Notes under the pieces: model-generated
What the model was told of the DNA's origin: nothing
Databases searched by the model: none
What the model saw: the letters and a program-made list of their open reading frames with translations, nothing else
Program-made: the position numbers and the translations under genes
Shown here: one piece after another, positions 1-64,000 of the stretch
Position numbering within the stretch: the stretch's first letter is position 1
Layout of the letters: each line of letters starts with the position of its first letter
NCBI GenBank assembly: GCA_963695855.1
Contig: CAVOHZ010000004.1
Location: 70,877 to 134,876 of the forward strand
Origin: an uncultured Nitrososphaerales archaeon
GTDB taxonomy: Archaea; Thermoproteota; Nitrososphaeria; Nitrososphaerales; Nitrososphaeraceae
Reading direction: 5' to 3'
DNA length: 64,000 bases

Positions 1-376
1 ACACACAACAGACATTATCGCAGATCAATGGCAATACTTCCAGAAGAGCGTGGTAGAACTATTCCGTATATTTAAAACGAACACGATTTCAGTATCAGGT
101 CCGTCCGAAGATGAGTATCCACATCCCTACAGATGGAAATGGGATATCTAGAATAAATAAAACGGGGTAGTACACAATCCCGTATAATAGATATATACAG
201 ACACATCACACTCTACTTTTTAATGATCCCGATATTTTTTGGTTATGTGAAAAATACTTGGAGCCTGAGGTCGCTGGGAAAATATCTTCTTAAAGAAAAA
301 CTTGATATACCGATTAGTTCCAGACATTTTCAAAGGATACTAAGAGACGCATATTGGAAGAAATATAAATGTCTAA
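1..376 (+). mobile_element. Degraded IS630/Tc1-family transposase remnant (N-terminal winged-HTH region)
   Basis: Manual translation across a frameshift near 240 gives NDPDIF/GYVKNTWSLRSLGKYLLKEKLDIPISSRHFQRILRD, the P..FGY...TWS.R.L..YL.....I.IS......IL pattern of IS630 winged HTH. Stops and frameshifts are present, no DDE domain follows, and no terminal repeats are visible. Confidence 0.5.
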
Positions 377-1099
377 ACTAACAGTAATAGTATTACAAAC
401 TTTATCAACATATTCAACAAATTTCAGATAACCTTCAGAGACAGAAGATCCACAGCTGCTATTTTAGCAGATGGAATATCAAAACATCTCGGTACTAACA
501 AAAAGAATATTATTGTATTAGGAATTCCACGTGGAGGTGTAGTTATTGGAGATATAATTGCTAGGAAACTAAAAGCTTCTGATTTTGATTTAGTCATACC
601 AAGAAAAATGTTAAATCCACAAACCGAAGAGAATGGTTTTGGAGCTATTATGGAAGATGGAAGTACATACATTGATTTTCGTATCACTAAGAGATTGTCT
701 ATATCATTTGATCATATAAAAGAGGAAAAGGAGAAACAATTATCTGAGGTTAAACGTAGATCAATTTTATATAGAAATTCTCCAAAATTATTAGATTATC
801 ATTTTAAAATAAATGACACTGATAGAACGGTAATATTAGTAGATGATGGAGCAGCAACCGGATCTACACTAATATCCGTGGCGAGATGGGTAAAAGATAG
901 AAAGGAACATAAATTCAAGGAATTAATTATTGCCATACCTGTCGCACCAAAGGAAACCATTAAGATTTTGAAAAACGAATGTGATTATCTTGAAGCAATA
1001 TTTCAACCATCAGAATTTACAACGGTAAGTCAATTTTTTAAACACTTTTTACCAGTAACTGATCAAGAAGTTATAGACATTTTATCAAAATGGAAATAA
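369..1099 (+). CDS. Phosphoribosyltransferase-family protein (5' end frameshifted or using a non-canonical start)
   Basis: The frame of ORF 608..1099 is open from 377 and encodes FRDR...LGIPRGGV upstream and VILVDDGAATGST (PRPP-binding loop). The only upstream ATG (369) is one base out of frame. Confidence 0.8.
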
Positions 1100-1144
1100 T
1101 TATGATAGCGACATTTATAGGCTATCATTATAAAATTATACCGT

Positions 1145-2089
1145 ATGATGGTTTCAGAAAATAAAAAAATAGTTTCATTTTTACCTAGTGCTACTGAAAT
1201 ACTTTATGACATACAGGCTGGCTCCCAAGTATTAGGTGTTACACATGAATGTAATTATCCTGAAGATGCGAAGATCAAACCCAAGGTAATAAATTCTTCC
1301 TTTGACGCGTCACATATGACAAGTAAGGAAATAGATAACAAAATTGTGGAATTATTTAGCAAAGGAATGGATATATATATTGTGGATGATAAGATATTAA
1401 ATGATATAAAACCAGATCTTATAGTAGCACAGGGAATTTGTGAAGTATGTTCTCCATTTACAAAAGAGATCAACCGTGCAATCGCAGTACTAGGATATTA
1501 TCCTGAAATACTGATTCTCGATCCTCACAACCTAAAAGATATTTTGACAAATATTGAAGAGATATCCAAAAAGGTAGATAAAGTGAAGGAAGGTCAAAAA
1601 TTGATAGAATTTCTTACAAAAAAGGTGAAGTCAATACAGAAAATAACTGAAATGAAGAACAATGGAAAATTACAGAGAGTTATATGCTTAGACTGGATTG
1701 ATCCGTTTTTTACTGCAGGTCACTGGGTCCCGGAAATGATAGAAATAGCTGGGGGAATAAATGGTTTAAGTAAAACGGGCGAACAATCAAGACGTACTAC
1801 AAAAGAAGAGATAGAAGATTTTGATCCCTATAAAATTATTCTCATGCCATGTGGATTTAACATAGATAGAACTTTAATAGAATACAACAGAACATTAAAA
1901 AATGATGTAGAATGGAACTCATTGACGGCAGTAAAGAATGGTGAGATATATGCTGTAGATGCAGGATCATATTTTAGTAAGCCAGGACCAAGAACTTTTT
2001 CTGGAGTCGAGATCTTGGCAAAGATAATTAATCCACGTGACAGTAATCACATTATGGTTCCTTCTAATTCATTTCTGAAGATTGAGTAA
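1145..2089 (+). CDS. Cobalamin/Fe-siderophore substrate-binding protein (BtuF-like, no signal peptide)
   Basis: IVSFLPSATEIL, GVTHECNYP, GHWVPEMIEIAGG and YFSKPGPR motifs of class III periplasmic-binding proteins. Confidence 0.8.
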   Translation: MMVSENKKIVSFLPSATEILYDIQAGSQVLGVTHECNYPEDAKIKPKVINSSFDASHMTSKEIDNKIVELFSKGMDIYIVDDKILNDIKPDLIVAQGICEVCSPFTKEINRAIAVLGYYPEILILDPHNLKDILTNIEEISKKVDKVKEGQKLIEFLTKKVKSIQKITEMKNNGKLQRVICLDWIDPFFTAGHWVPEMIEIAGGINGLSKTGEQSRRTTKEEIEDFDPYKIILMPCGFNIDRTLIEYNRTLKNDVEWNSLTAVKNGEIYAVDAGSYFSKPGPRTFSGVEILAKIINPRDSNHIMVPSNSFLKIE

Positions 2090-2224
2090 CCATATAAGAT
2101 ATTTCTATTAACATCACATCATTGTGTTTCCAAACAACGGTAATATAAAATGGATTGCAACAAATAAATCGTATATTATTAAAGATTTCCTTTTCTAACC
2201 TGTCAAATCACAATTTACAATCTA

Positions 2225-2959
2225 TTATGATCTGATTGAATATTTCTTCTTTATTTTTTTGTACTTTTCTAGGTCATCATAAGTATTGATATATCTTGAT
2301 GCGTTTATTACATCCCGCACATTCCTAGATCCCAATTCATCCCAAATGGCACTAATTATTTTCTGTTTCAAATCACGATCTTTTACTTTTACTACTCTGT
2401 TACAAATACTGTTAAAATCCTCAAATGTATATTGTGGCAACTCATATCTATCAAACCTATCTCGTAATGGCTCTATCAATTTTGAAAGCTCGTTACAAGT
2501 AGCAAATACTTTCAGAAAACTGAATTTTATCTCCCTGTGATTTCCTGACCTCGTATCAATTATCCTACCATCCTGCAGCAAGTTTAGCAATATCTCCTGA
2601 TCAATCTTTTTTAACCTGGATATTTCGTCTAACAATAATATCTTTAGTCGATTTCTATATTCAAACAAAAGATCTCGCAATCCTGCCTTGGTCATCAAGC
2701 TACAATCCAAATAAATACAATGTTTATGATAACTACTCTCTATACATTTAAGAAATAGCGATTTTCCCATTCCTGGCTTTCCAGATAATAATATTGATGT
2801 AGAATATTCCGATAATAACGCAAGTTCTAAAAGATCTTTAATATCTGGATAACCCACAATCTGGCTAAATATATCATTATTATTTTCCTTCTTTTGGAGT
2901 GAACCGACTGCAACTGAATGTATTTTATTTACAAAAAATAATCTACCTAATTGAAACAT
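2225..2959 (-). CDS. Small AAA+ ATPase (RuvB/MoxR-like core only)
   Basis: Walker A GKPGMGKS, Walker B LLLDE, sensor-1 ATCN, Arg finger PLRDRF. Confidence 0.8.
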   Translation of the reverse strand: MFQLGRLFFVNKIHSVAVGSLQKKENNNDIFSQIVGYPDIKDLLELALLSEYSTSILLSGKPGMGKSLFLKCIESSYHKHCIYLDCSLMTKAGLRDLLFEYRNRLKILLLDEISRLKKIDQEILLNLLQDGRIIDTRSGNHREIKFSFLKVFATCNELSKLIEPLRDRFDRYELPQYTFEDFNSICNRVVKVKDRDLKQKIISAIWDELGSRNVRDVINASRYINTYDDLEKYKKIKKKYSIRS

Positions 2960-3097
2960 TATATCATATATCTTGTAAATTATAATAAAAATATTTTCAA
3001 AAAAATTTTTCTGAAAACTTTTCTTTTTTTATTCATTCAAAATCCATAAAGAAAACTGTTTTACAAGCTACAAATCTGCTCAAACGTAAAATTAAAA

Positions 3098-3748
3098 TTA
3101 TAAAAATGCGTTTACCAACAAATATAACCCAAATATTCCTATAACGGTACTAAAAAATAAGAGTAGGAACCTGTAAACTTTTTCTTTGACTATTGATCTT
3201 CCTTTAGATGACATAAAGGATGTAATCCATAACCAAAAATAATCCATCCATATATGTGAAAAGAAAAGCAAGATTATACCATTTAGATAACCAAAATTTT
3301 CTACTGAATCAGAGACAAGTTTCAACCCGATAGTAGACCACCAAACAAGGAAAAATGGATTGAGGCCTGTGAAAATCATTCCAACCAATATAGCGTTTTT
3401 GATTGCATATTTGGAATATTGATTATTTGTTTCCAAAGATTTATTTTTTATTACAGGATAAATCTGCAAAAACGAGAAAAATATCATGAAGACACCTCCG
3501 ACTATTCCTATTATTTTCAAAATATCAGAATCAGATACAGAGACGGCAGAAAATTTGCTTACTCCATAAAATAACAATACTAGTAATGGAAATTCCACAA
3601 ATGTATGTCCTATAGCAATTTTTATCCCCATTAAGGAACCATATTTACTACCATAAAATAGATTCACAAAAAATAAAGGTCCAGGAGAGAAGACTCCAGA
3701 CGTAGAAACAAGAATAACATAAAAGAAAAATTCTAATGGAGAAGACAT
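3098..3748 (-). CDS. LysE-family translocator
   Basis: SPGP, GH..VE and LNPFFLVWW motifs; about six hydrophobic segments. Confidence 0.85.
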   Translation of the reverse strand: MSSPLEFFFYVILVSTSGVFSPGPLFFVNLFYGSKYGSLMGIKIAIGHTFVEFPLLVLLFYGVSKFSAVSVSDSDILKIIGIVGGVFMIFFSFLQIYPVIKNKSLETNNQYSKYAIKNAILVGMIFTGLNPFFLVWWSTIGLKLVSDSVENFGYLNGIILLFFSHIWMDYFWLWITSFMSSKGRSIVKEKVYRFLLLFFSTVIGIFGLYLLVNAFL

Positions 3749-3842
3749 TCGATTTAACTTATCAACAATAATGAATAACTATATAACTTGTCATCTTTGT
3801 CATACAAAATTTAATTCTAAGACCGATCGATGTTATTTTCAA

Positions 3843-4409
3843 TTAATGACTTTTCCATCTGCTCTTTAATTTTGACAGTGTAATTTTAAAGTGACTCAAT
3901 GTTTCATTATCTAGAATGCAAAATTCTACAGTATCAAGAGAGGTTTTAGAGTTTAACAAAAATTTTTCAGTTTCATTTAAAAGAATATCTGCACATCTAT
4001 GTTTGGGAAAACCGAAAATACCGGAACTGATTGCAGGTATGGAAATAGTTTTGAATTCTTTCTTCGTTGCAAGCTGCAACGTATTGAAAATAGATTGTGA
4101 CAATTTATTATCTTCATCGCCTTCTCCCATTCTTGGTCCAACTGTATGAATTATTGCAGAACATGGCAGGTTTCCAGAGCAGGTAATAACTGAATTTCCT
4201 ACGGGAACAAATCCTATCCTGTCACTTTCGATCTGGATTATCCTTCCACCCTTCCTTACTATTGCACTAGCTACACCACCACCATGTTTTAAATAAGAAT
4301 TTGCAGCATTGACAATTACATCTACTTTTCTTTCAGTTATATCTCCCTGTACTATTGTGATTTTCTTAATATTTGAAAAGCTAAATTCATCTATTAATTG
4401 ACCAATCAT
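3843..4409 (-). CDS. MacroD-type macrodomain (O-acetyl-ADP-ribose deacetylase / ADP-ribosyl hydrolase)
   Basis: QGDIT, NAANSYLKHGGGVA, HTVGP and PAISSGIFGFP motifs. Confidence 0.92.
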   Translation of the reverse strand: MIGQLIDEFSFSNIKKITIVQGDITERKVDVIVNAANSYLKHGGGVASAIVRKGGRIIQIESDRIGFVPVGNSVITCSGNLPCSAIIHTVGPRMGEGDEDNKLSQSIFNTLQLATKKEFKTISIPAISSGIFGFPKHRCADILLNETEKFLLNSKTSLDTVEFCILDNETLSHFKITLSKLKSRWKSH

Positions 4410-4520
4410 AAATTAAAAATAAAGATTGTTTAATAAATAAATATTTAATTTATTTGCATACGAATAAAGCTCTTAACAATAATAGAAATTCTTCAATATT
4501 TATAATAGATCCATATACAA

Positions 4521-5258
4521 TCAAAGATTTCTTATCATTGACAATATCTGAGGCAGCATTTCAGTCGCCTTTCCCCTAAAGGAAAAATCCATTAAATTAT
4601 TAAAAATAGTAGGTTCAGGATTTACTTCTACTAGAGTTGCACCATTTCTTTTAGCATTCAGAGGTAATGTATTCACGGGACCTACGTTCAATGATGTTCC
4701 CACGATAAACATTACACTACAATTCCCTGAAGATTCCTCTGCTATTTTCCACCTTTGTTGATCTAATGGTTCTCCAAAGAGGACGATTTCGGGTCTTAAA
4801 ATATTTTTACATGATTTACAAATTGGTGGCAAATATTGAATATCTTTTATATTTTGTTGTTCAAGTTCACCTTTAAAATTGCAGCCAGTACATTTTATTC
4901 TCATTATATTTCCATGAAGTTCAACAATATTTTTGCTCCCGGCCCTCTTATGCAGTCCATCTATATTTTGTGTCAAAATCGTAGTATTTTTTAACTTTTC
5001 AATTTCTGCTATTGTTAAATGTCCCATGTTGGGTTTGCAACCTGAAATAAGGTTTTGTCTATCCTGATAAAATTCCCATACTAGTTTGGGATCTTCATAA
5101 AAGCCGGATATAGATGCAAGTTTCATTGGATCGTATTTTTTCCATAGACCGCCCGGACCTCTAAAGGTTGGTATACCACTTTCTTCTGATATGCCTGCTC
5201 CAGTCAGAAAAACAAAATTATCTGAATTTTTCAGGATGGATTTTAAAGATTCTTGCAT
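4521..5258 (-). CDS. cobB: NAD-dependent protein deacylase, class III sirtuin
   Basis: TGAGISEESGIPTFRG, TQNIDGLH, LHGN, two CxxC, VGTS; the FYQDR (Y-x-x-R) motif is typical of desuccinylase-capable class III sirtuins. Confidence 0.93.
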   Translation of the reverse strand: MQESLKSILKNSDNFVFLTGAGISEESGIPTFRGPGGLWKKYDPMKLASISGFYEDPKLVWEFYQDRQNLISGCKPNMGHLTIAEIEKLKNTTILTQNIDGLHKRAGSKNIVELHGNIMRIKCTGCNFKGELEQQNIKDIQYLPPICKSCKNILRPEIVLFGEPLDQQRWKIAEESSGNCSVMFIVGTSLNVGPVNTLPLNAKRNGATLVEVNPEPTIFNNLMDFSFRGKATEMLPQILSMIRNL

Positions 5259-5525
5259 GATTTAATTAATATTTCACCTACAAATATTTATTTTAGCTTC
5301 CTCTGCTGGGATATTATAATACTTTCTTCAGATAAGATTCAGATCAAATATGAGATGGTCTCATTTTTTTATTTTTATGAAAAATTATCTCTTATAATAT
5401 CAAATTTTTTTTATAGTATAAGTAAATTGATCAAATTATTTTATAAACAATACATTCAATTCATATTATGAATATAGTTTTAGCTACATATCTGTAATAT
5501 ATAAAATCTTTATTAACAGAATGCA

Positions 5526-5960
5526 TTATTTCATGTTTTCTTTTATCCTATCGACAATTTCTCTCATCATATTACTATCTAGATGTGGTCTATTTTTTTT
5601 AAACAATGAATGAATAGGACCCCCTCCATCCCCATATGATCTTGGGACGACATGAATATGAACATGAGGTACCTCCTGTCCTGCCTCTCTTCCATTATGA
5701 ATTGCTATGGTAGAACTATTTACTTTCAAGGATTTTTCTAATGGTTCAGTTACTTTCAACAATAGATCAAATAACCCTACAGAACATGCTTTGTCCATCT
5801 CATTAATTTTTGAATAGTGAGTTTTTGGGATTATTAGAGTATGACCTAGTGCTAGTGGATATGCATCAAGAAATGCTAAAGCTTGGTCATTTTCAGTGAT
5901 AAAATTGGCTGAGATCTCTTTTCTGACAATCTTACAAAAGATACATGATTGCTCATACAT
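5526..5960 (-). CDS. HIT-family (Hint-type) nucleotide hydrolase
   Basis: CIFCKI, GHTLIIPK, AGQEVPHVHIHVVPR histidine triad. Confidence 0.92.
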   Translation of the reverse strand: MYEQSCIFCKIVRKEISANFITENDQALAFLDAYPLALGHTLIIPKTHYSKINEMDKACSVGLFDLLLKVTEPLEKSLKVNSSTIAIHNGREAGQEVPHVHIHVVPRSYGDGGGPIHSLFKKNRPHLDSNMMREIVDRIKENMK

Positions 5961-6212
5961 ATCAAATTTATCAAAACCAAATAGTATAAAATCATTTATT
6001 ATTCTAAAAATATTCAGATGACAGACGACTAGCCCGAATTCTGCATCTATTTGACTCTTCTTTTACCTTCTGTGTTCAACTTTATGTGGATTTTTCGAAT
6101 TTAACAATAAATTCAACAGCATGATCTATATCATTTTTTTTTATCTTACTATATGTAATATCTAGTGAGATATTTTTTGAGCACGATAGAAAATAGATGG
6201 TAACAATGGCTA

Positions 6213-6303
6213 CAAGGTGGTAACAAACAAGAGCAAGGTGGTAACAAACAAGAGCAAGGTGGTAACAAACAAGAGCAAGGTGGTAACAAACAAGAGCAAG
6301 GTG
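6213..6303 (+). repeat. 21-bp tandem repeat CAAGGTGGTAACAAACAAGAG, 4 perfect copies plus a partial copy
   Basis: Units start at 6213, 6234, 6255, 6276 and 6297 (partial); a degenerate TGGTAACAA precedes them near 6198. Confidence 0.97.
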
Positions 6304-6346
6304 AAAACAATAAAAGTATTTAAACTCCTTTTATAATGCATTTTAA

Positions 6347-6949
6347 ATGAGTGAAAGAACAATATTAAACAAATTTGAAAAGGAAAAACGTGTTGTACAA
6401 TTACATATAGAAGGAAAAACAATTCGCGAAATATCAGAACGAGTTCACATGTCATTTCGAGATATATCAAAAATAATTAAAGCGTATGACAAAAAATCAA
6501 GTTTGGAAAGTGTCATTGAAAATGATGAAATTAAGAAAAATCAGCGTATTAAAAAATTGTCCACAAGTACTAGGGCCTTCAAATTATTCCTAAAAGGAAA
6601 GAAACCAGTTGAAGTATTAATAGAATTGAATATCTTTTATCCAGAGGTTGACAAATACTGGTCGCAATTTTTGAAATTAGAAAAACAGTATGAAGCTTAT
6701 GAATTCTATGAGAATTTCCGTTATGAGATGCCAGAATTATTATCTATAAGTGGCTTTATTAGAAGGAATAAGATAGATATATCAAATATTTCAAATATTT
6801 TGAAATATGCTTACAACCTATCGAATTTACAATCATATGGTAACAGACTTCAAAATCAAATAGCGGAATGGGAAAGAGAGAAAAAACTTTATATCGCTCC
6901 TCAAAATATTCAATTACCTCCATTCAGACCCATGCCAAATTATCGGTAG
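6347..6949 (+). CDS. HTH DNA-binding protein of unknown function (Nitrososphaeraceae-type)
   Basis: EKEKRVVQLHIEGKTIREISERVHMSFRDISKIIK helix-turn-helix; a second HTH-like segment (AFKLFLKGKKPVEV); C-terminal coiled coil. Confidence 0.7.
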   Translation: MSERTILNKFEKEKRVVQLHIEGKTIREISERVHMSFRDISKIIKAYDKKSSLESVIENDEIKKNQRIKKLSTSTRAFKLFLKGKKPVEVLIELNIFYPEVDKYWSQFLKLEKQYEAYEFYENFRYEMPELLSISGFIRRNKIDISNISNILKYAYNLSNLQSYGNRLQNQIAEWEREKKLYIAPQNIQLPPFRPMPNYR

Positions 6950-7698
6950 TTGATATTATTAAAGAAATATTCGTTTCTTGAATTTGGATAAAAAACCGCC
7001 TACTATTTCAAGCATATATAGATTTCATCAGGAATTGTATTCTGCACTTGTCTAGTTCTACGACTAGAATAAAGATATAGTTGTTCAGAAAACTAGTAAA
7101 CAAGTGATTTTTGATTGTATTTTTATCAAAGTAAATCTTTTGTAATACACCAGATCTATTCTTTTATGGATCCCTATATTAGTGATTTATTTGGTATTAA
7201 TACTTGAATCCCCATTAGAGAGATGTCCTGTTAAACATTCGGATAAATTTCTATGTCTATTCCTCTTCCATATTATATTCTTCTCTCAATCTTAGATTTT
7301 TTTTGATCTATGGAAAACTTCGCTTAGGTAACTGGTCCAGAGCAAAACCTGCAACAATATTTAGACATGAACACGAACAAGCACACATATCTTTTATAAT
7401 AATTCAAAATAATAGAACACATTCTATAAAAATAATGAACATATAATTCAATTTGCATTATGCACAATAAATGAACGATACCAATTTAATCGATTACAAC
7501 TAATTATCTCTCTATACCAGATTTGATATATCTTAAATGTTTAGATTTTATTGATATAAAACCAATTCTGTTTTTTAAGAACTAATATGCATTAATCTAT
7601 ATTGATTTTTTAATTTTTAATCTACAAAATTCATTAATAGTTATAAATAAACCTTGATTAATATAACCTATTTCTAATATAAAATATATATTAAAAAT

Positions 7699-7992
7699 AT
7701 GAGAAGAGACAGGAACTACTCTAGTTCAGCTAATAGTGGTCTACTAATTCGATTACTAGGATATGTTTTAACTACCTTTATTATTCCTCTTATCATTCTA
7801 CTAACGCGAGTATTAGCATGTGCCTTAATTACATTTATTATTCCCTTTGTCATTAATATTATAAAAACAAAACTAGGTAATCAACAACGCCTTTTATGTA
7901 CTAAATGTCACGGAAAATTAGAAGTAATTGATAAGAACAATCTTTATTGCAGAAATTGCAAAATAATTAAATTTGAACCTGATCCCTATTAA
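7699..7992 (+). CDS. Small membrane protein with C-terminal zinc ribbon
   Basis: Two similar hydrophobic segments (LTTFIIPLII / LITFIIPFVI), then CTKC...CRNC. Confidence 0.6.
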   Translation: MRRDRNYSSSANSGLLIRLLGYVLTTFIIPLIILLTRVLACALITFIIPFVINIIKTKLGNQQRLLCTKCHGKLEVIDKNNLYCRNCKIIKFEPDPY

Positions 7993-8485
7993 TTAGCAGA
8001 AACTTTAATACCATTAATTTTATTAACCGAAAACATTTTAATTTCTCTACAGAAATGTTGACATCTACTTACTAGAAATAATAATGTTAATCTGAATCAT
8101 AATATTAATTAAGATTAACTAAAAAATAGTGTTACTGATGCTTAATTGTATAATTTATTATGTTCTCAAATCAAAGTTGTGATTCAAAATTTGTTTTGGC
8201 GTAAGTGTACATAATAAAAAACTTTTAATTAGTGATTGTAAATATAAAAAATTGTAGAATTAAAAACCTAATAGACATAAAGAAATTTAACAAATATTCT
8301 TGATATAGTAATAAAAGTCATTATAGTATCAATAATGAAATACATCAGAACAAACAGACTTGCAAAGATTTCATATACTCATTTTCGTTAGATCGCAATT
8401 TTTGATATTTAATTTTCTTATTTACCACATTTTTTACTTCATTTTCTTTTTTTGTTCCATTTATACAATAAAATAAATATCACAA

Positions 8486-8674
8486 CTACGTCATCTTATT
8501 AAAATTATTTCCATAAAAATGATTGAATCTCTTGAAAATAACAAGACATTGCTTATTATCAAAATAATAATTTGATCCTGAAATATATTCGATAATAATA
8601 TCTTTATCGTCAGTTGATGCTAGTGGTTTGCCACATAAGGAACAGACTGATTCAGAAAGATTTGTAATACTCAT
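8486..8674 (-). CDS. Stand-alone TRASH/YHS-like Cys metal-binding protein
   Basis: CSLCG...YYFD...C; closely similar to the N-terminus of the kinase at 15129..16598. Confidence 0.75.
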   Translation of the reverse strand: MSITNLSESVCSLCGKPLASTDDKDIIIEYISGSNYYFDNKQCLVIFKRFNHFYGNNFNKMT

Positions 8675-8689
8675 ATCCCTGTTTTGCTC

Positions 8690-8857
8690 TTATATAAAAA
8701 AACGAGAATCATCACAATCGCCATTATCATGATATTTGTGAATATATCGGTAGTCGAAGGATATTGCCATCTTGTTCCTTTCCTTTCCTTTCATGACTTC
8801 AAAATCTAAAGTTTTCCATCTCCTTCCTTCCAAGAAATTCTGCTTGGCTAATTGCAT
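8690..8857 (-). CDS. Small hypothetical protein (55 aa, not in ORF track)
   Basis: ATG at 8857 to TAA at 8690: MQLAKQNFLEGRRWKTLDFEVMKGKERNKMAISFDYRYIHKYHDNGDCDDSRFFI; it ends 15 bp before the Cys-domain gene on the same strand. Confidence 0.4.
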   Translation of the reverse strand: MQLAKQNFLEGRRWKTLDFEVMKGKERNKMAISFDYRYIHKYHDNGDCDDSRFFI

Positions 8858-8930
8858 ATACTACTATTGACATACTAAAATATAAAGCCTATTATATTTT
8901 TGGTTAACATATGATAAATAAATCACCTGA

Positions 8931-9521
8931 TCAGTTAACGTACATTAAGTCAACTATATGATATTGCCATAAAAAAAAGGTTAATTTGTATTTAGATACA
9001 TTATTCAATACAAAGCTTACTACGGTATCTTTACAATTTCCAAAAACATAAACGTCAGCTACTGATTCTTCTGTCAAGACACCATCATCTTTTCTTTCAC
9101 ATAATAACATCTTCTTCCCTGCCAAAAAGATTTCATTATCACCTTCATCATACAAAACATTATTTCCTATATTTCCAATTAAATGATCTTCAAAAAAATA
9201 TTCTATCGATACATCATTATCCGAATTTCCAACGAGTTGATCATTTGCAAAATACCCGTAAACCGTGGCATTTCCAGATTTTCCATATAAATGCTCTTTT
9301 CCTTTTTCACCACATACACAATCATCTAACATCGTTCCGATAAAATTTTCTTTATCCAAAGTAACATTTTTCATGTTATTGCATCTCATATTTTCCACGA
9401 TATCTGACACATCGCCATAACCTTTGTTGTTAAACAAGGTAATAACAGAAGTGACCATGGTTAATATTACATTCAAATACAAAAAATCTCGCTGGTTGAT
9501 GAAGGCCTTTTGTGCGATCAC
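8931..9521 (-). CDS. Degenerate RTX/hemolysin-type Ca-binding repeat protein
   Basis: Eroded nonapeptide repeats (HLYGKSGNA, QLVGNSDND, HLIGNIGNN) and a D.VVSF ending similar to the intact paralog at 32978. Confidence 0.5.
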   Translation of the reverse strand: MIAQKAFINQRDFLYLNVILTMVTSVITLFNNKGYGDVSDIVENMRCNNMKNVTLDKENFIGTMLDDCVCGEKGKEHLYGKSGNATVYGYFANDQLVGNSDNDVSIEYFFEDHLIGNIGNNVLYDEGDNEIFLAGKKMLLCERKDDGVLTEESVADVYVFGNCKDTVVSFVLNNVSKYKLTFFLWQYHIVDLMYVN

Positions 9522-9601
9522 GTCGTTAATGATATGTTATCATTATTAAGATTTTTTATCAAAAAAATATATGCCCTTTTTTTATGGCACTATTTGAACA
9601 A

Positions 9602-10699
9602 TTAACCACCCATTACAGGTGGTTGTCGTAATAGCCATAGCTTCTTCTGATCACAAAATGACATTTGTTTTTCATCGCACTTATCTGAATTGAGATCGTA
9701 GTCTGCATGTATAGATAAAATTATAGGCGATCGAGACAAGCCTGATTCTCCTGGAGTAGCATAGAGTATAGAGTCTCCATCGTTTCCACAAACAAAGAGC
9801 CCTGAATTTGACGTCCAGAATATCCTAGGACTAATAACTATATCATATAATGGATGTTTTTTGTATTTAGAACCTGTTATTGTAGGTGAACAGTTATTAG
9901 TTTCTTTTAACGCAGTAAATTTTAGAATTTCCGACGTAATTAGATAACTCTTTGAAATATTTATTCGCGCAGGATTGTTAAAAGCTCTAAAAAGTATTCT
10001 TAAATTACAGATATCACAACTTTTTTGTGTTTTTATTGACACAAGATTACCATATCTTTCACCAATTAACAATTGATTATTTTCGTTCTCAAAATTATCA
10101 TCGGTTGTGGACGATAAACATAAATCATTTTTTTTAGAAGGGTAGGAATCTTCTTTTTGTAATGAGATCCTAGCTTTGAATGAACTTTTTAGAAATTTTT
10201 TGAAAATTGTTATTTCTATATTTATTAGAAATTTGTACTGTCTTTTCCCCCTGAAAGATTTTAGTCCGATTTGATTGGCAGTTAAAAAAATTTTGATATT
10301 TTTCCTGGCTTGATTGTTTTTGATATCATTTAACTGAGGATAGAAAAGCATACAGTTTCCAGTATCCCTTGTCATATACTCTGCATCCATACCATATCCA
10401 ATTTTAAAAGCGCCGTTTTCCTTACCTTCTTGTTCTATCTTCCAATCTATTTTAGAGGCCACTGGCAACTGAAAAATATGACTTTGTTGATGTCTGCATA
10501 ATGCTTTTATGATGACATAGCTTTTTACATCCAATTTAATTGGAATAGCATCTCTGATTCCAAAACTGATTTCATTAATTGGAAATGCAATATCTACGTC
10601 ACAATAACGATGAATTTCGTAATCAACAGTGGAAAGAAAATTTGAATCACTAATCTCATCATCTTTACCATCATCATAATGTGGTATATTAGTAAACAT
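9602..10699 (-). CDS. Hypothetical protein (365 aa)
   Basis: Long ORF, co-oriented with the signalling/Par cluster; no motif recognised. Confidence 0.6.
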   Translation of the reverse strand: MFTNIPHYDDGKDDEISDSNFLSTVDYEIHRYCDVDIAFPINEISFGIRDAIPIKLDVKSYVIIKALCRHQQSHIFQLPVASKIDWKIEQEGKENGAFKIGYGMDAEYMTRDTGNCMLFYPQLNDIKNNQARKNIKIFLTANQIGLKSFRGKRQYKFLINIEITIFKKFLKSSFKARISLQKEDSYPSKKNDLCLSSTTDDNFENENNQLLIGERYGNLVSIKTQKSCDICNLRILFRAFNNPARINISKSYLITSEILKFTALKETNNCSPTITGSKYKKHPLYDIVISPRIFWTSNSGLFVCGNDGDSILYATPGESGLSRSPIILSIHADYDLNSDKCDEKQMSFCDQKKLWLLRQPPVMGG

Positions 10700-10976
10700 T
10701 AGATTATTGAATACAGAATATTATTAATTAAGTATAGCTATGTTGTTTATCTCAGTAACCAAAATCAAGTTGGTAATTTAATAAAATTCCTTTTTTTTAT
10801 TATTAAAGATTGCTGTTTTATAACGTTTGAGGTATTCAGATCTTTTAAAATCAATAGCAGAATACAATTATGACATTTACCTTGTATGTAAAAGATATCG
10901 AAATACTGAATTCATGTCTGAAAGATAAGCGAAATTGACCGATCACCCGATAAAAAGAACGCAGCAATACATTTCT

Positions 10977-12374
10977 CTACTCTATATTACATGTGACGAC
11001 TTTCTCAAGTAACCATATTTTCTCAAAAGAGCCAACATATGTAAGTATAGTTTCTTCTTTATTAGTATAAACTGCAAAATGTTTCTCTGTATCTTGTGCA
11101 GAATCTTTTTTTGTATCCAATACTATAGCTTTTCGTAAGTCTACTAGCAATATCATAGCATCTGATGTCAAAGTTTTTCCAAAGTATCTAAGATTGATAT
11201 TTGAATTTTTAAATATTGATTTCTCTAAATTATTGTTTGTAATAAAAGCAGATACATGCATCAAAATTCTAACTAGTATTCCCTCATTAGCTTTTTTATT
11301 AACAAGATCCAAAACATCTTTTATTTCTGGCACTTCCAACCATCTAGGTGCACAGAACAGGATACTTATTTCACTATTTGCATAATTTATCAATTCATAA
11401 AGGAGAGTGTAAATTCTTTTTTCATCTTCTATATTTTCAATAAATGGTTTTTTTTCGTCTAAAAATTCTTTAAAATTTCCTTTGAGTGAGATTATCTGTC
11501 TATTGTATTCATCTGCATTAAATGTATCATCAAGATCTTTATTTAGTAATTGACTGAGCTTGTAGTACCAAATTAAAGCTGCACTTAGAAACAAATACGA
11601 AAATGCATAGACCACATTCCATAGCCACTCAGTAACCAAAATAAGTTCTTCGCTGATTGTGGACGTATATGTGTATCCAAAATCTGCTAATGTCAGCAAT
11701 GCCATTGAAATACAGAATAACATCCAATGATAAACGAAAGGATCTTTTTTTGGTAATTTGTAAATAATAAGAAGTGCAGAAACAAGCAATATTGTATCCA
11801 ATATATAGTACAAGATATTGATAGTGAGGTCTAATAACTGAGAACTGAAATCAATTCCACTGATTATCATATGAACGGTCGTTAATACGGGAATTAAAGA
11901 AACTACAAAAGATACAAAAATAATGGTGCCACGAGAGATAGATTTATTCTTATTAACGACAGTAAAAGATTTATAAATATGATAAATTAGGAAACCGTAT
12001 CCGATAAAATAAAACAATTCTGCAATAGATGGATAAGGAACAGGAATATTCAGCATAAATTGATAGAACATGTATGTAGCTTCCCCCATAAACCAAAAAA
12101 CTACTCCGATAAAAACAGCTTTGAACTTTCTAACCTCCATTTTTTTAATACGAGTAGTCATTAAAAGTACAGATATCCCAGTACATATACCTAAAAAGAT
12201 TAATGTGACCATACTATTATATTTATTAGTTTTTTCTATATCCATCAAGTAGATCATTAAATAGATAAAAAATGTGCTTATAGAAGCAGTCAGTAAAAAA
12301 CCAGAAAACAGATACTTTAATTCATATCTCACTCTGAATAGAACATCTGTTTTTGGACTTTCTGCATTATACAA
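10977..12374 (-). CDS. Multi-TM membrane sensor with C-terminal PLD/TrmB-like domain and no kinase domain
   Basis: About 8 TM segments with W..GE..Y...PYPSIAELFY (sensor module seen in front of cyclases/kinases). The tail G..VRIL...MILLVD...YTN.....Y...FEKIW matches the middle domain of the kinase at 15129. Confidence 0.7.
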   Translation of the reverse strand: MYNAESPKTDVLFRVRYELKYLFSGFLLTASISTFFIYLMIYLMDIEKTNKYNSMVTLIFLGICTGISVLLMTTRIKKMEVRKFKAVFIGVVFWFMGEATYMFYQFMLNIPVPYPSIAELFYFIGYGFLIYHIYKSFTVVNKNKSISRGTIIFVSFVVSLIPVLTTVHMIISGIDFSSQLLDLTINILYYILDTILLVSALLIIYKLPKKDPFVYHWMLFCISMALLTLADFGYTYTSTISEELILVTEWLWNVVYAFSYLFLSAALIWYYKLSQLLNKDLDDTFNADEYNRQIISLKGNFKEFLDEKKPFIENIEDEKRIYTLLYELINYANSEISILFCAPRWLEVPEIKDVLDLVNKKANEGILVRILMHVSAFITNNNLEKSIFKNSNINLRYFGKTLTSDAMILLVDLRKAIVLDTKKDSAQDTEKHFAVYTNKEETILTYVGSFEKIWLLEKVVTCNIE

Positions 12375-12559
12375 CTAGTTGTTATATAATACCAATCTAA
12401 TAGTAATTATATCTATTCTTTTTATTAAACGATGGTTCATTTATTTATGATTTTCTATGTTTATTTTTTCTACCAAAAGATATATTCGATATCTACTTAC
12501 TACATCATAACTATTTACTGTCATTTTTTGTTATTCATAAGAACAAAATTTTATATAAA

Positions 12560-12583
12560 AAATTTTTCGGCGCCGAAAAATTT
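12560..12583. promoter_or_regulatory. Perfect 24-bp palindrome AAATTTTTCGGCGCCGAAAAATTT (candidate parS / protein-binding site)
   Basis: Loop-less inverted repeat with a GC core in very AT-rich intergenic DNA, about 120 bp past the parB stop; followed by tandem ATTTGTGCATTT x2 (12580-12603). The sequence is certain, the function is inferred. Confidence 0.5.
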
Positions 12584-12700
12584 GTGCATTTATTTGTGCA
12601 TTTTAAAAAAATTACACATCATGAAGTAAAATAATAGGAAAAATAAACAAAAAATGAAAATAAAAATAATGGTAATGAAAATAATGGAAACGGAAAAAAT

Positions 12701-13564
12701 CTAGATTTTCTTTTTCTCTTTTAGCAGGATGTCTATCTGACTATGAAGCATGTTTTTGTGCTGCATCAATATCTCATACACGGTCCAGTTATCCTCAACA
12801 TCTTCAATTATGGAGGCCAGTTTATTCATGGCTACTCTCACTGCAATGATAGCCTTATCAAAAGATTTCTGAGTCCTTGCATCGATATCAACTATCTTGG
12901 TTGTAAAGTCAAATATTTCTTCAGGATGCTCTGAGTTTTTCATCTCATCTTTTAACATACGTACCTGTCTTGAAGAAAGCTTTCTCTTTTTAATCAATTC
13001 AGCCAATTTTGATTGATGTTCTTCGTCTTTTATCGGAAGCAATTCCTCTGCAAGACTTGGTTTTATCTCGTTGTTTGAGATTGACTGAATTATAGTATCC
13101 GGAAAAGTCAACATCCTTATACGTTTATCGATATAACTTGCACTTTTACCCAGTTTTGTAGCAAGTTCGGATATTCCACCCCACCCGTAAGTAGATACAT
13201 AATCTTTGAATGCACGTGCTTCATCTATTGGATTTAGATTTTTAGAGTGAATATTTTCCATCAGTGATACTTCGAAAGCATCCTTGTCATCAAGCTCTAC
13301 AACATGACAGAGAATTTTACGCCATCCGAGCATTTTACAAGCATTGTATCTTCTTGTACCTGCAACAATTTCGTATTTTAAATCATCAGTCATCCTTACA
13401 ATTATAGGTTGAAGAAGACCTTTTTCCTTTATAGAATAACATAATTCATGTATATCCTCATGTAGATTATTTCTGTAATAGTACTTGAATAGTTTAATCT
13501 TTGAGATATCTACATTCTCTAGGACTCCAATTACACTATTTGAAGTGGAATGTATTTTTTGCAT
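12701..13564 (-). CDS. parB: ParB/Spo0J-family partition protein
   Basis: GLLQPIIVR, YEIVAGTRRYNA (GxRR CTP-binding box), EN....LNPIDEA, and HTH ISELATKLGKSASYI. Confidence 0.9.
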   Translation of the reverse strand: MQKIHSTSNSVIGVLENVDISKIKLFKYYYRNNLHEDIHELCYSIKEKGLLQPIIVRMTDDLKYEIVAGTRRYNACKMLGWRKILCHVVELDDKDAFEVSLMENIHSKNLNPIDEARAFKDYVSTYGWGGISELATKLGKSASYIDKRIRMLTFPDTIIQSISNNEIKPSLAEELLPIKDEEHQSKLAELIKKRKLSSRQVRMLKDEMKNSEHPEEIFDFTTKIVDIDARTQKSFDKAIIAVRVAMNKLASIIEDVEDNWTVYEILMQHKNMLHSQIDILLKEKKKI

Positions 13565-13640
13565 GTGAAATATTCAGTTACAGACTATATAACCTTGTTG
13601 GACCTGTATAACAACTATAAAAAGAATTACTTTTTATTTT

Positions 13641-14507
13641 CTAGCTATTTGTTTCTAGTTTTTCTATAAGTGCGTAAATCTTGCTTGCAAATGGATGTTC
13701 AGGATATAGCAAACTGGTAAGAAATTCTTTTTGACTAAACTGGATATCACAATAACATGGTATTTCTGAAATAATATCCAGATCTATGTCACGGGATAAT
13801 TTTTGCAATGTACTTTGTTGAGTTTGTTGAGGAGAAAAAGAAGACCCATCTTTTCCCTTATTATCTAATGTTATCAATGGATGATGCTGCTCTGGAGGAA
13901 TGGTACAGTAACCTGAACCTCTATTTAGTAAAAGATAACACATTGTTCCAAATTTAGTAAATGAGCCATAAATCTCACTAGCCATTCTTTTGGTACCATC
14001 AACATCAAGGTCACCCATTTTCAATGTCAAAAGAACGACGTCTGAAACAGCAAGAGCGTTGATGGACCAATATCTAACTCCTGGACTTGTATCGATGACG
14101 ATAAAATCAGCATTTTTTTTCATTATCAGTTCTTCTCTTAATAGTATAAAGTTTCTAAGGAATTGCATTTGAGAACCTTGTTTAGATATGTTTCCGTCCA
14201 GTTTGTAAATTTCTTCCTTATTGGAGTTTGCCATACTTACAAATAACTTGCCTTTTATATCAGAGGAAATTGTTTTAGTAATATCAACGCAAATGTCATC
14301 AACTGATGCAGTACCGAAAAGAAAATCGTTTATCCATTTTTTTGGGTCTTTTAAGTCAAAATAGGAACCCAAGCTTGGAGCATAAACATCTAGATCTAAA
14401 AGAAATACCCTATATCCTTTCTTTGCCAATAGTACACTGAGATTGGTTGCTATTGTTGTCTTGCCTGTTCCACCTTTGTAAGAGTGAAAAGCAATGCATC
14501 TAGTCAT
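13641..14507 (-). CDS. ParA/MinD-family ATPase
   Basis: Deviant Walker A KGGTGKTT, LLDLD, IVIDTSPG; directly upstream of parB. Confidence 0.9.
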   Translation of the reverse strand: MTRCIAFHSYKGGTGKTTIATNLSVLLAKKGYRVFLLDLDVYAPSLGSYFDLKDPKKWINDFLFGTASVDDICVDITKTISSDIKGKLFVSMANSNKEEIYKLDGNISKQGSQMQFLRNFILLREELIMKKNADFIVIDTSPGVRYWSINALAVSDVVLLTLKMGDLDVDGTKRMASEIYGSFTKFGTMCYLLLNRGSGYCTIPPEQHHPLITLDNKGKDGSSFSPQQTQQSTLQKLSRDIDLDIISEIPCYCDIQFSQKEFLTSLLYPEHPFASKIYALIEKLETNS

Positions 14508-14582
14508 TTCCTTACAAAAAAAGGTGCCATAAACCCACTAATAAACTTGTGAGAGGTATATTTGGATGATAGATTTGTTTTT

Positions 14583-14951
14583 TCATACTATTGCTTTTTC
14601 GATATGTTTCAAGAGCTCTTCTATTGAGATAGGCTTTTGTATAAAGCACTTATGATCCATATTGGGGTATTCCTCTAATAGCCCTTCATAATATGCCTTA
14701 AATGAAGTTATGAAACAGACTCTCAGATTGGTATCTATTTTTTTTAATTCCTGAACTAGTTCAAATCCATTCATTCCCTGCATTCTGATATCTATAAGAG
14801 ATAAATCGTAAATTCCAGGTTTAAAATTATTTAAAGCAATTTCAGGATCATTAAAGGTATCAACGTTATAACCACTGTTTTCTAATCCTAACTTGAAGGA
14901 TAAAGTAGTACCTTGATCATCGTCAACAATAAGGATCTTCTTTTTTTCCAT
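14583..14951 (-). CDS. Single-domain response regulator (receiver)
   Basis: ILIVDDD, phospho-acceptor LIDIRM, FITS, QKP. Confidence 0.93.
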   Translation of the reverse strand: MEKKKILIVDDDQGTTLSFKLGLENSGYNVDTFNDPEIALNNFKPGIYDLSLIDIRMQGMNGFELVQELKKIDTNLRVCFITSFKAYYEGLLEEYPNMDHKCFIQKPISIEELLKHIEKAIV

Positions 14952-15128
14952 AATAAAAACTCGTTTACAAAATTTAATAATGATTATATATAAAAATATT
15001 TACTACAAAAAAATATAGAATTGTAACTAGGAAGTTTCAAAGGAATTGGAAACTGGCTGGCTGGCTAACTGAGGATGGAAAAAAGAAACTGGAGATTGCA
15101 CCAAACGTAGAAAGATGATTAAAGAAAG

Positions 15129-16598
15129 CTATTTTTCTGTTTTTATAGGTACGGTAAAACTAAATGTCGCACCTTTGTCTTGATTATTCTCTGCCCATAT
15201 CTTTCCGCCATGTTTTTCTATTATATTTTTGCAAATATATAGTCCCAGCCCTGTTCCTGATTTTGAACCTGTCACAAACTTTGTAAATAGCTTATCTTTT
15301 ATCTTTGATGGAATACCAGGCCCGTTATCTGAGAACTTTACAAGGACATCGTTATTTTGTCTCTGTACAGATACAATTACTTGGCCTTCTTCTAAAATCT
15401 TTATAGCATTATTGATTATATTTAAAAAAACTTGGTTTACACGTAATTTGTCCGCAACCAGTCTAACTGACTTTTCTTTACTCTTTAAAACTAAACTAAT
15501 ATTTTTCCCTTTGGTTTGATTTTCCAACTCCCTTAATAGATCTCTTACAGATTCCATTAAATCAAATTCTTCAAGATTAAGAGTTAAAAGCTCACCATCT
15601 ATACGAGCCACATCTAAAAGATTATCCGTAAGAAACTGAAGTTTTTTAGCATTGCTGACAATTATCCTAAGTAAATCCTCCTTCTTATCAGGATCAAGGT
15701 TCTTGTTAGAAAGCATAACTTCGGCAAGACCTAAAATAGGCTGAATTGGATTTCGTATCTCGTGTGCTGCTTCATTAATAAATTGTCTTTGTGTCTGACT
15801 TGTCTCTTTTAATTGCTGGTAGAGGTCATCTGCTTTTTTATAGATATCCGCCTGTTTCCACAAATTCTCAAATATAGATACATAATATAATACTGTTGAC
15901 TTGCTATTTGAATACGTAGACAATCCCATCGCATCAATAGAATCTTCCGCTGAATCTTTTTGTAATTCAACCGCAAGAGAGAATCTTCTGTCAATTATCA
16001 AAATAGTGATGTTGAGGTGCAATGGTTCTGGTAGATACTGTACGCCTATTGCATAATCATTTTTCAAATTATCAACGGTTGTTTGTAGCTTTTCATCGAA
16101 AGGAGTTAGAATTCTAATATTAACATTTTTTGATGGATCCTCTTTTATCTTTTTTATAATTGCAAATCCGTCTGCATGATTTATTCGCCTGTAAAAGGCA
16201 TTTGCAGAAGAAAAAAGTAATAGAATTTCTTGTTCTGCGGATCCAACCAGTTTAATAGCCGTTGCTAGTGCCTCTTGAGGATTCTTGATTACTTCGATAT
16301 AATGATCTTTTGATTCAATATCTATTTCTCTTATTTCGTCATATGACGGTACAACTTTGTTCCAAAAAGGATCTGAAATAATTTCTGTATTTCCTGTAAA
16401 ACTTGTAATATTTTTTCCATAAAAATGGTCAAGTCTTTTGAACATGGTGACACATTGATTTGTATCAAAAAAATACTTCGATCCAGAAATAGATTCTTGA
16501 ATAATTTCGTTAGGGTCCCTATTTATCAGAGATTTGCCACACAGGGAACATTTGAATTCAGTTTTGTTATTTGAAGTATTTATATGATTACTCATCAT
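15129..16598 (-). CDS. Cytoplasmic sensor histidine kinase: TRASH/YHS-like + PLD-like + HisKA + HATPase
   Basis: H-box AAHEIRNPI, N-box NIINNAIK, DNGPGI, GTGLGLYIC; N-terminal CSLCG...YFFD...C; no TM segment. Confidence 0.92.
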   Translation of the reverse strand: MMSNHINTSNNKTEFKCSLCGKSLINRDPNEIIQESISGSKYFFDTNQCVTMFKRLDHFYGKNITSFTGNTEIISDPFWNKVVPSYDEIREIDIESKDHYIEVIKNPQEALATAIKLVGSAEQEILLLFSSANAFYRRINHADGFAIIKKIKEDPSKNVNIRILTPFDEKLQTTVDNLKNDYAIGVQYLPEPLHLNITILIIDRRFSLAVELQKDSAEDSIDAMGLSTYSNSKSTVLYYVSIFENLWKQADIYKKADDLYQQLKETSQTQRQFINEAAHEIRNPIQPILGLAEVMLSNKNLDPDKKEDLLRIIVSNAKKLQFLTDNLLDVARIDGELLTLNLEEFDLMESVRDLLRELENQTKGKNISLVLKSKEKSVRLVADKLRVNQVFLNIINNAIKILEEGQVIVSVQRQNNDVLVKFSDNGPGIPSKIKDKLFTKFVTGSKSGTGLGLYICKNIIEKHGGKIWAENNQDKGATFSFTVPIKTEK

Positions 16599-16678
16599 TT
16601 TCCACGAGGTACTATATTAAATATGTATAATTTTTATCTTTTTTAAACTATTTGAATTATAAAGTAAATTTGATATTG

Positions 16679-16889
16679 CTAATGAGACGAGGTTACCAGA
16701 TCCATGCAGAATTCATTGCCATAAATTCCTGAAAATCTTTCAAAGAGAATTTTACAATTTTTTTTATCAAAAAGAAACTCGTATGTAGTATCGTTTATGG
16801 ATCTGATGGTTTTTATCAGGGTATCAGTATTTTCTATTGTACAACCACATAAACTACATTTTAATTTCAGGATAATATATTATGCTCAT
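16679..16889 (-). pseudogene. Third TRASH/YHS-like Cys-domain gene with a +1 frameshift (not in ORF track)
   Basis: Removing one A from the A4 run after codon 9 gives MSIIYYPEIKCSLCGCTIENTDTLIKTIRSINDTTYEFLFDKKNCKILFERFSGIYGNEFCMDLVTSSH*, collinear with 8486..8674. Confidence 0.75.
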
Positions 16890-17068
16890 TAACAGATATA
16901 AAGGCTAGTATAAATTTTTATTTATATCATAATTAAAAACTCAATTTACCATATGTCTTACTTTATGATCATAGATAACAATATTATTGTATTTTTTTCA
17001 TATAGTTATTATCAGTCGAAACAGCAATTAATAAAAAAAGAAGCCTATTAAAGTAAATGAATGATGTT

Positions 17069-17932
17069 TCATAACTTCTTTGAACAAACAATTCCATAAC
17101 GTAATAATCCGTTATTAAGACAGTTACATTCTAAAATATTTCTATCTTGTTCTTCATCAATATGTATCCTTAAAATTGGATCGCTGATATCTTCATGTAA
17201 TCTATCCAATCGTATTATTCCCTCCTCATAAGATTTTTTTACATTCAGACTGACATCTTTGGTAATGACATCACCATAGCCAGCCAGTTGTAAGAGTAGA
17301 CTGATTTGATCCAGTGAGCAAAGATCGATACAAGATTTTTTGCAGATCTTAGTTAATAGGTTGTTTTCATAACTAGAAATGTAACCATTTCTAGAAAAAT
17401 AATCAGATATTACTAGTCGTCCACCTTTTTTAAGAACTCGAAAGGCTTCTTTCAAGAAATTGTTCTTATCAATGGCATAACAAAAACTTTCGATAGCTAT
17501 CACAACATCAAAGGATTCTTTGTCAAATTTTAGATCAGTAATATCCATTGTTTCAAAAGTTACCATACTATCTATTTTTTTATCTCCTGAAAGTTTTTTT
17601 GCCAGAAAGATCTCATTGTCAACTAAAGAAACACCTTTGACTTTACATCCTCTATTCTGTGCCCACCAGATGGAGCTTCCTCCTACTCCACATCCAGCAT
17701 CTAAAACTAGATCACCTTCCTGAAGTTTAGCTGCATCTGAAACAATTTCATTCATTTTCAATAGTGATTCTTCATGAGAAATTTCCTTTTCATTGTCTTC
17801 GTAATATCCCATGTGTAGAGCAAGGTTATCATAATCTCCCCAAATATCAAGATACAGTTTATGATATGTCTCATAAAATTTGTAAACTTCATCTATCCTA
17901 TTTTCATGAGTATATTCCAAATTATATACCAC
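17069..17932 (-). CDS. SAM-dependent small-molecule methyltransferase (tocopherol/sterol/sarcosine MTase-like)
   Basis: WG....LHMGYY, VLDAGCGVGGSS, FDVVIAIES, RVLKKGGRL. Confidence 0.85.
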   Translation of the reverse strand: MVYNLEYTHENRIDEVYKFYETYHKLYLDIWGDYDNLALHMGYYEDNEKEISHEESLLKMNEIVSDAAKLQEGDLVLDAGCGVGGSSIWWAQNRGCKVKGVSLVDNEIFLAKKLSGDKKIDSMVTFETMDITDLKFDKESFDVVIAIESFCYAIDKNNFLKEAFRVLKKGGRLVISDYFSRNGYISSYENNLLTKICKKSCIDLCSLDQISLLLQLAGYGDVITKDVSLNVKKSYEEGIIRLDRLHEDISDPILRIHIDEEQDRNILECNCLNNGLLRYGIVCSKKL

Positions 17933-18050
17933 GATAGTTTTCCTCCACTAGGTTCAAGAATAAAATCATATTCTGTACTAAAACCTATTATAAAAATATG
18001 ATGGGATTATTATCGCTAGGTGTATTGTTACTAACCTATAATAATATCTT

Positions 18051-19013
18051 TTATTTTTTTCTTGAACTGATATAAAAATAAGTATGCATGTGTATTATAA
18101 AAATTCCAAAAATTCCCAAAATACCTCCAAATAATGCCAGTATCACGTTATCTGGGAGAGTATTTTGAATTGCCAAACGAGTTAGAAGAATTTGAATAAT
18201 CAATGTTAACAATATTCGTGATGAAGCAATTGTGGACGTTAAAGAAGCACCAATCCTCTTCAAGCCTTCGACATATAAAATCGTTCCTAGTAATGGTAAC
18301 AGAGAAAAAATAAAAAATATATACCAATAAGATACAAGTAATTGAAACGATAATTCCGGCGAGAAGATTATCATGATTACAATCAATATTGATCCCGATA
18401 TCAGTAGACACATTCCAGAAATTTCTATTGGAGAGTGTCTTGTTGACAACCTCGTCAAAAAGAAGACTGCAAGTGCAAAGAAGATTGCTGAAAAAACTGC
18501 TTCTATATCACCAAATTCAATAGAAAATTGAAATAGATCAAAATTAACACTTAAAATTGGAACACCTATACTATTATCAACTATACTATTGTCACTTAAT
18601 AGTACTATGACAAATCCAGTAATAGCTACTGCTACTCCAGTAAATTGTACTTTATTCAGTCTTTCATGTAAAAACAATCTTGCTAAGAGCAATATTGTTA
18701 TTGTTTCCATTGGACCAGACAAAAGACTTTCTTTTGAAGCTCCGATTCTACTTACTGCATCATACCATGTAAAAATACCTATTGAAAGAAAGATGGAGGC
18801 AGGAATGAAATCCTTCCAGGATTTAAAAATCGAAAATTTCTTCTTTGTAAAGATAATTGACAATAAAAGAAGTATTGTTCCTGACATAGCAATACTAAAA
18901 GCCGAAATTGACAAGGGGGATATTCCTAGTAAGCGAGTAAGATACTCTATGAGGATAGATTCTATTGATAAAACAAATGCAAATAAAAAAACTATCCACG
19001 ATCTTTTAATCAA
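18051..19013 (-). CDS. DMT/EamA-family transporter
   Basis: About 10 TM in two repeats; RIGAS motif twice; LFLHERL. Confidence 0.85.
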   Translation of the reverse strand: MIKRSWIVFLFAFVLSIESILIEYLTRLLGISPLSISAFSIAMSGTILLLLSIIFTKKKFSIFKSWKDFIPASIFLSIGIFTWYDAVSRIGASKESLLSGPMETITILLLARLFLHERLNKVQFTGVAVAITGFVIVLLSDNSIVDNSIGVPILSVNFDLFQFSIEFGDIEAVFSAIFFALAVFFLTRLSTRHSPIEISGMCLLISGSILIVIMIIFSPELSFQLLVSYWYIFFIFSLLPLLGTILYVEGLKRIGASLTSTIASSRILLTLIIQILLTRLAIQNTLPDNVILALFGGILGIFGIFIIHMHTYFYISSRKK

Positions 19014-19269
19014 TACTAATTACTACTAGTCTACATTTCCATCTAAAAATAAACCTTCCTAAGGAAAAAAATTGTCTATGGACTATACATAGTACCATAA
19101 ATTTTATAATGTGACAAACCAATTTTGTAGTTGAATGACAGATATATTATATAATATCCGCATTGAAAATAGTATATTGATTACAATAACATATTCATCA
19201 AGGGAAAACTGTATGTTTCTAAAGGCGAGACATATATAATATAAATAACTTCTAAATTAGAAAAAATCC

Positions 19270-20151
19270 CTAAGGCATATTCATATTCATATTTGACTGT
19301 CCATCCATCATATTCATATTCATATTCATATTCATATTCGTTCTAGTTTTCAAATTGAAGGCATCTTGCAATTCTGGATGTATAGTAAGGTGCACCAACC
19401 TCATCAGATCGCTAGCAGATCCAACATTTAATAAAATACTATGCAAATTGTCTATGTTCTTTTCCAATTTATCTAACAACAAAGAATCAGTTTTGGATTC
19501 ACCAGAAAGCGAGTTTGTGGATTTTAAATAATTAAATATATTTTTCACCTCCATGGTCAATGCAAGAGCTGTCTCATAATTATCATAATTGAAAATTGTA
19601 TTATTTGTTGAAATGAGTTTTTGATATTGCTTATAGTTAGGACTGGAGTAATTGATAGGAATATTAGAATTTATAGATTTTTTAAAATGATCCAAAACGC
19701 CCAAGTTAGACATATTGGTCAAATCAACATCCAAAATGATTGCTGAGGCGTATTCACGTAGAATTTGATCAATTAGATCAGCTGTTACTAAAGAGTGAAT
19801 AGTACTGTTTTTACTAGATATCTCCTTGTTGTATCTTTTAATAAAATCATTATCATCAACTATATCATCGTCAACGTAATAGACATCATTTACTAGCCTT
19901 GCAGCATTGTCAGAGTGATCCATTGATAGTGTTATATTTACTGGAAAATTCTTCTTTGCAAGTTCTAGCTGAATAGCTGCTTGTTTTGACATCGCAAGAA
20001 ATGTTACAGAATCATCAGAAGTAAAACTATGACCAAATGCATAGTTGTCAGTATTAGTATTTGAAATACTATTCAAAGAGAAAATCAAACCCATTCCAAA
20101 TAAAATGGATAAAAGTGAGATATTATGATGGGTATAATAATGGCTACTCAT
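19270..20151 (-). CDS. Exported helical protein with Met-Asn repeat tail
   Basis: Signal peptide ending AFG|HSF; C-terminus NMNMNMNMNMMDGQSNMNMNMP encoded by an ATGAAT microsatellite. Confidence 0.75.
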   Translation of the reverse strand: MSSHYYTHHNISLLSILFGMGLIFSLNSISNTNTDNYAFGHSFTSDDSVTFLAMSKQAAIQLELAKKNFPVNITLSMDHSDNAARLVNDVYYVDDDIVDDNDFIKRYNKEISSKNSTIHSLVTADLIDQILREYASAIILDVDLTNMSNLGVLDHFKKSINSNIPINYSSPNYKQYQKLISTNNTIFNYDNYETALALTMEVKNIFNYLKSTNSLSGESKTDSLLLDKLEKNIDNLHSILLNVGSASDLMRLVHLTIHPELQDAFNLKTRTNMNMNMNMNMMDGQSNMNMNMP

Positions 20152-20288
20152 AAACTACGAACTAAAAATTAATTTTCTCTAATAAAACTATTTTGAAATA
20201 AAATTTGTTTGATATCTTCCAAGGCAGTTTATTAAACGAAATAAACATAGTGTTTAAATTTATTTATATGATTTGTTTATAAAAAAAT

Positions 20289-20474
20289 ATGCCAGTAATT
20301 CAAATTACTATGAACGAGGGAAGGAGTATTGAACAAAAAAGAGAATTGGTAAAGGTTTTAACAAGGGAAACAGCTCGCATATTACAAGCTAAAGAAGAAA
20401 ACATGAGAATACTAATTTATGAGATATCAAAAGAGAATTGGGGCAACGGTGGAATTCTAGGATCTGACTTGTAA
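20289..20474 (+). CDS. 4-oxalocrotonate tautomerase-family protein
   Basis: Catalytic Pro after Met, GRSIEQKRELV, ENWGNGG; 61 aa. Confidence 0.9.
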   Translation: MPVIQITMNEGRSIEQKRELVKVLTRETARILQAKEENMRILIYEISKENWGNGGILGSDL

Positions 20475-20688
20475 CTTTAAATCTAAAAGATCGCTTAAAA
20501 TTTTCTTATTTTATGCCTAAATTACATATACAAAAATTGGGTGAGGACAAAGTATAAATCTACTAGAGAAAATTATACCAACCAAAAATTTTTCATATAC
20601 ATCTACTGATAAAATTATTTAATATTATTTATTTATAAAATTCAAATGTTTGTCTTTATTCATACCGACAATAATAAAAACCAAGTAA

Positions 20689-20910
20689 CTACACATGCAC
20701 AATACGTGTAAATTCCTTTTTTGTCTCGGTAAAAATAATCTTTCCTACATATTCATCTATTCCTAGATCTTGTGCTATCTTTGAGGGTTCGTTATCTAAT
20801 ATCGATTCAATTGTGAATCCTGCATTATTTAACGCATCTTTTAAGCCTCGAGATATTTTTATCAGACTGATTCTGTTGTAGTTAGTCATTACCTGTTTAT
20901 TTATGAGCAT
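20689..20910 (-). CDS. Small helix-hairpin-helix-like protein
   Basis: ISRGLKDALNNAGFTIESI...IAQDLGID resembles the RadA N-terminal/HhH fold. Confidence 0.55.
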   Translation of the reverse strand: MLINKQVMTNYNRISLIKISRGLKDALNNAGFTIESILDNEPSKIAQDLGIDEYVGKIIFTETKKEFTRIVHV

Positions 20911-21034
20911 CGTACAACAAAAATTTATCCTATATACTATTTTTAAAATACTTAGATCTATATATCATGAAATATAATACGTAAAACAACAGCATAAAAC
21001 ATATGTTGGTTGTCATTTAAGATTAAAATGCAAT

Positions 21035-21439
21035 TTGAACGATATATTAGATGTATATTTTGACGATTTGAATAAGAAAATCTATATCCGTTTAGATTGT
21101 TCATGGTCTCCAGAAACTGTAAAGAAAATTGTTATGAATTTACCTATTAAAACGTACATGAACCAATGGGGAGAAGAACTCTATAGCGATGATACAAAAA
21201 TCGATGTCAAATACGAAAATCCGAAAAAAGAAGTAGAAATTTTTGATGTTGCTTTCTGGCCTGAAGGAAAAGCAATTTGCTTATTTTTTGGTCCTACGCC
21301 AATAAGCAAAATTGACAAGATATTACCTTATTCACCGGTAAATGTTATTGGAAGAGTAATTAATCCCGATCAAAATATTATAGAAGTTTTAAAACACAAA
21401 AACAGAACACACGTGACTATTAGCAAAAGTTCACAATAA
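21035..21439 (+). CDS. Cyclophilin-like fold protein (DUF369-like)
   Basis: WGEELY, DVAFWPEGKAICLFFGPTP, SPVNVIG. Confidence 0.85.
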   Translation: MNDILDVYFDDLNKKIYIRLDCSWSPETVKKIVMNLPIKTYMNQWGEELYSDDTKIDVKYENPKKEVEIFDVAFWPEGKAICLFFGPTPISKIDKILPYSPVNVIGRVINPDQNIIEVLKHKNRTHVTISKSSQ

Positions 21440-21521
21440 CATGATATTTCATTACCATTTCAAAACATTTTTTGAAGAGATGATTCAAGCAATAATAAAA
21501 TACAGTAGAATTGGCTTTAAG

Positions 21522-22157
21522 ATGTTGTTACATTTGAAAGGAATAATTTTTGATATGGATGGAGTATTGGTTGATTCTATGCCATCGCATTCTCGGGCAT
21601 GGCAATTGGCTTTTGAAAATGTAGCAAATATTCAAGTTGAAAGTAAACTCATATACAAAAATGAGGGAAGAAGAGGGATGGAATTAGTAAGAGAGATACT
21701 TGCTACTAAAAGTATTTATGTTACAGATATATCCATCATAGAGAAAATAGTTAGAAAAAAAAGTGAGATTTTTAAGAATATAGGTAGTTTCAAGTTATTT
21801 CCAGGTGTTAAAAAGGTAATATCTAGTTTACCTTGTAGAAAGGCAGTAGTTAGCGGGTCTACAAAGTCTGACGTTTTTAATATCATAAATCATAGCTTTG
21901 GAAATAAGATATTTGATGTCGTGATGACTGCAGATGATATTGCCAATGGAAAACCAAGTCCTATGCCGTTTATCAAAGCTTTACAAGAACTAGATTTAGA
22001 ACCTGAAAATACTCTTGTAGTTGAAAATGCACCATTAGGGGTACTGGCTTCAATAAATGCAGGAATAGAATGTATTGTGACATTAACCTGTATTTTGTGC
22101 AAAAGATACTTTTTTACCTTGAAATTTTGGATCAAACCAGCGAGGTTCAATCTTTGA
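21522..22157 (+). CDS. HAD-superfamily phosphatase (beta-PGM-like); C-terminus overlaps the convergent gene
   Basis: FDMDGVLVDS, VVSG, GKPSP, VVENAPLG; probable start is the ATG at 21522. Confidence 0.85.
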   Translation: MLLHLKGIIFDMDGVLVDSMPSHSRAWQLAFENVANIQVESKLIYKNEGRRGMELVREILATKSIYVTDISIIEKIVRKKSEIFKNIGSFKLFPGVKKVISSLPCRKAVVSGSTKSDVFNIINHSFGNKIFDVVMTADDIANGKPSPMPFIKALQELDLEPENTLVVENAPLGVLASINAGIECIVTLTCILCKRYFFTLKFWIKPARFNL

Positions 22158-23225
22158 GAAGATTAGAGAGCCTATCACACCCATTACAGCACCTATAACT
22201 ATCGTAAAAAAAGATAGTGGCACAAGGGTATTCAGAAAGGTTGGTAATACCCCAGTAATTGAATCTAAATTGGCATTTAATGCATTTCCATAGGTCCATG
22301 TAATCATAGGGTAATTGAAAAAATAAAAAACCGATCCCATTATTGCTCCCACCGCCAGTTTATTATACTTAAATTTTAATTCATTTTTGAACAATCTAGA
22401 ATTTAATATAATATCCGAAAGAAGAGATGCACTTAATATAGTAACAATGTACCACGGCAAAACAGGTGACAATAGACCCTTAGCAGGGATTATGTCTGCA
22501 AAAATATTAATAACAAGCAATAGTGAAGCAATAACAAATCCACTGCCAAAACTATTATTTAACGCTCTAGAGGAACTTAAAAATATTATAGAATTGATTA
22601 ATGGAAGGGATATGCTGGCAATTATTGTCGCACTATAAGAATCGAGATTAAAGTTAAAAAAATCGGAATCAGAAAATGGTAATACAAACATGAAAGTATA
22701 CCATATAGATGTATACCACAATGATGTAAGCGAAGGAATTAGAAAGAATTGTATTAAACGCTTTCTTTTCGGGATATAACTCATTAATCTATATAATCCC
22801 ATGAATACTGCGACGGAATTTACTAACATTCCCGTAACCAAAGTAGCATGTGATGGACTCAAAAGACCGTCAAAGCCAAAGGTGTTATGCCATAGAAAAT
22901 CAGAAGGACCTGCAATAACAGCCAACAAAGATCCTATTACCAAAAGCTTGAATGCTCCTGCAACAGATGTATTTTTTATTTCCTGGCTTCTCATTAAGAT
23001 ACAACCCAATAGAGCAGAAAGTGAGATTAGACCAACTCCAGTATATAGCATAGTATGAGATGGTGTAAAGAATGATTCTGGTTCTTGTAGAATATGGGAT
23101 GTTACATCCCAACTACCTCCACTAATTTGTACAAGAGAACTGATTGAAGATACAATTAGAATAAAAAGAGATATTTCAAAACGAGAGTGCGACAGAAAAA
23201 CAGATTTTGCACTGCTAATATTCAT
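22083..23225 (-). CDS. Polytopic membrane protein with two DxxxH-x12-H putative metal sites
   Basis: WDVTSH-ILQEPESFFTPS-H and SDFLWH-NTFGFDGLLSPS-H; about 10 TM. Confidence 0.8.
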   Translation of the reverse strand: MNISSAKSVFLSHSRFEISLFILIVSSISSLVQISGGSWDVTSHILQEPESFFTPSHTMLYTGVGLISLSALLGCILMRSQEIKNTSVAGAFKLLVIGSLLAVIAGPSDFLWHNTFGFDGLLSPSHATLVTGMLVNSVAVFMGLYRLMSYIPKRKRLIQFFLIPSLTSLWYTSIWYTFMFVLPFSDSDFFNFNLDSYSATIIASISLPLINSIIFLSSSRALNNSFGSGFVIASLLLVINIFADIIPAKGLLSPVLPWYIVTILSASLLSDIILNSRLFKNELKFKYNKLAVGAIMGSVFYFFNYPMITWTYGNALNANLDSITGVLPTFLNTLVPLSFFTIVIGAVMGVIGSLIFSKIEPRWFDPKFQGKKVSFAQNTG

Positions 23226-23563
23226 AACAAATCTAATTTGATAGAACTAATAAGGATAACTAAAAGAGTATGACGAGATTTTTTATATAGATGGATACTT
23301 TTAATATTTAAAATGACAATAACAACCTCTAATAGTAAAAGTAAAAGTTAATAGTTAGTTAAAAATATTTCAAAATTTTAGTCCTAGTGGTCGGACCGTA
23401 AAAAAATTTAGTATCACTTTTCTGATATGCCAAATAACAAAAAGCATGTTTGAAAGATAACCTGTCGACAGATGTTTGTCCAAATATATAATTCATAGGA
23501 TAATACCAGTAATTTTGATTATAAAAGAAACATATAGAAACAACAATAATAATTATTTTATGG

Positions 23564-24676
23564 ATGGCAAAAATCGTCAATCATGCTATTATTTTTGTTG
23601 TGATGTCAATATTTTTTGTTACATGCACGTTGGGATCTGTAAATGCTCAAAGCTCTAACATTACAGAAAAAGAGGATTTATCCCTTAACGACTTGTTTGA
23701 CATAGTTGAAAATTCTGTTGTACAGATAACTAAAACAATACCCTCTGAAAATCCATTTGGTCCAAACAACGAGAATAGTACTTCTCTAGGATCAGGATTC
23801 ATTTACAGCAATGATGGACATATAGTTACAAATAATCACGTAGTAGAACACGCAAAATCTGTAGATGTAACTTTCATTAACGGTGATAGATATACTGCTA
23901 ATGTAACTGGGACGGATGTTTTTAGCGATCTAGCTGTAATCAAGATTAATGAAAATGTTACAAAATTACCCTTGGTGCTAACTCTTGGAAATTCATCTCA
24001 GCTTAAGGTCGGAGATCAAGTAGTTGCAATAGGAAATCCATTTGGATTAGAAGGATCGATGACAACAGGTATCGTAAGTCAAATAGGCAGGCTTTTGTCT
24101 GTTGATGACAAAGGATTTTCAATTCCAAATGCAATTCAGACTGATGCATCTATTAATCCAGGCAACTCTGGAGGGCCATTATTAGATATGAAAGGTCAGG
24201 TAATAGGGGTAAATACTGCTGGAATTTTTCCAGGAGGAATCGGACTTGCTGTTCCTTCCAATACTGTAGCGCGCATAATTCCAGTACTTATTGAACATGC
24301 AAATTATACCCATCCATGGCTTGGAATAACAGGAACCACGCTTACATCAGACCTCGCCAAGAGAGAACACTTGGATAGAAGTCAAAAAGGTGTTATACTT
24401 GACACTATAGTAAAGGCAAGTCCTGCTGATTTGGCCGGATTAAACGGAAGTATGGTGAATCAATATGGTGAAAAGAGAGGAGGAGATCTGATTACTGCTA
24501 TAGATGGAAAGCCAATATTAAAAATTGAAGACTTGATTTCTTACTTGGAGATCAATAAAGCTGTAAACGAGAATGCCACCTTATCTATATATAGAGATGG
24601 AGAGATTTTGGAAAAAGAGATCATGTTGAAGAGTAGACCAGTACCCACACCACCTATCAATCAAACGAAGAGTTAG
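23564..24676 (+). CDS. HtrA/DegP-like serine protease with PDZ domain, exported
   Basis: Signal peptide; catalytic triad TNNHVV, SDLAV, GNSGGP; C-terminal PDZ (SPADLAGL..GDLITAIDG). Confidence 0.93.
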   Translation: MAKIVNHAIIFVVMSIFFVTCTLGSVNAQSSNITEKEDLSLNDLFDIVENSVVQITKTIPSENPFGPNNENSTSLGSGFIYSNDGHIVTNNHVVEHAKSVDVTFINGDRYTANVTGTDVFSDLAVIKINENVTKLPLVLTLGNSSQLKVGDQVVAIGNPFGLEGSMTTGIVSQIGRLLSVDDKGFSIPNAIQTDASINPGNSGGPLLDMKGQVIGVNTAGIFPGGIGLAVPSNTVARIIPVLIEHANYTHPWLGITGTTLTSDLAKREHLDRSQKGVILDTIVKASPADLAGLNGSMVNQYGEKRGGDLITAIDGKPILKIEDLISYLEINKAVNENATLSIYRDGEILEKEIMLKSRPVPTPPINQTKS

Positions 24677-24802
24677 AAAATCCTTATTTTCCTATCTTCA
24701 TTTTATATTGAATTTCTAATTTTTTCGTTTATTAACTATCGAGTATTAGAATTATTATAATAAAATTTAAATCCATACAAATATAATTCCATTCGTTATA
24801 TT

Positions 24803-24820
24803 TGTTAGATGAGGCTAACA
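24803..24820. promoter_or_regulatory. Putative DtxR/MntR-family operator TGTTAG-N6-CTAACA
   Basis: Perfect inverted repeat immediately before a TATA-like TTTATTTA ahead of the MCO-ZIP-DtxR operon; TTAG...CTAA is the typical DtxR-family half-site. Confidence 0.6.
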
Positions 24821-24851
24821 TTTATTTATGCACGAAAGCTATTATATTTGT

Positions 24852-26048
24852 ATGAAATTATCTAAATCGCTTATCTTTCTTTTCTCTTTAGCATTCATTT
24901 TTATAGTTTATACCGGTATCAAATTAGTTAATCCAAATACATCATCTCACTCTCAAGAAGAAAAGGTACAAAGAATAATTGGAGGTCACACCCCAGGATA
25001 TAGCACTTCAACAACAAATAGGGAACTTATTGATCCAATTTCTCAAAAGATACCAATTGAAGATGCAGTAATAGATCCTGATAAATACTTGAGAGATTTT
25101 AATTATGGAAGAGTATCAGTCTCAGATAATGGCACGACAATAAGAGATTTTACAATTGTTGCTTCAGATCAAGACATAAAGGAAATTTCCCCAGGTGTAT
25201 TTTATAATGTTTGGACATTTAATGGAACAGTACCTGGACCAACAATCCGTGCTGTTGAAGGAGATATTGTGAGGATCAATTTCATAAACAATGGATCAAA
25301 ATTTCATACAATGCATTTTCATGGAATTCATAAGGCAGAAATGGATGGAGTATTTGAAGGAGTAGCTCCTGGAGGAAAATTTACTTATGAATTTATAGCC
25401 GAGCCATTCGGAGTTTTTCCATACCACTGTCATATCCAACCACTGGAAGAACACATAGTTCACGGTTTGTATGGAGTTTACATAGTTGATCCCAAAATTC
25501 CTAGACCTGAAGCTGATGAGATGGTCATGGTAATGAATGGTTATGATACCGATTTCGATACTGAAAATAACTTCTATACTGTAAATGGCATTCCTTATTA
25601 TTACATGCATCATCCTATTCAGATTAAGCAAAATGATCTAGTTAGAATTTATCTAGTAAATATGCTGGAATTTGATCCTATCAATAGTTTTCATTTACAT
25701 GCAAATCTTTATAATGTATACAAGACCGGAACAAAAACAACTCCAGACGAATATACAGATATGATAACCATGAGTCAGGGAGAAAGAAGTATTTTAGAAT
25801 TCAAATACATGTATCCCGGAAAATATATGTTTCATGCTCACAAGACGGAATTTGCTGAGAAGGGATGGATGGGTTTATTTCTCGTAAAAGAATCAGTTAA
25901 TGAAAAAAATAATACAAGCTACACAAATACTGCCGATACTATGTCTGACGAAAATGACCCGAACTTGAGTACAGGAACTTATAATAAGATAACACAAAAA
26001 GAAGCAGCAGCAGAGATTCTGAAAAATTTAACCAATGGAGGTAACTAA
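24852..26048 (+). CDS. Two-domain multicopper oxidase, membrane-anchored
   Basis: HTMHFHG, YHCH..H (type-1 Cu in domain 1), FHLH, FHAH; N-terminal TM; probable start at 24852. Confidence 0.9.
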   Translation: MKLSKSLIFLFSLAFIFIVYTGIKLVNPNTSSHSQEEKVQRIIGGHTPGYSTSTTNRELIDPISQKIPIEDAVIDPDKYLRDFNYGRVSVSDNGTTIRDFTIVASDQDIKEISPGVFYNVWTFNGTVPGPTIRAVEGDIVRINFINNGSKFHTMHFHGIHKAEMDGVFEGVAPGGKFTYEFIAEPFGVFPYHCHIQPLEEHIVHGLYGVYIVDPKIPRPEADEMVMVMNGYDTDFDTENNFYTVNGIPYYYMHHPIQIKQNDLVRIYLVNMLEFDPINSFHLHANLYNVYKTGTKTTPDEYTDMITMSQGERSILEFKYMYPGKYMFHAHKTEFAEKGWMGLFLVKESVNEKNNTSYTNTADTMSDENDPNLSTGTYNKITQKEAAAEILKNLTNGGN

Positions 26049-26053
26049 AAAGA

Positions 26054-27363
26054 ATGAAAGACATAGAGAACAAACAAGCAAAAAAAGAAAGTAAAAACAA
26101 TATAGAATTCTCTAAAAAAAGATATTTCTCTATGGTATAATTCCTTTTATCATACTAGCTGCTCTAATTGCTTTTCTCATAAGTCCAAATAGTCAACTCT
26201 TTCTGAATGCAGGAATAGCACTACCAAATCTTACAATAGAGAAAATAGAATTTCAACAAGATTTTATAATTGCACATGTCAGAAACACAGGACAGTTCGA
26301 TACTGTTATTTCGCAGGCCGATATAAATGATAGAATTCATCCTGCAGGTGTAGAACCTTCTAAACACCTTTTAAGATTTGAATCAGCAAAAATAACTATT
26401 CCATTTTCTTGGAATGTAGGCGAACCATATGAGATAGGAATTACAACAAGTGACGTTACAAGATTTAGCAAAATCATTGAAGCTGCTGTCCCATCTCCAA
26501 ATCCAAATTATGAACAATTCTCGATATTTGCCATCATAGGTACATACGTCGGAATCATACCAATACTGATAGGTTTATTGTGGTATCCTTTGATAAAAAA
26601 ATTAAATCAGAACAAGTATAATTTCTTTCTAAGTCTTACTGTAGGATTACTGGTCTTTCATGGATTTGATGCCTTGTTAGAAAGTGATGAGATTGTAGTC
26701 TCAAATGTTTCTAAAATCTTTAATGGACAAATGCTTATCATAATAGGATGTATTATCACTTTTCTGGTACTAATTTACATCTCAAATAGATTTACACAAA
26801 GAACTAAAAAGAGTAAATCGTTAATTGAAGGTGAGAATACAGACTACAACGAATCTGTGTCATCATTTTCATCCATGTCCACCAGGCAAGAACAAAAAGA
26901 CATCATCAAACCAATTACATTGTCTTTGATGATAGCTGTAAGCATAGGATTACATAACTTTGGAGAAGGATTAGCTATTGGTTCTGCAATTTTGATCGGC
27001 GAGGTTGTACTGAGTACTTTTCTTATAGTAGGTTTTACCATTCATAACACAACAGAGGGTTTAGCAATAGTTGCACGATTGACTAAAAGCGGAAAGATAA
27101 CGATACGAAAATTAATAATGCTTGGAGTAATTGCTGGTGGACCAACAATAATCGGAGCTTGGATAGGAGGTTTCCTTTATCATCCCATTGCCTCTGTGAT
27201 CTTCTTGGCTATAGGAGCCGGTGCAATCTTTCAGGTAGCATATCAAGTATATTCATGGTTTTCATCCTATCTAGGAAATAAAAATACTTTAACAAATGGA
27301 TATATTATCAGCGGATTTATTGTTGGAATAATGATTATGTATCTAACAGGATTATTTATATAA
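26054..27363 (+). pseudogene. ZIP-family metal transporter with extracellular domain, frameshifted at an A7 run
   Basis: ATG 26054 runs into a stop just after the A7 at 26114-26120. The -1 frame continues (IFLYGIIPF...VRNTG...PFSWNVGEPY) into ORF 26578 with LHNFGEG and IHNTTEG. Confidence 0.8.
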
Positions 27364-27392
27364 AAAAAGGAGATGAAAGAGGTAATCCCAAA

Positions 27393-27893
27393 TTGAATAT
27401 AATGAATACAAAAGGTCTATCGAGTAGCAGCAAAAGTATCAAAGAAAGTACTAGATTGACTTCCATACGTAATGCTAATTCCTCCTCCAAGAAATATATA
27501 AAAGATAGAACTCCAAGGATGGAGGATTACCTTGAAGTTATTTATGAATTAGTCCAAAACAAAGGATATGCAACAACCGTAGACATATCTCAGTATCTGA
27601 ATGTAAGTTCTCCAAGTGTCACAAAAATGGTACAAAGATTGGATGAAGCAGAGATGCTTATCTATGAAAAATATAGAGGAATAAGATTGACTGAACATGG
27701 AATTTCTATCGCTATTAGTATTAGAAATAGACATGGGCTTTTATCAGAATTTTTCAGATTAATCGGGGTTGATGAAAATACTGCAAATGAAGATGCAGAA
27801 GGTCTCGAACACCATTTACATCCAGAAAGTATAAAGAAATTGCAGAAATTGGTAAATATTATGAAAAACAATCCAGATATCTTAGATATTTGA
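27393..27893 (+). CDS. DtxR/MntR-family metal-dependent regulator
   Basis: MEDYLEVIY, LNVSSPSVTKM, RHGLL..F, AEGLEHH. Confidence 0.92.
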   Translation: MNIMNTKGLSSSSKSIKESTRLTSIRNANSSSKKYIKDRTPRMEDYLEVIYELVQNKGYATTVDISQYLNVSSPSVTKMVQRLDEAEMLIYEKYRGIRLTEHGISIAISIRNRHGLLSEFFRLIGVDENTANEDAEGLEHHLHPESIKKLQKLVNIMKNNPDILDI

Positions 27894-28092
27894 ATTACTT
27901 TTTAAATTAAAAATGAAATTATCAAATTAAGCGAATTTATCACGATTTATGGTTACAAAACAAAATTACAAAAGAACATAATTCCTAGTATCAGAAAAAA
28001 TAATTTATAAAAAAAAACTAAAAATAAAAAAATGTTCTTGTTTTACAAAATTTTAATGATGTTTTATTATCTGGTGTTAATTGGTTGAATTG

Positions 28093-28830
28093 TCAATTTA
28101 TTTTTTTCTTGCTTTTTTCAATCATATCACGAAAATTCACATAAACTAATTTACATAGACTCGATAGCTCCTCTATTTGGGATAGATTTTTGGGCATGAT
28201 AGAATCTACTGATATTTTGGAATCTTCAATTTCTTTTGAATATTGATTTATCCAATCCTTTATCATATTGACATCGACTTCAATGTGAAACTGTATTCCT
28301 ATAACATTCTTGATCCTAAAAGCTTGAACATAGTCACGTGATTTTGCTAAAATGGTAGAACCGTCTGGAAGAAGAAATGTCTCTCCATGCCATTGAAAAA
28401 TTTTAACGTTGTTTGTAGATAAACCACTAAATATTTCTTTTTTACCATCATTAGTTATTTCTACATCATACCAGCCAATCTCTTTTGTTTTTCCAACATG
28501 AACGCTACCTCCTAAAGCTTGCGCAATCAATTGAGACCCTAGACAAATCCCCAAGGTTGGAATATTCATGTCAACTGCTTTATTTATCAAATTTTGCTCC
28601 TCTTGTAAATATTCGTAATTATCAGAAACAGACATTGGACCACCCAAGATTACGATGCCCGAATAATCAGAGAGATTTTGAAAAATATTTTTTATGTTTC
28701 TAGCATCAATCACAGAAATATCATATTTATCAGATTCAAAAAGTTTTTTAAACCTACCTAGGTGTTCACATTGAATATTTTGAACTACTAAAATACTATC
28801 GTTCACGGGAAGAGATGAAGACAAATTCAA
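28093..28830 (-). CDS. Class I glutamine amidotransferase
   Basis: LGGPMS, GICLGSQ, FQWHGETF, QFHIE. Confidence 0.9.
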   Translation of the reverse strand: MNLSSSLPVNDSILVVQNIQCEHLGRFKKLFESDKYDISVIDARNIKNIFQNLSDYSGIVILGGPMSVSDNYEYLQEEQNLINKAVDMNIPTLGICLGSQLIAQALGGSVHVGKTKEIGWYDVEITNDGKKEIFSGLSTNNVKIFQWHGETFLLPDGSTILAKSRDYVQAFRIKNVIGIQFHIEVDVNMIKDWINQYSKEIEDSKISVDSIMPKNLSQIEELSSLCKLVYVNFRDMIEKSKKKIN

Positions 28831-29080
28831 GAAAGATACAAGCTTTTAGAATATAAAGCTATAAAAGATCAGAAAATAAAAGTAAATCAGATCATATCAA
28901 TTTTAAACAGATAATTTTAGAATAATTTTGTCTGTATTATAAAAATTCAAAATAATAAAGTTCCTTGAAATTAACTAAGTTTTTGTTCCAAAATTTGAAC
29001 TATTTTGGGCTATTCAATCAAAAATTATATCTATTTTGTAAAACATCAATCTGAAAAAATAACAGATATTCAAGTTATAG

Positions 29081-29337
29081 ATGCCTATTTTTGTAGACAT
29101 CCAGAAGATTTCCTTTCTAGAGAACAATTTTAGATGATTTAATAGATCTATCAAGGATGAATTTGGCGTTACACATATTGCTTTTTTTCAATAGAGACGA
29201 GATATAGCTATTATCTTTTAGATGCACCTAACAAAAAAGCAGTAGAATAATTCATTAAGATCGATATAAATCTGATTGAATCATCGAAGTTAAGACGACT
29301 AAAAAAAGACTTAGGAATTAATCCTAAAATAGGATAA
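29081..29337 (+). pseudogene. Degraded DUF4242-like (small metal-binding) gene
   Basis: Fragments MPIFVDI, KDEFGVTHI and LLDAPNKKAVE in changing frames with stops. Confidence 0.5.
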
Positions 29338-29584
29338 ACACAAAATAAAAATAGAATCAACTTGGCTTTATATCAGTAATTGAACATATCATATAAATAA
29401 TGAAAACTTTTTCAATAAACAGTTTTTTTGTTTTGCTTGGTCTTGTGTATAGGAAATAAATAGCTATGAATCTTTTGTGAAAATAATTTTATATAATTTG
29501 AAATACGTTGTTTAAATAAAAATAAAGTTGCAAAAAATACACATACGTAACATATGAATTAGATAATGCTTTTTATTTAACTGA

Positions 29585-30034
29585 TTGAGTCGATTTACCA
29601 ATAGATTTATCGTTAGGGCTCCAATAGAAAAAGTTTGGAATTTTTATACAGATATAAAACATTTAGAAATTATCACTCCACAAAAACTAAATTTAAAAGT
29701 TATCGATACAACAAATGATAAAATTTCTACAGGACAGGAATGTACTATATCTGCAAAAATGCTAACACGAAAGAGATGGCGCTCCAAAATTGCAGCATGT
29801 ACTCCCTATGAATACACAGATGAAATGTTAGAAGGACCTTTTAAGAAATGGAAGCATGTTCATAAATTTACTGAAATTAGCAGGAACGAGACAGAAATTA
29901 TAGATGAAATCGATTTTGAATTATCTTATGGAATAATTGGAAGATTAGCTAATTTTTACATAATACATGTTCTTGAAAAAATATTTGAAAACAGGAGAGT
30001 AGCTACCAAGATTCACCTAGATAAAAAATATTGA
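29585..30034 (+). CDS. SRPBCC/START-fold protein
   Basis: APIEKVWNF, L..ITP, D.MLEGPFKKWKHVHKF. Confidence 0.85.
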   Translation: MSRFTNRFIVRAPIEKVWNFYTDIKHLEIITPQKLNLKVIDTTNDKISTGQECTISAKMLTRKRWRSKIAACTPYEYTDEMLEGPFKKWKHVHKFTEISRNETEIIDEIDFELSYGIIGRLANFYIIHVLEKIFENRRVATKIHLDKKY

Positions 30035-30344
30035 TAGATTGACATCACAAGCTGTGGATTACAATCATATCTTTTTTAATTTGGGAAAGTTTTTTGAACT
30101 AATTATATGAAAAATTCTTTTTCGTTTGAATAGTAAATTGTCACTTGGTTGTATATTGTATCTTATTGTTGTGTATGGCTCATAACTTTATTATTAGATA
30201 GGATGTCATCTTGTAGATGATGGTTTTATATCCTATTATGATTCCATAGAAAAACATTTACAAAGTACTAAAAAATCAATTTATTGTCAAATCACAAGTA
30301 CATTTAAAGGGAGAAACACTCTAACAATTCATGGCATAGAAATA

Positions 30345-30824
30345 ATGGTTATTATAGTAGATGAAAAATTGATGATTAATCATCATCAGGATAAAAAACT
30401 AGCAAATGTAACAGTAACTGGAGAAATAAGATTTTCTCCACAAGAATTGTATCAAATGAATACATCCGAGAAAAGATTATTTAAATTAAAATGTGAATTA
30501 TGGGGACAAGATATGATTGCTAAAGATAAGTTATATACATTTAATCCATTAAAATATTATCCAGGTGTCTCTCAGAATATATCCGAAACATTTACATTCA
30601 AAGAAATATTGTCAGAAGGCGTTTTAGATGAAGATTTAGGAAAAAATGAAATATATGCTAAGCTTATTTTGACCAATCTATCTACGGGAAATCAAGTTGT
30701 AGATAAAACCAACACTGTAAGTTTAGGAAAAAATGAGGTATATGCTAAGCTTATTTTGACCAATCTATCTACGGGAATACTTTATTGTGTAGCCCATTTC
30801 ATAAATCATTTTTTATACATTTAG
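30345..30824 (+). CDS. Hypothetical protein with duplicated C-terminal segment
   Basis: LGKNE(I/V)YAKLILTNLSTG occurs twice. Confidence 0.55.
   Translation: MVIIVDEKLMINHHQDKKLANVTVTGEIRFSPQELYQMNTSEKRLFKLKCELWGQDMIAKDKLYTFNPLKYYPGVSQNISETFTFKEILSEGVLDEDLGKNEIYAKLILTNLSTGNQVVDKTNTVSLGKNEVYAKLILTNLSTGILYCVAHFINHFLYI
30635..30777 (+). repeat. 56-bp direct repeat (30635-30690 and 30722-30777)
   Basis: Two copies 87 bp apart with two mismatches. Confidence 0.9.
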
Positions 30825-30992
30825 TGGATAAGATATAGTTATCCGACATATTTTTCAATATAGTCTAGGCAACGCTGGTAGAAATACCTGCAAATCCACT
30901 GACTATTATTTTGTTGACCTCCTTGTATTTTGATGGGTTTTTAACGGGAATACCGTAATTGCAAAGTATATTATAGAAAGTAAACCAATAAA

Positions 30993-31318
30993 AATATAGG
31001 AGGCTTAGAGGGATCTTTTGAATATTTTGAAAACTCCATTAAAATGTTCAATGATTTGACTAAAAAAAGTACAAGAGAAAGAAAGGATTTTAATCTAACT
31101 ATTTTAACATTTCCATATATTCTGACAAGAAGTCCTAAAAACGAATGAGCTCCGATGAACGGAACAATAGAGGAAATTGGATCTGATTTATCTAAACTCA
31201 AAAGTTTTGCGTGGACAGAGTAATTTTTGCCATGAATGCAGAAAAAAATTATGATGTAAACGAAACTATTGAATTCTTTGTAAAATTAAAAAAGTTCTGT
31301 CAATATAATAGGTATTAA
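30993..31318 (+). pseudogene. 3' remnant of an LLM-class (F420-dependent-like) oxidoreductase
   Basis: ...*APMNGTIEEIGSDLSKLKSF/VDRVIF matches the luciferase-like C-terminal GT.EE+...L......GVD.VI pattern; internal stop and frameshift; no 5' half. Confidence 0.55.
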
Positions 31319-31420
31319 ACATCATTTATATTGATAGGCTAATTAATGTTGTTTCGTTTCATGCTTGTTAAATATTATATTTTTATAATTTAATTATAAC
31401 AATATTCAAATTTTATAAAA

Positions 31421-32101
31421 TTAGTTTTTTTCATCTTTGAAATTTATTATGGAATGATTGCCATCACAAAATGGTTTATTATTAGATGTACCACATCTAC
31501 AAAGTGTATAATGTTCTTTTGACGCATCATCTGGAAATTCCGCTCCTACTAGTTCTATGCCACCAGTAATATAATATGGTCCATCTTTGCTTACCTTAAC
31601 CAACTGTTTTCCATCGTAATCTCTATATTCAATGCCGTCAATCGAATAACTAAGCGCGCCTGAAGGACATTTTTTTATTGTTTCAATAATTTCTCTAGTT
31701 ATTGCTCGATCTGGATCTATCCAGGGTCTTTTATTTAAACTGAATACCGATGATAAATTATTTACACATTCAGCTGCATGGGAACATATTCTTCTATTAT
31801 CATGAATAGTAATTTTGCTGCCTACGTAACTTTTTCTTTTTGAACTGGTTTTGTTGTTATTATTGTCGGCATTTTTGCTTGAAAACCTTGTTACACCATG
31901 AGTTCCATCACAAAAAGGCTTATTCCTTGACTCCCCACATCTACATAATGCTATTCCTTGAATATTTGATAGTCTTTCACCCTTGGAATTTTCTAGATTT
32001 TCTATAACTTTAATTTCTCTATCGTTGATTAAATATAATGGGCCATTTGGTAATGGTACAATCATTGGTTTATTATCGGTTTTTTTACTATTATTCTCCA
32101 A
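31421..32101 (-). CDS. Protein with two CDGSH Fe-S domains around a ferredoxin-like domain
   Basis: LCRCGESRNKPFCDGTH and LCRCGTSNNKPFCDGNH; central CSHAAEC...CPSGAL. Confidence 0.92.
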   Translation of the reverse strand: MENNSKKTDNKPMIVPLPNGPLYLINDREIKVIENLENSKGERLSNIQGIALCRCGESRNKPFCDGTHGVTRFSSKNADNNNNKTSSKRKSYVGSKITIHDNRRICSHAAECVNNLSSVFSLNKRPWIDPDRAITREIIETIKKCPSGALSYSIDGIEYRDYDGKQLVKVSKDGPYYITGGIELVGAEFPDDASKEHYTLCRCGTSNNKPFCDGNHSIINFKDEKN

Positions 32102-32183
32102 TGTTAATATAATAATTTATCACTACTCTAATTTATCTTTCATTTTTTTATTTATATTCAATAACTATTTGACTTAATTTTAT

Positions 32184-32450
32184 TTATTTTATATAGATCT
32201 TATCTTCATAACACCATTTCCAGTCTTCTCCAGGTTCGTATGATTTTATAATTGGATGACTTGTTTCTTGAAAGTGTTTTGTTCCATGTTTATTGATTGA
32301 AGAATCACAACAGCCAACATGACCACATGAAAGACAAAGACGTAAATGGACCCAAGTAGAGCCAATTTTTTCACATTCTTCACAACCTGTTGTATTTCCA
32401 TTTATGTTATCATTAACTTGATCAATGTGCGAACATCTATTTTGATTCAT
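32184..32450 (-). CDS. UBP-type zinc finger protein
   Basis: CEEC..WVHLRLCLSCGHVGCCDSS..KH...H...HP. Confidence 0.92.
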   Translation of the reverse strand: MNQNRCSHIDQVNDNINGNTTGCEECEKIGSTWVHLRLCLSCGHVGCCDSSINKHGTKHFQETSHPIIKSYEPGEDWKWCYEDKIYIK

Positions 32451-32856
32451 AACTTTATAGAGAGGTTTAATTTATATAAATATAGAGTAATCAATTACCA
32501 AAAAAAATAATTTATTTAAAAGAACCTAAATTATAAACACAGTACAAAAATGAATATGTAAGTTATTTTAAATGATGATTAGTCACACAATCAGCAAATA
32601 TGAAATGAGATCAAGTGTAAATATTGAAAAACCCTAAGGAATGATCTTGTTCTTTATGTCTATTAGTTTGATTCTGGAAATTTTATCTACTGCTAACATT
32701 TCTTCTAATCAATGGATAAAACTACGTATTGTATTAAGGATATTCCATATTATTAGAGAAGAAATTATAGTCAAGACTTTTAAAACAGCAAATACATTGA
32801 TTGTACCGCTTCTGGATTTTGTTTAATAAGATTCTTTATTTTGTAACTTTATTTTA

Positions 32857-32898
32857 TATTTTATATTCTATATTTTATATTCTATATTTTATATTCTA
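32857..32898 (+). repeat. 14-bp tandem repeat TATTTTATATTCTA x3
   Basis: Three perfect copies, intergenic. Confidence 0.85.
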
Positions 32899-32977
32899 CC
32901 GAGAGATTAAAATTGTTTTTTATTTTTTCTTTTTATTTTTTCTTTTTTATTATTTATATCGATAACCAGGTAAGTCG

Positions 32978-33634
32978 TCATCCAAATAAACCGAAAAAGG
33001 GCTTATTTTTGGCTTTATCATTATCTTTTGCAATTGTATTAGTTTTATCAACATTTTTTGTATCACTACTATATTTTATATTCTCACAATCATTTTCTGG
33101 AGTGGTATCTTTTTGTGTGAGGTTAAAATCAGTAACTGTGTCCGTCGTCTCCTCGCCACACATGAATATGTCTTTACCAAATCCACCTGTTAGTGTATCA
33201 TTTCCAGGACCTCCTATCAATACATCATTTCCTCTATCTCCAAATATTCTATCATTACCTTTTCCTCCATCTATGCGATCGTCTCCTGCCTTTCCTTTTA
33301 AGACATCTCTACCTTCATTTCCATATAGGATATCATCACCATTTCCACCGCTTATATCATCTCCAGCTTCTTTTCCATCTATCGTATCATTTCCACCAAA
33401 TCCTCTGATAGTATCTTGATTCAATGTGCCAACAATATTGTCTGGGTTTTCTGTTCCGTTTATCTCCTCTGCCCATACCATTGGGAGTCTATCATCATAT
33501 TGTTGTCCTTCTTTATTAGATCCTGTTTCCAAAAATACAGTAAAACAGGATAGTAGTAGTAATACACAAAACAAGGATATGTAAAATATTGAGATATTTG
33601 GATGTATAGTATTTGAAACAATCGAGTTATCCAT
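32978..33634 (-). CDS. Exported RTX/hemolysin-type Ca-binding repeat protein
   Basis: N-terminal TM/signal; about 10 GGxGxDxL-type nonapeptides; probable start is the ATG at 33634. Confidence 0.85.
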   Translation of the reverse strand: MDNSIVSNTIHPNISIFYISLFCVLLLLSCFTVFLETGSNKEGQQYDDRLPMVWAEEINGTENPDNIVGTLNQDTIRGFGGNDTIDGKEAGDDISGGNGDDILYGNEGRDVLKGKAGDDRIDGGKGNDRIFGDRGNDVLIGGPGNDTLTGGFGKDIFMCGEETTDTVTDFNLTQKDTTPENDCENIKYSSDTKNVDKTNTIAKDNDKAKNKPFFGLFG

Positions 33635-33932
33635 TCTTCTTCTTCGTCGTATATGGATATTATTATTACCAATAAAGAATGTATGACTTGGTCTCATCTA
33701 TTATAATAATAAATAGTAAAAAGCGATTTAAAGAATTATTGCAGGATACTTGCATAAAAAACGTGTGGTATTATTGTCAATAGAATTTTATGGGTAGATG
33801 GGTAGATAATTTATCAGTGTACCGTAATCTACTATAGTCAGGCTGATTAATATTTACAAAATAGATTTTTTTATATGTTTATAGTGGTAATGATTATCAC
33901 ATACTGATATGTGTGATTTTAGATAGTGCTAA

Positions 33933-35377
33933 TCATGTGTAATCTTCTTCTGATACTATCTCTTGTTGACTATTTTCAGCTGGTAATATTCTATATATTG
34001 TTCCATCTTCTTTACCGAAAGTAAGGACATAAAGATAACTATCAGATCCCACTTTTATATCTGTAATACCACCAAAACTATGTCCAAATACTGCCTGATT
34101 AATTTCTCCTTCACTCGCAACTTTATCTGCAAGTGATTCATCAAGTAATAATCCTTTTCTTTCTTGGTCGAGTTTAAAGTAGTAGAGATTACCATTCTGG
34201 ATATCTCCTACAAAAATATCATTTTCATAATTTTTGCTAATTTATCAGAATTAAGAAACTTGAGAGCAGTAGGAGCAACATCCCATACAAATTCAGGAGG
34301 ACTATATTTTCCTTTTCCCCCAAAGTCCACTAGACCATAATACTCAGCATTTATTGGAGGCCCTACTAATTCTCCTTTATTCCATCCATTATCTAAGGTC
34401 CAAAATCCCTGTATATTAGCCCATCCGCCATTAGAGCCTGGTTCCACAAGATTAATTTCATCGCCAAAGGTGGGACCATTCTCTGTATCCCATATATTAC
34501 CTGTTACAGGATCAAAATCAAATCCAAAGCTATTCTTTATTCCATATACATAATATTTGTTTAATGGATGTTCATCTCCTAGAATACCTTCACTGCCTAC
34601 TACTCCACCACCTTGAGTAATTCGAAGTATATCGGCTCTTCCATCAGGTTCTAATCCATTTACATAATTTTGAGCTTTGGTCTGAGAATCAGGATAATCT
34701 ACCCTGCTAAATGCAGTTGGTCTTTGGTCTCCAACTACAAGGTACACATTATTATCATGTCCAATACCAATCATGCCCCCCAACGTGAGAATCATCTGGC
34801 CAAGCTGGTATGTCCAAAAGCAAAGTAGAATTTGCTAATCTAGTGTTATCGTCTATTAGTTCATGCTTGTAAACACGGTTCAAGGGAAAATCACTTTTTG
34901 TTGGTCCAGCTTCAATAAAGAATAAAAAACATATGGATTTGGGTATATAGATTCAGTTCCAGAGCTAGTTGTATTCTTTCCCTTTGTAGCAATATCGATT
35001 CCTAGCATTCCCCTTTCATCTTTAGAGTTTACATTAACTTGAAGTAATGGTTGTTGTAACATTTTACCATCTAAAATCCTCTGTGTAGTACCTTCGTCTT
35101 TCTCCAAAACTAATGTATCGTTTGAGGCCAAGAATGCCATTACAGAAGGTGATCTTAGTCCATTGTAGACTATCTGAGCAACAAGGTTGGGATCGTTAAT
35201 AGTCGGTCCTTCTGGATTTGCTTTTGGCTTAGTAGCATAGGCACTAATTGGAAAATAATCACTCAGATAATCTCCGGTCGGTATCGAATTCAAAACTAAA
35301 ACTGCTAGTGAAACTAGAACAAAAATTGCAGTTGGGTTTACTCTAGAAACAGATAGCACTGAAAAAGCACATTTCAT
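33933..35377 (-). pseudogene. PQQ-dependent glucose/sorbosone dehydrogenase, three frameshifts
   Basis: Signal peptide, ERGMLGI, H.GG, YGIKNSFGFDFDP, ENGP..GDEIN, FGGITD, GTIYRI are recoverable by frame changes near 34925 (T run), 34778 (G6 run) and 34236. Confidence 0.88.
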
Positions 35378-36526
35378 TAGTGTATTTATTCTATATCTAT
35401 TTTCACAAATGATATAATGTCTATGTCAAAATATCATACTATTACTGCTCCTGATTTTGCAATAGTAATAAAATCTTTTACATAAATTTACTATAGAATA
35501 TCTCTTGGCATGGGCTATTCTTGAAAAATGTAGACAAATATAATAAGGTCATACTCAAAAACGGATTTAGTAGAAGAGAAAAAAGTTATTCTTTCTGTTT
35601 TTTCATTTAACTTGATTTAACATTTATACATTCTATAAAAAGTTATGTGAATAAATAAACAGTTCTTCATGTAAAATTGTACTATTCATAAGCTATGATT
35701 TTTTCGAATTTTTAACATTAATCTATTTATGTATTACTAATAATTTTAATAGAATTTTTGTAGATGTTTTTTTGATGATATTATACGTCATAATTTGTTC
35801 TACATTTGATAATTCGACGACTATATTTTGTAATTTAAATTTTCTACTCATTATTGATATAGAAAAAGCATGACTATAATTCTTTTATATTTTTTATTTT
35901 TGATCTTTTCTTTAACAAGCTGAAATTCGTCATATTCACCCTGTCGCCAATAATAGAATGTAATACCCACATAAGTCGACAAAGAATATATCATTTCAAA
36001 ATAAAAGCTATAAAATACTTAAGTAGGATACGAAAATATATTATATTATGAATTTTTTTTATCTATGTTATCATAAAATAATTGAGAATAGTTTTTTATT
36101 TAACAAATTATATATATATTATTTGAAGGTTTATTAAATATTTATAATTATAATTATCAACATAATTATCGGTATGTTATCAAAGCCTTAACAGGATCGA
36201 AATTCATACATCTAATAGTGTTTCGAACTGTATGAAATGAAAACATATCATTCGATAAATCTCCATACCCAACTTATTTGCTCCAGTATTTCAATTAAAG
36301 TTCTTTAAAAATATATAATATTATTTTTATTTTTGTTTGAAATTCATGACAAATTGTAATACTAGTTGTTATAGAATTATAATTATAGAATTATAACATC
36401 TAAAAATCAACAGATAAAATAATCGTATTAGAATGATCGATAACAATAAACTTATGATAATGAGTAGAGTAATAAGATATTATAATTTTTAGCATTCTAA
36501 ATAAGTGTATTAAATATAAATGCAAT

Positions 36527-38350
36527 ATGCGCAACCCAGTCTTTACCGCCGTACTATTATCAGTGCTTTTATTATCAGGGGTTATCGCCACATCAATGAT
36601 CTCATTTATTGGTGCAGAGGCATCCTCAGATAAGCAAGAAAAAAAGAAAGAGAAAGATAAAAAAGATTATTATGAGAACTACGATGAAGTCAAAGATGTT
36701 TATGAATCCGCAGATCATGATTCTTACAAAATGCCGATGACAGATCAATATTCAGATGGTTATAACATGAATGACTATACAGCAGGAGCAGATCAATATT
36801 CTGATGGTTATAACATGAATGACTATACAGCAGGAGCAGATCAATATTCTGATGGTTATAACATGAATGACTATACAGCAGGAGCAGATCAATATTCTGA
36901 TGGTTATAACATGAATGACTATACAGCAGGAGCAGATCAATATTCTGATGGTTATAACATGAATGACTATACAGCAGGAGCAGATCAATATTCTGATGGT
37001 TATAACATGAATGACTATACAGCAGGAGCAGATCAATATTCTGATGGTTATAACATGAATGACTATACAGCAGGAGCAGATCAATATTCTGATGGTTATA
37101 ACATGAATGACTATACAGCAGGAGCAGATCAATATTCTGATGGTTATAAAACAGATGGATATGTTTCTGAACAAGATAAACAAGGAAAATATAAAGATGA
37201 TGACAAAGGAGACTATAAAAATAACGACAAAAAAGCAATTAAAAAAATCAAGATAATTGAATGTAGGAACTCTAATCTCAATGGAGATACATTAGATGAT
37301 CTCGAAACCGTGAAAACAATGAAATCTGAAAATCCTATTGTTAAACAATTGGAAAATAAACAATTAGGGAATCAAATGACTGACTATAATCAATATAATG
37401 GAGGTGTTTATGAATTCTATATTGATTCAGACACCAAGATAGTATTCATATGCACTAATGAAAATTATAACTTAGACTCTGATAACAATATAGATGCATT
37501 AAAGACCACAAATACAGATTCAACTACAATAGAAACTACAGAGAGTGGTAATGCAATAATGCAACAAAAACAAGGACAACCCGTACAACAACAAGAACAA
37601 CTAAAACAACTAAAACAACAACAACAAGGACAACAAAAAGAACAACAAAAAGATACTAGATTATTGAATTCTGGTAATGCAATAATGCAACAAAAACAAG
37701 GACAACCCGTACAACAACAAGAACAACTAAAACAACTAAAACAACAACAACAAGGACAACAAAAAGATACTAGATTATTGAATTCTGGTAATGCAATAAT
37801 GCAACAAAAACAAGGACAACCCGTACAACAACAAGAACAACTAAAACAACTAAAACAACAACAACAAGGACAACAAAAAGAACAACAAAAAGATACTAGA
37901 TTATTGAATTCTGGTAATGCAATAATGCAACAAAAACAAGGACAACCCGTACAACAACAAGAACAACTAAAACAACTAAAACAACAACAACAAGGACAAC
38001 AAAAAGAACAACAAAAAGATACTAGATTATTGAATTCTGGTAATGCAATAATGCAACAAAAACAAGGACAACCCGTACAACAACAAGAACAACTAAAACA
38101 ACTAAAACAACAACAAGAACAAATACAACAACAACACCTACAAAAACTACTAAAACAACAACAACAAGGACAACAAAAAGAACAACAAAAAGATACTAGA
38201 TTATTGAATTCTGGTAATGCAATAGCAACAGGGGATCCTGACGATAGATTAAATTTAGTAACGAACGCGATGATTTCCGGCCAAAATACTGACTCCTTAT
38301 CAAAGATGGATGTCGACACAACACCAAATTACCTAAATATTATCAAATAA
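36527..38350 (+). CDS. Secreted low-complexity protein with Tyr/Asp-rich and Gln-rich tandem repeats
   Basis: Signal peptide ending AEA; 8+ copies of DQYSDGYNMNDYTAGA; a two-Cys unique core; 5 Gln-rich units of about 42 aa. Confidence 0.85.
   Translation: MRNPVFTAVLLSVLLLSGVIATSMISFIGAEASSDKQEKKKEKDKKDYYENYDEVKDVYESADHDSYKMPMTDQYSDGYNMNDYTAGADQYSDGYNMNDYTAGADQYSDGYNMNDYTAGADQYSDGYNMNDYTAGADQYSDGYNMNDYTAGADQYSDGYNMNDYTAGADQYSDGYNMNDYTAGADQYSDGYNMNDYTAGADQYSDGYKTDGYVSEQDKQGKYKDDDKGDYKNNDKKAIKKIKIIECRNSNLNGDTLDDLETVKTMKSENPIVKQLENKQLGNQMTDYNQYNGGVYEFYIDSDTKIVFICTNENYNLDSDNNIDALKTTNTDSTTIETTESGNAIMQQKQGQPVQQQEQLKQLKQQQQGQQKEQQKDTRLLNSGNAIMQQKQGQPVQQQEQLKQLKQQQQGQQKDTRLLNSGNAIMQQKQGQPVQQQEQLKQLKQQQQGQQKEQQKDTRLLNSGNAIMQQKQGQPVQQQEQLKQLKQQQQGQQKEQQKDTRLLNSGNAIMQQKQGQPVQQQEQLKQLKQQQEQIQQQHLQKLLKQQQQGQQKEQQKDTRLLNSGNAIATGDPDDRLNLVTNAMISGQNTDSLSKMDVDTTPNYLNIIK
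36743..37149 (+). repeat. 48-bp coding tandem repeat, 8 copies plus a partial copy
   Basis: Units start at 36743, 36791, ... 37127; near-perfect identity. Confidence 0.97.
37547..38224 (+). repeat. About 126-bp coding tandem repeat, 5 units (126, 114, 126, 126, 174 bp)
   Basis: GGTAATGCAATA recurs at 37547, 37673, 37787, 37913, 38039 and 38213. Confidence 0.95.
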
Positions 38351-38358
38351 CAGTGATA

Positions 38359-38380
38359 ATCCTTAATTCGATTTAGGGAT
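38359..38380 (+). terminator. Stem-loop after the repeat-protein gene, followed by T-rich tract
   Basis: ATCCTTAA-TTCGAT-TTAGGGAT, 8 bp after the stop codon. Confidence 0.35.
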
Positions 38381-38722
38381 CTTCAATAATTTTTATTTTT
38401 ATGAAAGAAAAGAAGTTATAGAATAATAAATTTCAAATATTTTCATAATGTAACAATTCTTTTAGATTAGTATAAAAAAGATTTTCTCGACATCATCATA
38501 AAATGATGAGAAACATATTCCTCGGTAAAAAATATAACAACGGACAACAAAAGTAATAATATTGTTAATAAAGAGATTTCGAAGATTTAAACAAATTAAT
38601 TTTATTTTTTTCTACTATTAAAAATAGTATTAAAAATTTCTCTAATAACTTAATAAAATGTGCTAAAACAAATCAAATTTTTTAATGTCAGAAATAGAAT
38701 TTCAAATTAAATGATCTTACCT

Positions 38723-39550
38723 TTATCGTTTGATTAAATTATAGAATTTTTCATCTGTAACTGCATAGAAAGACAGTCTGGTCTTCACATCAAGATCAGA
38801 ATCTAATTCTTTTCCATCAATAGAGTACAATTTTCCACCTGCTTCTTTTGCTATTAGATATCCCGCAGCCATATCGGTGGATCGTATCTTTCCTCTAATA
38901 TCGATATATGCATCCATAAATCCTCTAGCAAAATAACATAGTTCAAGAGCATTGGCACCAAAATGTCTTATATGATTAGAACATGAAAGCATAGATAAAA
39001 GTTCTTTTAGGATATTTGATGGTATTCCAGAAATATTTGTACCGATAACAAGATCAATGGATTTGAGGTCTTCTAGAGACTTAACCGCATTAAAATTTGT
39101 ATTTCTTACTTTGATTTTTTTATTATTAAAATATGAACCTTTATTCTTTGATGCTGAAAATATATCACCAGTAAAGAGGTCTAGAACCACTGCATCAATT
39201 ACAGAACTAAGTTTAAATTCTGTTGCATATGCCAATGAACAACAAAAAAAAGGAATACCGCGTGTTGCGTTAGTAGTTCCGTCTACCGCATCCATTATCA
39301 AAAACCCATTATTTTCGTTCGTATTATTTTTTTCATAAATTAGGCCACACTCTTCTCCTACTACGATGGGAAAAAAATCTGATTGTCTAATGGTTTTTAA
39401 TACAACTTCTTCAGCGACTAAATCAATCTTTCTGGATATATCTCCTCCTGCACCAAGAGAAATTTTTAATGCTCCCTCATCTGTTCCGACAAGATTTTTA
39501 ACTTCCTGATATACATTTTTGGAAGCTTGGATTAATGTATCTAATATCAT
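38723..39550 (-). CDS. Inositol monophosphatase / fructose-1,6-bisphosphatase family
   Basis: GEECG, DAVDGTTN, RHFGANALE, DMAAGYLIAKEAGG. Confidence 0.9.
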   Translation of the reverse strand: MILDTLIQASKNVYQEVKNLVGTDEGALKISLGAGGDISRKIDLVAEEVVLKTIRQSDFFPIVVGEECGLIYEKNNTNENNGFLIMDAVDGTTNATRGIPFFCCSLAYATEFKLSSVIDAVVLDLFTGDIFSASKNKGSYFNNKKIKVRNTNFNAVKSLEDLKSIDLVIGTNISGIPSNILKELLSMLSCSNHIRHFGANALELCYFARGFMDAYIDIRGKIRSTDMAAGYLIAKEAGGKLYSIDGKELDSDLDVKTRLSFYAVTDEKFYNLIKR

Positions 39551-39889
39551 AAAAAATATTTATTAGATATATATTATAAATGATGTATCAATGTAAAAAA
39601 TGATGGCAGTCATTCAAACTGAAACAGAATGAAAAAATTCAATTTTTGAGCTGTTCTTGAATATTGCTCTTTCTTAACTTCATTATTTTATAAATAGCCA
39701 TTTTTATACCCATATAGATACTATAAAACGTTCTTGAGACCATAGTATTACAATAGTGTCTTTTACTTTTAAACTTTAATCAAAAAAGAAGTTTTGAAAG
39801 GTTAGAATACTTTATACTTTATATAAAATATCTAAATCTATTTCTGGAAAACAGATTGTTTCGTTCCTAATCAAAAATAAGAGGGAAAC

Positions 39890-40231
39890 TCAAATAGGAA
39901 ACTCAAAAGATGATTGGTCAAGTTCTAATATTGGAATATAGATAGATTGAGTATCATTTCCAATATTATTAACAAATTCGAATTTTCCTGTCAGTTGTCT
40001 TAGTTCGATAAATTTTCTTGATGGTTTTTCATCAATAACAATATAGTGAACGACTGTATTGACTGCCCCAGTTTCTATGAATAATAATTGCTTTTCTCTG
40101 TAATTAATGTGATAAAGCATAGGAATCATTCCTATAGGAGATTGGGCTGCAAATAAGATTACTTTGAGCATATCTTCAAGATCATTATATTTTAGATATG
40201 TGATAGAATTGGATTCTTGGGTTGATGACAT
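39890..40231 (-). CDS. Hypothetical protein
   Basis: Clean ORF with an upstream TATA-like element; no motif recognised. Confidence 0.65.
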   Translation of the reverse strand: MSSTQESNSITYLKYNDLEDMLKVILFAAQSPIGMIPMLYHINYREKQLLFIETGAVNTVVHYIVIDEKPSRKFIELRQLTGKFEFVNNIGNDTQSIYIPILELDQSSFEFPI

Positions 40232-40374
40232 CTAATAAATCTTACATCATATAAAACAATAACCTATAATACTCTTTCTTTCTTTGATCCTTTACAGAAA
40301 GTTGGATTAGACTACGTTAAAAAATTTAGAATAGGTGTTGATAAATATAACGGTAATTTAATAAATCTAAATCA

Positions 40375-41019
40375 TTGAAGAATCTAACAAAATACTGTTT
40401 TTTCATTCTATTTAGTGTTATCGTTATTATTTTTAATCTCAATTTTTTTGATAATCCAATAAGTAGTTATAAACAATATGATGAGTTAAAAAGACAAATA
40501 GAAATTTGTTGTACGTGGGGTGATACACTTGAAGATGGAATACTGACTTTTGAGATAATTAATGCAAAACCGGAATCAAAAACGCTTGTGAAAGCTGCTT
40601 TCAGCTATTGGGACCAAAATCTTGATGTATTAAGATTTAAAGAAGCAGATGATGAAGAAAAAGTAGATATTAGTGTCTCTTTTGGAAGCGACAATGGAAA
40701 AGTAGCGGGTCAAACGATAACTAATTTTGATTCAAAAGGATTTATTTATAGTAACAAAATTTTTCTAGCTGAAAATGCTTTCACAAAAAAACTAACTAAT
40801 AATTTGATAGAATATATTGCTAAGCACGAGATTGGTCATGTATTAGGTCTTGGTCATGCAAATTTTGATGACTCTTTGATGTCTTCTTTGGTATATAATA
40901 CAAATAACAAAATCGATCAGTGTGATATAGAAGCTGTAATGCAAGCTAACAAATGGAAATTTATTGATAATTCCGTCGTTCCTCAATTAACTAAAAATAA
41001 AAGTTATATATGTAAATAA
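40375..41019 (+). CDS. Matrixin-like (metzincin) zinc metalloprotease, exported
   Basis: HEIGHVLGLGH plus Met-turn SLM; N-terminal TM. Confidence 0.88.
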   Translation: MKNLTKYCFFILFSVIVIIFNLNFFDNPISSYKQYDELKRQIEICCTWGDTLEDGILTFEIINAKPESKTLVKAAFSYWDQNLDVLRFKEADDEEKVDISVSFGSDNGKVAGQTITNFDSKGFIYSNKIFLAENAFTKKLTNNLIEYIAKHEIGHVLGLGHANFDDSLMSSLVYNTNNKIDQCDIEAVMQANKWKFIDNSVVPQLTKNKSYICK

Positions 41020-41304
41020 TATATTATAGTTGTAACATATCTTCTATTTATAAGAAGGTACAATAATTAACTTTAATTTTTATCTGTGGTATTCTATTAA
41101 AAAATTCGTAGTAATACAGATTTCACTGAATATATTATGGGTAGGAATTATTTCTTTTATGGTAACATAATGTAAATATACAGTTACATTAAATATATAA
41201 AATATTAAAATAACATATAATACTTTCCTAAAACAATGTTATAAATTTGAACCATACATGATGATGATGATAATTGATTAGCGGCTAGTAATATAAAAAA
41301 ATAC

Positions 41305-41577
41305 TTAATCTTGTATGTTATGATCTTTATCATCTGGAGTGATTAATTCCATAACCTTTGAATATAAATATAGAAATCTTCTTCCTTTATCTGTAATTCT
41401 GAAAATCTGTTCCTTTTCAAGGTATTCAATTAATTCTCTTTCTAATAGTATTGAAAGATATTCTTTTAATTGACTATAAGAAAGAAAAGCTTTATACATT
41501 ATTTTTGTTTTAGCTGCACCATCTTTAGTAGCCTCCAATATTAGCGCTACTATATCAGTTCTGCTTCTATATTTCAT
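41305..41577 (-). CDS. Winged-helix transcriptional regulator
   Basis: RSRTDIV..IL, KTKIMYKAFLS, ITDKG..FL. Confidence 0.88.
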   Translation of the reverse strand: MKYRSRTDIVALILEATKDGAAKTKIMYKAFLSYSQLKEYLSILLERELIEYLEKEQIFRITDKGRRFLYLYSKVMELITPDDKDHNIQD

Positions 41578-41664
41578 AGATAAATTTTATAGAACAAATG
41601 TTTCATAAAAATTGATCGCAGAAAAGATATAATTTAAAATTGGATGCAAAAAAGATATAATCTA

Positions 41665-41922
41665 TTAGCCTTTTGACTTTGAATCTAGTTCAATTAACAA
41701 TTGTTGACCTTTTTTTGTTATAGAATAATTCCTAGAACTTTTTTTTATATATTCTTTCATTCTTTCAATATGGTAATAAATTGAACCGGTTGATAACGCA
41801 GTGGCATTTTGAATGTCAGAAAAACCAGCAGAACCATCTTTTTCAGATATAGCACGTAATATCCTTATACGAGTTCTTCTAGCGCGGAGTTGAGTCTCCC
41901 CTATCAATAAAAGTAATAACAA
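41665..41922 (-). CDS. ArsR-like winged-helix protein
   Basis: TRIRIL, FSDI....LSTGSIYYH, YSITKKG. Confidence 0.75.
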   Translation of the reverse strand: MLLLLLIGETQLRARRTRIRILRAISEKDGSAGFSDIQNATALSTGSIYYHIERMKEYIKKSSRNYSITKKGQQLLIELDSKSKG

Positions 41923-42099
41923 GAGAAATTATTTATTTTTTACTAAAGAAAATAGAATTTATAAAGAAGATAAAAAGTCATATAATTATATTATAAAAAA
42001 ATATCAAATTTCACATTTTCTTATACAAATAACTTAGCTCTAAAATCTTCGTAAGACTTATAGACATATCATATACTAATCTTATCTGCGATGTAATAT

Positions 42100-42235
42100 G
42101 GGGTCGTAGCGAAGCCAGGCATCGCAACGGGCTCCAGATCAAAATTTAGGGCTGGTCTCAGTGGGAAGAAACCCGTAGGTCAAGGGTTCAAATGGTAATG
42201 GTTTTTCATTATCAGAACAGCTCCCTTCGGCCCCA
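42100..42235 (+). tRNA. tRNA-Trp(CCA) with two introns (about 42138-42170 at 37/38; 42192-42220 in the T loop)
   Basis: Acceptor GGGGTCG/CGGCCCC, anticodon stem ACGGG/CCCGT with CT-CCA-G, T stem AAGGG/CCCTT. Removing 33 + 29 nt gives a 74-nt cloverleaf. Confidence 0.88.
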
Positions 42236-42376
42236 TTTGCAAATTCTAAAATTGAACTATAATAACATGATAATAAGATTTATCTTAAATAAAGAGTCAG
42301 ATAGGTGTTCTTATCAAAAGATACTCTCCCTCTCTCTCTTAGGTTACCGTATATATTAATATGAGAAAATTTTAGA

Positions 42377-43456
42377 ATGACGTATATGGAAAAAGAATCA
42401 AAATCTAATGAAAGTATAGCAATAATCGATCTTGATATTCAAGATATTGAAGGAGTTGGTCCTACAACAGCAAGAAAATTGAAAGATGCAGGTATTGTTT
42501 CGGTAATGGATCTAGCAGTATCTAGTGCGGAGGAATTATCAGAAAGTATTAATGCTACAAAAGAAACTGCTGCTTCTTTTATAATAGCAGCTCAAAAATT
42601 ATTAAGAGAAACAAATGTTTTAGATAAGGAATTTGTTACCGCTGATGCAGCATTACAAAAAAGGCGATCAATGTTAAGATGCTCAACTGGATCATATGCA
42701 TTAGATGATCTATTACTTGGTGGAATAGAGACACAAGCCATTACTGAATTTTATGGAGAATTTGGTTCAGGAAAATCGCAAATATGTCATACATTATGTG
42801 TTATGGCAAAACAACCAATAGAAGCAGGAGGTTTAGAAAGCAGTGTAATATATATTGATACAGAGGGGACGTTTAGACCTGAGAGAGTTGAACAAATAGC
42901 TAGATCAAGAGGATTTGATCCAACTGAAATTCTGAAAAATGTTGCTGTTTGTAAGGTTTATAATAGTTCACATCTAGAGCTAATAGTAAAAGATTTAGGA
43001 AAATATATTGATGATTTTAAAGCAAAATTAGTAGTAATTGATAGTATTATCTCTCTTCATAGAGCAGAATTTTCTGGAAGAGGAACATTAGCTGATAGAC
43101 AACAGAGACTAAACAATATGCTACATAAATTGATTAGACTAGCAGAAATATACAATATAGCTATAGTTATAACAAATCAAGTACAATCATCACCAGATAC
43201 GTTCTTTGGTGACCCAACAAAAGCTACTGGAGGTAATGTGCTTGGACATGCATCTACATATAGAATTTATCTAAGAAAATCTGGAGAAAATAGAGTAGCA
43301 AAGATGATGGATTCTCCTTATCATCCATATTCAGATACAAGGTTTACTGTTACTGAGAGAGGCACCGATGACATAGAGGAACAGACTACAAAGAAAGGAA
43401 ATAAAAAAACATCAAAGAAGAATGAAATCGATAATGAAGAAGAAGAAGAAGAATAA
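42377..43456 (+). CDS. radA: DNA repair and recombination protein RadA
   Basis: HhH N-domain, GEFGSGKSQ, YIDTEGTFRPER, LVVIDS, GGNVLGHAST. Confidence 0.97.
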   Translation: MTYMEKESKSNESIAIIDLDIQDIEGVGPTTARKLKDAGIVSVMDLAVSSAEELSESINATKETAASFIIAAQKLLRETNVLDKEFVTADAALQKRRSMLRCSTGSYALDDLLLGGIETQAITEFYGEFGSGKSQICHTLCVMAKQPIEAGGLESSVIYIDTEGTFRPERVEQIARSRGFDPTEILKNVAVCKVYNSSHLELIVKDLGKYIDDFKAKLVVIDSIISLHRAEFSGRGTLADRQQRLNNMLHKLIRLAEIYNIAIVITNQVQSSPDTFFGDPTKATGGNVLGHASTYRIYLRKSGENRVAKMMDSPYHPYSDTRFTVTERGTDDIEEQTTKKGNKKTSKKNEIDNEEEEEE

Positions 43457-43477
43457 TATTTTTTGAAACATTTTTTT

Positions 43478-43750
43478 TTATTGATACGATAACTTTCTAT
43501 TTGAATACCACTTTCCAAACCTAATCATCGTTATACCAACTGAAATAACAAGCAAGACGATTAATAATAAAATTGGATGAATAAGAAGATTTAGTGGATA
43601 TGGTGCTTTGGAAAAATAAATGCATTTAATATCACTATTACATTCTTTAATAACTGGAAATGCAAGTAGTGTAACAGCAAAAACTATTAAGGAAATTGTT
43701 CCTATTGACGCGGCTACTGCGCCTAATTTTATTATCAGGGATATATTCAC
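43478..43750 (-). CDS. Small two-TM membrane protein
   Basis: Two hydrophobic helices with a Cys pair in the loop. Confidence 0.55.
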   Translation of the reverse strand: MNISLIIKLGAVAASIGTISLIVFAVTLLAFPVIKECNSDIKCIYFSKAPYPLNLLIHPILLLIVLLVISVGITMIRFGKWYSNRKLSYQ

Positions 43751-43798
43751 AGAGAAAATTGATAGTAAATTTAGAATTCCTTCTTTTAAACTTTAGTA

Positions 43799-44419
43799 TT
43801 ATAGCTTTGATATATCCATTGTTACAAAGCTATAGTAATTGTCCTGTGCTACTTTGGAAAAATGGTTATTATAATACAAAAAAGGAAGCTCTTTGTAGAT
43901 GTGTTGGTCCCACAAATCATGAACCTTGTCAAAATATTCTTTTTTGCTCTTACCTTTTATCCTCAAAATTTCATGTAATAATATATGAGATATTCTAGCA
44001 CAATTAGAATCAGCAAAAAATTTTGAACGTTGCTCATCTGAAATTATCTTGTTAGGCCTTATCCAATATAACATTCCAAAATTATTTGTAGCATATCCAT
44101 CAACATGACAATCACTCCAAAAGGATTTGAAATATGACAGGTAAAAATGATATGTGGATTTTCCTCTCTGCTGATGGTCTCGTAAAAGATAACCAAGTGA
44201 AACTCTGTCAAATAATTTTCCTGGTATTATTGGCAGAATATCTGCAACTATACTAAAGTTTATATGAAAATATTTTTTTGCCCACCAATGAAAGAAATTT
44301 ACCATAGAAGATACATAATGCCAATCTTCCGATTGTAATTTTTCCCATTCTTCATTTCTTGCTACATAGATAAAGAATAATTTATTACTTGATATCGATT
44401 GCATATTACATTCATTCAA
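43799..44419 (-). CDS. Conserved hypothetical protein (possible zincin-like)
   Basis: Aromatic-rich ORF with SHILLHE and VHDLWDQH. Confidence 0.65.
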   Translation of the reverse strand: MNECNMQSISSNKLFFIYVARNEEWEKLQSEDWHYVSSMVNFFHWWAKKYFHINFSIVADILPIIPGKLFDRVSLGYLLRDHQQRGKSTYHFYLSYFKSFWSDCHVDGYATNNFGMLYWIRPNKIISDEQRSKFFADSNCARISHILLHEILRIKGKSKKEYFDKVHDLWDQHIYKELPFLYYNNHFSKVAQDNYYSFVTMDISKL

Positions 44420-44755
44420 AAGAAGGTAAAATTAAACATGGTTGGAATTTGAACATCCGCAGTTGCAATTATTATTACCTTCAAACAATTTTCCCATTTT
44501 AATTGTGAATAGTAATATGATTTGTGCATACGTTTAATCAATTCATAATCAGAATTAAAACTATCTACACAAGCAATACAATTTTTTAGAACTTTTAACC
44601 CTTCCATACAAAAGTATTATTGGAAAATATAATAAAAAACATTTCTATTCAATGAAAATTATAAGATAGTAATTATGAACACACTTAAATTTTAATTTAT
44701 GAAAACCTAAAATCAATCATAATTATATTAAAGATACCTTACTAATAATAGATCA

Positions 44756-45628
44756 TTGAAGGATGTTGAATCAATAATTAATGATTGGAAAACAGATGTA
44801 GTTGAACCAATTATAAAAGTAAACGATCTTGATAGGATTACGGATTCTGCATTACAATTATCAAAAATATTATATCATGATGATCTGTATTTAGAGAAAA
44901 ATCTTCATGATATTAGAATCTTGCAGACAGAACTTAATGACAAAGTAAAAGAAAGATCTAAGAAAGAGATAGTAAATAGACCTACCCAAATAATAGAAAT
45001 CATTAATGAATTTATGTTTAAAGAAAAAGAATTTAGATCAAACATTCATGATTATCAAAATCCTATGAATAATTTCTTGAATGTGGTATTGGAAAAGAAA
45101 ATAGGAATTCCAATTACATTATCAATTATCTATATTTCACTGGGAAATTCAATTAATTTTAGATTATATCCAATTAATTTTCCAGGCCATTTCTTAGTAA
45201 AACATATTCTAGATGAAAATGGAAACGAGATCATAATAGATCCATTCAATCAAGGAAGGATCATGGACGATTATTCACTAAAAAATATACTGTATAGATT
45301 TTTTCCATATCAAAAAATCTTGGTAACTAAATCATTGCTAGAAAAAACAACACTTTCACATGTAATAATAAGATTACTTAATAACCTGAAGGAAAGTTTT
45401 TTTGAAATCCAAGAATTTGAGAGACTAAATATAGCTAATGAGATGATATTATCTATAGACCCCCAAAATTCTCATGCAATAAGAGACAAAGGAATAATTT
45501 TATATAACGAAAACCCACAAGAAGCAGAGAAATTACTAATTAAATATCTTGAGCTCGAACCCGAAGCTAATGATGCTGATTCAATTTTGAATACCATCAA
45601 GAATTTGAGAGGCAGAAAAGATTTTTAA
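44756..45628 (+). CDS. SirB1/transglutaminase-like protein with TPR
   Basis: GIPITLSIIY, FPGHFLVK, IDPFNQG, RLLNNLK, RDKG. Confidence 0.88.
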   Translation: MKDVESIINDWKTDVVEPIIKVNDLDRITDSALQLSKILYHDDLYLEKNLHDIRILQTELNDKVKERSKKEIVNRPTQIIEIINEFMFKEKEFRSNIHDYQNPMNNFLNVVLEKKIGIPITLSIIYISLGNSINFRLYPINFPGHFLVKHILDENGNEIIIDPFNQGRIMDDYSLKNILYRFFPYQKILVTKSLLEKTTLSHVIIRLLNNLKESFFEIQEFERLNIANEMILSIDPQNSHAIRDKGIILYNENPQEAEKLLIKYLELEPEANDADSILNTIKNLRGRKDF

Positions 45629-46237
45629 TTTATCGGTATTTGTTACAAAATGCACAAATTATTTCTACTAAATGAATGAATAGTTTTAGTTACTTTTCAA
45701 CATTTTACAAAAAATTATTTTAGCATGGAAAAATCGTTTTGTAGTTTAATAAACAAATTTTTCGCATTTTTTCACGTATCTTGTTTAATTTCCTGATTAA
45801 ATAGAGTATTACTAAGTGAATCCATAATAGTCTGTAGTTCTTCTTCAGTTAAGGAAAGGTCATATTTATTTCTAGTCATATTTTTCATAACTCAGTATAA
45901 AGAAGTATAAATTCATTTTATAACGGATGGTTAGAATTGAGCGTGTATATAAATTCGCCATGTAAATATATAAATTGGGCATGTATATAACCCATCTTTA
46001 CCAAAGAAGCCGTTTATGGTCCTAGTTTAGTCTTTAAGGGAACATTTGAAGGTTTTTTCCATATCCTGTATATTTGAAATAGTGGTTATATACAATCCCT
46101 TACGCTTTTCATTTCACACCTAAACATATTTTTCTAATTATGTTACTATTGTTGATTCAGAATGTTGAAACAATAAAGGCACAGATAATATTCATTCCAA
46201 GCTCAGATATGTTAAATTCACATTTAATTTTGTAATT

Positions 46238-46426
46238 AGCAATAATAAGGTAGTTTTAGCTCCTTTATTGGTAACAATATTGGTAACACGTCTATTGGCT
46301 GTAAACCCGTCAATAATAACAAATGCACAAGCTCAAATGTACGACTTTAATTATAGAAAGGATCCGATTATAACCCAGTCTCAAATCCTTTTTATAACTT
46401 TATCAAAAAACTGGCGATTAATTTAA
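46238..46426 (+). pseudogene. Orphan signal-peptide fragment of an exported protein
   Basis: VVLAPLLVTILVTRLLAVNPSIITNAQAQMYD has a signal-peptide shape (AQA), but no in-frame ATG was found before it and it has no mature domain. Confidence 0.35.
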
Positions 46427-46945
46427 ATAAAATCTAACCAAGGCAGAAGGTCTTCTCTTCTTAATTTATCAATTTTTATTTTAGCTTCTTCTAATATTTT
46501 ACCACCATCTTCAGGATAATCATTAAGAACTACAACTCTTTTGATCGCTACAGTTATACACATTTTGCTACATTCCAAACATGGTGCAAAGGTGCTATAG
46601 AGTGTAGTTCCACTGGTACTAGTTGCATTTCCAAATAAGGCGCACTGCATAATAGCATTTGCTTCAGCATGAGTACATCAGACATCGATCTAAACCATCT
46701 CCAGAACTCAATTCGCCATTCATTCTTGATTGACATCTACTACAGCCACCATCGATACAATTCTTGATTCCAGGAGGAGTACCATTATAACCTGTAGCTA
46801 TTTGACGGTTGTCTTTAACTATAACAGATCCTATTTGACGTGTAATACAGTTTGAACGTAATTTAGCAATTTCAGCTTGGAGCATAAAATACACATCCCA
46901 ATTTGGTCGCACCTTGTTCCAATTCATTTTATTTACTTTATTCAT
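46423..46945 (-). pseudogene. dCMP deaminase split by a +1 insertion
   Basis: RPNWDVYF, TGYNGTP and PCLEC; deleting one base near 46678 restores RCLCTHAEANAI. Confidence 0.88.
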
Positions 46946-47051
46946 TTTTTATATCTCATAACAATTTATCTGAACTTTTTGTTATATTAATTATAAAAAT
47001 TTTTAAAGGAATTTTTATAGATATATTTCAAATAATGGAAGTGGTATTTTA

Positions 47052-47603
47052 GTGCACACATCATTACAAAAAAAAGATGAAAAACATGCAAGAACTATTT
47101 ACTTGATGGTTTTTTATTTTTGCGCGATAATAATGATATTGATTACTTTTTATTCTTTATATGTCAGTATTGATGAGTATTTAAAAACTGGTAAAGTCGT
47201 TATAGGAGAAGTTTTAGTGTATACTGAATTTCCTGTCCCAGGATTGGCAAAACTGATAACTTATTTAATGATCGTAACAGTGGTTGGATGGTATTGCGTA
47301 ACGAAATTAGGTCGAGATAAAGTGAAAAATATCCCAGAATCGGTAAAAGCCGTTCTTCAGCTTGTTGTTCTTGCGATTTTGGTTATATCGATTTATGAAT
47401 TCATTTATAATTTCATCATATGGAATTCCTTTATAACAGTAGATGCCATCAATGGAATAATGAGGTTAGACGATTTAAGTGTTCCATATCCAAATCCAAA
47501 CACACCATGGAATCTAGTCTTTGCAACAAAAATGTCGTTATCAGCCTTGCTCATTTCAGCACATGGTTTCTATACAATTTCAAAACATAAAAATAATGAT
47601 TAG
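47052..47603 (+). CDS. Four-TM membrane protein of unknown function
   Basis: Hydrophobic helices; YPNPNTPWNLVFATK. Confidence 0.7.
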   Translation: MHTSLQKKDEKHARTIYLMVFYFCAIIMILITFYSLYVSIDEYLKTGKVVIGEVLVYTEFPVPGLAKLITYLMIVTVVGWYCVTKLGRDKVKNIPESVKAVLQLVVLAILVISIYEFIYNFIIWNSFITVDAINGIMRLDDLSVPYPNPNTPWNLVFATKMSLSALLISAHGFYTISKHKNND

Positions 47604-47626
47604 TCAAAAAAATAAAAAGTTGAGAC

Positions 47627-48997
47627 CTATCCATATTGTGCAAATCTTTCAATAATTTTACATAAGCATTTGGTAGTACTTGTTAAAAGATCTATTCTAG
47701 CATATTCATTTGGAGAATGAACTCTCGAATATACAAAAGTACAACCCAATGAGATTGATGGTGCGTGAAGGATATTTTGAAAACTATACATAGGACCGGT
47801 AGCTGCCGATGAAATGTTCAAAATGGTTTGTCCAAAAATTTCTTTTGCGCATTCATTTACCAGGTTAACAAAAGGATGATCATATGGAATTCGAGCAGCA
47901 GGTACTCCATGAATGAGTTTAATATCAATATTTTTAATTCCTTGTTTTTCAACGTGTTTTTTTAAAAGCTCGAATTGTTTTTTTGGCATCATGTTGGGAA
48001 CTAATCTAAAATCTAATTTTACCGTAGCATGTGAAGGTATAATAGTTTTAGCTCCTTGTTCTGTATAGCCAGAAACCATTCCAGCTATATTACAAGTTGG
48101 ATATCCAGATAAAGCTCTTTTTATTTCAGTATCTTTTAGGTTACCTAAAAAACTGGTTATTCCATATTCTTTCTTGAAAGATTCTTTATCAAAAAGTTCA
48201 GCCGATAGAATAGATTCCTCCTCAGGTAAAAATTCCTTTATATCGTTATACCAATCTTCTATCAAGATTTTTCCATTTTCATTTACCATAGAATTAAGTA
48301 ATTTTATTAATTTCCATGCAGGATTTTCTATAATCACTGCCAAACTAGAATGAGTATCTTTGTTAGGACCAGAAGCAGTCAATTCAACATACAAAAGACC
48401 TTTCATTCCAAGACTGATTATTGGATTATTCTTTTCATTGATATAACCAAATTCCCAAATGATACCATCACACACAAATTTTTCTTTATACTTTACAAGA
48501 TATTCTTCAATGTGATTACTGCCTATTTCTTCTTCTCCTTCAACAATAAATTTTACATTACAAGGTACATCCCCAGTTTCTTTAATGAAAGATTCTACTG
48601 CTTTTATCCTAGTTATTAATTCTCCCTTGTCATCAGATGCACCACGCCCATAAACAAAATTACCAGAGATTTGACCACTAAAAGGAGGAAAATTCCATTG
48701 ATTTAGTGGGTCTTCAGGTTGAACATCATAATGGTTATAAAATAGGAGTGTTTTTCCATTAGGATTTTTTTTAGATAGTAACTCTCCAAAAAGAATAGGA
48801 GGTATATTTTTTTCATCATCAAGGTACAGAATTTCCGAATTTATTCCGGCGTTTGTCATCAACTTGTAGATCATTTCTGCACATTCTATAAGATTTTGAT
48901 TTCTAGCAGAAACACTTGGTATTCTGATTAAAGTTTGTAAATCTGAAACCATTTCGTTGATATGATAATCTATATATTTTTCTATTACATTTCCCAT
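47627..48997 (-). CDS. M20-family metallopeptidase / deacylase
   Basis: YNHYDVQP, GRGASDDKG, EGEEEIGS, HSPNE. Confidence 0.93.
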   Translation of the reverse strand: MGNVIEKYIDYHINEMVSDLQTLIRIPSVSARNQNLIECAEMIYKLMTNAGINSEILYLDDEKNIPPILFGELLSKKNPNGKTLLFYNHYDVQPEDPLNQWNFPPFSGQISGNFVYGRGASDDKGELITRIKAVESFIKETGDVPCNVKFIVEGEEEIGSNHIEEYLVKYKEKFVCDGIIWEFGYINEKNNPIISLGMKGLLYVELTASGPNKDTHSSLAVIIENPAWKLIKLLNSMVNENGKILIEDWYNDIKEFLPEEESILSAELFDKESFKKEYGITSFLGNLKDTEIKRALSGYPTCNIAGMVSGYTEQGAKTIIPSHATVKLDFRLVPNMMPKKQFELLKKHVEKQGIKNIDIKLIHGVPAARIPYDHPFVNLVNECAKEIFGQTILNISSAATGPMYSFQNILHAPSISLGCTFVYSRVHSPNEYARIDLLTSTTKCLCKIIERFAQYG

Positions 48998-49070
48998 CGA
49001 TTTAAAGCTCCATCTCTACAATTTTAACTTTCAAATTGTATTGAATATAAGGAAACTAATGTATCATAAT

Positions 49071-49130
49071 ATAATAACTAGATAATAACTAGATAATAAC
49101 TAGATAATAACTAGATAATAACTAGATAAT
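49071..49130 (+). repeat. 11-bp tandem repeat ATAATAACTAG x5 plus a partial copy, in a divergent promoter
   Basis: Units at 49071, 49082, 49093, 49104, 49115. Confidence 0.95.
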
Positions 49131-49168
49131 GAGAGCAATAAATATAACCGTGATTTAATGAAACGATA

Positions 49169-51289
49169 TTGATGATGTCATCATCTGTTCTGAAGAATAT
49201 ATTTTTTAATCCTAATTCTATTGCAGTAATAGGTGCTTCTGAAAAACCAGGTGTAGGGAAAGCAATATTTTCAAATATTGTAAATGGTTATAATGGTAAA
49301 ATTTTTCCTATCACTCCAGCAAACCCAACTGTATTGGGAATAACTGCTTACAAAAGTGTTTTAGATGTTCCAGAAAACATTGATTTGGCGGTTATTGCCA
49401 CACCTAACAAGATAGTTTCACAAGTTATGGAAGAAGTAGGAAAGAAGAAAATTAAGGCTGCAATAATAGTTTCAGCAGGATTCAAAGAGGTAGACGAAAA
49501 TGGAGCTAAACTTGAGAGAGAAATTGGAGAAATTGGAGAAAAATATGGAACTCGAATAATAGGTCCGAATTGTTTAGGGATAATGAGTCTATCGAAAAGT
49601 AACATGATGAATGCGACATTTTTAAAGATTACTCCAGAGTCTGGTGGAATAGCATTGGTATCACAAAGTGGAGCAATTTGTGCTGCTACAGTTGAAGATG
49701 CTATTGCACAAGGAATTGGATTTTCAAAAGTGATTAGTATGGGAAATAAGGTTGACATGGATGAAAATGATATTTTAGAATTATTGGCTGATGATGAGGA
49801 AACAAAGGTGATTGTTATGTACCTTGAAGATATACATGATGGAATAAAATTTATGAAAATAGCAAAAAAGATAACAAAAGAGAAGAAAAAACCAATTCTT
49901 GTTCTAAAAGCAGGACGGACACCAGAGGGTGCAAAGGCTGCCATGTCTCACACAGGTGCTTTGATGGGTTCAGATGAAACCTATGACGCATTACTTAGTC
50001 AGTCTGGTGTTATACGAGTAGATACAATGCAAGAATTATTTGAAATATCTACTGCATTTTCAAAACAGCCAATACCATCTTCAGACGGTGGAGTAGTAAT
50101 AGTTTCTAATGCAGGAGGACCGGCGATCATTTCAATTGATTCCTGTTCAAAATATGGACTGAGAACGGCAGATATTTCTTCATCAAAGTCAGAAATTGCA
50201 AAAATAATACCACCACATGGATCTGCAAGAAATCCCGTAGATATCGTTGGAGATGCAGATTTTAATAGGTTTGAGAGAGTCTTAACTGAAGTACTAGCTA
50301 ACAAAGATGTCAGTGCAATAGTTACTATGTGTACTCCTTCAGCCACATTAGATTATAATGACTTAGCCAAAACGATCATAAAGACATCAAATAATTCCGG
50401 AAAAACTATGTTGGCCGCATTAATGGGTTTAGCGGAAGGGACAGAAAATAAAAAGATCCTTTCGGATGGTGGCATTCCACATTTCACGTATGCCGAACCA
50501 GCTATAAGAACATTGGAAGCTATGTTTCGTTATAGTCGATGGTTAGAAAGAGATGATTCACTTCCCAAAGAATTTCAAGTAGACAAGATGAGAGTAAAAA
50601 ATGTCTTCGATAGAGTAAAAAAAGAAAATCGAAGAAATTTGCTTGAGGAGGAAGGTTATGAAATTCTTAAAGCATATGGTTTTTCAACTCCAAAAAATTT
50701 CCTTGCGACAAATGAAGAAGAAGCGATAAAATCGTCTAACGAGATAGGTTATCCAGTTGTAATGAAGATCGTATCACCAGAAATTGTACATAAATCTGAG
50801 TCAGGGGGTGTTAAAGTTGGAATAAGAAATCAGGATCAAGCTAGAAAAGCATTTAATGATATATTAGCGAGCGTTAAGAGTTATAATCCTGATGCCACTG
50901 TAAAAGGAGTTTTGGTACAAGAAATGATAGAGTCAGCAAAAGAGACGATTTTGGGTTCAACAAGAGATCCGAATTTTGGTCCATTAATCATGTTCGGGCT
51001 TGGAGGAATTTATGTTGAAATCCTTAAAGATGTTGTATTTAGATTGGCACCAATAAATGGTCAGGATGCTAAAGAAATGATAGAATCTATAAAAACTATC
51101 AAACTTTTAAAAGGAGCAAGAGGAGAACAGCCATCGGATATAGAAGGAATAGAAGAAAGCTTACAACGCTTATCACAATTAGTAACTGACTTTCCAGAAA
51201 TAGAAGAATTTGATATGAATCCTTTGCTAGTATTAGAAAAGGGTAAAGGAGTAAGAGCAGTTGATGTGAGGATAGGACTTCGAGAGTAA
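49169..51289 (+). CDS. ADP-forming acyl-CoA synthetase, probably the 4-hydroxybutyrate-CoA ligase of the 3HP/4HB cycle
   Basis: CoA-binding N-domain (SIAVIGAS, GPNCLG), phospho-His SHTGAL, C-terminal ATP-grasp (HKSESGGV). Domain order and sequence recall the Nitrosopumilus 4HB-CoA ligase (from memory, not searched). Confidence 0.85.
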   Translation: MMMSSSVLKNIFFNPNSIAVIGASEKPGVGKAIFSNIVNGYNGKIFPITPANPTVLGITAYKSVLDVPENIDLAVIATPNKIVSQVMEEVGKKKIKAAIIVSAGFKEVDENGAKLEREIGEIGEKYGTRIIGPNCLGIMSLSKSNMMNATFLKITPESGGIALVSQSGAICAATVEDAIAQGIGFSKVISMGNKVDMDENDILELLADDEETKVIVMYLEDIHDGIKFMKIAKKITKEKKKPILVLKAGRTPEGAKAAMSHTGALMGSDETYDALLSQSGVIRVDTMQELFEISTAFSKQPIPSSDGGVVIVSNAGGPAIISIDSCSKYGLRTADISSSKSEIAKIIPPHGSARNPVDIVGDADFNRFERVLTEVLANKDVSAIVTMCTPSATLDYNDLAKTIIKTSNNSGKTMLAALMGLAEGTENKKILSDGGIPHFTYAEPAIRTLEAMFRYSRWLERDDSLPKEFQVDKMRVKNVFDRVKKENRRNLLEEEGYEILKAYGFSTPKNFLATNEEEAIKSSNEIGYPVVMKIVSPEIVHKSESGGVKVGIRNQDQARKAFNDILASVKSYNPDATVKGVLVQEMIESAKETILGSTRDPNFGPLIMFGLGGIYVEILKDVVFRLAPINGQDAKEMIESIKTIKLLKGARGEQPSDIEGIEESLQRLSQLVTDFPEIEEFDMNPLLVLEKGKGVRAVDVRIGLRE

Positions 51290-51306
51290 AATATGTTTAA
51301 ATTAAA

Positions 51307-52197
51307 TTAACTCAATTTTTTGCCACAATCTTCACAGTAAATTGCGTCTGATTCATTTTGATTCATACATGAACTACATATTTTAGGTTTTGTCTGATTA
51401 TTTGCAGTATTTACTTCTGATTTATTATTTTGATGACGCGAAATGAGAACTATATCACCTATTTTAGAAATATTTGACCATGTTATTTCATCAGTTTTGT
51501 TACTGGTTTGATCTTCAGATATCACTTTAGTATTATTAACTTTTAATGTTATTTGTATAACTCCATTGGAAGATTTTCTAAGACCAATTTCTTTAACATT
51601 TCCAACCAACATAGCCTCATTATCATATATTGGCATTCCGATTATAGATTGGATTGGAAAATATTTATCACTTGATATCGTAACGTCTGATGATTTTATT
51701 TCATCTTTAACTGCCTTTTGAACCTTTTCTAACTCTTTTCGTTCTGTGGAAGATTTTGATGAAGTAATCTTATTCTTTTCTTGCCCTGTAGATGAACTAA
51801 TTATATTTTCTTCTTTTAATTTATTTTTAGATATTTCATTCGATGGTGGAGATTTCTTTATCAATTCCTCATCTTTATTAAACTTTCTATATTGAGATAT
51901 TGTAGATTTACAAAATGTACATTTGTATTCACCTTTTTCTACTAACTTTACACCCTCGCCGACTTCTTCATCTGGATTTTCATAAATAATATCAGGAGAT
52001 TTAGGATAATCCTTTTCACATTTGTTACAATAGTATTTTAAAATTCTATCTTTATCTAATCGCCCAATTCCAGCTATAAATAATTCCGGTCCCCCAAGGT
52101 TTCCTTTTTTTTGTTCACTTTCTGAAACTCGTGCTATTATAAAACCTCCAGAACCACGCAGTTTTTTCTCTTTTAAATCTTCATCTTCTGCCATCAT
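51307..52197 (-). CDS. Zn-finger + PRC-barrel + zinc-ribbon protein
   Basis: CNKC/CTFC; IIGMPIYD....VGNVKEI...ITWSNISKIGDIVLI (PRC barrel); CSSC...CEDCG. Confidence 0.8.
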   Translation of the reverse strand: MMAEDEDLKEKKLRGSGGFIIARVSESEQKKGNLGGPELFIAGIGRLDKDRILKYYCNKCEKDYPKSPDIIYENPDEEVGEGVKLVEKGEYKCTFCKSTISQYRKFNKDEELIKKSPPSNEISKNKLKEENIISSSTGQEKNKITSSKSSTERKELEKVQKAVKDEIKSSDVTISSDKYFPIQSIIGMPIYDNEAMLVGNVKEIGLRKSSNGVIQITLKVNNTKVISEDQTSNKTDEITWSNISKIGDIVLISRHQNNKSEVNTANNQTKPKICSSCMNQNESDAIYCEDCGKKLS

Positions 52198-52489
52198 AAT
52201 GAGTAATAGTTCGATCGAAAAACACTCGTATTAGTGTTTGTATAAATTATATCCAATTTTAATACAGACCAGAATATAATTACATTATGGACATAAAAAG
52301 AAAAACTTGTATATTAAATACTTTTCATTACCATACATTTTAAATTTTATTTATTAAATTAATAATCAATAATAAAATATAAAATCAACACAAGAATGAA
52401 ATTATTATTAATATTTAAACAATTAATAGATAGTTATCAGTTTAAAGGTTCGGTATATATATAATACCTAAAGAGGATATTTAATATAG

Positions 52490-53008
52490 ATGATATCTAC
52501 AGATAACGAAGAATCTTTTGTTAAAATATCAAATTTGATAGGTGGTGAAGAATATCAGAGAGTAGCTAAAGCATTATTAAATACACAAGATGCCACAGAT
52601 GAAGAGATAGCTAGTGCAACTGGAATGAGAATTAATATCATTAGAAAGGTGTTGTATGACATGTTCGCAAAAGCTTTGATCACGGGTATTCGTGTTAAGG
52701 ATGAAAAAAAAGGATGGTTTGTATATAGATGGCGTGCTAAAAGCGATCAAGTTGATAATTTTATTGACAACCAGAAGAAAAAGATCTTAGAAAGATTACA
52801 AAAAAGATTAGAATACGAGGAGTCGTCAGAATTTTATCATTGTGGAAAAAATGAATGTCAAAGAATAAAATTTGATGTAGCAATAGAATCATTTTTTAAG
52901 TGTCCTACATGTAAGGATAATCTTGCTATGGTAGATAATAACTATACAAAAGAAGCATTAAGATATAAGATAGATCAGATTATGTCTGAAGTTTCTTTAG
53001 ATAGATAG
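52490..53008 (+). CDS. tfe: Transcription factor E, alpha subunit
   Basis: TDEEIA, RKVLY, GWFVYRW, zinc ribbon FKCPTC. Confidence 0.9.
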   Translation: MISTDNEESFVKISNLIGGEEYQRVAKALLNTQDATDEEIASATGMRINIIRKVLYDMFAKALITGIRVKDEKKGWFVYRWRAKSDQVDNFIDNQKKKILERLQKRLEYEESSEFYHCGKNECQRIKFDVAIESFFKCPTCKDNLAMVDNNYTKEALRYKIDQIMSEVSLDR

Positions 53009-53021
53009 AAACTAGTTTAAA

Positions 53022-53687
53022 TCATAATTTATAATGCAATACTATTTCTCCATTACGATATCTGATCACTCTCACAAGTTTTAGATTTATTCCTGCTGAG
53101 ATCTTTGGATATCCAGTACCCTCGACCAATGTTATTGCATTTTTTCCCCCTATAATTTTTGGAGATATTGTTAATATTAATTCGGTAACAAGTCCAGATG
53201 AAAGACATGACCAATTAAGTTCTCCTCCTCCTTCTACCAAAATTTTTTTATATCCCATTTTATATAAAACATCAAACAATTTTGGCAAATCTACTGATTT
53301 TGTACCTATGACAAATACCTTTGCACCAAAAGAATTGATTTTTTTTATTATATCAGCATGAGTTTTTTTTGTTACTATTATAAGAGTATCTATAAAAGAA
53401 GCACTTTTCAGAATTTTTGAATCTATTGGTATTTTACCAGTACTGTCGATGATAATTCGTGTAGGTAATTTTTTCTTTGAATTAGATAGTCTAATATTAA
53501 GCATTGGATCGTCCATTATCACAGTATTTATTCCTACCATAATTGCATCAACATTGGCACGTAATTTGTGTAAACGAACCAAGTCTTCTCGAGATGAAAT
53601 TTTCGAGTCACCTGTAAAAGAAGAGATTTTTCCATCTACAGTCATTGCTGAGTTAATTATTATTTGCAGGTCAGAATGTAATATCAT
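53022..53687 (-). CDS. arfC: 2,5-diamino-6-ribosylamino-4(3H)-pyrimidinone 5'-phosphate reductase
   Basis: AMTVDGKI, DAIMVGINTV..DDP, LVEGGG; stand-alone RibD-C/Rib7-type reductase. Confidence 0.9.
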   Translation of the reverse strand: MILHSDLQIIINSAMTVDGKISSFTGDSKISSREDLVRLHKLRANVDAIMVGINTVIMDDPMLNIRLSNSKKKLPTRIIIDSTGKIPIDSKILKSASFIDTLIIVTKKTHADIIKKINSFGAKVFVIGTKSVDLPKLFDVLYKMGYKKILVEGGGELNWSCLSSGLVTELILTISPKIIGGKNAITLVEGTGYPKISAGINLKLVRVIRYRNGEIVLHYKL

Positions 53688-54963
53688 TTACAAATCTTCC
53701 ATTTATCATTACTGACTTAATTGCGTCATAAGAAAGACGATGTATTATGGAAGAATAAACATTGTGAATTGGTTGTAGATCTAAATGAAATTTATCAATA
53801 AATAACAGATCAGCAAATTTTCCTTTATCTATTGATCCAGAATTTAACCTAAAAAGTTCTCCCGGATTGACTGTAATCATTTTTAATAATTCTTTCAATT
53901 TAACAGTAGTAGAATATCTTGGACTTGGTGATTTGAACACTTTCCACAAATAGTCTAACTCGCGTAAAAGATCAGGAGAATTAACCATAATATTATCAGT
54001 ACCAATAGCAATTTTGCATCCCAATTTTAACATCGACATCACATCAGGAATTCCATTTCCAAGAATACCATTAGATCTCGGACATAAAACTATACCAATC
54101 TTATTTTTTGATGCTAGCATAAGATCATTTAAACTTGCATGTGTCATGTGAACTAGTATATTAGGTTTCAGAAAGGTAATTATTCTCTCAACTTCAGTTT
54201 TTTTAGTATATTTGTTTGAGAAATCCAAAGTTTTTTTAGATTCAGCAGCATGAATGGCAATAATTTTTCTTTTCCTTAGGTATTGTTCCTGAAATTTTCC
54301 AATAGTTGATCGATATTGTATGAGAGCGGAATCTGTATTTTCGTTTGCTCCGCTTAATCCCAAGCCATCACTTAATTTCAATAGATCATGGATAGAAGAC
54401 AGAATCTTTGATGGTATACTTGGATTATAGAATTTATTGTCTTTTTGTCTTCCAAACATTTGTACCTCTTTTAAATCAAAGTAATATTCTATTCTTCCCA
54501 AGATTACCGATTTTATTGGCAGACCAGTTAAAGAGTCTAATAATAATTGAACGCCCTGTACACCGCCTTCTCTAAAATCTACAAATGTTACTATGCCTTT
54601 TTTTATCATGCTGATTGCGGAATTTCGAATGAAATATTTTATATGTGCTTGATCACTATATGTTAATATCTTTCTTTTAATTCCATAAACTGGATGAATT
54701 TGCTCTTCAAATTTAAAATCTATCGATATATCTTTTCCTATTGAATCTGCAATATGAGTATGGGCATTAATCAATCCAGGTATAACAAGTAATCCTTCTC
54801 CATCAAAAACCTGAGTAGCCTTATTTTCATCAGTACATGAATACTTATCAATTGATCCTACATCAAGAATAAATCCTTGATTATTAATATTTATAAATCC
54901 GTGATCAATAAACGTTAAATCTTTTCCATAAAGTAAGCTTATGTTTTTAATTAATATAGTCAT
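53671..54963 (-). CDS. Metal-dependent amidohydrolase (deaminase subtype) in the riboflavin operon
   Basis: PGLINAHTH, IHAAE, VHMTH, GTDN, GKFADL. Confidence 0.88.
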   Translation of the reverse strand: MTILIKNISLLYGKDLTFIDHGFININNQGFILDVGSIDKYSCTDENKATQVFDGEGLLVIPGLINAHTHIADSIGKDISIDFKFEEQIHPVYGIKRKILTYSDQAHIKYFIRNSAISMIKKGIVTFVDFREGGVQGVQLLLDSLTGLPIKSVILGRIEYYFDLKEVQMFGRQKDNKFYNPSIPSKILSSIHDLLKLSDGLGLSGANENTDSALIQYRSTIGKFQEQYLRKRKIIAIHAAESKKTLDFSNKYTKKTEVERIITFLKPNILVHMTHASLNDLMLASKNKIGIVLCPRSNGILGNGIPDVMSMLKLGCKIAIGTDNIMVNSPDLLRELDYLWKVFKSPSPRYSTTVKLKELLKMITVNPGELFRLNSGSIDKGKFADLLFIDKFHLDLQPIHNVYSSIIHRLSYDAIKSVMINGRFVNDITF

Positions 54964-55733
54964 AATGATTCATAGACATTCAGAATTTTACCTTCATTTC
55001 GTAATTTTCGTATAGTATCAAGTGATTTTGTTGCTTTTTTAGCAGCTTCTCTTGATGTTGTTCCAGATCCTATTCCACAATTCAAATTCACTGCGGATTC
55101 GTCGTATATAACATCAAGTAAATCACAAATTTCAGAATCCTTCAAGTCATCAGCAAGTACCATAAAATTGTCTCCTCCCAAAAAGAATGTTAACGATTTT
55201 TTTTTGAGAAATTTATCGATAAGCATTACATATATTTTCATCACTTGAGAAGTAACCTCATATGGCGATAATCTAGATTCTATTCTTGAGGAATTATTTA
55301 TATCAATATGAAGGATTTTGATACGATGATCACTATTGGTTTTCTCTGAGTTCAAATAATTATCAGAATTGCAATAAATTAAAAAAGGAGAATCAAGAAT
55401 TTTTTTTTCTTTTCTAGCTTTATAGGCTCCATTATTAGCATCTATTGGAGTGTTTCCTATCCCTATTGAAATTGACAAGTTCAGATCGGGATACATTTTA
55501 TAAATTTCTGAAATTATTTTCACATGGTCCTCGATTGATAAAGTATTGGAAACTACAAAATATTCATCAAATCGATTAAAGAATACTAAACAATTTTTTT
55601 TTGAAAATAATTTTTGTAGATCACCATATATTTGAGATTGAAGAATTTGCAATTGTGCTTCTCTATCACTTCCTAAGGTTAGAGTCCAAGTACCATATCC
55701 CTCAATTTTCAAGATGGATATTTGAATAGTCAT
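54960..55733 (-). CDS. gch3: GTP cyclohydrolase III
   Basis: YGTWTLTLGSDREAQLQ, RFDEY, FLGGDNF. Confidence 0.92.
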   Translation of the reverse strand: MTIQISILKIEGYGTWTLTLGSDREAQLQILQSQIYGDLQKLFSKKNCLVFFNRFDEYFVVSNTLSIEDHVKIISEIYKMYPDLNLSISIGIGNTPIDANNGAYKARKEKKILDSPFLIYCNSDNYLNSEKTNSDHRIKILHIDINNSSRIESRLSPYEVTSQVMKIYVMLIDKFLKKKSLTFFLGGDNFMVLADDLKDSEICDLLDVIYDESAVNLNCGIGSGTTSREAAKKATKSLDTIRKLRNEGKILNVYESL

Positions 55734-56191
55734 TTTATGATAATCGTTTCATTTTGTATGTTATCAATTTCATTGATTTTTTGTAATCTTGTCACCATAT
55801 TTACTGCAGCATTTACCGATCTTATTGGTACTATTTTTACTCTTTCCCTAGCTTGGTCCAGCGTCATATCAGGTCCAGAAATTCCAAGCAAAATCGGCTT
55901 TTTATATTTAAGTGATAAATCTGCTAAAAGTCTAGCAGTATTTTCTGCCACTATAATATCATGTTTAGTATCCCCCTTGATAACTGCTCCCAACGTAACT
56001 ATAGCATCAACATTAGGTTTCTTTAGTAAACTGCTGATCATTATTGGCATATCAAAAGTACCAGGAACATAACATATGTAGCTTATAATCGCTCCCAACT
56101 TTGATGCTTGAGATTTAGCTTCTTCTAACATGTTACTAGTAACATCATAATTAAATTCTGAAACTACTATTCCTATTCTGATAGGAAACAA
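55730..56191 (-). CDS. ribH: 6,7-dimethyl-8-ribityllumazine synthase
   Basis: IVVSEFN, VPGTFDMP, LGAVIKGDTKHD. Confidence 0.95.
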   Translation of the reverse strand: MFPIRIGIVVSEFNYDVTSNMLEEAKSQASKLGAIISYICYVPGTFDMPIMISSLLKKPNVDAIVTLGAVIKGDTKHDIIVAENTARLLADLSLKYKKPILLGISGPDMTLDQARERVKIVPIRSVNAAVNMVTRLQKINEIDNIQNETIIIK

Positions 56192-56199
56192 TTCTAAAA

Positions 56200-56901
56200 T
56201 TAAACCACCGAATATGTTTTTAATTGATTAGATTCTAGCAAGGGAATATTGGCCTTGGCCGCATAGATATTAGCTTCTTCAATTGATAACGATCCGTAAG
56301 TTTTAGAATCTAGCATCTCACAAATTGCAACAACAGGCGTAATTCCAGCAAGTTTTGCCAAGTATATTGCAAGCTCAGTGTGACCAAATCTTTCTTTTAA
56401 TAGACCTGATGCAGCAATTAGAAGATGAACATGACCTGGTGTCCTGAAATTATTAATAAATTCAGATATTCCACCATTATCGATATTTTTACAGGCTGAC
56501 GCGAGCATGGATATGGTCAACGCCCTATCGTGATCGGTTATTCCAGTGTATGTTTTACGATGATTGACAGAAATTGAAAATGAAGGTTTATCACCGTATG
56601 GTGCACGACCGTTTGTCATGGTGAGAAACAAATTATTTACACTAGGAGTATTATTGAAAATATCGTGTAAATACGATAAGCCTAATTTTTTAGATATCAA
56701 ACCGTCGATTGCTAAACATAGCAAACCGCCCGCATCATTTCTCATTGCTGCTACATGTTTTGGTGTGATGTTCTCACCAGCCACAATCATGTCTATCTCA
56801 TTTTCTCGATTTTTATCATCATGGACTAGAACAAACTTGCCTTGACGCAATGCGAGTATAGCTTTATCTATCGCTGACAAACAATAGATAAATAAAACCA
56901 T
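56200..56901 (-). CDS. ribB: 3,4-dihydroxy-2-butanone 4-phosphate synthase
   Basis: DDKNRENEID, TGITDHDRA, PGHV, RFGHTE, ICEML. Confidence 0.95.
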   Translation of the reverse strand: MVLFIYCLSAIDKAILALRQGKFVLVHDDKNRENEIDMIVAGENITPKHVAAMRNDAGGLLCLAIDGLISKKLGLSYLHDIFNNTPSVNNLFLTMTNGRAPYGDKPSFSISVNHRKTYTGITDHDRALTISMLASACKNIDNGGISEFINNFRTPGHVHLLIAASGLLKERFGHTELAIYLAKLAGITPVVAICEMLDSKTYGSLSIEEANIYAAKANIPLLESNQLKTYSVV

Positions 56902-56936
56902 ATTTATTATATAGTTTACTATGATTTTTGTTATTA

Positions 56937-57557
56937 CTAATTTTTTGGTAATAGTTTAGATATATATTTTCCAACAATATCAAATTCAATATTTACTGGA
57001 TCCCCTATCGACTTGATGCCCAAGGTAGTATTTTTTAAGGTGTGAGGGATCAATGAGATAGAAAACAGAAGACCAGTTACATCTACTACAGTTAAGCTTA
57101 TTCCGTCTATTGCTATAGAACCTTTTGAAACTATAAATCGCAGCATTTCTTTTTTTTCTTCTGGTATTTCGATAACAATTTTTGTTTCATTAGGAAGTAT
57201 TATTTTATCATGAATTATTCCTATGCAATCAACATGACCCTGAACAAAATGTCCATCAAAGCGACCAGAAGCTCGCATGCTTCTTTCAATGTTTGTTTTA
57301 TCACCTTTCTTTATTAAATTCAAACTAGTTCTCTTTACTGTTTCACCAACCAATTCAAATTCTGCAATACCATTATGAAGATTAGTAATTGTTAAACAGG
57401 TACCGTTTACGGATATACTTTGACCTATTTTTAGACCTTTACCTAGTCCTTTAAGATCTATTGTAAGTTTGATCTCTGGAGAAGATTTGGATATCTTGTT
57501 TTTTAAATATTTAATAGATTCTACGTCGCACAAAGATTCAATTATACCTGTAAACAT
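56937..57557 (-). CDS. ribE: Riboflavin synthase (bacterial-type alpha chain)
   Basis: N-terminal MFTGII (start 57557), SVNGTCLT, GHFVQGHVD, KGSIAIDGISLT. Confidence 0.93.
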   Translation of the reverse strand: MFTGIIESLCDVESIKYLKNKISKSSPEIKLTIDLKGLGKGLKIGQSISVNGTCLTITNLHNGIAEFELVGETVKRTSLNLIKKGDKTNIERSMRASGRFDGHFVQGHVDCIGIIHDKIILPNETKIVIEIPEEKKEMLRFIVSKGSIAIDGISLTVVDVTGLLFSISLIPHTLKNTTLGIKSIGDPVNIEFDIVGKYISKLLPKN

Positions 57558-57696
57558 TTTCAAAATATCATTTATCAACTATTAATAAAATTATATCGAT
57601 TTTAAAAAGCAAAGTTGATTAGAAAAATGAATATCTTTCTTTTATTAATTCATATCAAAGATATTTTAAATATTAATTGGTGATAATACATAGAAG

Positions 57697-58527
57697 TTGA
57701 CGATAATAATTAGAAAGGATTCTTATTTTTTAGACCTTCTGAAAAGGAACCTCAAAGAATATTACGATACTAGAAGAAGATTGGATAACATTATTCATAT
57801 ATCAGACATATTACCATCGAATTGTCTAAGAAAGCAATACTACACCAGAAAAATCCCCGAGAAAGATATCTTATCAGACGAATTAATCCAACATTTTATC
57901 CGAGGAGAATCTAGTGAATTTGTGATCTCAAAATTATCAAATATTGGTATAACACAAAATGAATTAAAAATTGAAGAATTGGTTGCACATCCAGATATAA
58001 TGAATGAAGAAATGATCATTGAGTTAAAGGATACAACAAGTCATAAACGCTTGGACATAAATGACAAGAAATTTAGGTCGTATTTAAGACAATTACTATA
58101 TTACCTGGTTATCTCGGAGTTAGAAAAAGGAATTATTTCTATCAGATATACGAACGATGAACTTAAGTTTATAAAAAGCGAGCTGGAAGGAGATTATTTT
58201 TTTAGACCTAATAAAGCAAAGAAACAGCAAATAGAAAGTTGGAGAGTTTTCTTGCCAAAGGATGACATAATAAGAGAGATATTAAAAAATGAGATGATCA
58301 GAAGGAAGAATTTATTACTAAAAGCAATTGTTGAAGATGACGTTTCAATATTACCAAGAATACCTGAATCAAAAAGAGGAAACATATGTACTAAATGTGA
58401 ATATTTTCACAAGTGTATGAATATAGATGATGAAACTAAAGAAGCGATAGATATGTCAAAAGAATTAGATGTATTTGATATCAAAGGAATAATAGATTTC
58501 AAACCTATTTTTGAAGATGGAAGTTAA
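57697..58527 (+). CDS. Cas4-like PD-(D/E)XK nuclease with a four-Cys Fe-S staple (solo)
   Basis: ISDI...CLRKQYY, HPDI....IIELK, QLLYY, CTKCEYFHKC. Confidence 0.75.
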   Translation: MTIIIRKDSYFLDLLKRNLKEYYDTRRRLDNIIHISDILPSNCLRKQYYTRKIPEKDILSDELIQHFIRGESSEFVISKLSNIGITQNELKIEELVAHPDIMNEEMIIELKDTTSHKRLDINDKKFRSYLRQLLYYLVISELEKGIISIRYTNDELKFIKSELEGDYFFRPNKAKKQQIESWRVFLPKDDIIREILKNEMIRRKNLLLKAIVEDDVSILPRIPESKRGNICTKCEYFHKCMNIDDETKEAIDMSKELDVFDIKGIIDFKPIFEDGS

Positions 58528-58682
58528 AATATATAAAAAATTAAGAAAAAGATAATTATTAACTACTTTAAAATAGAAAATTGTTTTCTATATTAGAAGA
58601 TTATTCACCTATAATACTTTGAGAATGGTTGAAAAAACAAGCAAGCTTATAATATCATATAACTCAAAATTAAGAATATCTT

Positions 58683-60155
58683 ATGGATAATGTTATAACC
58701 AAACGAGGAAATCATGTAGTTGAAAAAACTAGTGAATTTGTATATAGAATAAATGTCAACCAATCAAAAAAAATGAATGTTCCAGTTACAGTTTATGCTG
58801 ATGATAATCTATTATTAAAAATGACTGAAGATAGAACACTTGATCAGGCTGTGAATGTTTCAACTTTACCCGGAGTAAGAAAACATATAGTTGTATTGCC
58901 AGATGGTCATGAAGGATATGGATTCCCGGTAGGAGGTGTTGCCGCTACAGATTTAGAAGAAGGAGTGATCAGTCCTGGTGGAGTAGGATACGATATCAAT
59001 TGTGGCGTTAGATTGCTTAGATCCAATCTAAAAGTACATAATGTTAGAAACCAATTAAAGAATCTTGTCAATGAATTGTTTGGTGCCATACCTTCTGGAG
59101 TTGGAAGTGAAGGTACTATTAAACTCAATAAATCAGAATTAAACGACTTGCTAGTCGAAGGAGTTGATTGGGCCATTGAACATGGCTATGGATTAGAACA
59201 TGATGCAGAGGTATGTGAAGAGAACGGCAGAATGGTAGGCGCCGATCCTGAAAGTATTTCAGAGACAGCTAGGAAAAGGGGAGCTCCTCAATTAGGAAGC
59301 TTAGGTTCTGGAAACCATTTTCTTGAAATACAAGAAATTCAAGAAATTTTTGATGAGAAAGCTGCACAAGTAATGGGACTTGAGAAAGGACAATTAACAG
59401 TATTGATCCACTGTGGTTCAAGAGGATTTGGGCATCAAGTTTGTAGCGACTATCTCAGATATTCTGAACAAGCACTAAGGAAATATAAAATTGAACTGAT
59501 TGATCGAGAATTAGCATGTGTTCCAAATAACTCTCCAGAGGGAGAAAATTATAGAAAAGCGATGTACTGTGCTCTGAATTTTGCCTGGTCCAATAGACAA
59601 ATGATAACTCATTTTACAAGAAGAGTATTTGAAAAGATACTTTCAATGTCTGAAACAGAATTGGATTTGAAGTTGGTTTATGATGTGGCACATAATATAG
59701 CCAAGATAGAGAGACATAGAATAGATGGAGAAGGAATGAGAGAATTGGTTGTTCACAGAAAGGGTGCAACTAGGGCTTTTCCAGCAGGAATGGATCAAAT
59801 CCCTAGTAAGTATCGTGGTATTGGGCAACCAGTTATAATACCTGGATCTATGGGAACTGCGAGTTGGATATTATTAGGAAACGAAAAATCTCTTGATCTA
59901 AGTTTTGGATCTACTGCTCATGGTGCAGGAAGAACTATGTCAAGAAGCGCAGCAAAAAGAAATTTCACAGTAGATGATGTAAGAAGAGGGTTAGAATCTA
60001 AGGGAATATATATTAAATCATTAACAAAAAATGGAATAGTAGAAGAAACTCCTATGGCCTATAAAGATGTGGATTCTGTGGTTAATGTATCTGATTATCT
60101 AGGAATTGCAACTAAAGTAGCAAGACTAATACCAGTTGGAGTGATTAAGGGTTAA
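58683..60155 (+). CDS. rtcB: tRNA-splicing ligase RtcB
   Basis: LPDGHEGYGFPVGGV, DINCG, GNHF, HCGSRG, HRKGAT, STAHGAGR. Confidence 0.97.
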   Translation: MDNVITKRGNHVVEKTSEFVYRINVNQSKKMNVPVTVYADDNLLLKMTEDRTLDQAVNVSTLPGVRKHIVVLPDGHEGYGFPVGGVAATDLEEGVISPGGVGYDINCGVRLLRSNLKVHNVRNQLKNLVNELFGAIPSGVGSEGTIKLNKSELNDLLVEGVDWAIEHGYGLEHDAEVCEENGRMVGADPESISETARKRGAPQLGSLGSGNHFLEIQEIQEIFDEKAAQVMGLEKGQLTVLIHCGSRGFGHQVCSDYLRYSEQALRKYKIELIDRELACVPNNSPEGENYRKAMYCALNFAWSNRQMITHFTRRVFEKILSMSETELDLKLVYDVAHNIAKIERHRIDGEGMRELVVHRKGATRAFPAGMDQIPSKYRGIGQPVIIPGSMGTASWILLGNEKSLDLSFGSTAHGAGRTMSRSAAKRNFTVDDVRRGLESKGIYIKSLTKNGIVEETPMAYKDVDSVVNVSDYLGIATKVARLIPVGVIKG

Positions 60156-60156
60156 C

Positions 60157-60564
60157 ATGAACGAAGATCCTGATATAGCAATCCTAAAAGCAAAAAAAAT
60201 GAAAGAGATTATGGAACGGATGGTTAAGCAACAAAAAGAAAAGACGTTGAAAGAAATGAAGATTAAAAATATTTCCTTAGAAAAAGAAGCTATTTTATCA
60301 TATCTATATGATAGGGGGAATGAGGTTTTAGCTCTAGCTGAATTACAGTTTCCAGATCAAACGAGGATAATAATTAGTAGAATTTTAGAACTTATCAAAG
60401 AAGGCGAGATTACGAAAAAAATATCAGGCGGAGAACTCCTTTCTTTATTTCGTTCCTTCGGATTAAACATTAAAGTAAAAACTACCATAAAAATTGAAGA
60501 TCATGGAAAATATGTGTCATTTGCAGATAAACTAAAACAAGATAAAGAAAATGATAATGTGTAG
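60157..60564 (+). CDS. PDCD5-like double-stranded DNA-binding protein
   Basis: EDPDIAIL.AKKM, LYDRG.EVL, GEITKKIS; begins 1 bp after the rtcB stop. Confidence 0.7.
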   Translation: MNEDPDIAILKAKKMKEIMERMVKQQKEKTLKEMKIKNISLEKEAILSYLYDRGNEVLALAELQFPDQTRIIISRILELIKEGEITKKISGGELLSLFRSFGLNIKVKTTIKIEDHGKYVSFADKLKQDKENDNV

Positions 60565-60735
60565 AATTTAAACGCAAATTATTATATATATTAAGGATAT
60601 ATTTACGAGCAATAAATAAGATATTGACAGGACTATTGGTTATGATATTAAGATTATAGTATGAAAATAACACTTAATGATGTTTTGTTCAAAACAATAA
60701 ATATTATTGATATAAAATAAAAAATCGAAGAATTT

Positions 60736-61143
60736 TTAAACTCTTCTACCTCTTCTGCCGCCCGGTTTTCTAGTTGTATCATGTGGTACAGGAGTAACAT
60801 CATCAATTCTACCTATTCTGAATCCAGCTCTGGCCAAAGCTCTTATTGCAGCTTGCGCTCCAGGACCTGGTATTCTAGGACCGACACCACCCACTGCTCG
60901 AACACGAATATGTAGTGCATTTATTCCTTTACTTTTTGCAGCATCTGCCGCTGATACAGCCGATTTCATAGCTGCATAAGGAGAGGATTCATATCTATCT
61001 GCGGTAACATGTCTTCCTCCTGAGCTAAAAGAAATAGTTTCAGCACCACTGATATCTGTGATGTGAACTAATGTATTATTATAACTACTAAAAATATGAG
61101 CTACACCCCATTTATATTGAGTGATATCTTCGTTTTCAGACAT
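60736..61143 (-). CDS. rps11: 30S ribosomal protein S11
   Basis: [43 protein letters not shown]. Confidence 0.98.
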
Positions 61144-61188
61144 GATTGATATCTCACCAGATCAGGATATTAAAACTTTATCAATGTA

Positions 61189-62244
61189 TCAGCAAAAATG
61201 CATATAGCCTTGATTCTTTAATAAGTAATAATCCTTACCAAACATCTTTCTCTTTTTATTAGTTAAATCAATCGTCTTATCAGACTTTACAAATACTCTA
61301 CCTATCCCAGTCTTTACTTTACCAATTACAATCACTTTCAATTTAAATTTATTTGAAAGAGCAACAATTTTCTTGAAATTTGATGGTTTTATAGTAGCCA
61401 CTATTTCATATTCCTCTCCCCCATTGAAAATCAAATCATGGAGATTGAGAGAGTTAGTCTCAGAAAATTCTTTGAGCCCTTCTGGAAAAGGAAGAGAATC
61501 AATAAAAAAATCTGCTTTGCTCTGTGTAGCTAATTCATAAAGCGAAGTACTTAATCCATCACTAGAATCTATAGAAGATGAAAAATACTTTCCAAATACT
61601 TTACCAAACTTATGTCTTGGAGATGGATTTAATACACTTTCTATGGCTTTTTCTTTAAACTCACCTTTTGCCTTACAATTTTTTAGTAATATATTCAAAC
61701 CTGATGCGGAATAACCAAATTCTCCTGATACTACTACAACATCGTCATTAATTGCACCATTCCGTTTTGGCATATAATTAACTTTTGAACTCAAGAAACC
61801 TATTAAAACGCAATCAATTATTAGTTCCTTTGACTCATTTGTATCTCCTCCCAAAAAAGTAATATCAAATTCTTTTGATGCCCTCTGGAATCCCAAGATT
61901 AAATTATTAATTTTGTTTTTTGTCCAAGTGCGAGGTATTCCTAAAGATAATACTGAATAAAAAGGTGAAGATATACCTTTTGCTGACATATCACTCACAG
62001 AAGATACTACGCTTTTTCGAGCCATTTGCCATGGTGCCATCTGTTTTACCACATCAGTACTTTCCACCAGCATATCAGATTTAATGACCAGATTATTCGT
62101 AGTAAAATATTTACCATGGTTATCTTTTAGGCTTTGAAAATAGATAACGGAAACATCATCTCTTAAATTAAGATTTGATTTATTTTTTTTAATAAGTTTA
62201 GAAAAAAATAAATCAATAATTTGTTTTTCATTTAGTTTGATCAT
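61189..62244 (-). CDS. thiL: Thiamine-monophosphate kinase
   Basis: DMLVE, SDMSAKG, GGDT, DSSDGL, GGEEYEI. Confidence 0.92.
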   Translation of the reverse strand: MIKLNEKQIIDLFFSKLIKKNKSNLNLRDDVSVIYFQSLKDNHGKYFTTNNLVIKSDMLVESTDVVKQMAPWQMARKSVVSSVSDMSAKGISSPFYSVLSLGIPRTWTKNKINNLILGFQRASKEFDITFLGGDTNESKELIIDCVLIGFLSSKVNYMPKRNGAINDDVVVVSGEFGYSASGLNILLKNCKAKGEFKEKAIESVLNPSPRHKFGKVFGKYFSSSIDSSDGLSTSLYELATQSKADFFIDSLPFPEGLKEFSETNSLNLHDLIFNGGEEYEIVATIKPSNFKKIVALSNKFKLKVIVIGKVKTGIGRVFVKSDKTIDLTNKKRKMFGKDYYLLKNQGYMHFC

Positions 62245-63565
62245 ATATTTTCTTAACTCTGTTTATCGTAGTTCTATAGATAGATTTTATTTTATATGGA
62301 TTGGACTCTATTGAAATTCTTAACGCATTTTCGGTATTTGAAGATCTAAATAATATCCAAGAAGTATCATCAAGAATTATTTTGATCCCATCGATGGTAA
62401 TTATTTCTGTGGAATCAGATTTAAATTCTTCTTGTAATTTTTCCATCATCTTATCTTGTAATTCCATATTAATTGACATTTTATCTCTAATTTGAGAATA
62501 ATTTGATGCCAGGTCCATGCATTCTTGAAATAAAGATTGATCTATAGTACTAATCAATATGCTTGCAAGAATTCCATCTCTACACCAGTTAAAGTTTGAC
62601 ATAATAAATCCTGCGCTACTGCCTTCACCTCCAGCATCAGCATTAGTTTCTAAGATTTTTTGAACGACGTTAGCTTCTCCTACTTTAGAGTAGATTAAAT
62701 TTCCATTATTATTTTTTATGAACTGATCTATAGCATTACTTGTATCCAAACTAGTAACAAAGTTTTTTATTTTAAATATATTCATACATTTTGCAATACA
62801 TAACAAAAGCGTACTATCAGAATTTAATTTCTGACAGTTATTAGATACAACGACTAATCTATCTCCATCCAGATCAAATGAAAAGCCATAATCTAGATCA
62901 CATGATTTAACAATAGATTTCAATTGAATTAAATTATCTGTTGTTGGATCTGGTCCTCTGGAAATTATACTTGGATTTCCGTTTAAAACATAAGTAATAT
63001 GTCCTATCTTTTTGAAAAGATTCTCGACATAACAGCAAGTAGCTCCACCACCTCCATCTATACCTATCTTTTTAGGATGCGGATAGTCATTTTTAGATTG
63101 TTGAAATAACTCCAAAAGTTCATTAGAATAAGTTGATGAAAAATTTTCTAAAGTACCGTAGGGAGGTAAAATATCATGATATGATTTTTTTGATAACAAT
63201 TCTTTCAATTCATATTCAAATAAACCTCTTCCTTTTATGATAAATTTGATACCATTCCAATTAATTGGATTATGTGAAGCGGTAATGATAATAGCTCCTT
63301 CGAATTTTCTTGATTCTCTAAATATTACTGGAGTTGGAGAAATATTCATATCATAAACATCAATTCCATTTTCTAGAAGACTTGAAACTACTATTTTTTT
63401 TATTATTTCTCCCGAATGTCTCGTATCTCTAGCAACTATACATTTTACACTTTCTTTTTTGGAATTTTTAAGAAATAATGAAAACATAGTAGAAAATCTA
63501 TAAATTTCATTAAGAGTGAGATCTTTGCCATAGATACCCCTAATTCCAGATATAGAAACTTTCAT
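62228..63565 (-). CDS. Phosphomannomutase / phosphoglucosamine mutase family
   Basis: SGIRG, TASHNP, DLDGDRL, GGEG, RSSNTE. Confidence 0.92.
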   Translation of the reverse strand: MKVSISGIRGIYGKDLTLNEIYRFSTMFSLFLKNSKKESVKCIVARDTRHSGEIIKKIVVSSLLENGIDVYDMNISPTPVIFRESRKFEGAIIITASHNPINWNGIKFIIKGRGLFEYELKELLSKKSYHDILPPYGTLENFSSTYSNELLELFQQSKNDYPHPKKIGIDGGGGATCCYVENLFKKIGHITYVLNGNPSIISRGPDPTTDNLIQLKSIVKSCDLDYGFSFDLDGDRLVVVSNNCQKLNSDSTLLLCIAKCMNIFKIKNFVTSLDTSNAIDQFIKNNNGNLIYSKVGEANVVQKILETNADAGGEGSSAGFIMSNFNWCRDGILASILISTIDQSLFQECMDLASNYSQIRDKMSINMELQDKMMEKLQEEFKSDSTEIITIDGIKIILDDTSWILFRSSNTENALRISIESNPYKIKSIYRTTINRVKKIYDQTK

Positions 63566-63694
63566 TATACTACTTTTGAAAATTCAGAATTTAATTGTGT
63601 TGGTAGAATGTAAAATATATACCGGTTAATAGTAGATTCTTGTTACCAAAAAGCAAGTGATGAAAATTAATTTTTATAATAAAGAATAATCGTT

Positions 63695-63768
63695 GCCTCT
63701 GTAGCTCAGCCCGGTTGAGCGAAGGTTTCGTAAACCTTAGGTCGTGGGTTCAAATCCCACCAGAGGCT
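63695..63768 (+). tRNA. tRNA-Thr(CGT)
   Basis: GCCTCTG/CAGAGGC acceptor, AAGGT-TTCGTAA-ACCTT anticodon arm, GTGGG-TTCAAAT-CCCAC T arm. Confidence 0.96.
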
Positions 63769-63882
63769 CAGAATTCTGACCTCGGGTCCGCTTGTTTGGT
63801 TGAGTCATAAATTGTTATAGAGCAATAATGAAGAAACAAACTTTTTGCTATATTTGATTGCAAAATTGATTTATTATTATTG

Positions 63883-64000
63883 TCTTCAATCCTATAATAG
63901 TTCGATCAAAACAATTTTGGATCATATTTTACCCCTATCCCAAAAATAATTTCAATCCTATAATAGTTCGATTAAAACTTTTCTCCTTCTAAACCTTATG
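63883..64000 (-). CRISPR. Trailer end of a CRISPR array, truncated by the window edge
   Basis: 30-bp repeats at 63883-63912 (degenerate, 3 mismatches) and 63949-63978, with a 36-bp spacer. On the minus strand the repeat reads GTTTTAATCGAACTATTATAGGATTGAAAT, ending in the ATTGAAA(N) handle. Only two repeats are visible. Confidence 0.8.

What the first reader, a model, noticed from the sequence alone, without database searches (positions are those of the whole stretch)
8486..16889. Candidate new system: a two-component pathway with Cys metal-binding domains joined to a ParA-ParB-parS-like module
Seen: one co-oriented minus-strand run of Cys-domain gene (frameshifted) > Cys-domain histidine kinase > lone receiver > ParA/MinD ATPase > ParB with intact GxRR box and HTH > perfect palindrome > membrane sensor > unknown 365-aa protein > ... 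> second Cys-domain gene. The receiver-parA and parA-parB gaps are only about 75 bp. Known: ParB CTPases load at palindromic parS, and ParA/MinD ATPases also position protein cargo such as chemosensory arrays. The best-characterised archaeal segregation systems (SegAB, AspA-ParB-ParA) are not coupled to kinases. Inference: the receiver has no output domain, so ParA/ParB may be its effector. That would give signal-controlled DNA segregation, spreading-type gene silencing, or positioning of the sensor complex. No replicase or integrase is nearby to mark this as a plain plasmid par locus.
Basis: partly seen in the sequence, partly recalled or inferred. Interest (0 to 1): 0.85.

Follow-up and report, generated by a model that had tools for sequence, protein, structure and literature searches.

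The report
Signal-linked archaeal ParB with dispersed palindromes
A Nitrososphaeraceae archaeon keeps a sensor kinase, a receiver, a MinD/ParA-like ATPase and a ParB-type DNA-binding protein in one conserved row, and the palindrome behind the ParB gene recurs at about fifteen conserved places between genes, which points to a genome-wide, possibly signal-controlled DNA switch and not to a plasmid partition locus.

Summary
The gene row is real: Cys-domain histidine kinase, lone receiver, MinD/ParA-like ATPase, ParB, and a perfect 24-bp palindrome, all on the minus strand. The small Cys-domain ORF upstream has lost its start codon; it is not frameshifted.

ParA-ParB adjacency holds in 18 of 24 same-genus genomes. 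The flanking genes are syntenic too, so that alone is weak evidence. Stronger evidence comes from other genera of the family. There the orthologous receiver lies beside a ParA-like gene (4 of 10 genomes) or beside the ParB homolog (2 genomes), in different arrangements.

The palindrome is not unique. Its core TTTCGGCGCCGAAA occurs 15 times in this genome, always between genes. It is found in 24 of 24 same-genus genomes, partly at orthologous positions.

In four other lineages the same ParB clade carries a symmetric variant of the palindrome within 30 bp of its stop codon; in a fifth (G029) the contig ends inside the site. This makes it ParB's likely cognate site.

Several copies lie upstream of cyclase-receiver genes.

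The "ParA" belongs to a Nitrososphaeraceae-only family that usually pairs with Cys-domain signalling proteins.

Best reading: a KorB/Noc-like ParB with dispersed sites, genetically tied to a two-component pathway. Binding and signal control are inferred, not shown.

The parts
16682..16864 (-). 61-codon Cys-domain (YHS/TRASH-like) small ORF without an ATG/GTG/TTG start in this genome
   Evidence: Translation and DNA alignment with the intact TTG-started ortholog of G019 (L033:10034-10219). The two differ by substitutions only, with no indel.
15129..16598 (-). Soluble histidine kinase: N-terminal CxxC...C domain, a PLD/TrmB-like middle domain, HisKA and HATPase_c
   Evidence: Pfam HisKA 1e-13 and HATPase_c 4e-28. 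No hydrophobic segment. The N-terminal Cys domain is a sub-threshold YHS/TRASH look-alike. The middle domain is homologous to the C-terminus of the 465-aa protein. Atlas gives leads only, 0.81-0.86. There are 3 paralogs of 56-60% identity on contig C8.
14583..14951 (-). Stand-alone receiver (REC)
   Evidence: Pfam Response_reg 6e-21 only. D10, D11, D54, T82 and K106 are invariant in 17 orthologs (A2).
13641..14507 (-). MinD/ParA-like P-loop ATPase of a Nitrososphaeraceae-restricted family with invariant C201, C251-x-C253 and H271
   Evidence: Pfam AAA_31/CbiA. It scores below every NCBIfam equivalog cut-off. AF2 model pLDDT 80. Best folds are archaeal MinD, FlhG, FleN, Soj and McdA. Invariant columns are from A1.
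12701..13564 (-). ParB/Spo0J-family protein (ParB_N + HTH_ParB + own helical C-terminus)
   Evidence: Pfam. TIGR00180 scores above its cut-off. PDB Spo0J 1vz0 7e-27 and Noc 7ng0 1e-26. The GTRR box is kept. Box III ENIQR reads ENIHSK. There is no G[KR]G ParA-binding motif.
12560..12583 (.). Perfect 24-bp palindrome, the likely cognate ParB site (core TTTCGGCGCCGAAA)
   Evidence: The core is kept within 110 bp of the parB stop in 10 of 12 same-genus loci although the rest of the spacer has diverged. Symmetric variants follow ParB homologs in four other lineages, and a site cut by the contig end follows the one in G029.
10977..12374 (-). Polytopic membrane protein with a C-terminal domain shared with the kinase; a variable member of the locus
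   Evidence: At least 5 hydrophobic segments. Blastp to HK residues 94-247 gives 2e-08. It is absent between parB and the 365-aa gene in L034-L036. There are 3 full-length paralogs in the genome.
9602..10699 (-). 365-aa protein of unknown family, syntenic within the genus
   Evidence: No Pfam, NCBIfam or PADLOC hit. Orthologs of 39-85% identity lie in 8 of 12 loci. Atlas scores stay under 0.85.
8931..9521 (-). 196-aa ORF with an RTX-type calcium-binding repeat; membership in the system is doubtful
   Evidence: Pfam HemolysinCabind 1.8e-07. Present in only 2 of 12 loci.
8486..8674 (-). 62-aa stand-alone Cys-domain protein, 53% identical to the kinase N-terminus
   Evidence: Blastp. YHS E 0.0016, below cut-off. 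Orthologs in L032-L034.

Best explanation
This is a chromosomal locus conserved in one genus of Nitrososphaeraceae. It is not a plasmid par cassette.

Its DNA-binding member is a ParB/Spo0J-family protein. The palindrome just 3' of its gene is most likely its cognate site. In this genus that site has multiplied to about 15-20 intergenic copies, which are kept at orthologous places between species. ParB therefore most likely acts genome-wide, in the manner of KorB (a long-range regulator) or Noc (a dispersed-site organiser). A single-centromere partition role is less likely. A subset of sites lies 110-800 bp upstream of cyclase-receiver genes, so part of its job is probably control of a second-messenger signalling gene set.

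The three upstream genes are a soluble Cys-domain kinase, a stand-alone receiver and a lineage-specific MinD/ParA-like ATPase. I read them as the input side. The kinase phosphorylates the receiver. The phospho-receiver then alters the ATP-dependent state of the ParA-like protein and/or acts on ParB. That in turn modulates ParB's engagement with its sites, much as IncC modulates KorB.

Shown here: gene content, synteny, the ParB-palindrome association, and site conservation.
Inferred: ParB binds the palindrome, regulates genes at a distance, and is under two-component control.
For: (1) Families. ParB_N + HTH_ParB, with TIGR00180 above its cut-off. Spo0J and Noc are the best solved relatives.

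(2) ParB-palindrome link.
- The core TTCGGCGCCGAA lies within 110 bp after the parB stop in 10 of 12 same-genus loci, although the spacers are otherwise diverged.
- The exact 14-mer occurs in 24 of 24 same-genus genomes, 0 of 12 other genera of the family, and 1 of 24 genomes of other families.
- That single copy lies 30 bp (by the match coordinates) after the ParB homolog of G054. The reversed-pattern control gave 0 in 60 of 61 genomes.
- Symmetric variants follow the stop of ParB-A-clade genes within 30 bp in G039 (TTTTGCGGCGCCGCAAAA), G027 (TTTCGGTACCGAAA) and G025 (TTTTCGATGTCGAAAA). In G029 the contig ends inside TTTTTTCGACGTCG.
- None was seen behind 16 ParB genes of other clades.

(3) Dispersed, selected sites.
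- All 15 exact copies in G000 lie between ORFs of 80 aa or more.
- Information content is confined to about 22 bp.
- Orthologous placement recurs beside radical-SAM/PNPOx (G000, G012, G016), thioredoxin/plastocyanin (G000, G012), an MFS gene (G000, G003), and the unknowns 307, 318 and 156.
- In G016 the arms are kept and the centre is relaxed to RYRY: 20 matches of TTTCGNNNNCGAAA (14 with an RYRY centre) against 1 in the control.

(4) Cyclase-REC link.
- In G000, 4 of 10 cyclase(-REC) genes have a site 113-788 bp upstream.
- In G012, G003, G009 and G002, 7 of 22 non-parB sites lie 147-530 bp upstream of such a gene.

(5) Coupling to signalling.
- ParA-ParB are adjacent in 18 of 24 same-genus genomes.
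- The reciprocal-best ortholog of this REC lies next to the ParB homolog in G029 and G025.
- It lies within 3 kb of a ParA-like gene in G025, G027, G030 and G032, which is 4 of 10 genomes with loci fetched. The arrangements differ.
- The full-length ortholog of this kinase lies next to the ParA-like gene in G025 and G032.
- Contigs of RNA libraries from 3 of 4 studies bridge the REC-ParA spacer (records 3, 17 and 25). DNA carry-over is not excluded.

(6) Not origin-linked where testable. In the complete genome G025, ParB-A and its site lie at 0.517 Mb and orc1/cdc6 at 1.481 Mb.

(7) Precedent. KorB is a ParB-family CTP clamp that represses at a distance from palindromic OB sites. Its binding at 12 sites is modulated by the ParA IncC (PMC11790492, passages and a reference title).
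Against: - No binding, CTPase, phosphotransfer or interaction data exist. The ParB-palindrome assignment rests on co-occurrence.
- Within the genus the flanking genes (methyltransferase, EamA transporter, 293-aa gene) are syntenic too. The HK-REC-ParA-ParB order alone is therefore not evidence of coupling.
- Solo ParB-A copies without ParA/REC/HK exist in the same genus: L041 in an IS-rich stretch, plus L042, L020 and L027. Outside the family, G054, G039 and G027 carry ParB plus site in unrelated contexts. ParB can therefore work without the other three.
- The ParA-like paralogs of G000 have no ParB or REC neighbour.
- ParB has no LG[KR]GL-type ParA-binding motif, and its box III Arg is replaced.
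- Sites lie in divergent, tandem and convergent spacers at no fixed distance from gene starts. That is unlike a classical operator.
- The cyclase-REC enrichment was not seen at the 21 variant sites fetched from G016 and G029.
- 11 of 15 exact G000 sites are not next to such genes.
- 4 G000 sites sit at the edge of a repeat of about 520 bp. Part of the copy number may therefore come from duplication.
Confidence: 0.5

Rival explanations
1. Adjacency without coupling. An ordinary thaumarchaeal two-component pair happens to sit upstream of an orphan ParB with its site. The ParA-like ATPase serves the signalling proteins, and ParB works on its own.
For: - General synteny of the whole region within the genus.
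- Solo ParB-A genes with a palindrome exist inside and outside the genus.
- The usual partner of the ParA-like family is a KaiC-Cys-cyclase protein, not ParB.
- Stand-alone receivers are the norm (PMC5847659).
- ParB lacks the ParA-binding motif.
Against: - The same receiver orthogroup is found beside ParB in G029 and G025 and beside ParA-like genes in four other genera. The arrangements are rearranged.
- With about 20 REC genes and 3 ParA-like genes per genome, chance adjacency within 3 kb is about 1% per genome (my estimate).
- The palindromes are enriched at genes that carry receiver domains.
Confidence: 0.25
2. A true chromosomal ParABS segregation system. The palindromes are centromeres, ParB loads and spreads there, and the ParA-like ATPase moves the complexes. 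The two-component genes time segregation.
For: - ParA-like and ParB genes are adjacent, followed by a palindrome. This is the classic parA-parB-parS order.
- The site's TTTC...GAAA arms resemble bacterial parS. The parS consensus is recalled, not taken from a call.
- Multiple parS copies per chromosome are normal in bacteria.
Against: - The ATPase fails every ParA/MinD equivalog cut-off: ParA_partition 64.8 against 180 bits.
- Its family is restricted to one archaeal family and usually lacks a ParB neighbour.
- ParB lacks the ParA-binding motif and the box III Arg.
- Sites are spread over at least 5 contigs.
- In G025 the single site is about 0.96 Mb from orc1/cdc6.
- Relatives with ParB-A but no ParA-like gene exist: G039 and G054.
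Confidence: 0.12
3. The palindrome is not a ParB site. It is either the operator of another genus-specific transcription factor, with parB as one regulon member, or an RNA-level element such as a terminator hairpin.
For: - Every copy is intergenic and some lie in convergent spacers.
- The sequence can fold as a hairpin flanked by T and A runs.
- Symmetric changes preserve a hairpin as well as a DNA palindrome.
Against: - In G054, G039, G027 and G025 the only gene shared by the palindrome's surroundings is parB.
- The same 18 bp, not merely a stem, is kept at all sites and across species.
- Sites also lie in divergent spacers, where no transcript ends.
- In G027 the loop-equivalent centre changed CG to TA, staying self-complementary. 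A hairpin loop would not need that.
Confidence: 0.08
4. A metal-handling or metal-sensing module. The Cys-domain kinase senses a metal. The ParA-like ATPase, with its invariant Cys3His set, is a metal-binding SIMIBI NTPase in the manner of CooC, HypB or Mrp/NBP35. ParB is a passenger or the transcriptional output.
For: - C201, C251, C253 and H271 are invariant in 34 family members.
- The recurrent partners all carry the YHS/TRASH-like Cys domain: the kinase, KaiC-Cys-cyclase and the 62-aa proteins.
- A ferritin-like gene lies between the kinase and the ParA-like gene in G032.
- Some palindromes flank plastocyanin-like, tyrosinase and ZIP genes.
Against: - The Cys domain is only a sub-threshold YHS/TRASH match.
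- The spatial arrangement of the Cys/His residues could not be inspected, because no coordinates were given out.
- Fold search ranks MinD, FlhG and Soj above HypB and Cfd1.
- Most genes beside the sites have no link to metals.
Confidence: 0.05

Closest known systems
KorB-IncC of IncP plasmid RK2 (ParB-family CTP clamp and global repressor with its ParA)
   Same: A ParB-family protein with a ParA-class gene beside it. Multiple dispersed copies of a short palindrome with T-rich/A-rich arms and a GC centre. The sites lie at variable, often long, distances from gene starts. Precedent: 12 OB sites, action at a distance by sliding, binding modulated by IncC (PMC11790492, passages and reference title).
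   Different: Chromosomal and archaeal, not plasmid-borne. The Pfam KorB domain scores below its cut-off: 17.7 against 22.3 bits. No KorA-like clamp-locking partner was identified. There is no IncC-binding N-terminal peptide motif. It is linked to a kinase and a receiver.
Noc (nucleoid occlusion protein, orphan ParB paralog of Bacillota)
   Same: Best NCBIfam score and near-best solved relative. An orphan-type ParB without a ParA-binding motif. Many dispersed palindromic sites that are not origin-clustered.
   Different: The TIGR04285 score of 160 is far below the 315 cut-off. An N-terminal membrane helix was not tested. In archaea there is no FtsZ/Min context of the bacterial kind to occlude. 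The site centre is 6 bp instead of 4 (the NBS sequence is recalled).
Canonical bacterial ParABS (Soj-Spo0J-parS)
   Same: The parA-parB-palindrome gene order. ParB_N + HTH_ParB, GxRR box, deviant Walker A ATPase.
   Different: The ATPase is not a Soj ortholog. ParB lacks the ParA-binding motif and the box III Arg. The sites are dispersed. The survey in bioRxiv 10.1101/2025.10.10.680097 (passages) treats archaeal chromosomal parAB as probable contamination. That cannot apply here: 18 of 24 genomes of an archaeal genus show the adjacency.
Archaeal segregation systems SegAB and AspA-ParB-ParA of pNOB8
   Same: Archaeal, with a Walker-type ATPase plus a site-specific DNA binder and a palindromic site (PMC5120986, passages).
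   Different: In those systems the site binder is SegB or AspA, and pNOB8 ParB binds DNA non-specifically. Here ParB carries the bacterial-type HTH. No AspA or SegB homolog is present, and there are kinase and receiver genes.
MinD/ParA-class ATPases that regulate or position signalling machinery (FleN/FlhG with FleQ; TadZ/CpaE with a fused receiver-like domain; MinD4 of Haloferax)
   Same: The fold matches archaeal MinD, FlhG and FleN best. There is a genetic tie to a receiver domain and to signalling proteins.
   Different: No fusion. It has a family-specific C-terminal region with an invariant CxC, C and H. The TadZ and MinD4 parallels are recalled, not tested.

Membership tests
ParB/Spo0J/Noc family (DNA-binding ParB with HTH) | ParB N-terminal (CTPase-fold) domain plus ParB-type HTH | tested here: met
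   PF02195 1e-22 and PF17762 5e-19, both above cut-off. TIGR00180 scores 131 bits against a cut-off of 58.45. Spo0J 1vz0 7e-27.
ParB/Spo0J/Noc family (DNA-binding ParB with HTH) | Box II GxRR (nucleotide-binding arginine pair) | tested here: met
   VAGTRRY aligns with GERRY of Spo0J. G.RR is kept in 17 of the 18 homologs aligned; the 18th (L048) is truncated there.
ParB/Spo0J/Noc family (DNA-binding ParB with HTH) | Box III ENLxR | tested here: not met
   It reads ENIHSK/ENIHSR in all 7 same-genus sequences aligned and ENIQAK in G029. Most other homologs keep ENIQR/ENVQR; L047 (G056) reads ENVQH. The functional weight of this Arg is recalled, not tested.
Canonical ParABS | N-terminal ParA-binding motif [LIF]G[KR]G[LIF] in ParB | tested here: not met
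   No G[KR]G anywhere in the protein (sequence, alignment). The motif definition comes from bioRxiv 10.1101/2025.10.10.680097.
Canonical ParABS | Soj/ParA-type partition ATPase | tested here: not met
   NF041546 ParA_partition scores 64.8 against a cut-off of 180. TIGR01969 archaeal MinD scores 53.6 against 201.75. The deviant Walker A is present.
Canonical ParABS | Cognate palindromic site next to the par genes | tested here: met
   The 24-bp palindrome lies 117 bp after the stop. It is conserved in 10 of 12 loci, and variants follow distant homologs. Binding itself was not tested.
Canonical ParABS | Sites clustered near the replication origin | tested here: inconclusive
   G000 sites are spread over 5 contigs that cannot be ordered. 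orc1/cdc6 genes lie at C10:1712772 and C10:804613. In the closed genome G025 the single site is 0.96 Mb from orc1/cdc6.
KorB | KorB DNA-binding domain (PF08535) | tested here: not met
   17.7 bits against a cut-off of 22.3, E 0.0034. PDB KorB 8qa8 scores only 1.7e-07.
Noc | NCBIfam TIGR04285 score above cut-off | tested here: not met
   160 bits against a cut-off of 315.
Two-component system | HisKA with H-box plus HATPase_c; receiver with the acidic pocket, phospho-Asp, Thr and Lys | tested here: met
   Pfam. HEIRNP is visible in the sequence. D10, D11, D54, T82 and K106 are invariant. Phosphotransfer was not tested.
TRASH/YHS metal-binding domain | Pfam YHS or TRASH model above cut-off; four metal ligands | tested here: inconclusive
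   10 of 19 members hit YHS, 3 hit Arc_trans_TRASH and 2 hit TRASH_HVO_1752_C, all below cut-off. Only three Cys are invariant (A3). A profile search of the PDB found nothing meaningful.
Known anti-phage defence systems | Match to a PADLOC system protein | tested here: not met
   Only weak domain-level hits: P-loop, REC and HATPase.

The most novel reading that the evidence does not exclude
An archaeal genus has domesticated a ParB-type nucleotide-gated DNA clamp as the output device of a two-component pathway.

A Cys-domain kinase phosphorylates a stand-alone receiver. The receiver sets the ATP state of a lineage-specific MinD/ParA-like ATPase. That ATPase gates ParB loading or retention at about 15-20 conserved intergenic palindromes. 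ParB spreading or sliding from these sites tunes neighbouring genes, among them a family of cyclase-receiver genes. This would wire phosphorelay, cyclic-nucleotide signalling and chromosome-bound ParB into one circuit.

It would be the first chromosomal ParA-like/ParB/parS-like system with a function in Archaea, and the first ParB under two-component control.
Probability: 0.25. Interest if true: 0.85.

Novelty: new variant of a known kind. Interest (0 to 1): 0.7.

Why it matters
- Canonical HTH-bearing ParB proteins are regarded as essentially bacterial and plasmid-borne. A 2025 survey dismissed archaeal chromosomal parA-parB pairs as likely contamination (bioRxiv 10.1101/2025.10.10.680097, passages). 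Here the pair, with a cognate-looking site, is fixed in a whole archaeal genus.
- Most thaumarchaeal response regulators are stand-alone receivers without a known target or a conserved neighbourhood (PMC5847659, passages). This locus gives one receiver orthogroup two concrete candidate partners that can be tested in vitro.
- The defined 18-22-bp site, with about 15 conserved genomic positions, makes the hypothesis directly testable by EMSA or DAP-seq. No genetics in these slow-growing archaea are needed.
- The site centre differs between lineages (GGCGCC, GGTACC, GACGTC/GACATC, relaxed RYRY in G016). The system is therefore a natural series for studying how ParB specificity evolves.

Tried and rejected
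- Complex prediction, REC (A2) against the ParA-like protein (A1): verdict 'no answer', score 0.00 in both runs, controls not run. This is no evidence either way.
- Read laying. No contig in the four RNA runs bridged the ParA-ParB spacer or the HK-REC spacer, and the 465-aa gene was almost uncovered. Contig ends near 13536-13550 and 12677-12725 carry adapter loose ends, so they are not evidence for transcript ends.
- Plain plasmid or integrated-element par locus: rejected. There is no integrase, replicase or transposase among the 20 neighbouring ORFs, and the locus is syntenic across the genus. In G025, however, an archaeal-phage-type integrase lies about 1 kb beyond the ParB site, and the solo copy of G010 lies among transposase fragments.
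- TFIIB-ParB pairs of thaumarchaeal ICEs (PMC6563490, passages): I did not recognise a TFIIB-like gene by eye beside the ParB genes in L044-L046. Those neighbours were not run through Pfam.
- MITE or repeat origin of all sites: rejected as a general explanation. Conservation is confined to about 22 bp over 46 sites. Four G000 sites do share a flanking repeat of about 520 bp. Rfam found no family there.
- Exact 18-mer in the 2.9 million viral contigs: 1 contig with one site, which by my estimate is about the chance level.
- Known defence system: no specific PADLOC match. The preprint 10.64898/2026.10.19.760177 on ParA-like NTPases in immunity does not contain the words receiver, TRASH, Thaumarch or Nitrososphaer (passages).
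- Atlas searches for the kinase's middle domain and the 365-aa protein gave only leads under 0.9.
- The positions of the invariant Cys/His residues in the AF2 model could not be read. No coordinates are available to scripts.
- Literature. Searches listed no paper on this locus, this palindrome or a receiver-ParA-ParB link in Nitrososphaerales. I saw listings and abstract starts only, and supplements are closed, so supplementary tables of the ParB survey or the TCS census may hold these genes.

Full report
WHAT IS THERE. The window is G000:C4:70877-134876, part of a 3.55-Mb, 11-contig, roughly 30% GC genome. Public sources name its close protein relatives 'Nitrososphaeraceae archaeon'. On the minus strand, ORF listing and Pfam/NCBIfam give the following:
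- a soluble histidine kinase (15129-16598; HisKA, HATPase_c);
- a receiver-only protein (14583-14951);
- a MinD/ParA-like P-loop ATPase (13641-14507);
- a ParB/Spo0J-family protein (12701-13564; ParB_N + HTH_ParB; TIGR00180 above cut-off);
- a perfect 24-bp palindrome (12560-12583);
- a polytopic membrane protein (10977-12374);
- a 365-aa protein of no known family;
- a 196-aa ORF with an RTX-type repeat;
- a 62-aa Cys-domain protein that is 53% identical to the kinase N-terminus.

Neighbouring genes are ordinary: SAM methyltransferase, EamA transporter, Sir2, Macro, HIT, HtrA-like protease, multicopper oxidase. No integrase or replicase is among them.

One detail is wrong. The small Cys ORF at 16682-16864 is not frameshifted. 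Compared with its intact ortholog it shows only substitutions, one of which destroys the TTG start.

The Cys domain (invariant C-x2-C ... C) resembles YHS/TRASH only below Pfam's thresholds.

IS THE ORDER CONSERVED? ParB of this type (70% identity or more) was found in 20 of 24 same-genus genomes. A second paralog type of 35-37% identity is present in most genomes of the genus and is also seen in other families of the order.

Combining the coordinates, ParA-like and ParB genes are adjacent on one contig in 18 of 24 same-genus genomes. The other six divide as follows:
- 3 are broken at contig ends (G008, G017, G023);
- 2 have ParB copies without ParA upstream (G004, G021);
- 1 has neither gene (G006, 73% complete).

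Of 12 loci fetched with long flanks, 10 hold HK-REC-ParA-ParB in the same order. In L040 the kinase is split into two ORFs. Two loci are solo ParB copies. The methyltransferase, transporter and 293-aa genes on the other side are syntenic as well, so genus-level order is weak evidence.

Outside the genus the picture is more telling. The ParA-like family exists in 34 of 36 genomes of family f1 and in only 1 of 24 genomes of other families. G000 has three paralogs.

In the other genera most copies are followed by a protein of about 500 aa. This is the ortholog of G000 C3:306162-307748. It combines a KaiC-like ATPase, the same Cys domain and a class III cyclase-like C-terminus (Guanylate_cyc 21.4 bits against a cut-off of 21.9).

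The receiver whose reciprocal best hit is this receiver lies as follows:
- divergently next to the ParB homolog in G029 and G025;
- next to or within 3 kb of a ParA-like gene in G027, G030, G032 and G025.

The full-length ortholog of this kinase lies next to the ParA-like gene in G025 and G032.

A quick ML tree places the genus's HK-REC-ParA-ParB copies in one clade. That clade is nested among cyclase-linked copies (SH-aLRT only, several open forks, two long branches).

Kinase, receiver, ParA-like ATPase and ParB thus keep finding each other in different arrangements. That is the signature of functional linkage. The ParB-ParA adjacency itself is a genus-level innovation.

THE PALINDROME. This was the most informative part.
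- Downstream of parB the core TTCGGCGCCGAA is kept in 10 of 12 same-genus loci, while the surrounding spacer is unalignable.
- Genome-wide, G000 has 15 exact copies of TTTCGGCGCCGAAA plus a few one- or two-mismatch variants. GGCGCC itself occurs only 68 times in 3.55 Mb.
- All 15 exact copies lie between ORFs, in divergent, tandem and convergent spacers.
- The exact 14-mer is present in 24 of 24 same-genus genomes (1-18 copies) and in none of 12 other genera of the family.
- It is present in 1 of 24 genomes of other families. That single copy lies 30 bp (by the match coordinates) behind the ParB homolog of G054. The reversed control is 0 in 60 of 61 genomes.

ParB genes of the same clade are recognisable by the C-terminal ...ILMQHKN... 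helix. Those genes carry symmetric variants within 30 bp of their stop codon in G039, G027 and G025. In G029 the site is cut by the contig end. G028 has none. Sixteen ParB genes of other clades have none. Four loci where my pattern did not find the ORF were not examined.

The surroundings of these distant pairs share nothing but parB.

In G016, the most divergent species of the genus, the arms are kept but the centre is relaxed to RYRY (20 matches against 1 in the control). G029 has 8 matches against 1.

Site positions are conserved between species beside the same genes:
- radical-SAM/PNPOx;
- thioredoxin/plastocyanin-like;
- an MFS transporter;
- three unknowns.

Information content is confined to about 22 bp.

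I conclude that the palindrome is a protein-binding site under selection and that ParB is by far the best candidate binder. Binding has not been shown.

WHAT THE SITES SIT NEXT TO. Pfam on 30 flanking genes shows a recurrent neighbour: genes that fuse a class III cyclase domain to a receiver.
- In G000, 4 of 10 such genes have a site 113-788 bp upstream. One site is shared with a paralog of the Cys-domain kinase. Two duplicated genes have a site 2.2 kb upstream, one gene has a site beyond its 3' end, and three have none.
- In G012, G003, G009 and G002, 7 of 22 non-parB sites lie 147-530 bp upstream of such a gene.
- This was not seen at the 21 variant sites fetched from G016 and G029. G016 does have a cyclase-receiver gene divergent from the kinase, with a variant site 424 bp beyond it.
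- Other neighbours are a mixed set: Cdc48, tyrosinase, ZIP, GNATs, aldo-keto reductase, rhodanese.

Distances from gene starts vary. This does not fit a classical operator. It is what a sliding or spreading ParB would allow.

THE PROTEINS.
- ParB is a close sequence relative of Spo0J and Noc. It keeps GxRR. Throughout the genus it has ENIHS[K/R] where most other clades have ENIQR. It lacks the ParA-binding motif used in the 2025 survey.
- The ATPase keeps the deviant Walker A. It also has invariant C201, C251-x-C253 and H271.
- The ATPase's AF2 model (pLDDT 80) is nearest to archaeal MinD, FlhG, FleN, Soj and McdA.
- The receiver has all phospho-acceptor residues.
- No PADLOC system matches.

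EXPRESSION. Contigs of soil and rhizosphere RNA libraries from four studies cover parB, the ATPase, the receiver and parts of the kinase. Contigs from three studies bridge the receiver-ATPase spacer. These are contigs of RNA libraries, so DNA carry-over is not excluded and they do not prove a single transcript.

ORIGIN. orc1/cdc6 genes lie on contig C10, and the sites are spread over five contigs. In the closed genome G025 the ParB-A gene and its site are about 0.96 Mb from orc1/cdc6. I assume, as is usual in archaea, that the origin lies next to that gene.

COMPARISON AND VERDICT. The locus is a member of the ParB family and of two-component systems. It is not a member of canonical ParABS, Noc or KorB by the tests listed. 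It works most like KorB-IncC or Noc: a ParB with many dispersed palindromes.

What is new:
- the host domain;
- fixation in a genus;
- conserved site positions;
- the lineage-specific ATPase with Cys-domain partners;
- the recurrent tie to a receiver and kinase.

I rate the ParB-palindrome pairing at about 0.8, a genome-wide regulatory or organising role at about 0.55, and control by the two-component pathway at about 0.4. The combined reading is 0.5.

Noticed in passing
G000 contigs outside the window: L078, L079, L080, L084 (C8:213680, C8:265585, C8:311460, C10:1242528): Four palindromes lie at the edge of a shared repeat of about 520 bp. The repeat holds a 12-bp-stem hairpin and, on the other strand, a small conserved ORF of roughly 100 aa. 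In the C10 copy a second, one-mismatch palindrome closes the other end. No Rfam family matched.
   Followed up: partly
L085:4163-5749 (G000 C3:306162-307748) and its orthologs in L052-L065: A protein of about 500 aa combines a KaiC-like ATPase, the same CxxC...C domain as the kinase, and a class III cyclase-like C-terminus. It is the usual neighbour of ParA-like genes across the family. In G000 an IS fragment separates the pair.
   Followed up: partly
window 13641-14507 and alignment A1: The ParA-like family has invariant C201, C251-Y-C253 and H271, plus a nearly invariant C4. This could be a Cys3His metal site. Its geometry could not be checked.
   Followed up: partly
G000 C8:131453-132949, C8:141854-143341, C8:198568-200055: Three paralogs of the Cys-domain kinase (56-60% identity) cluster on contig C8. 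At least 9 cyclase-receiver fusion genes are scattered in the genome.
   Followed up: partly
L040:3134-4658 (G010): In G010 the orthologous kinase is split into two overlapping ORFs. This looks like a frameshift or an assembly error.
   Followed up: no
L041 (G010:C260) and L066:3958-5082 (G025): A solo ParB-A copy flanked by two palindromes lies among DDE transposase fragments. In G025 an archaeal-phage-type integrase lies about 1 kb beyond the ParB site. The ParB-site unit may have been mobile.
   Followed up: partly
G000 C1:81650-84967 and C9:187-3504: Two contigs carry the same stretch: a one-mismatch palindrome, a GNAT gene and a cyclase-receiver gene. This is either a recent duplication or an assembly duplicate.
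   Followed up: no
window 19270-20151 (minus strand) and window 6210-6470 (minus strand): The 293-aa protein ends in an (NM)n repeat. The 86-aa ORF at 6210-6470 ends in tandem TTLLLFV repeats and overlaps the HTH-like ORF 6347-6949 on the other strand.
   Followed up: no
G000 C10:878169-879050 (L051): The second ParB paralog (36% identity) is conserved across much of the order. It lies beside an Lrp/AsnC-like gene and a metal ABC transporter operon, about 73 kb from the second orc1/cdc6 gene. No palindrome of this kind follows it.
   Followed up: partly
window 24828-26048 and 23564-24676: A multicopper oxidase and an HtrA-like protease/PDZ gene lie about 8 kb upstream of the locus. An HtrA-like gene also neighbours the ParA-like locus of G030.
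   Followed up: no
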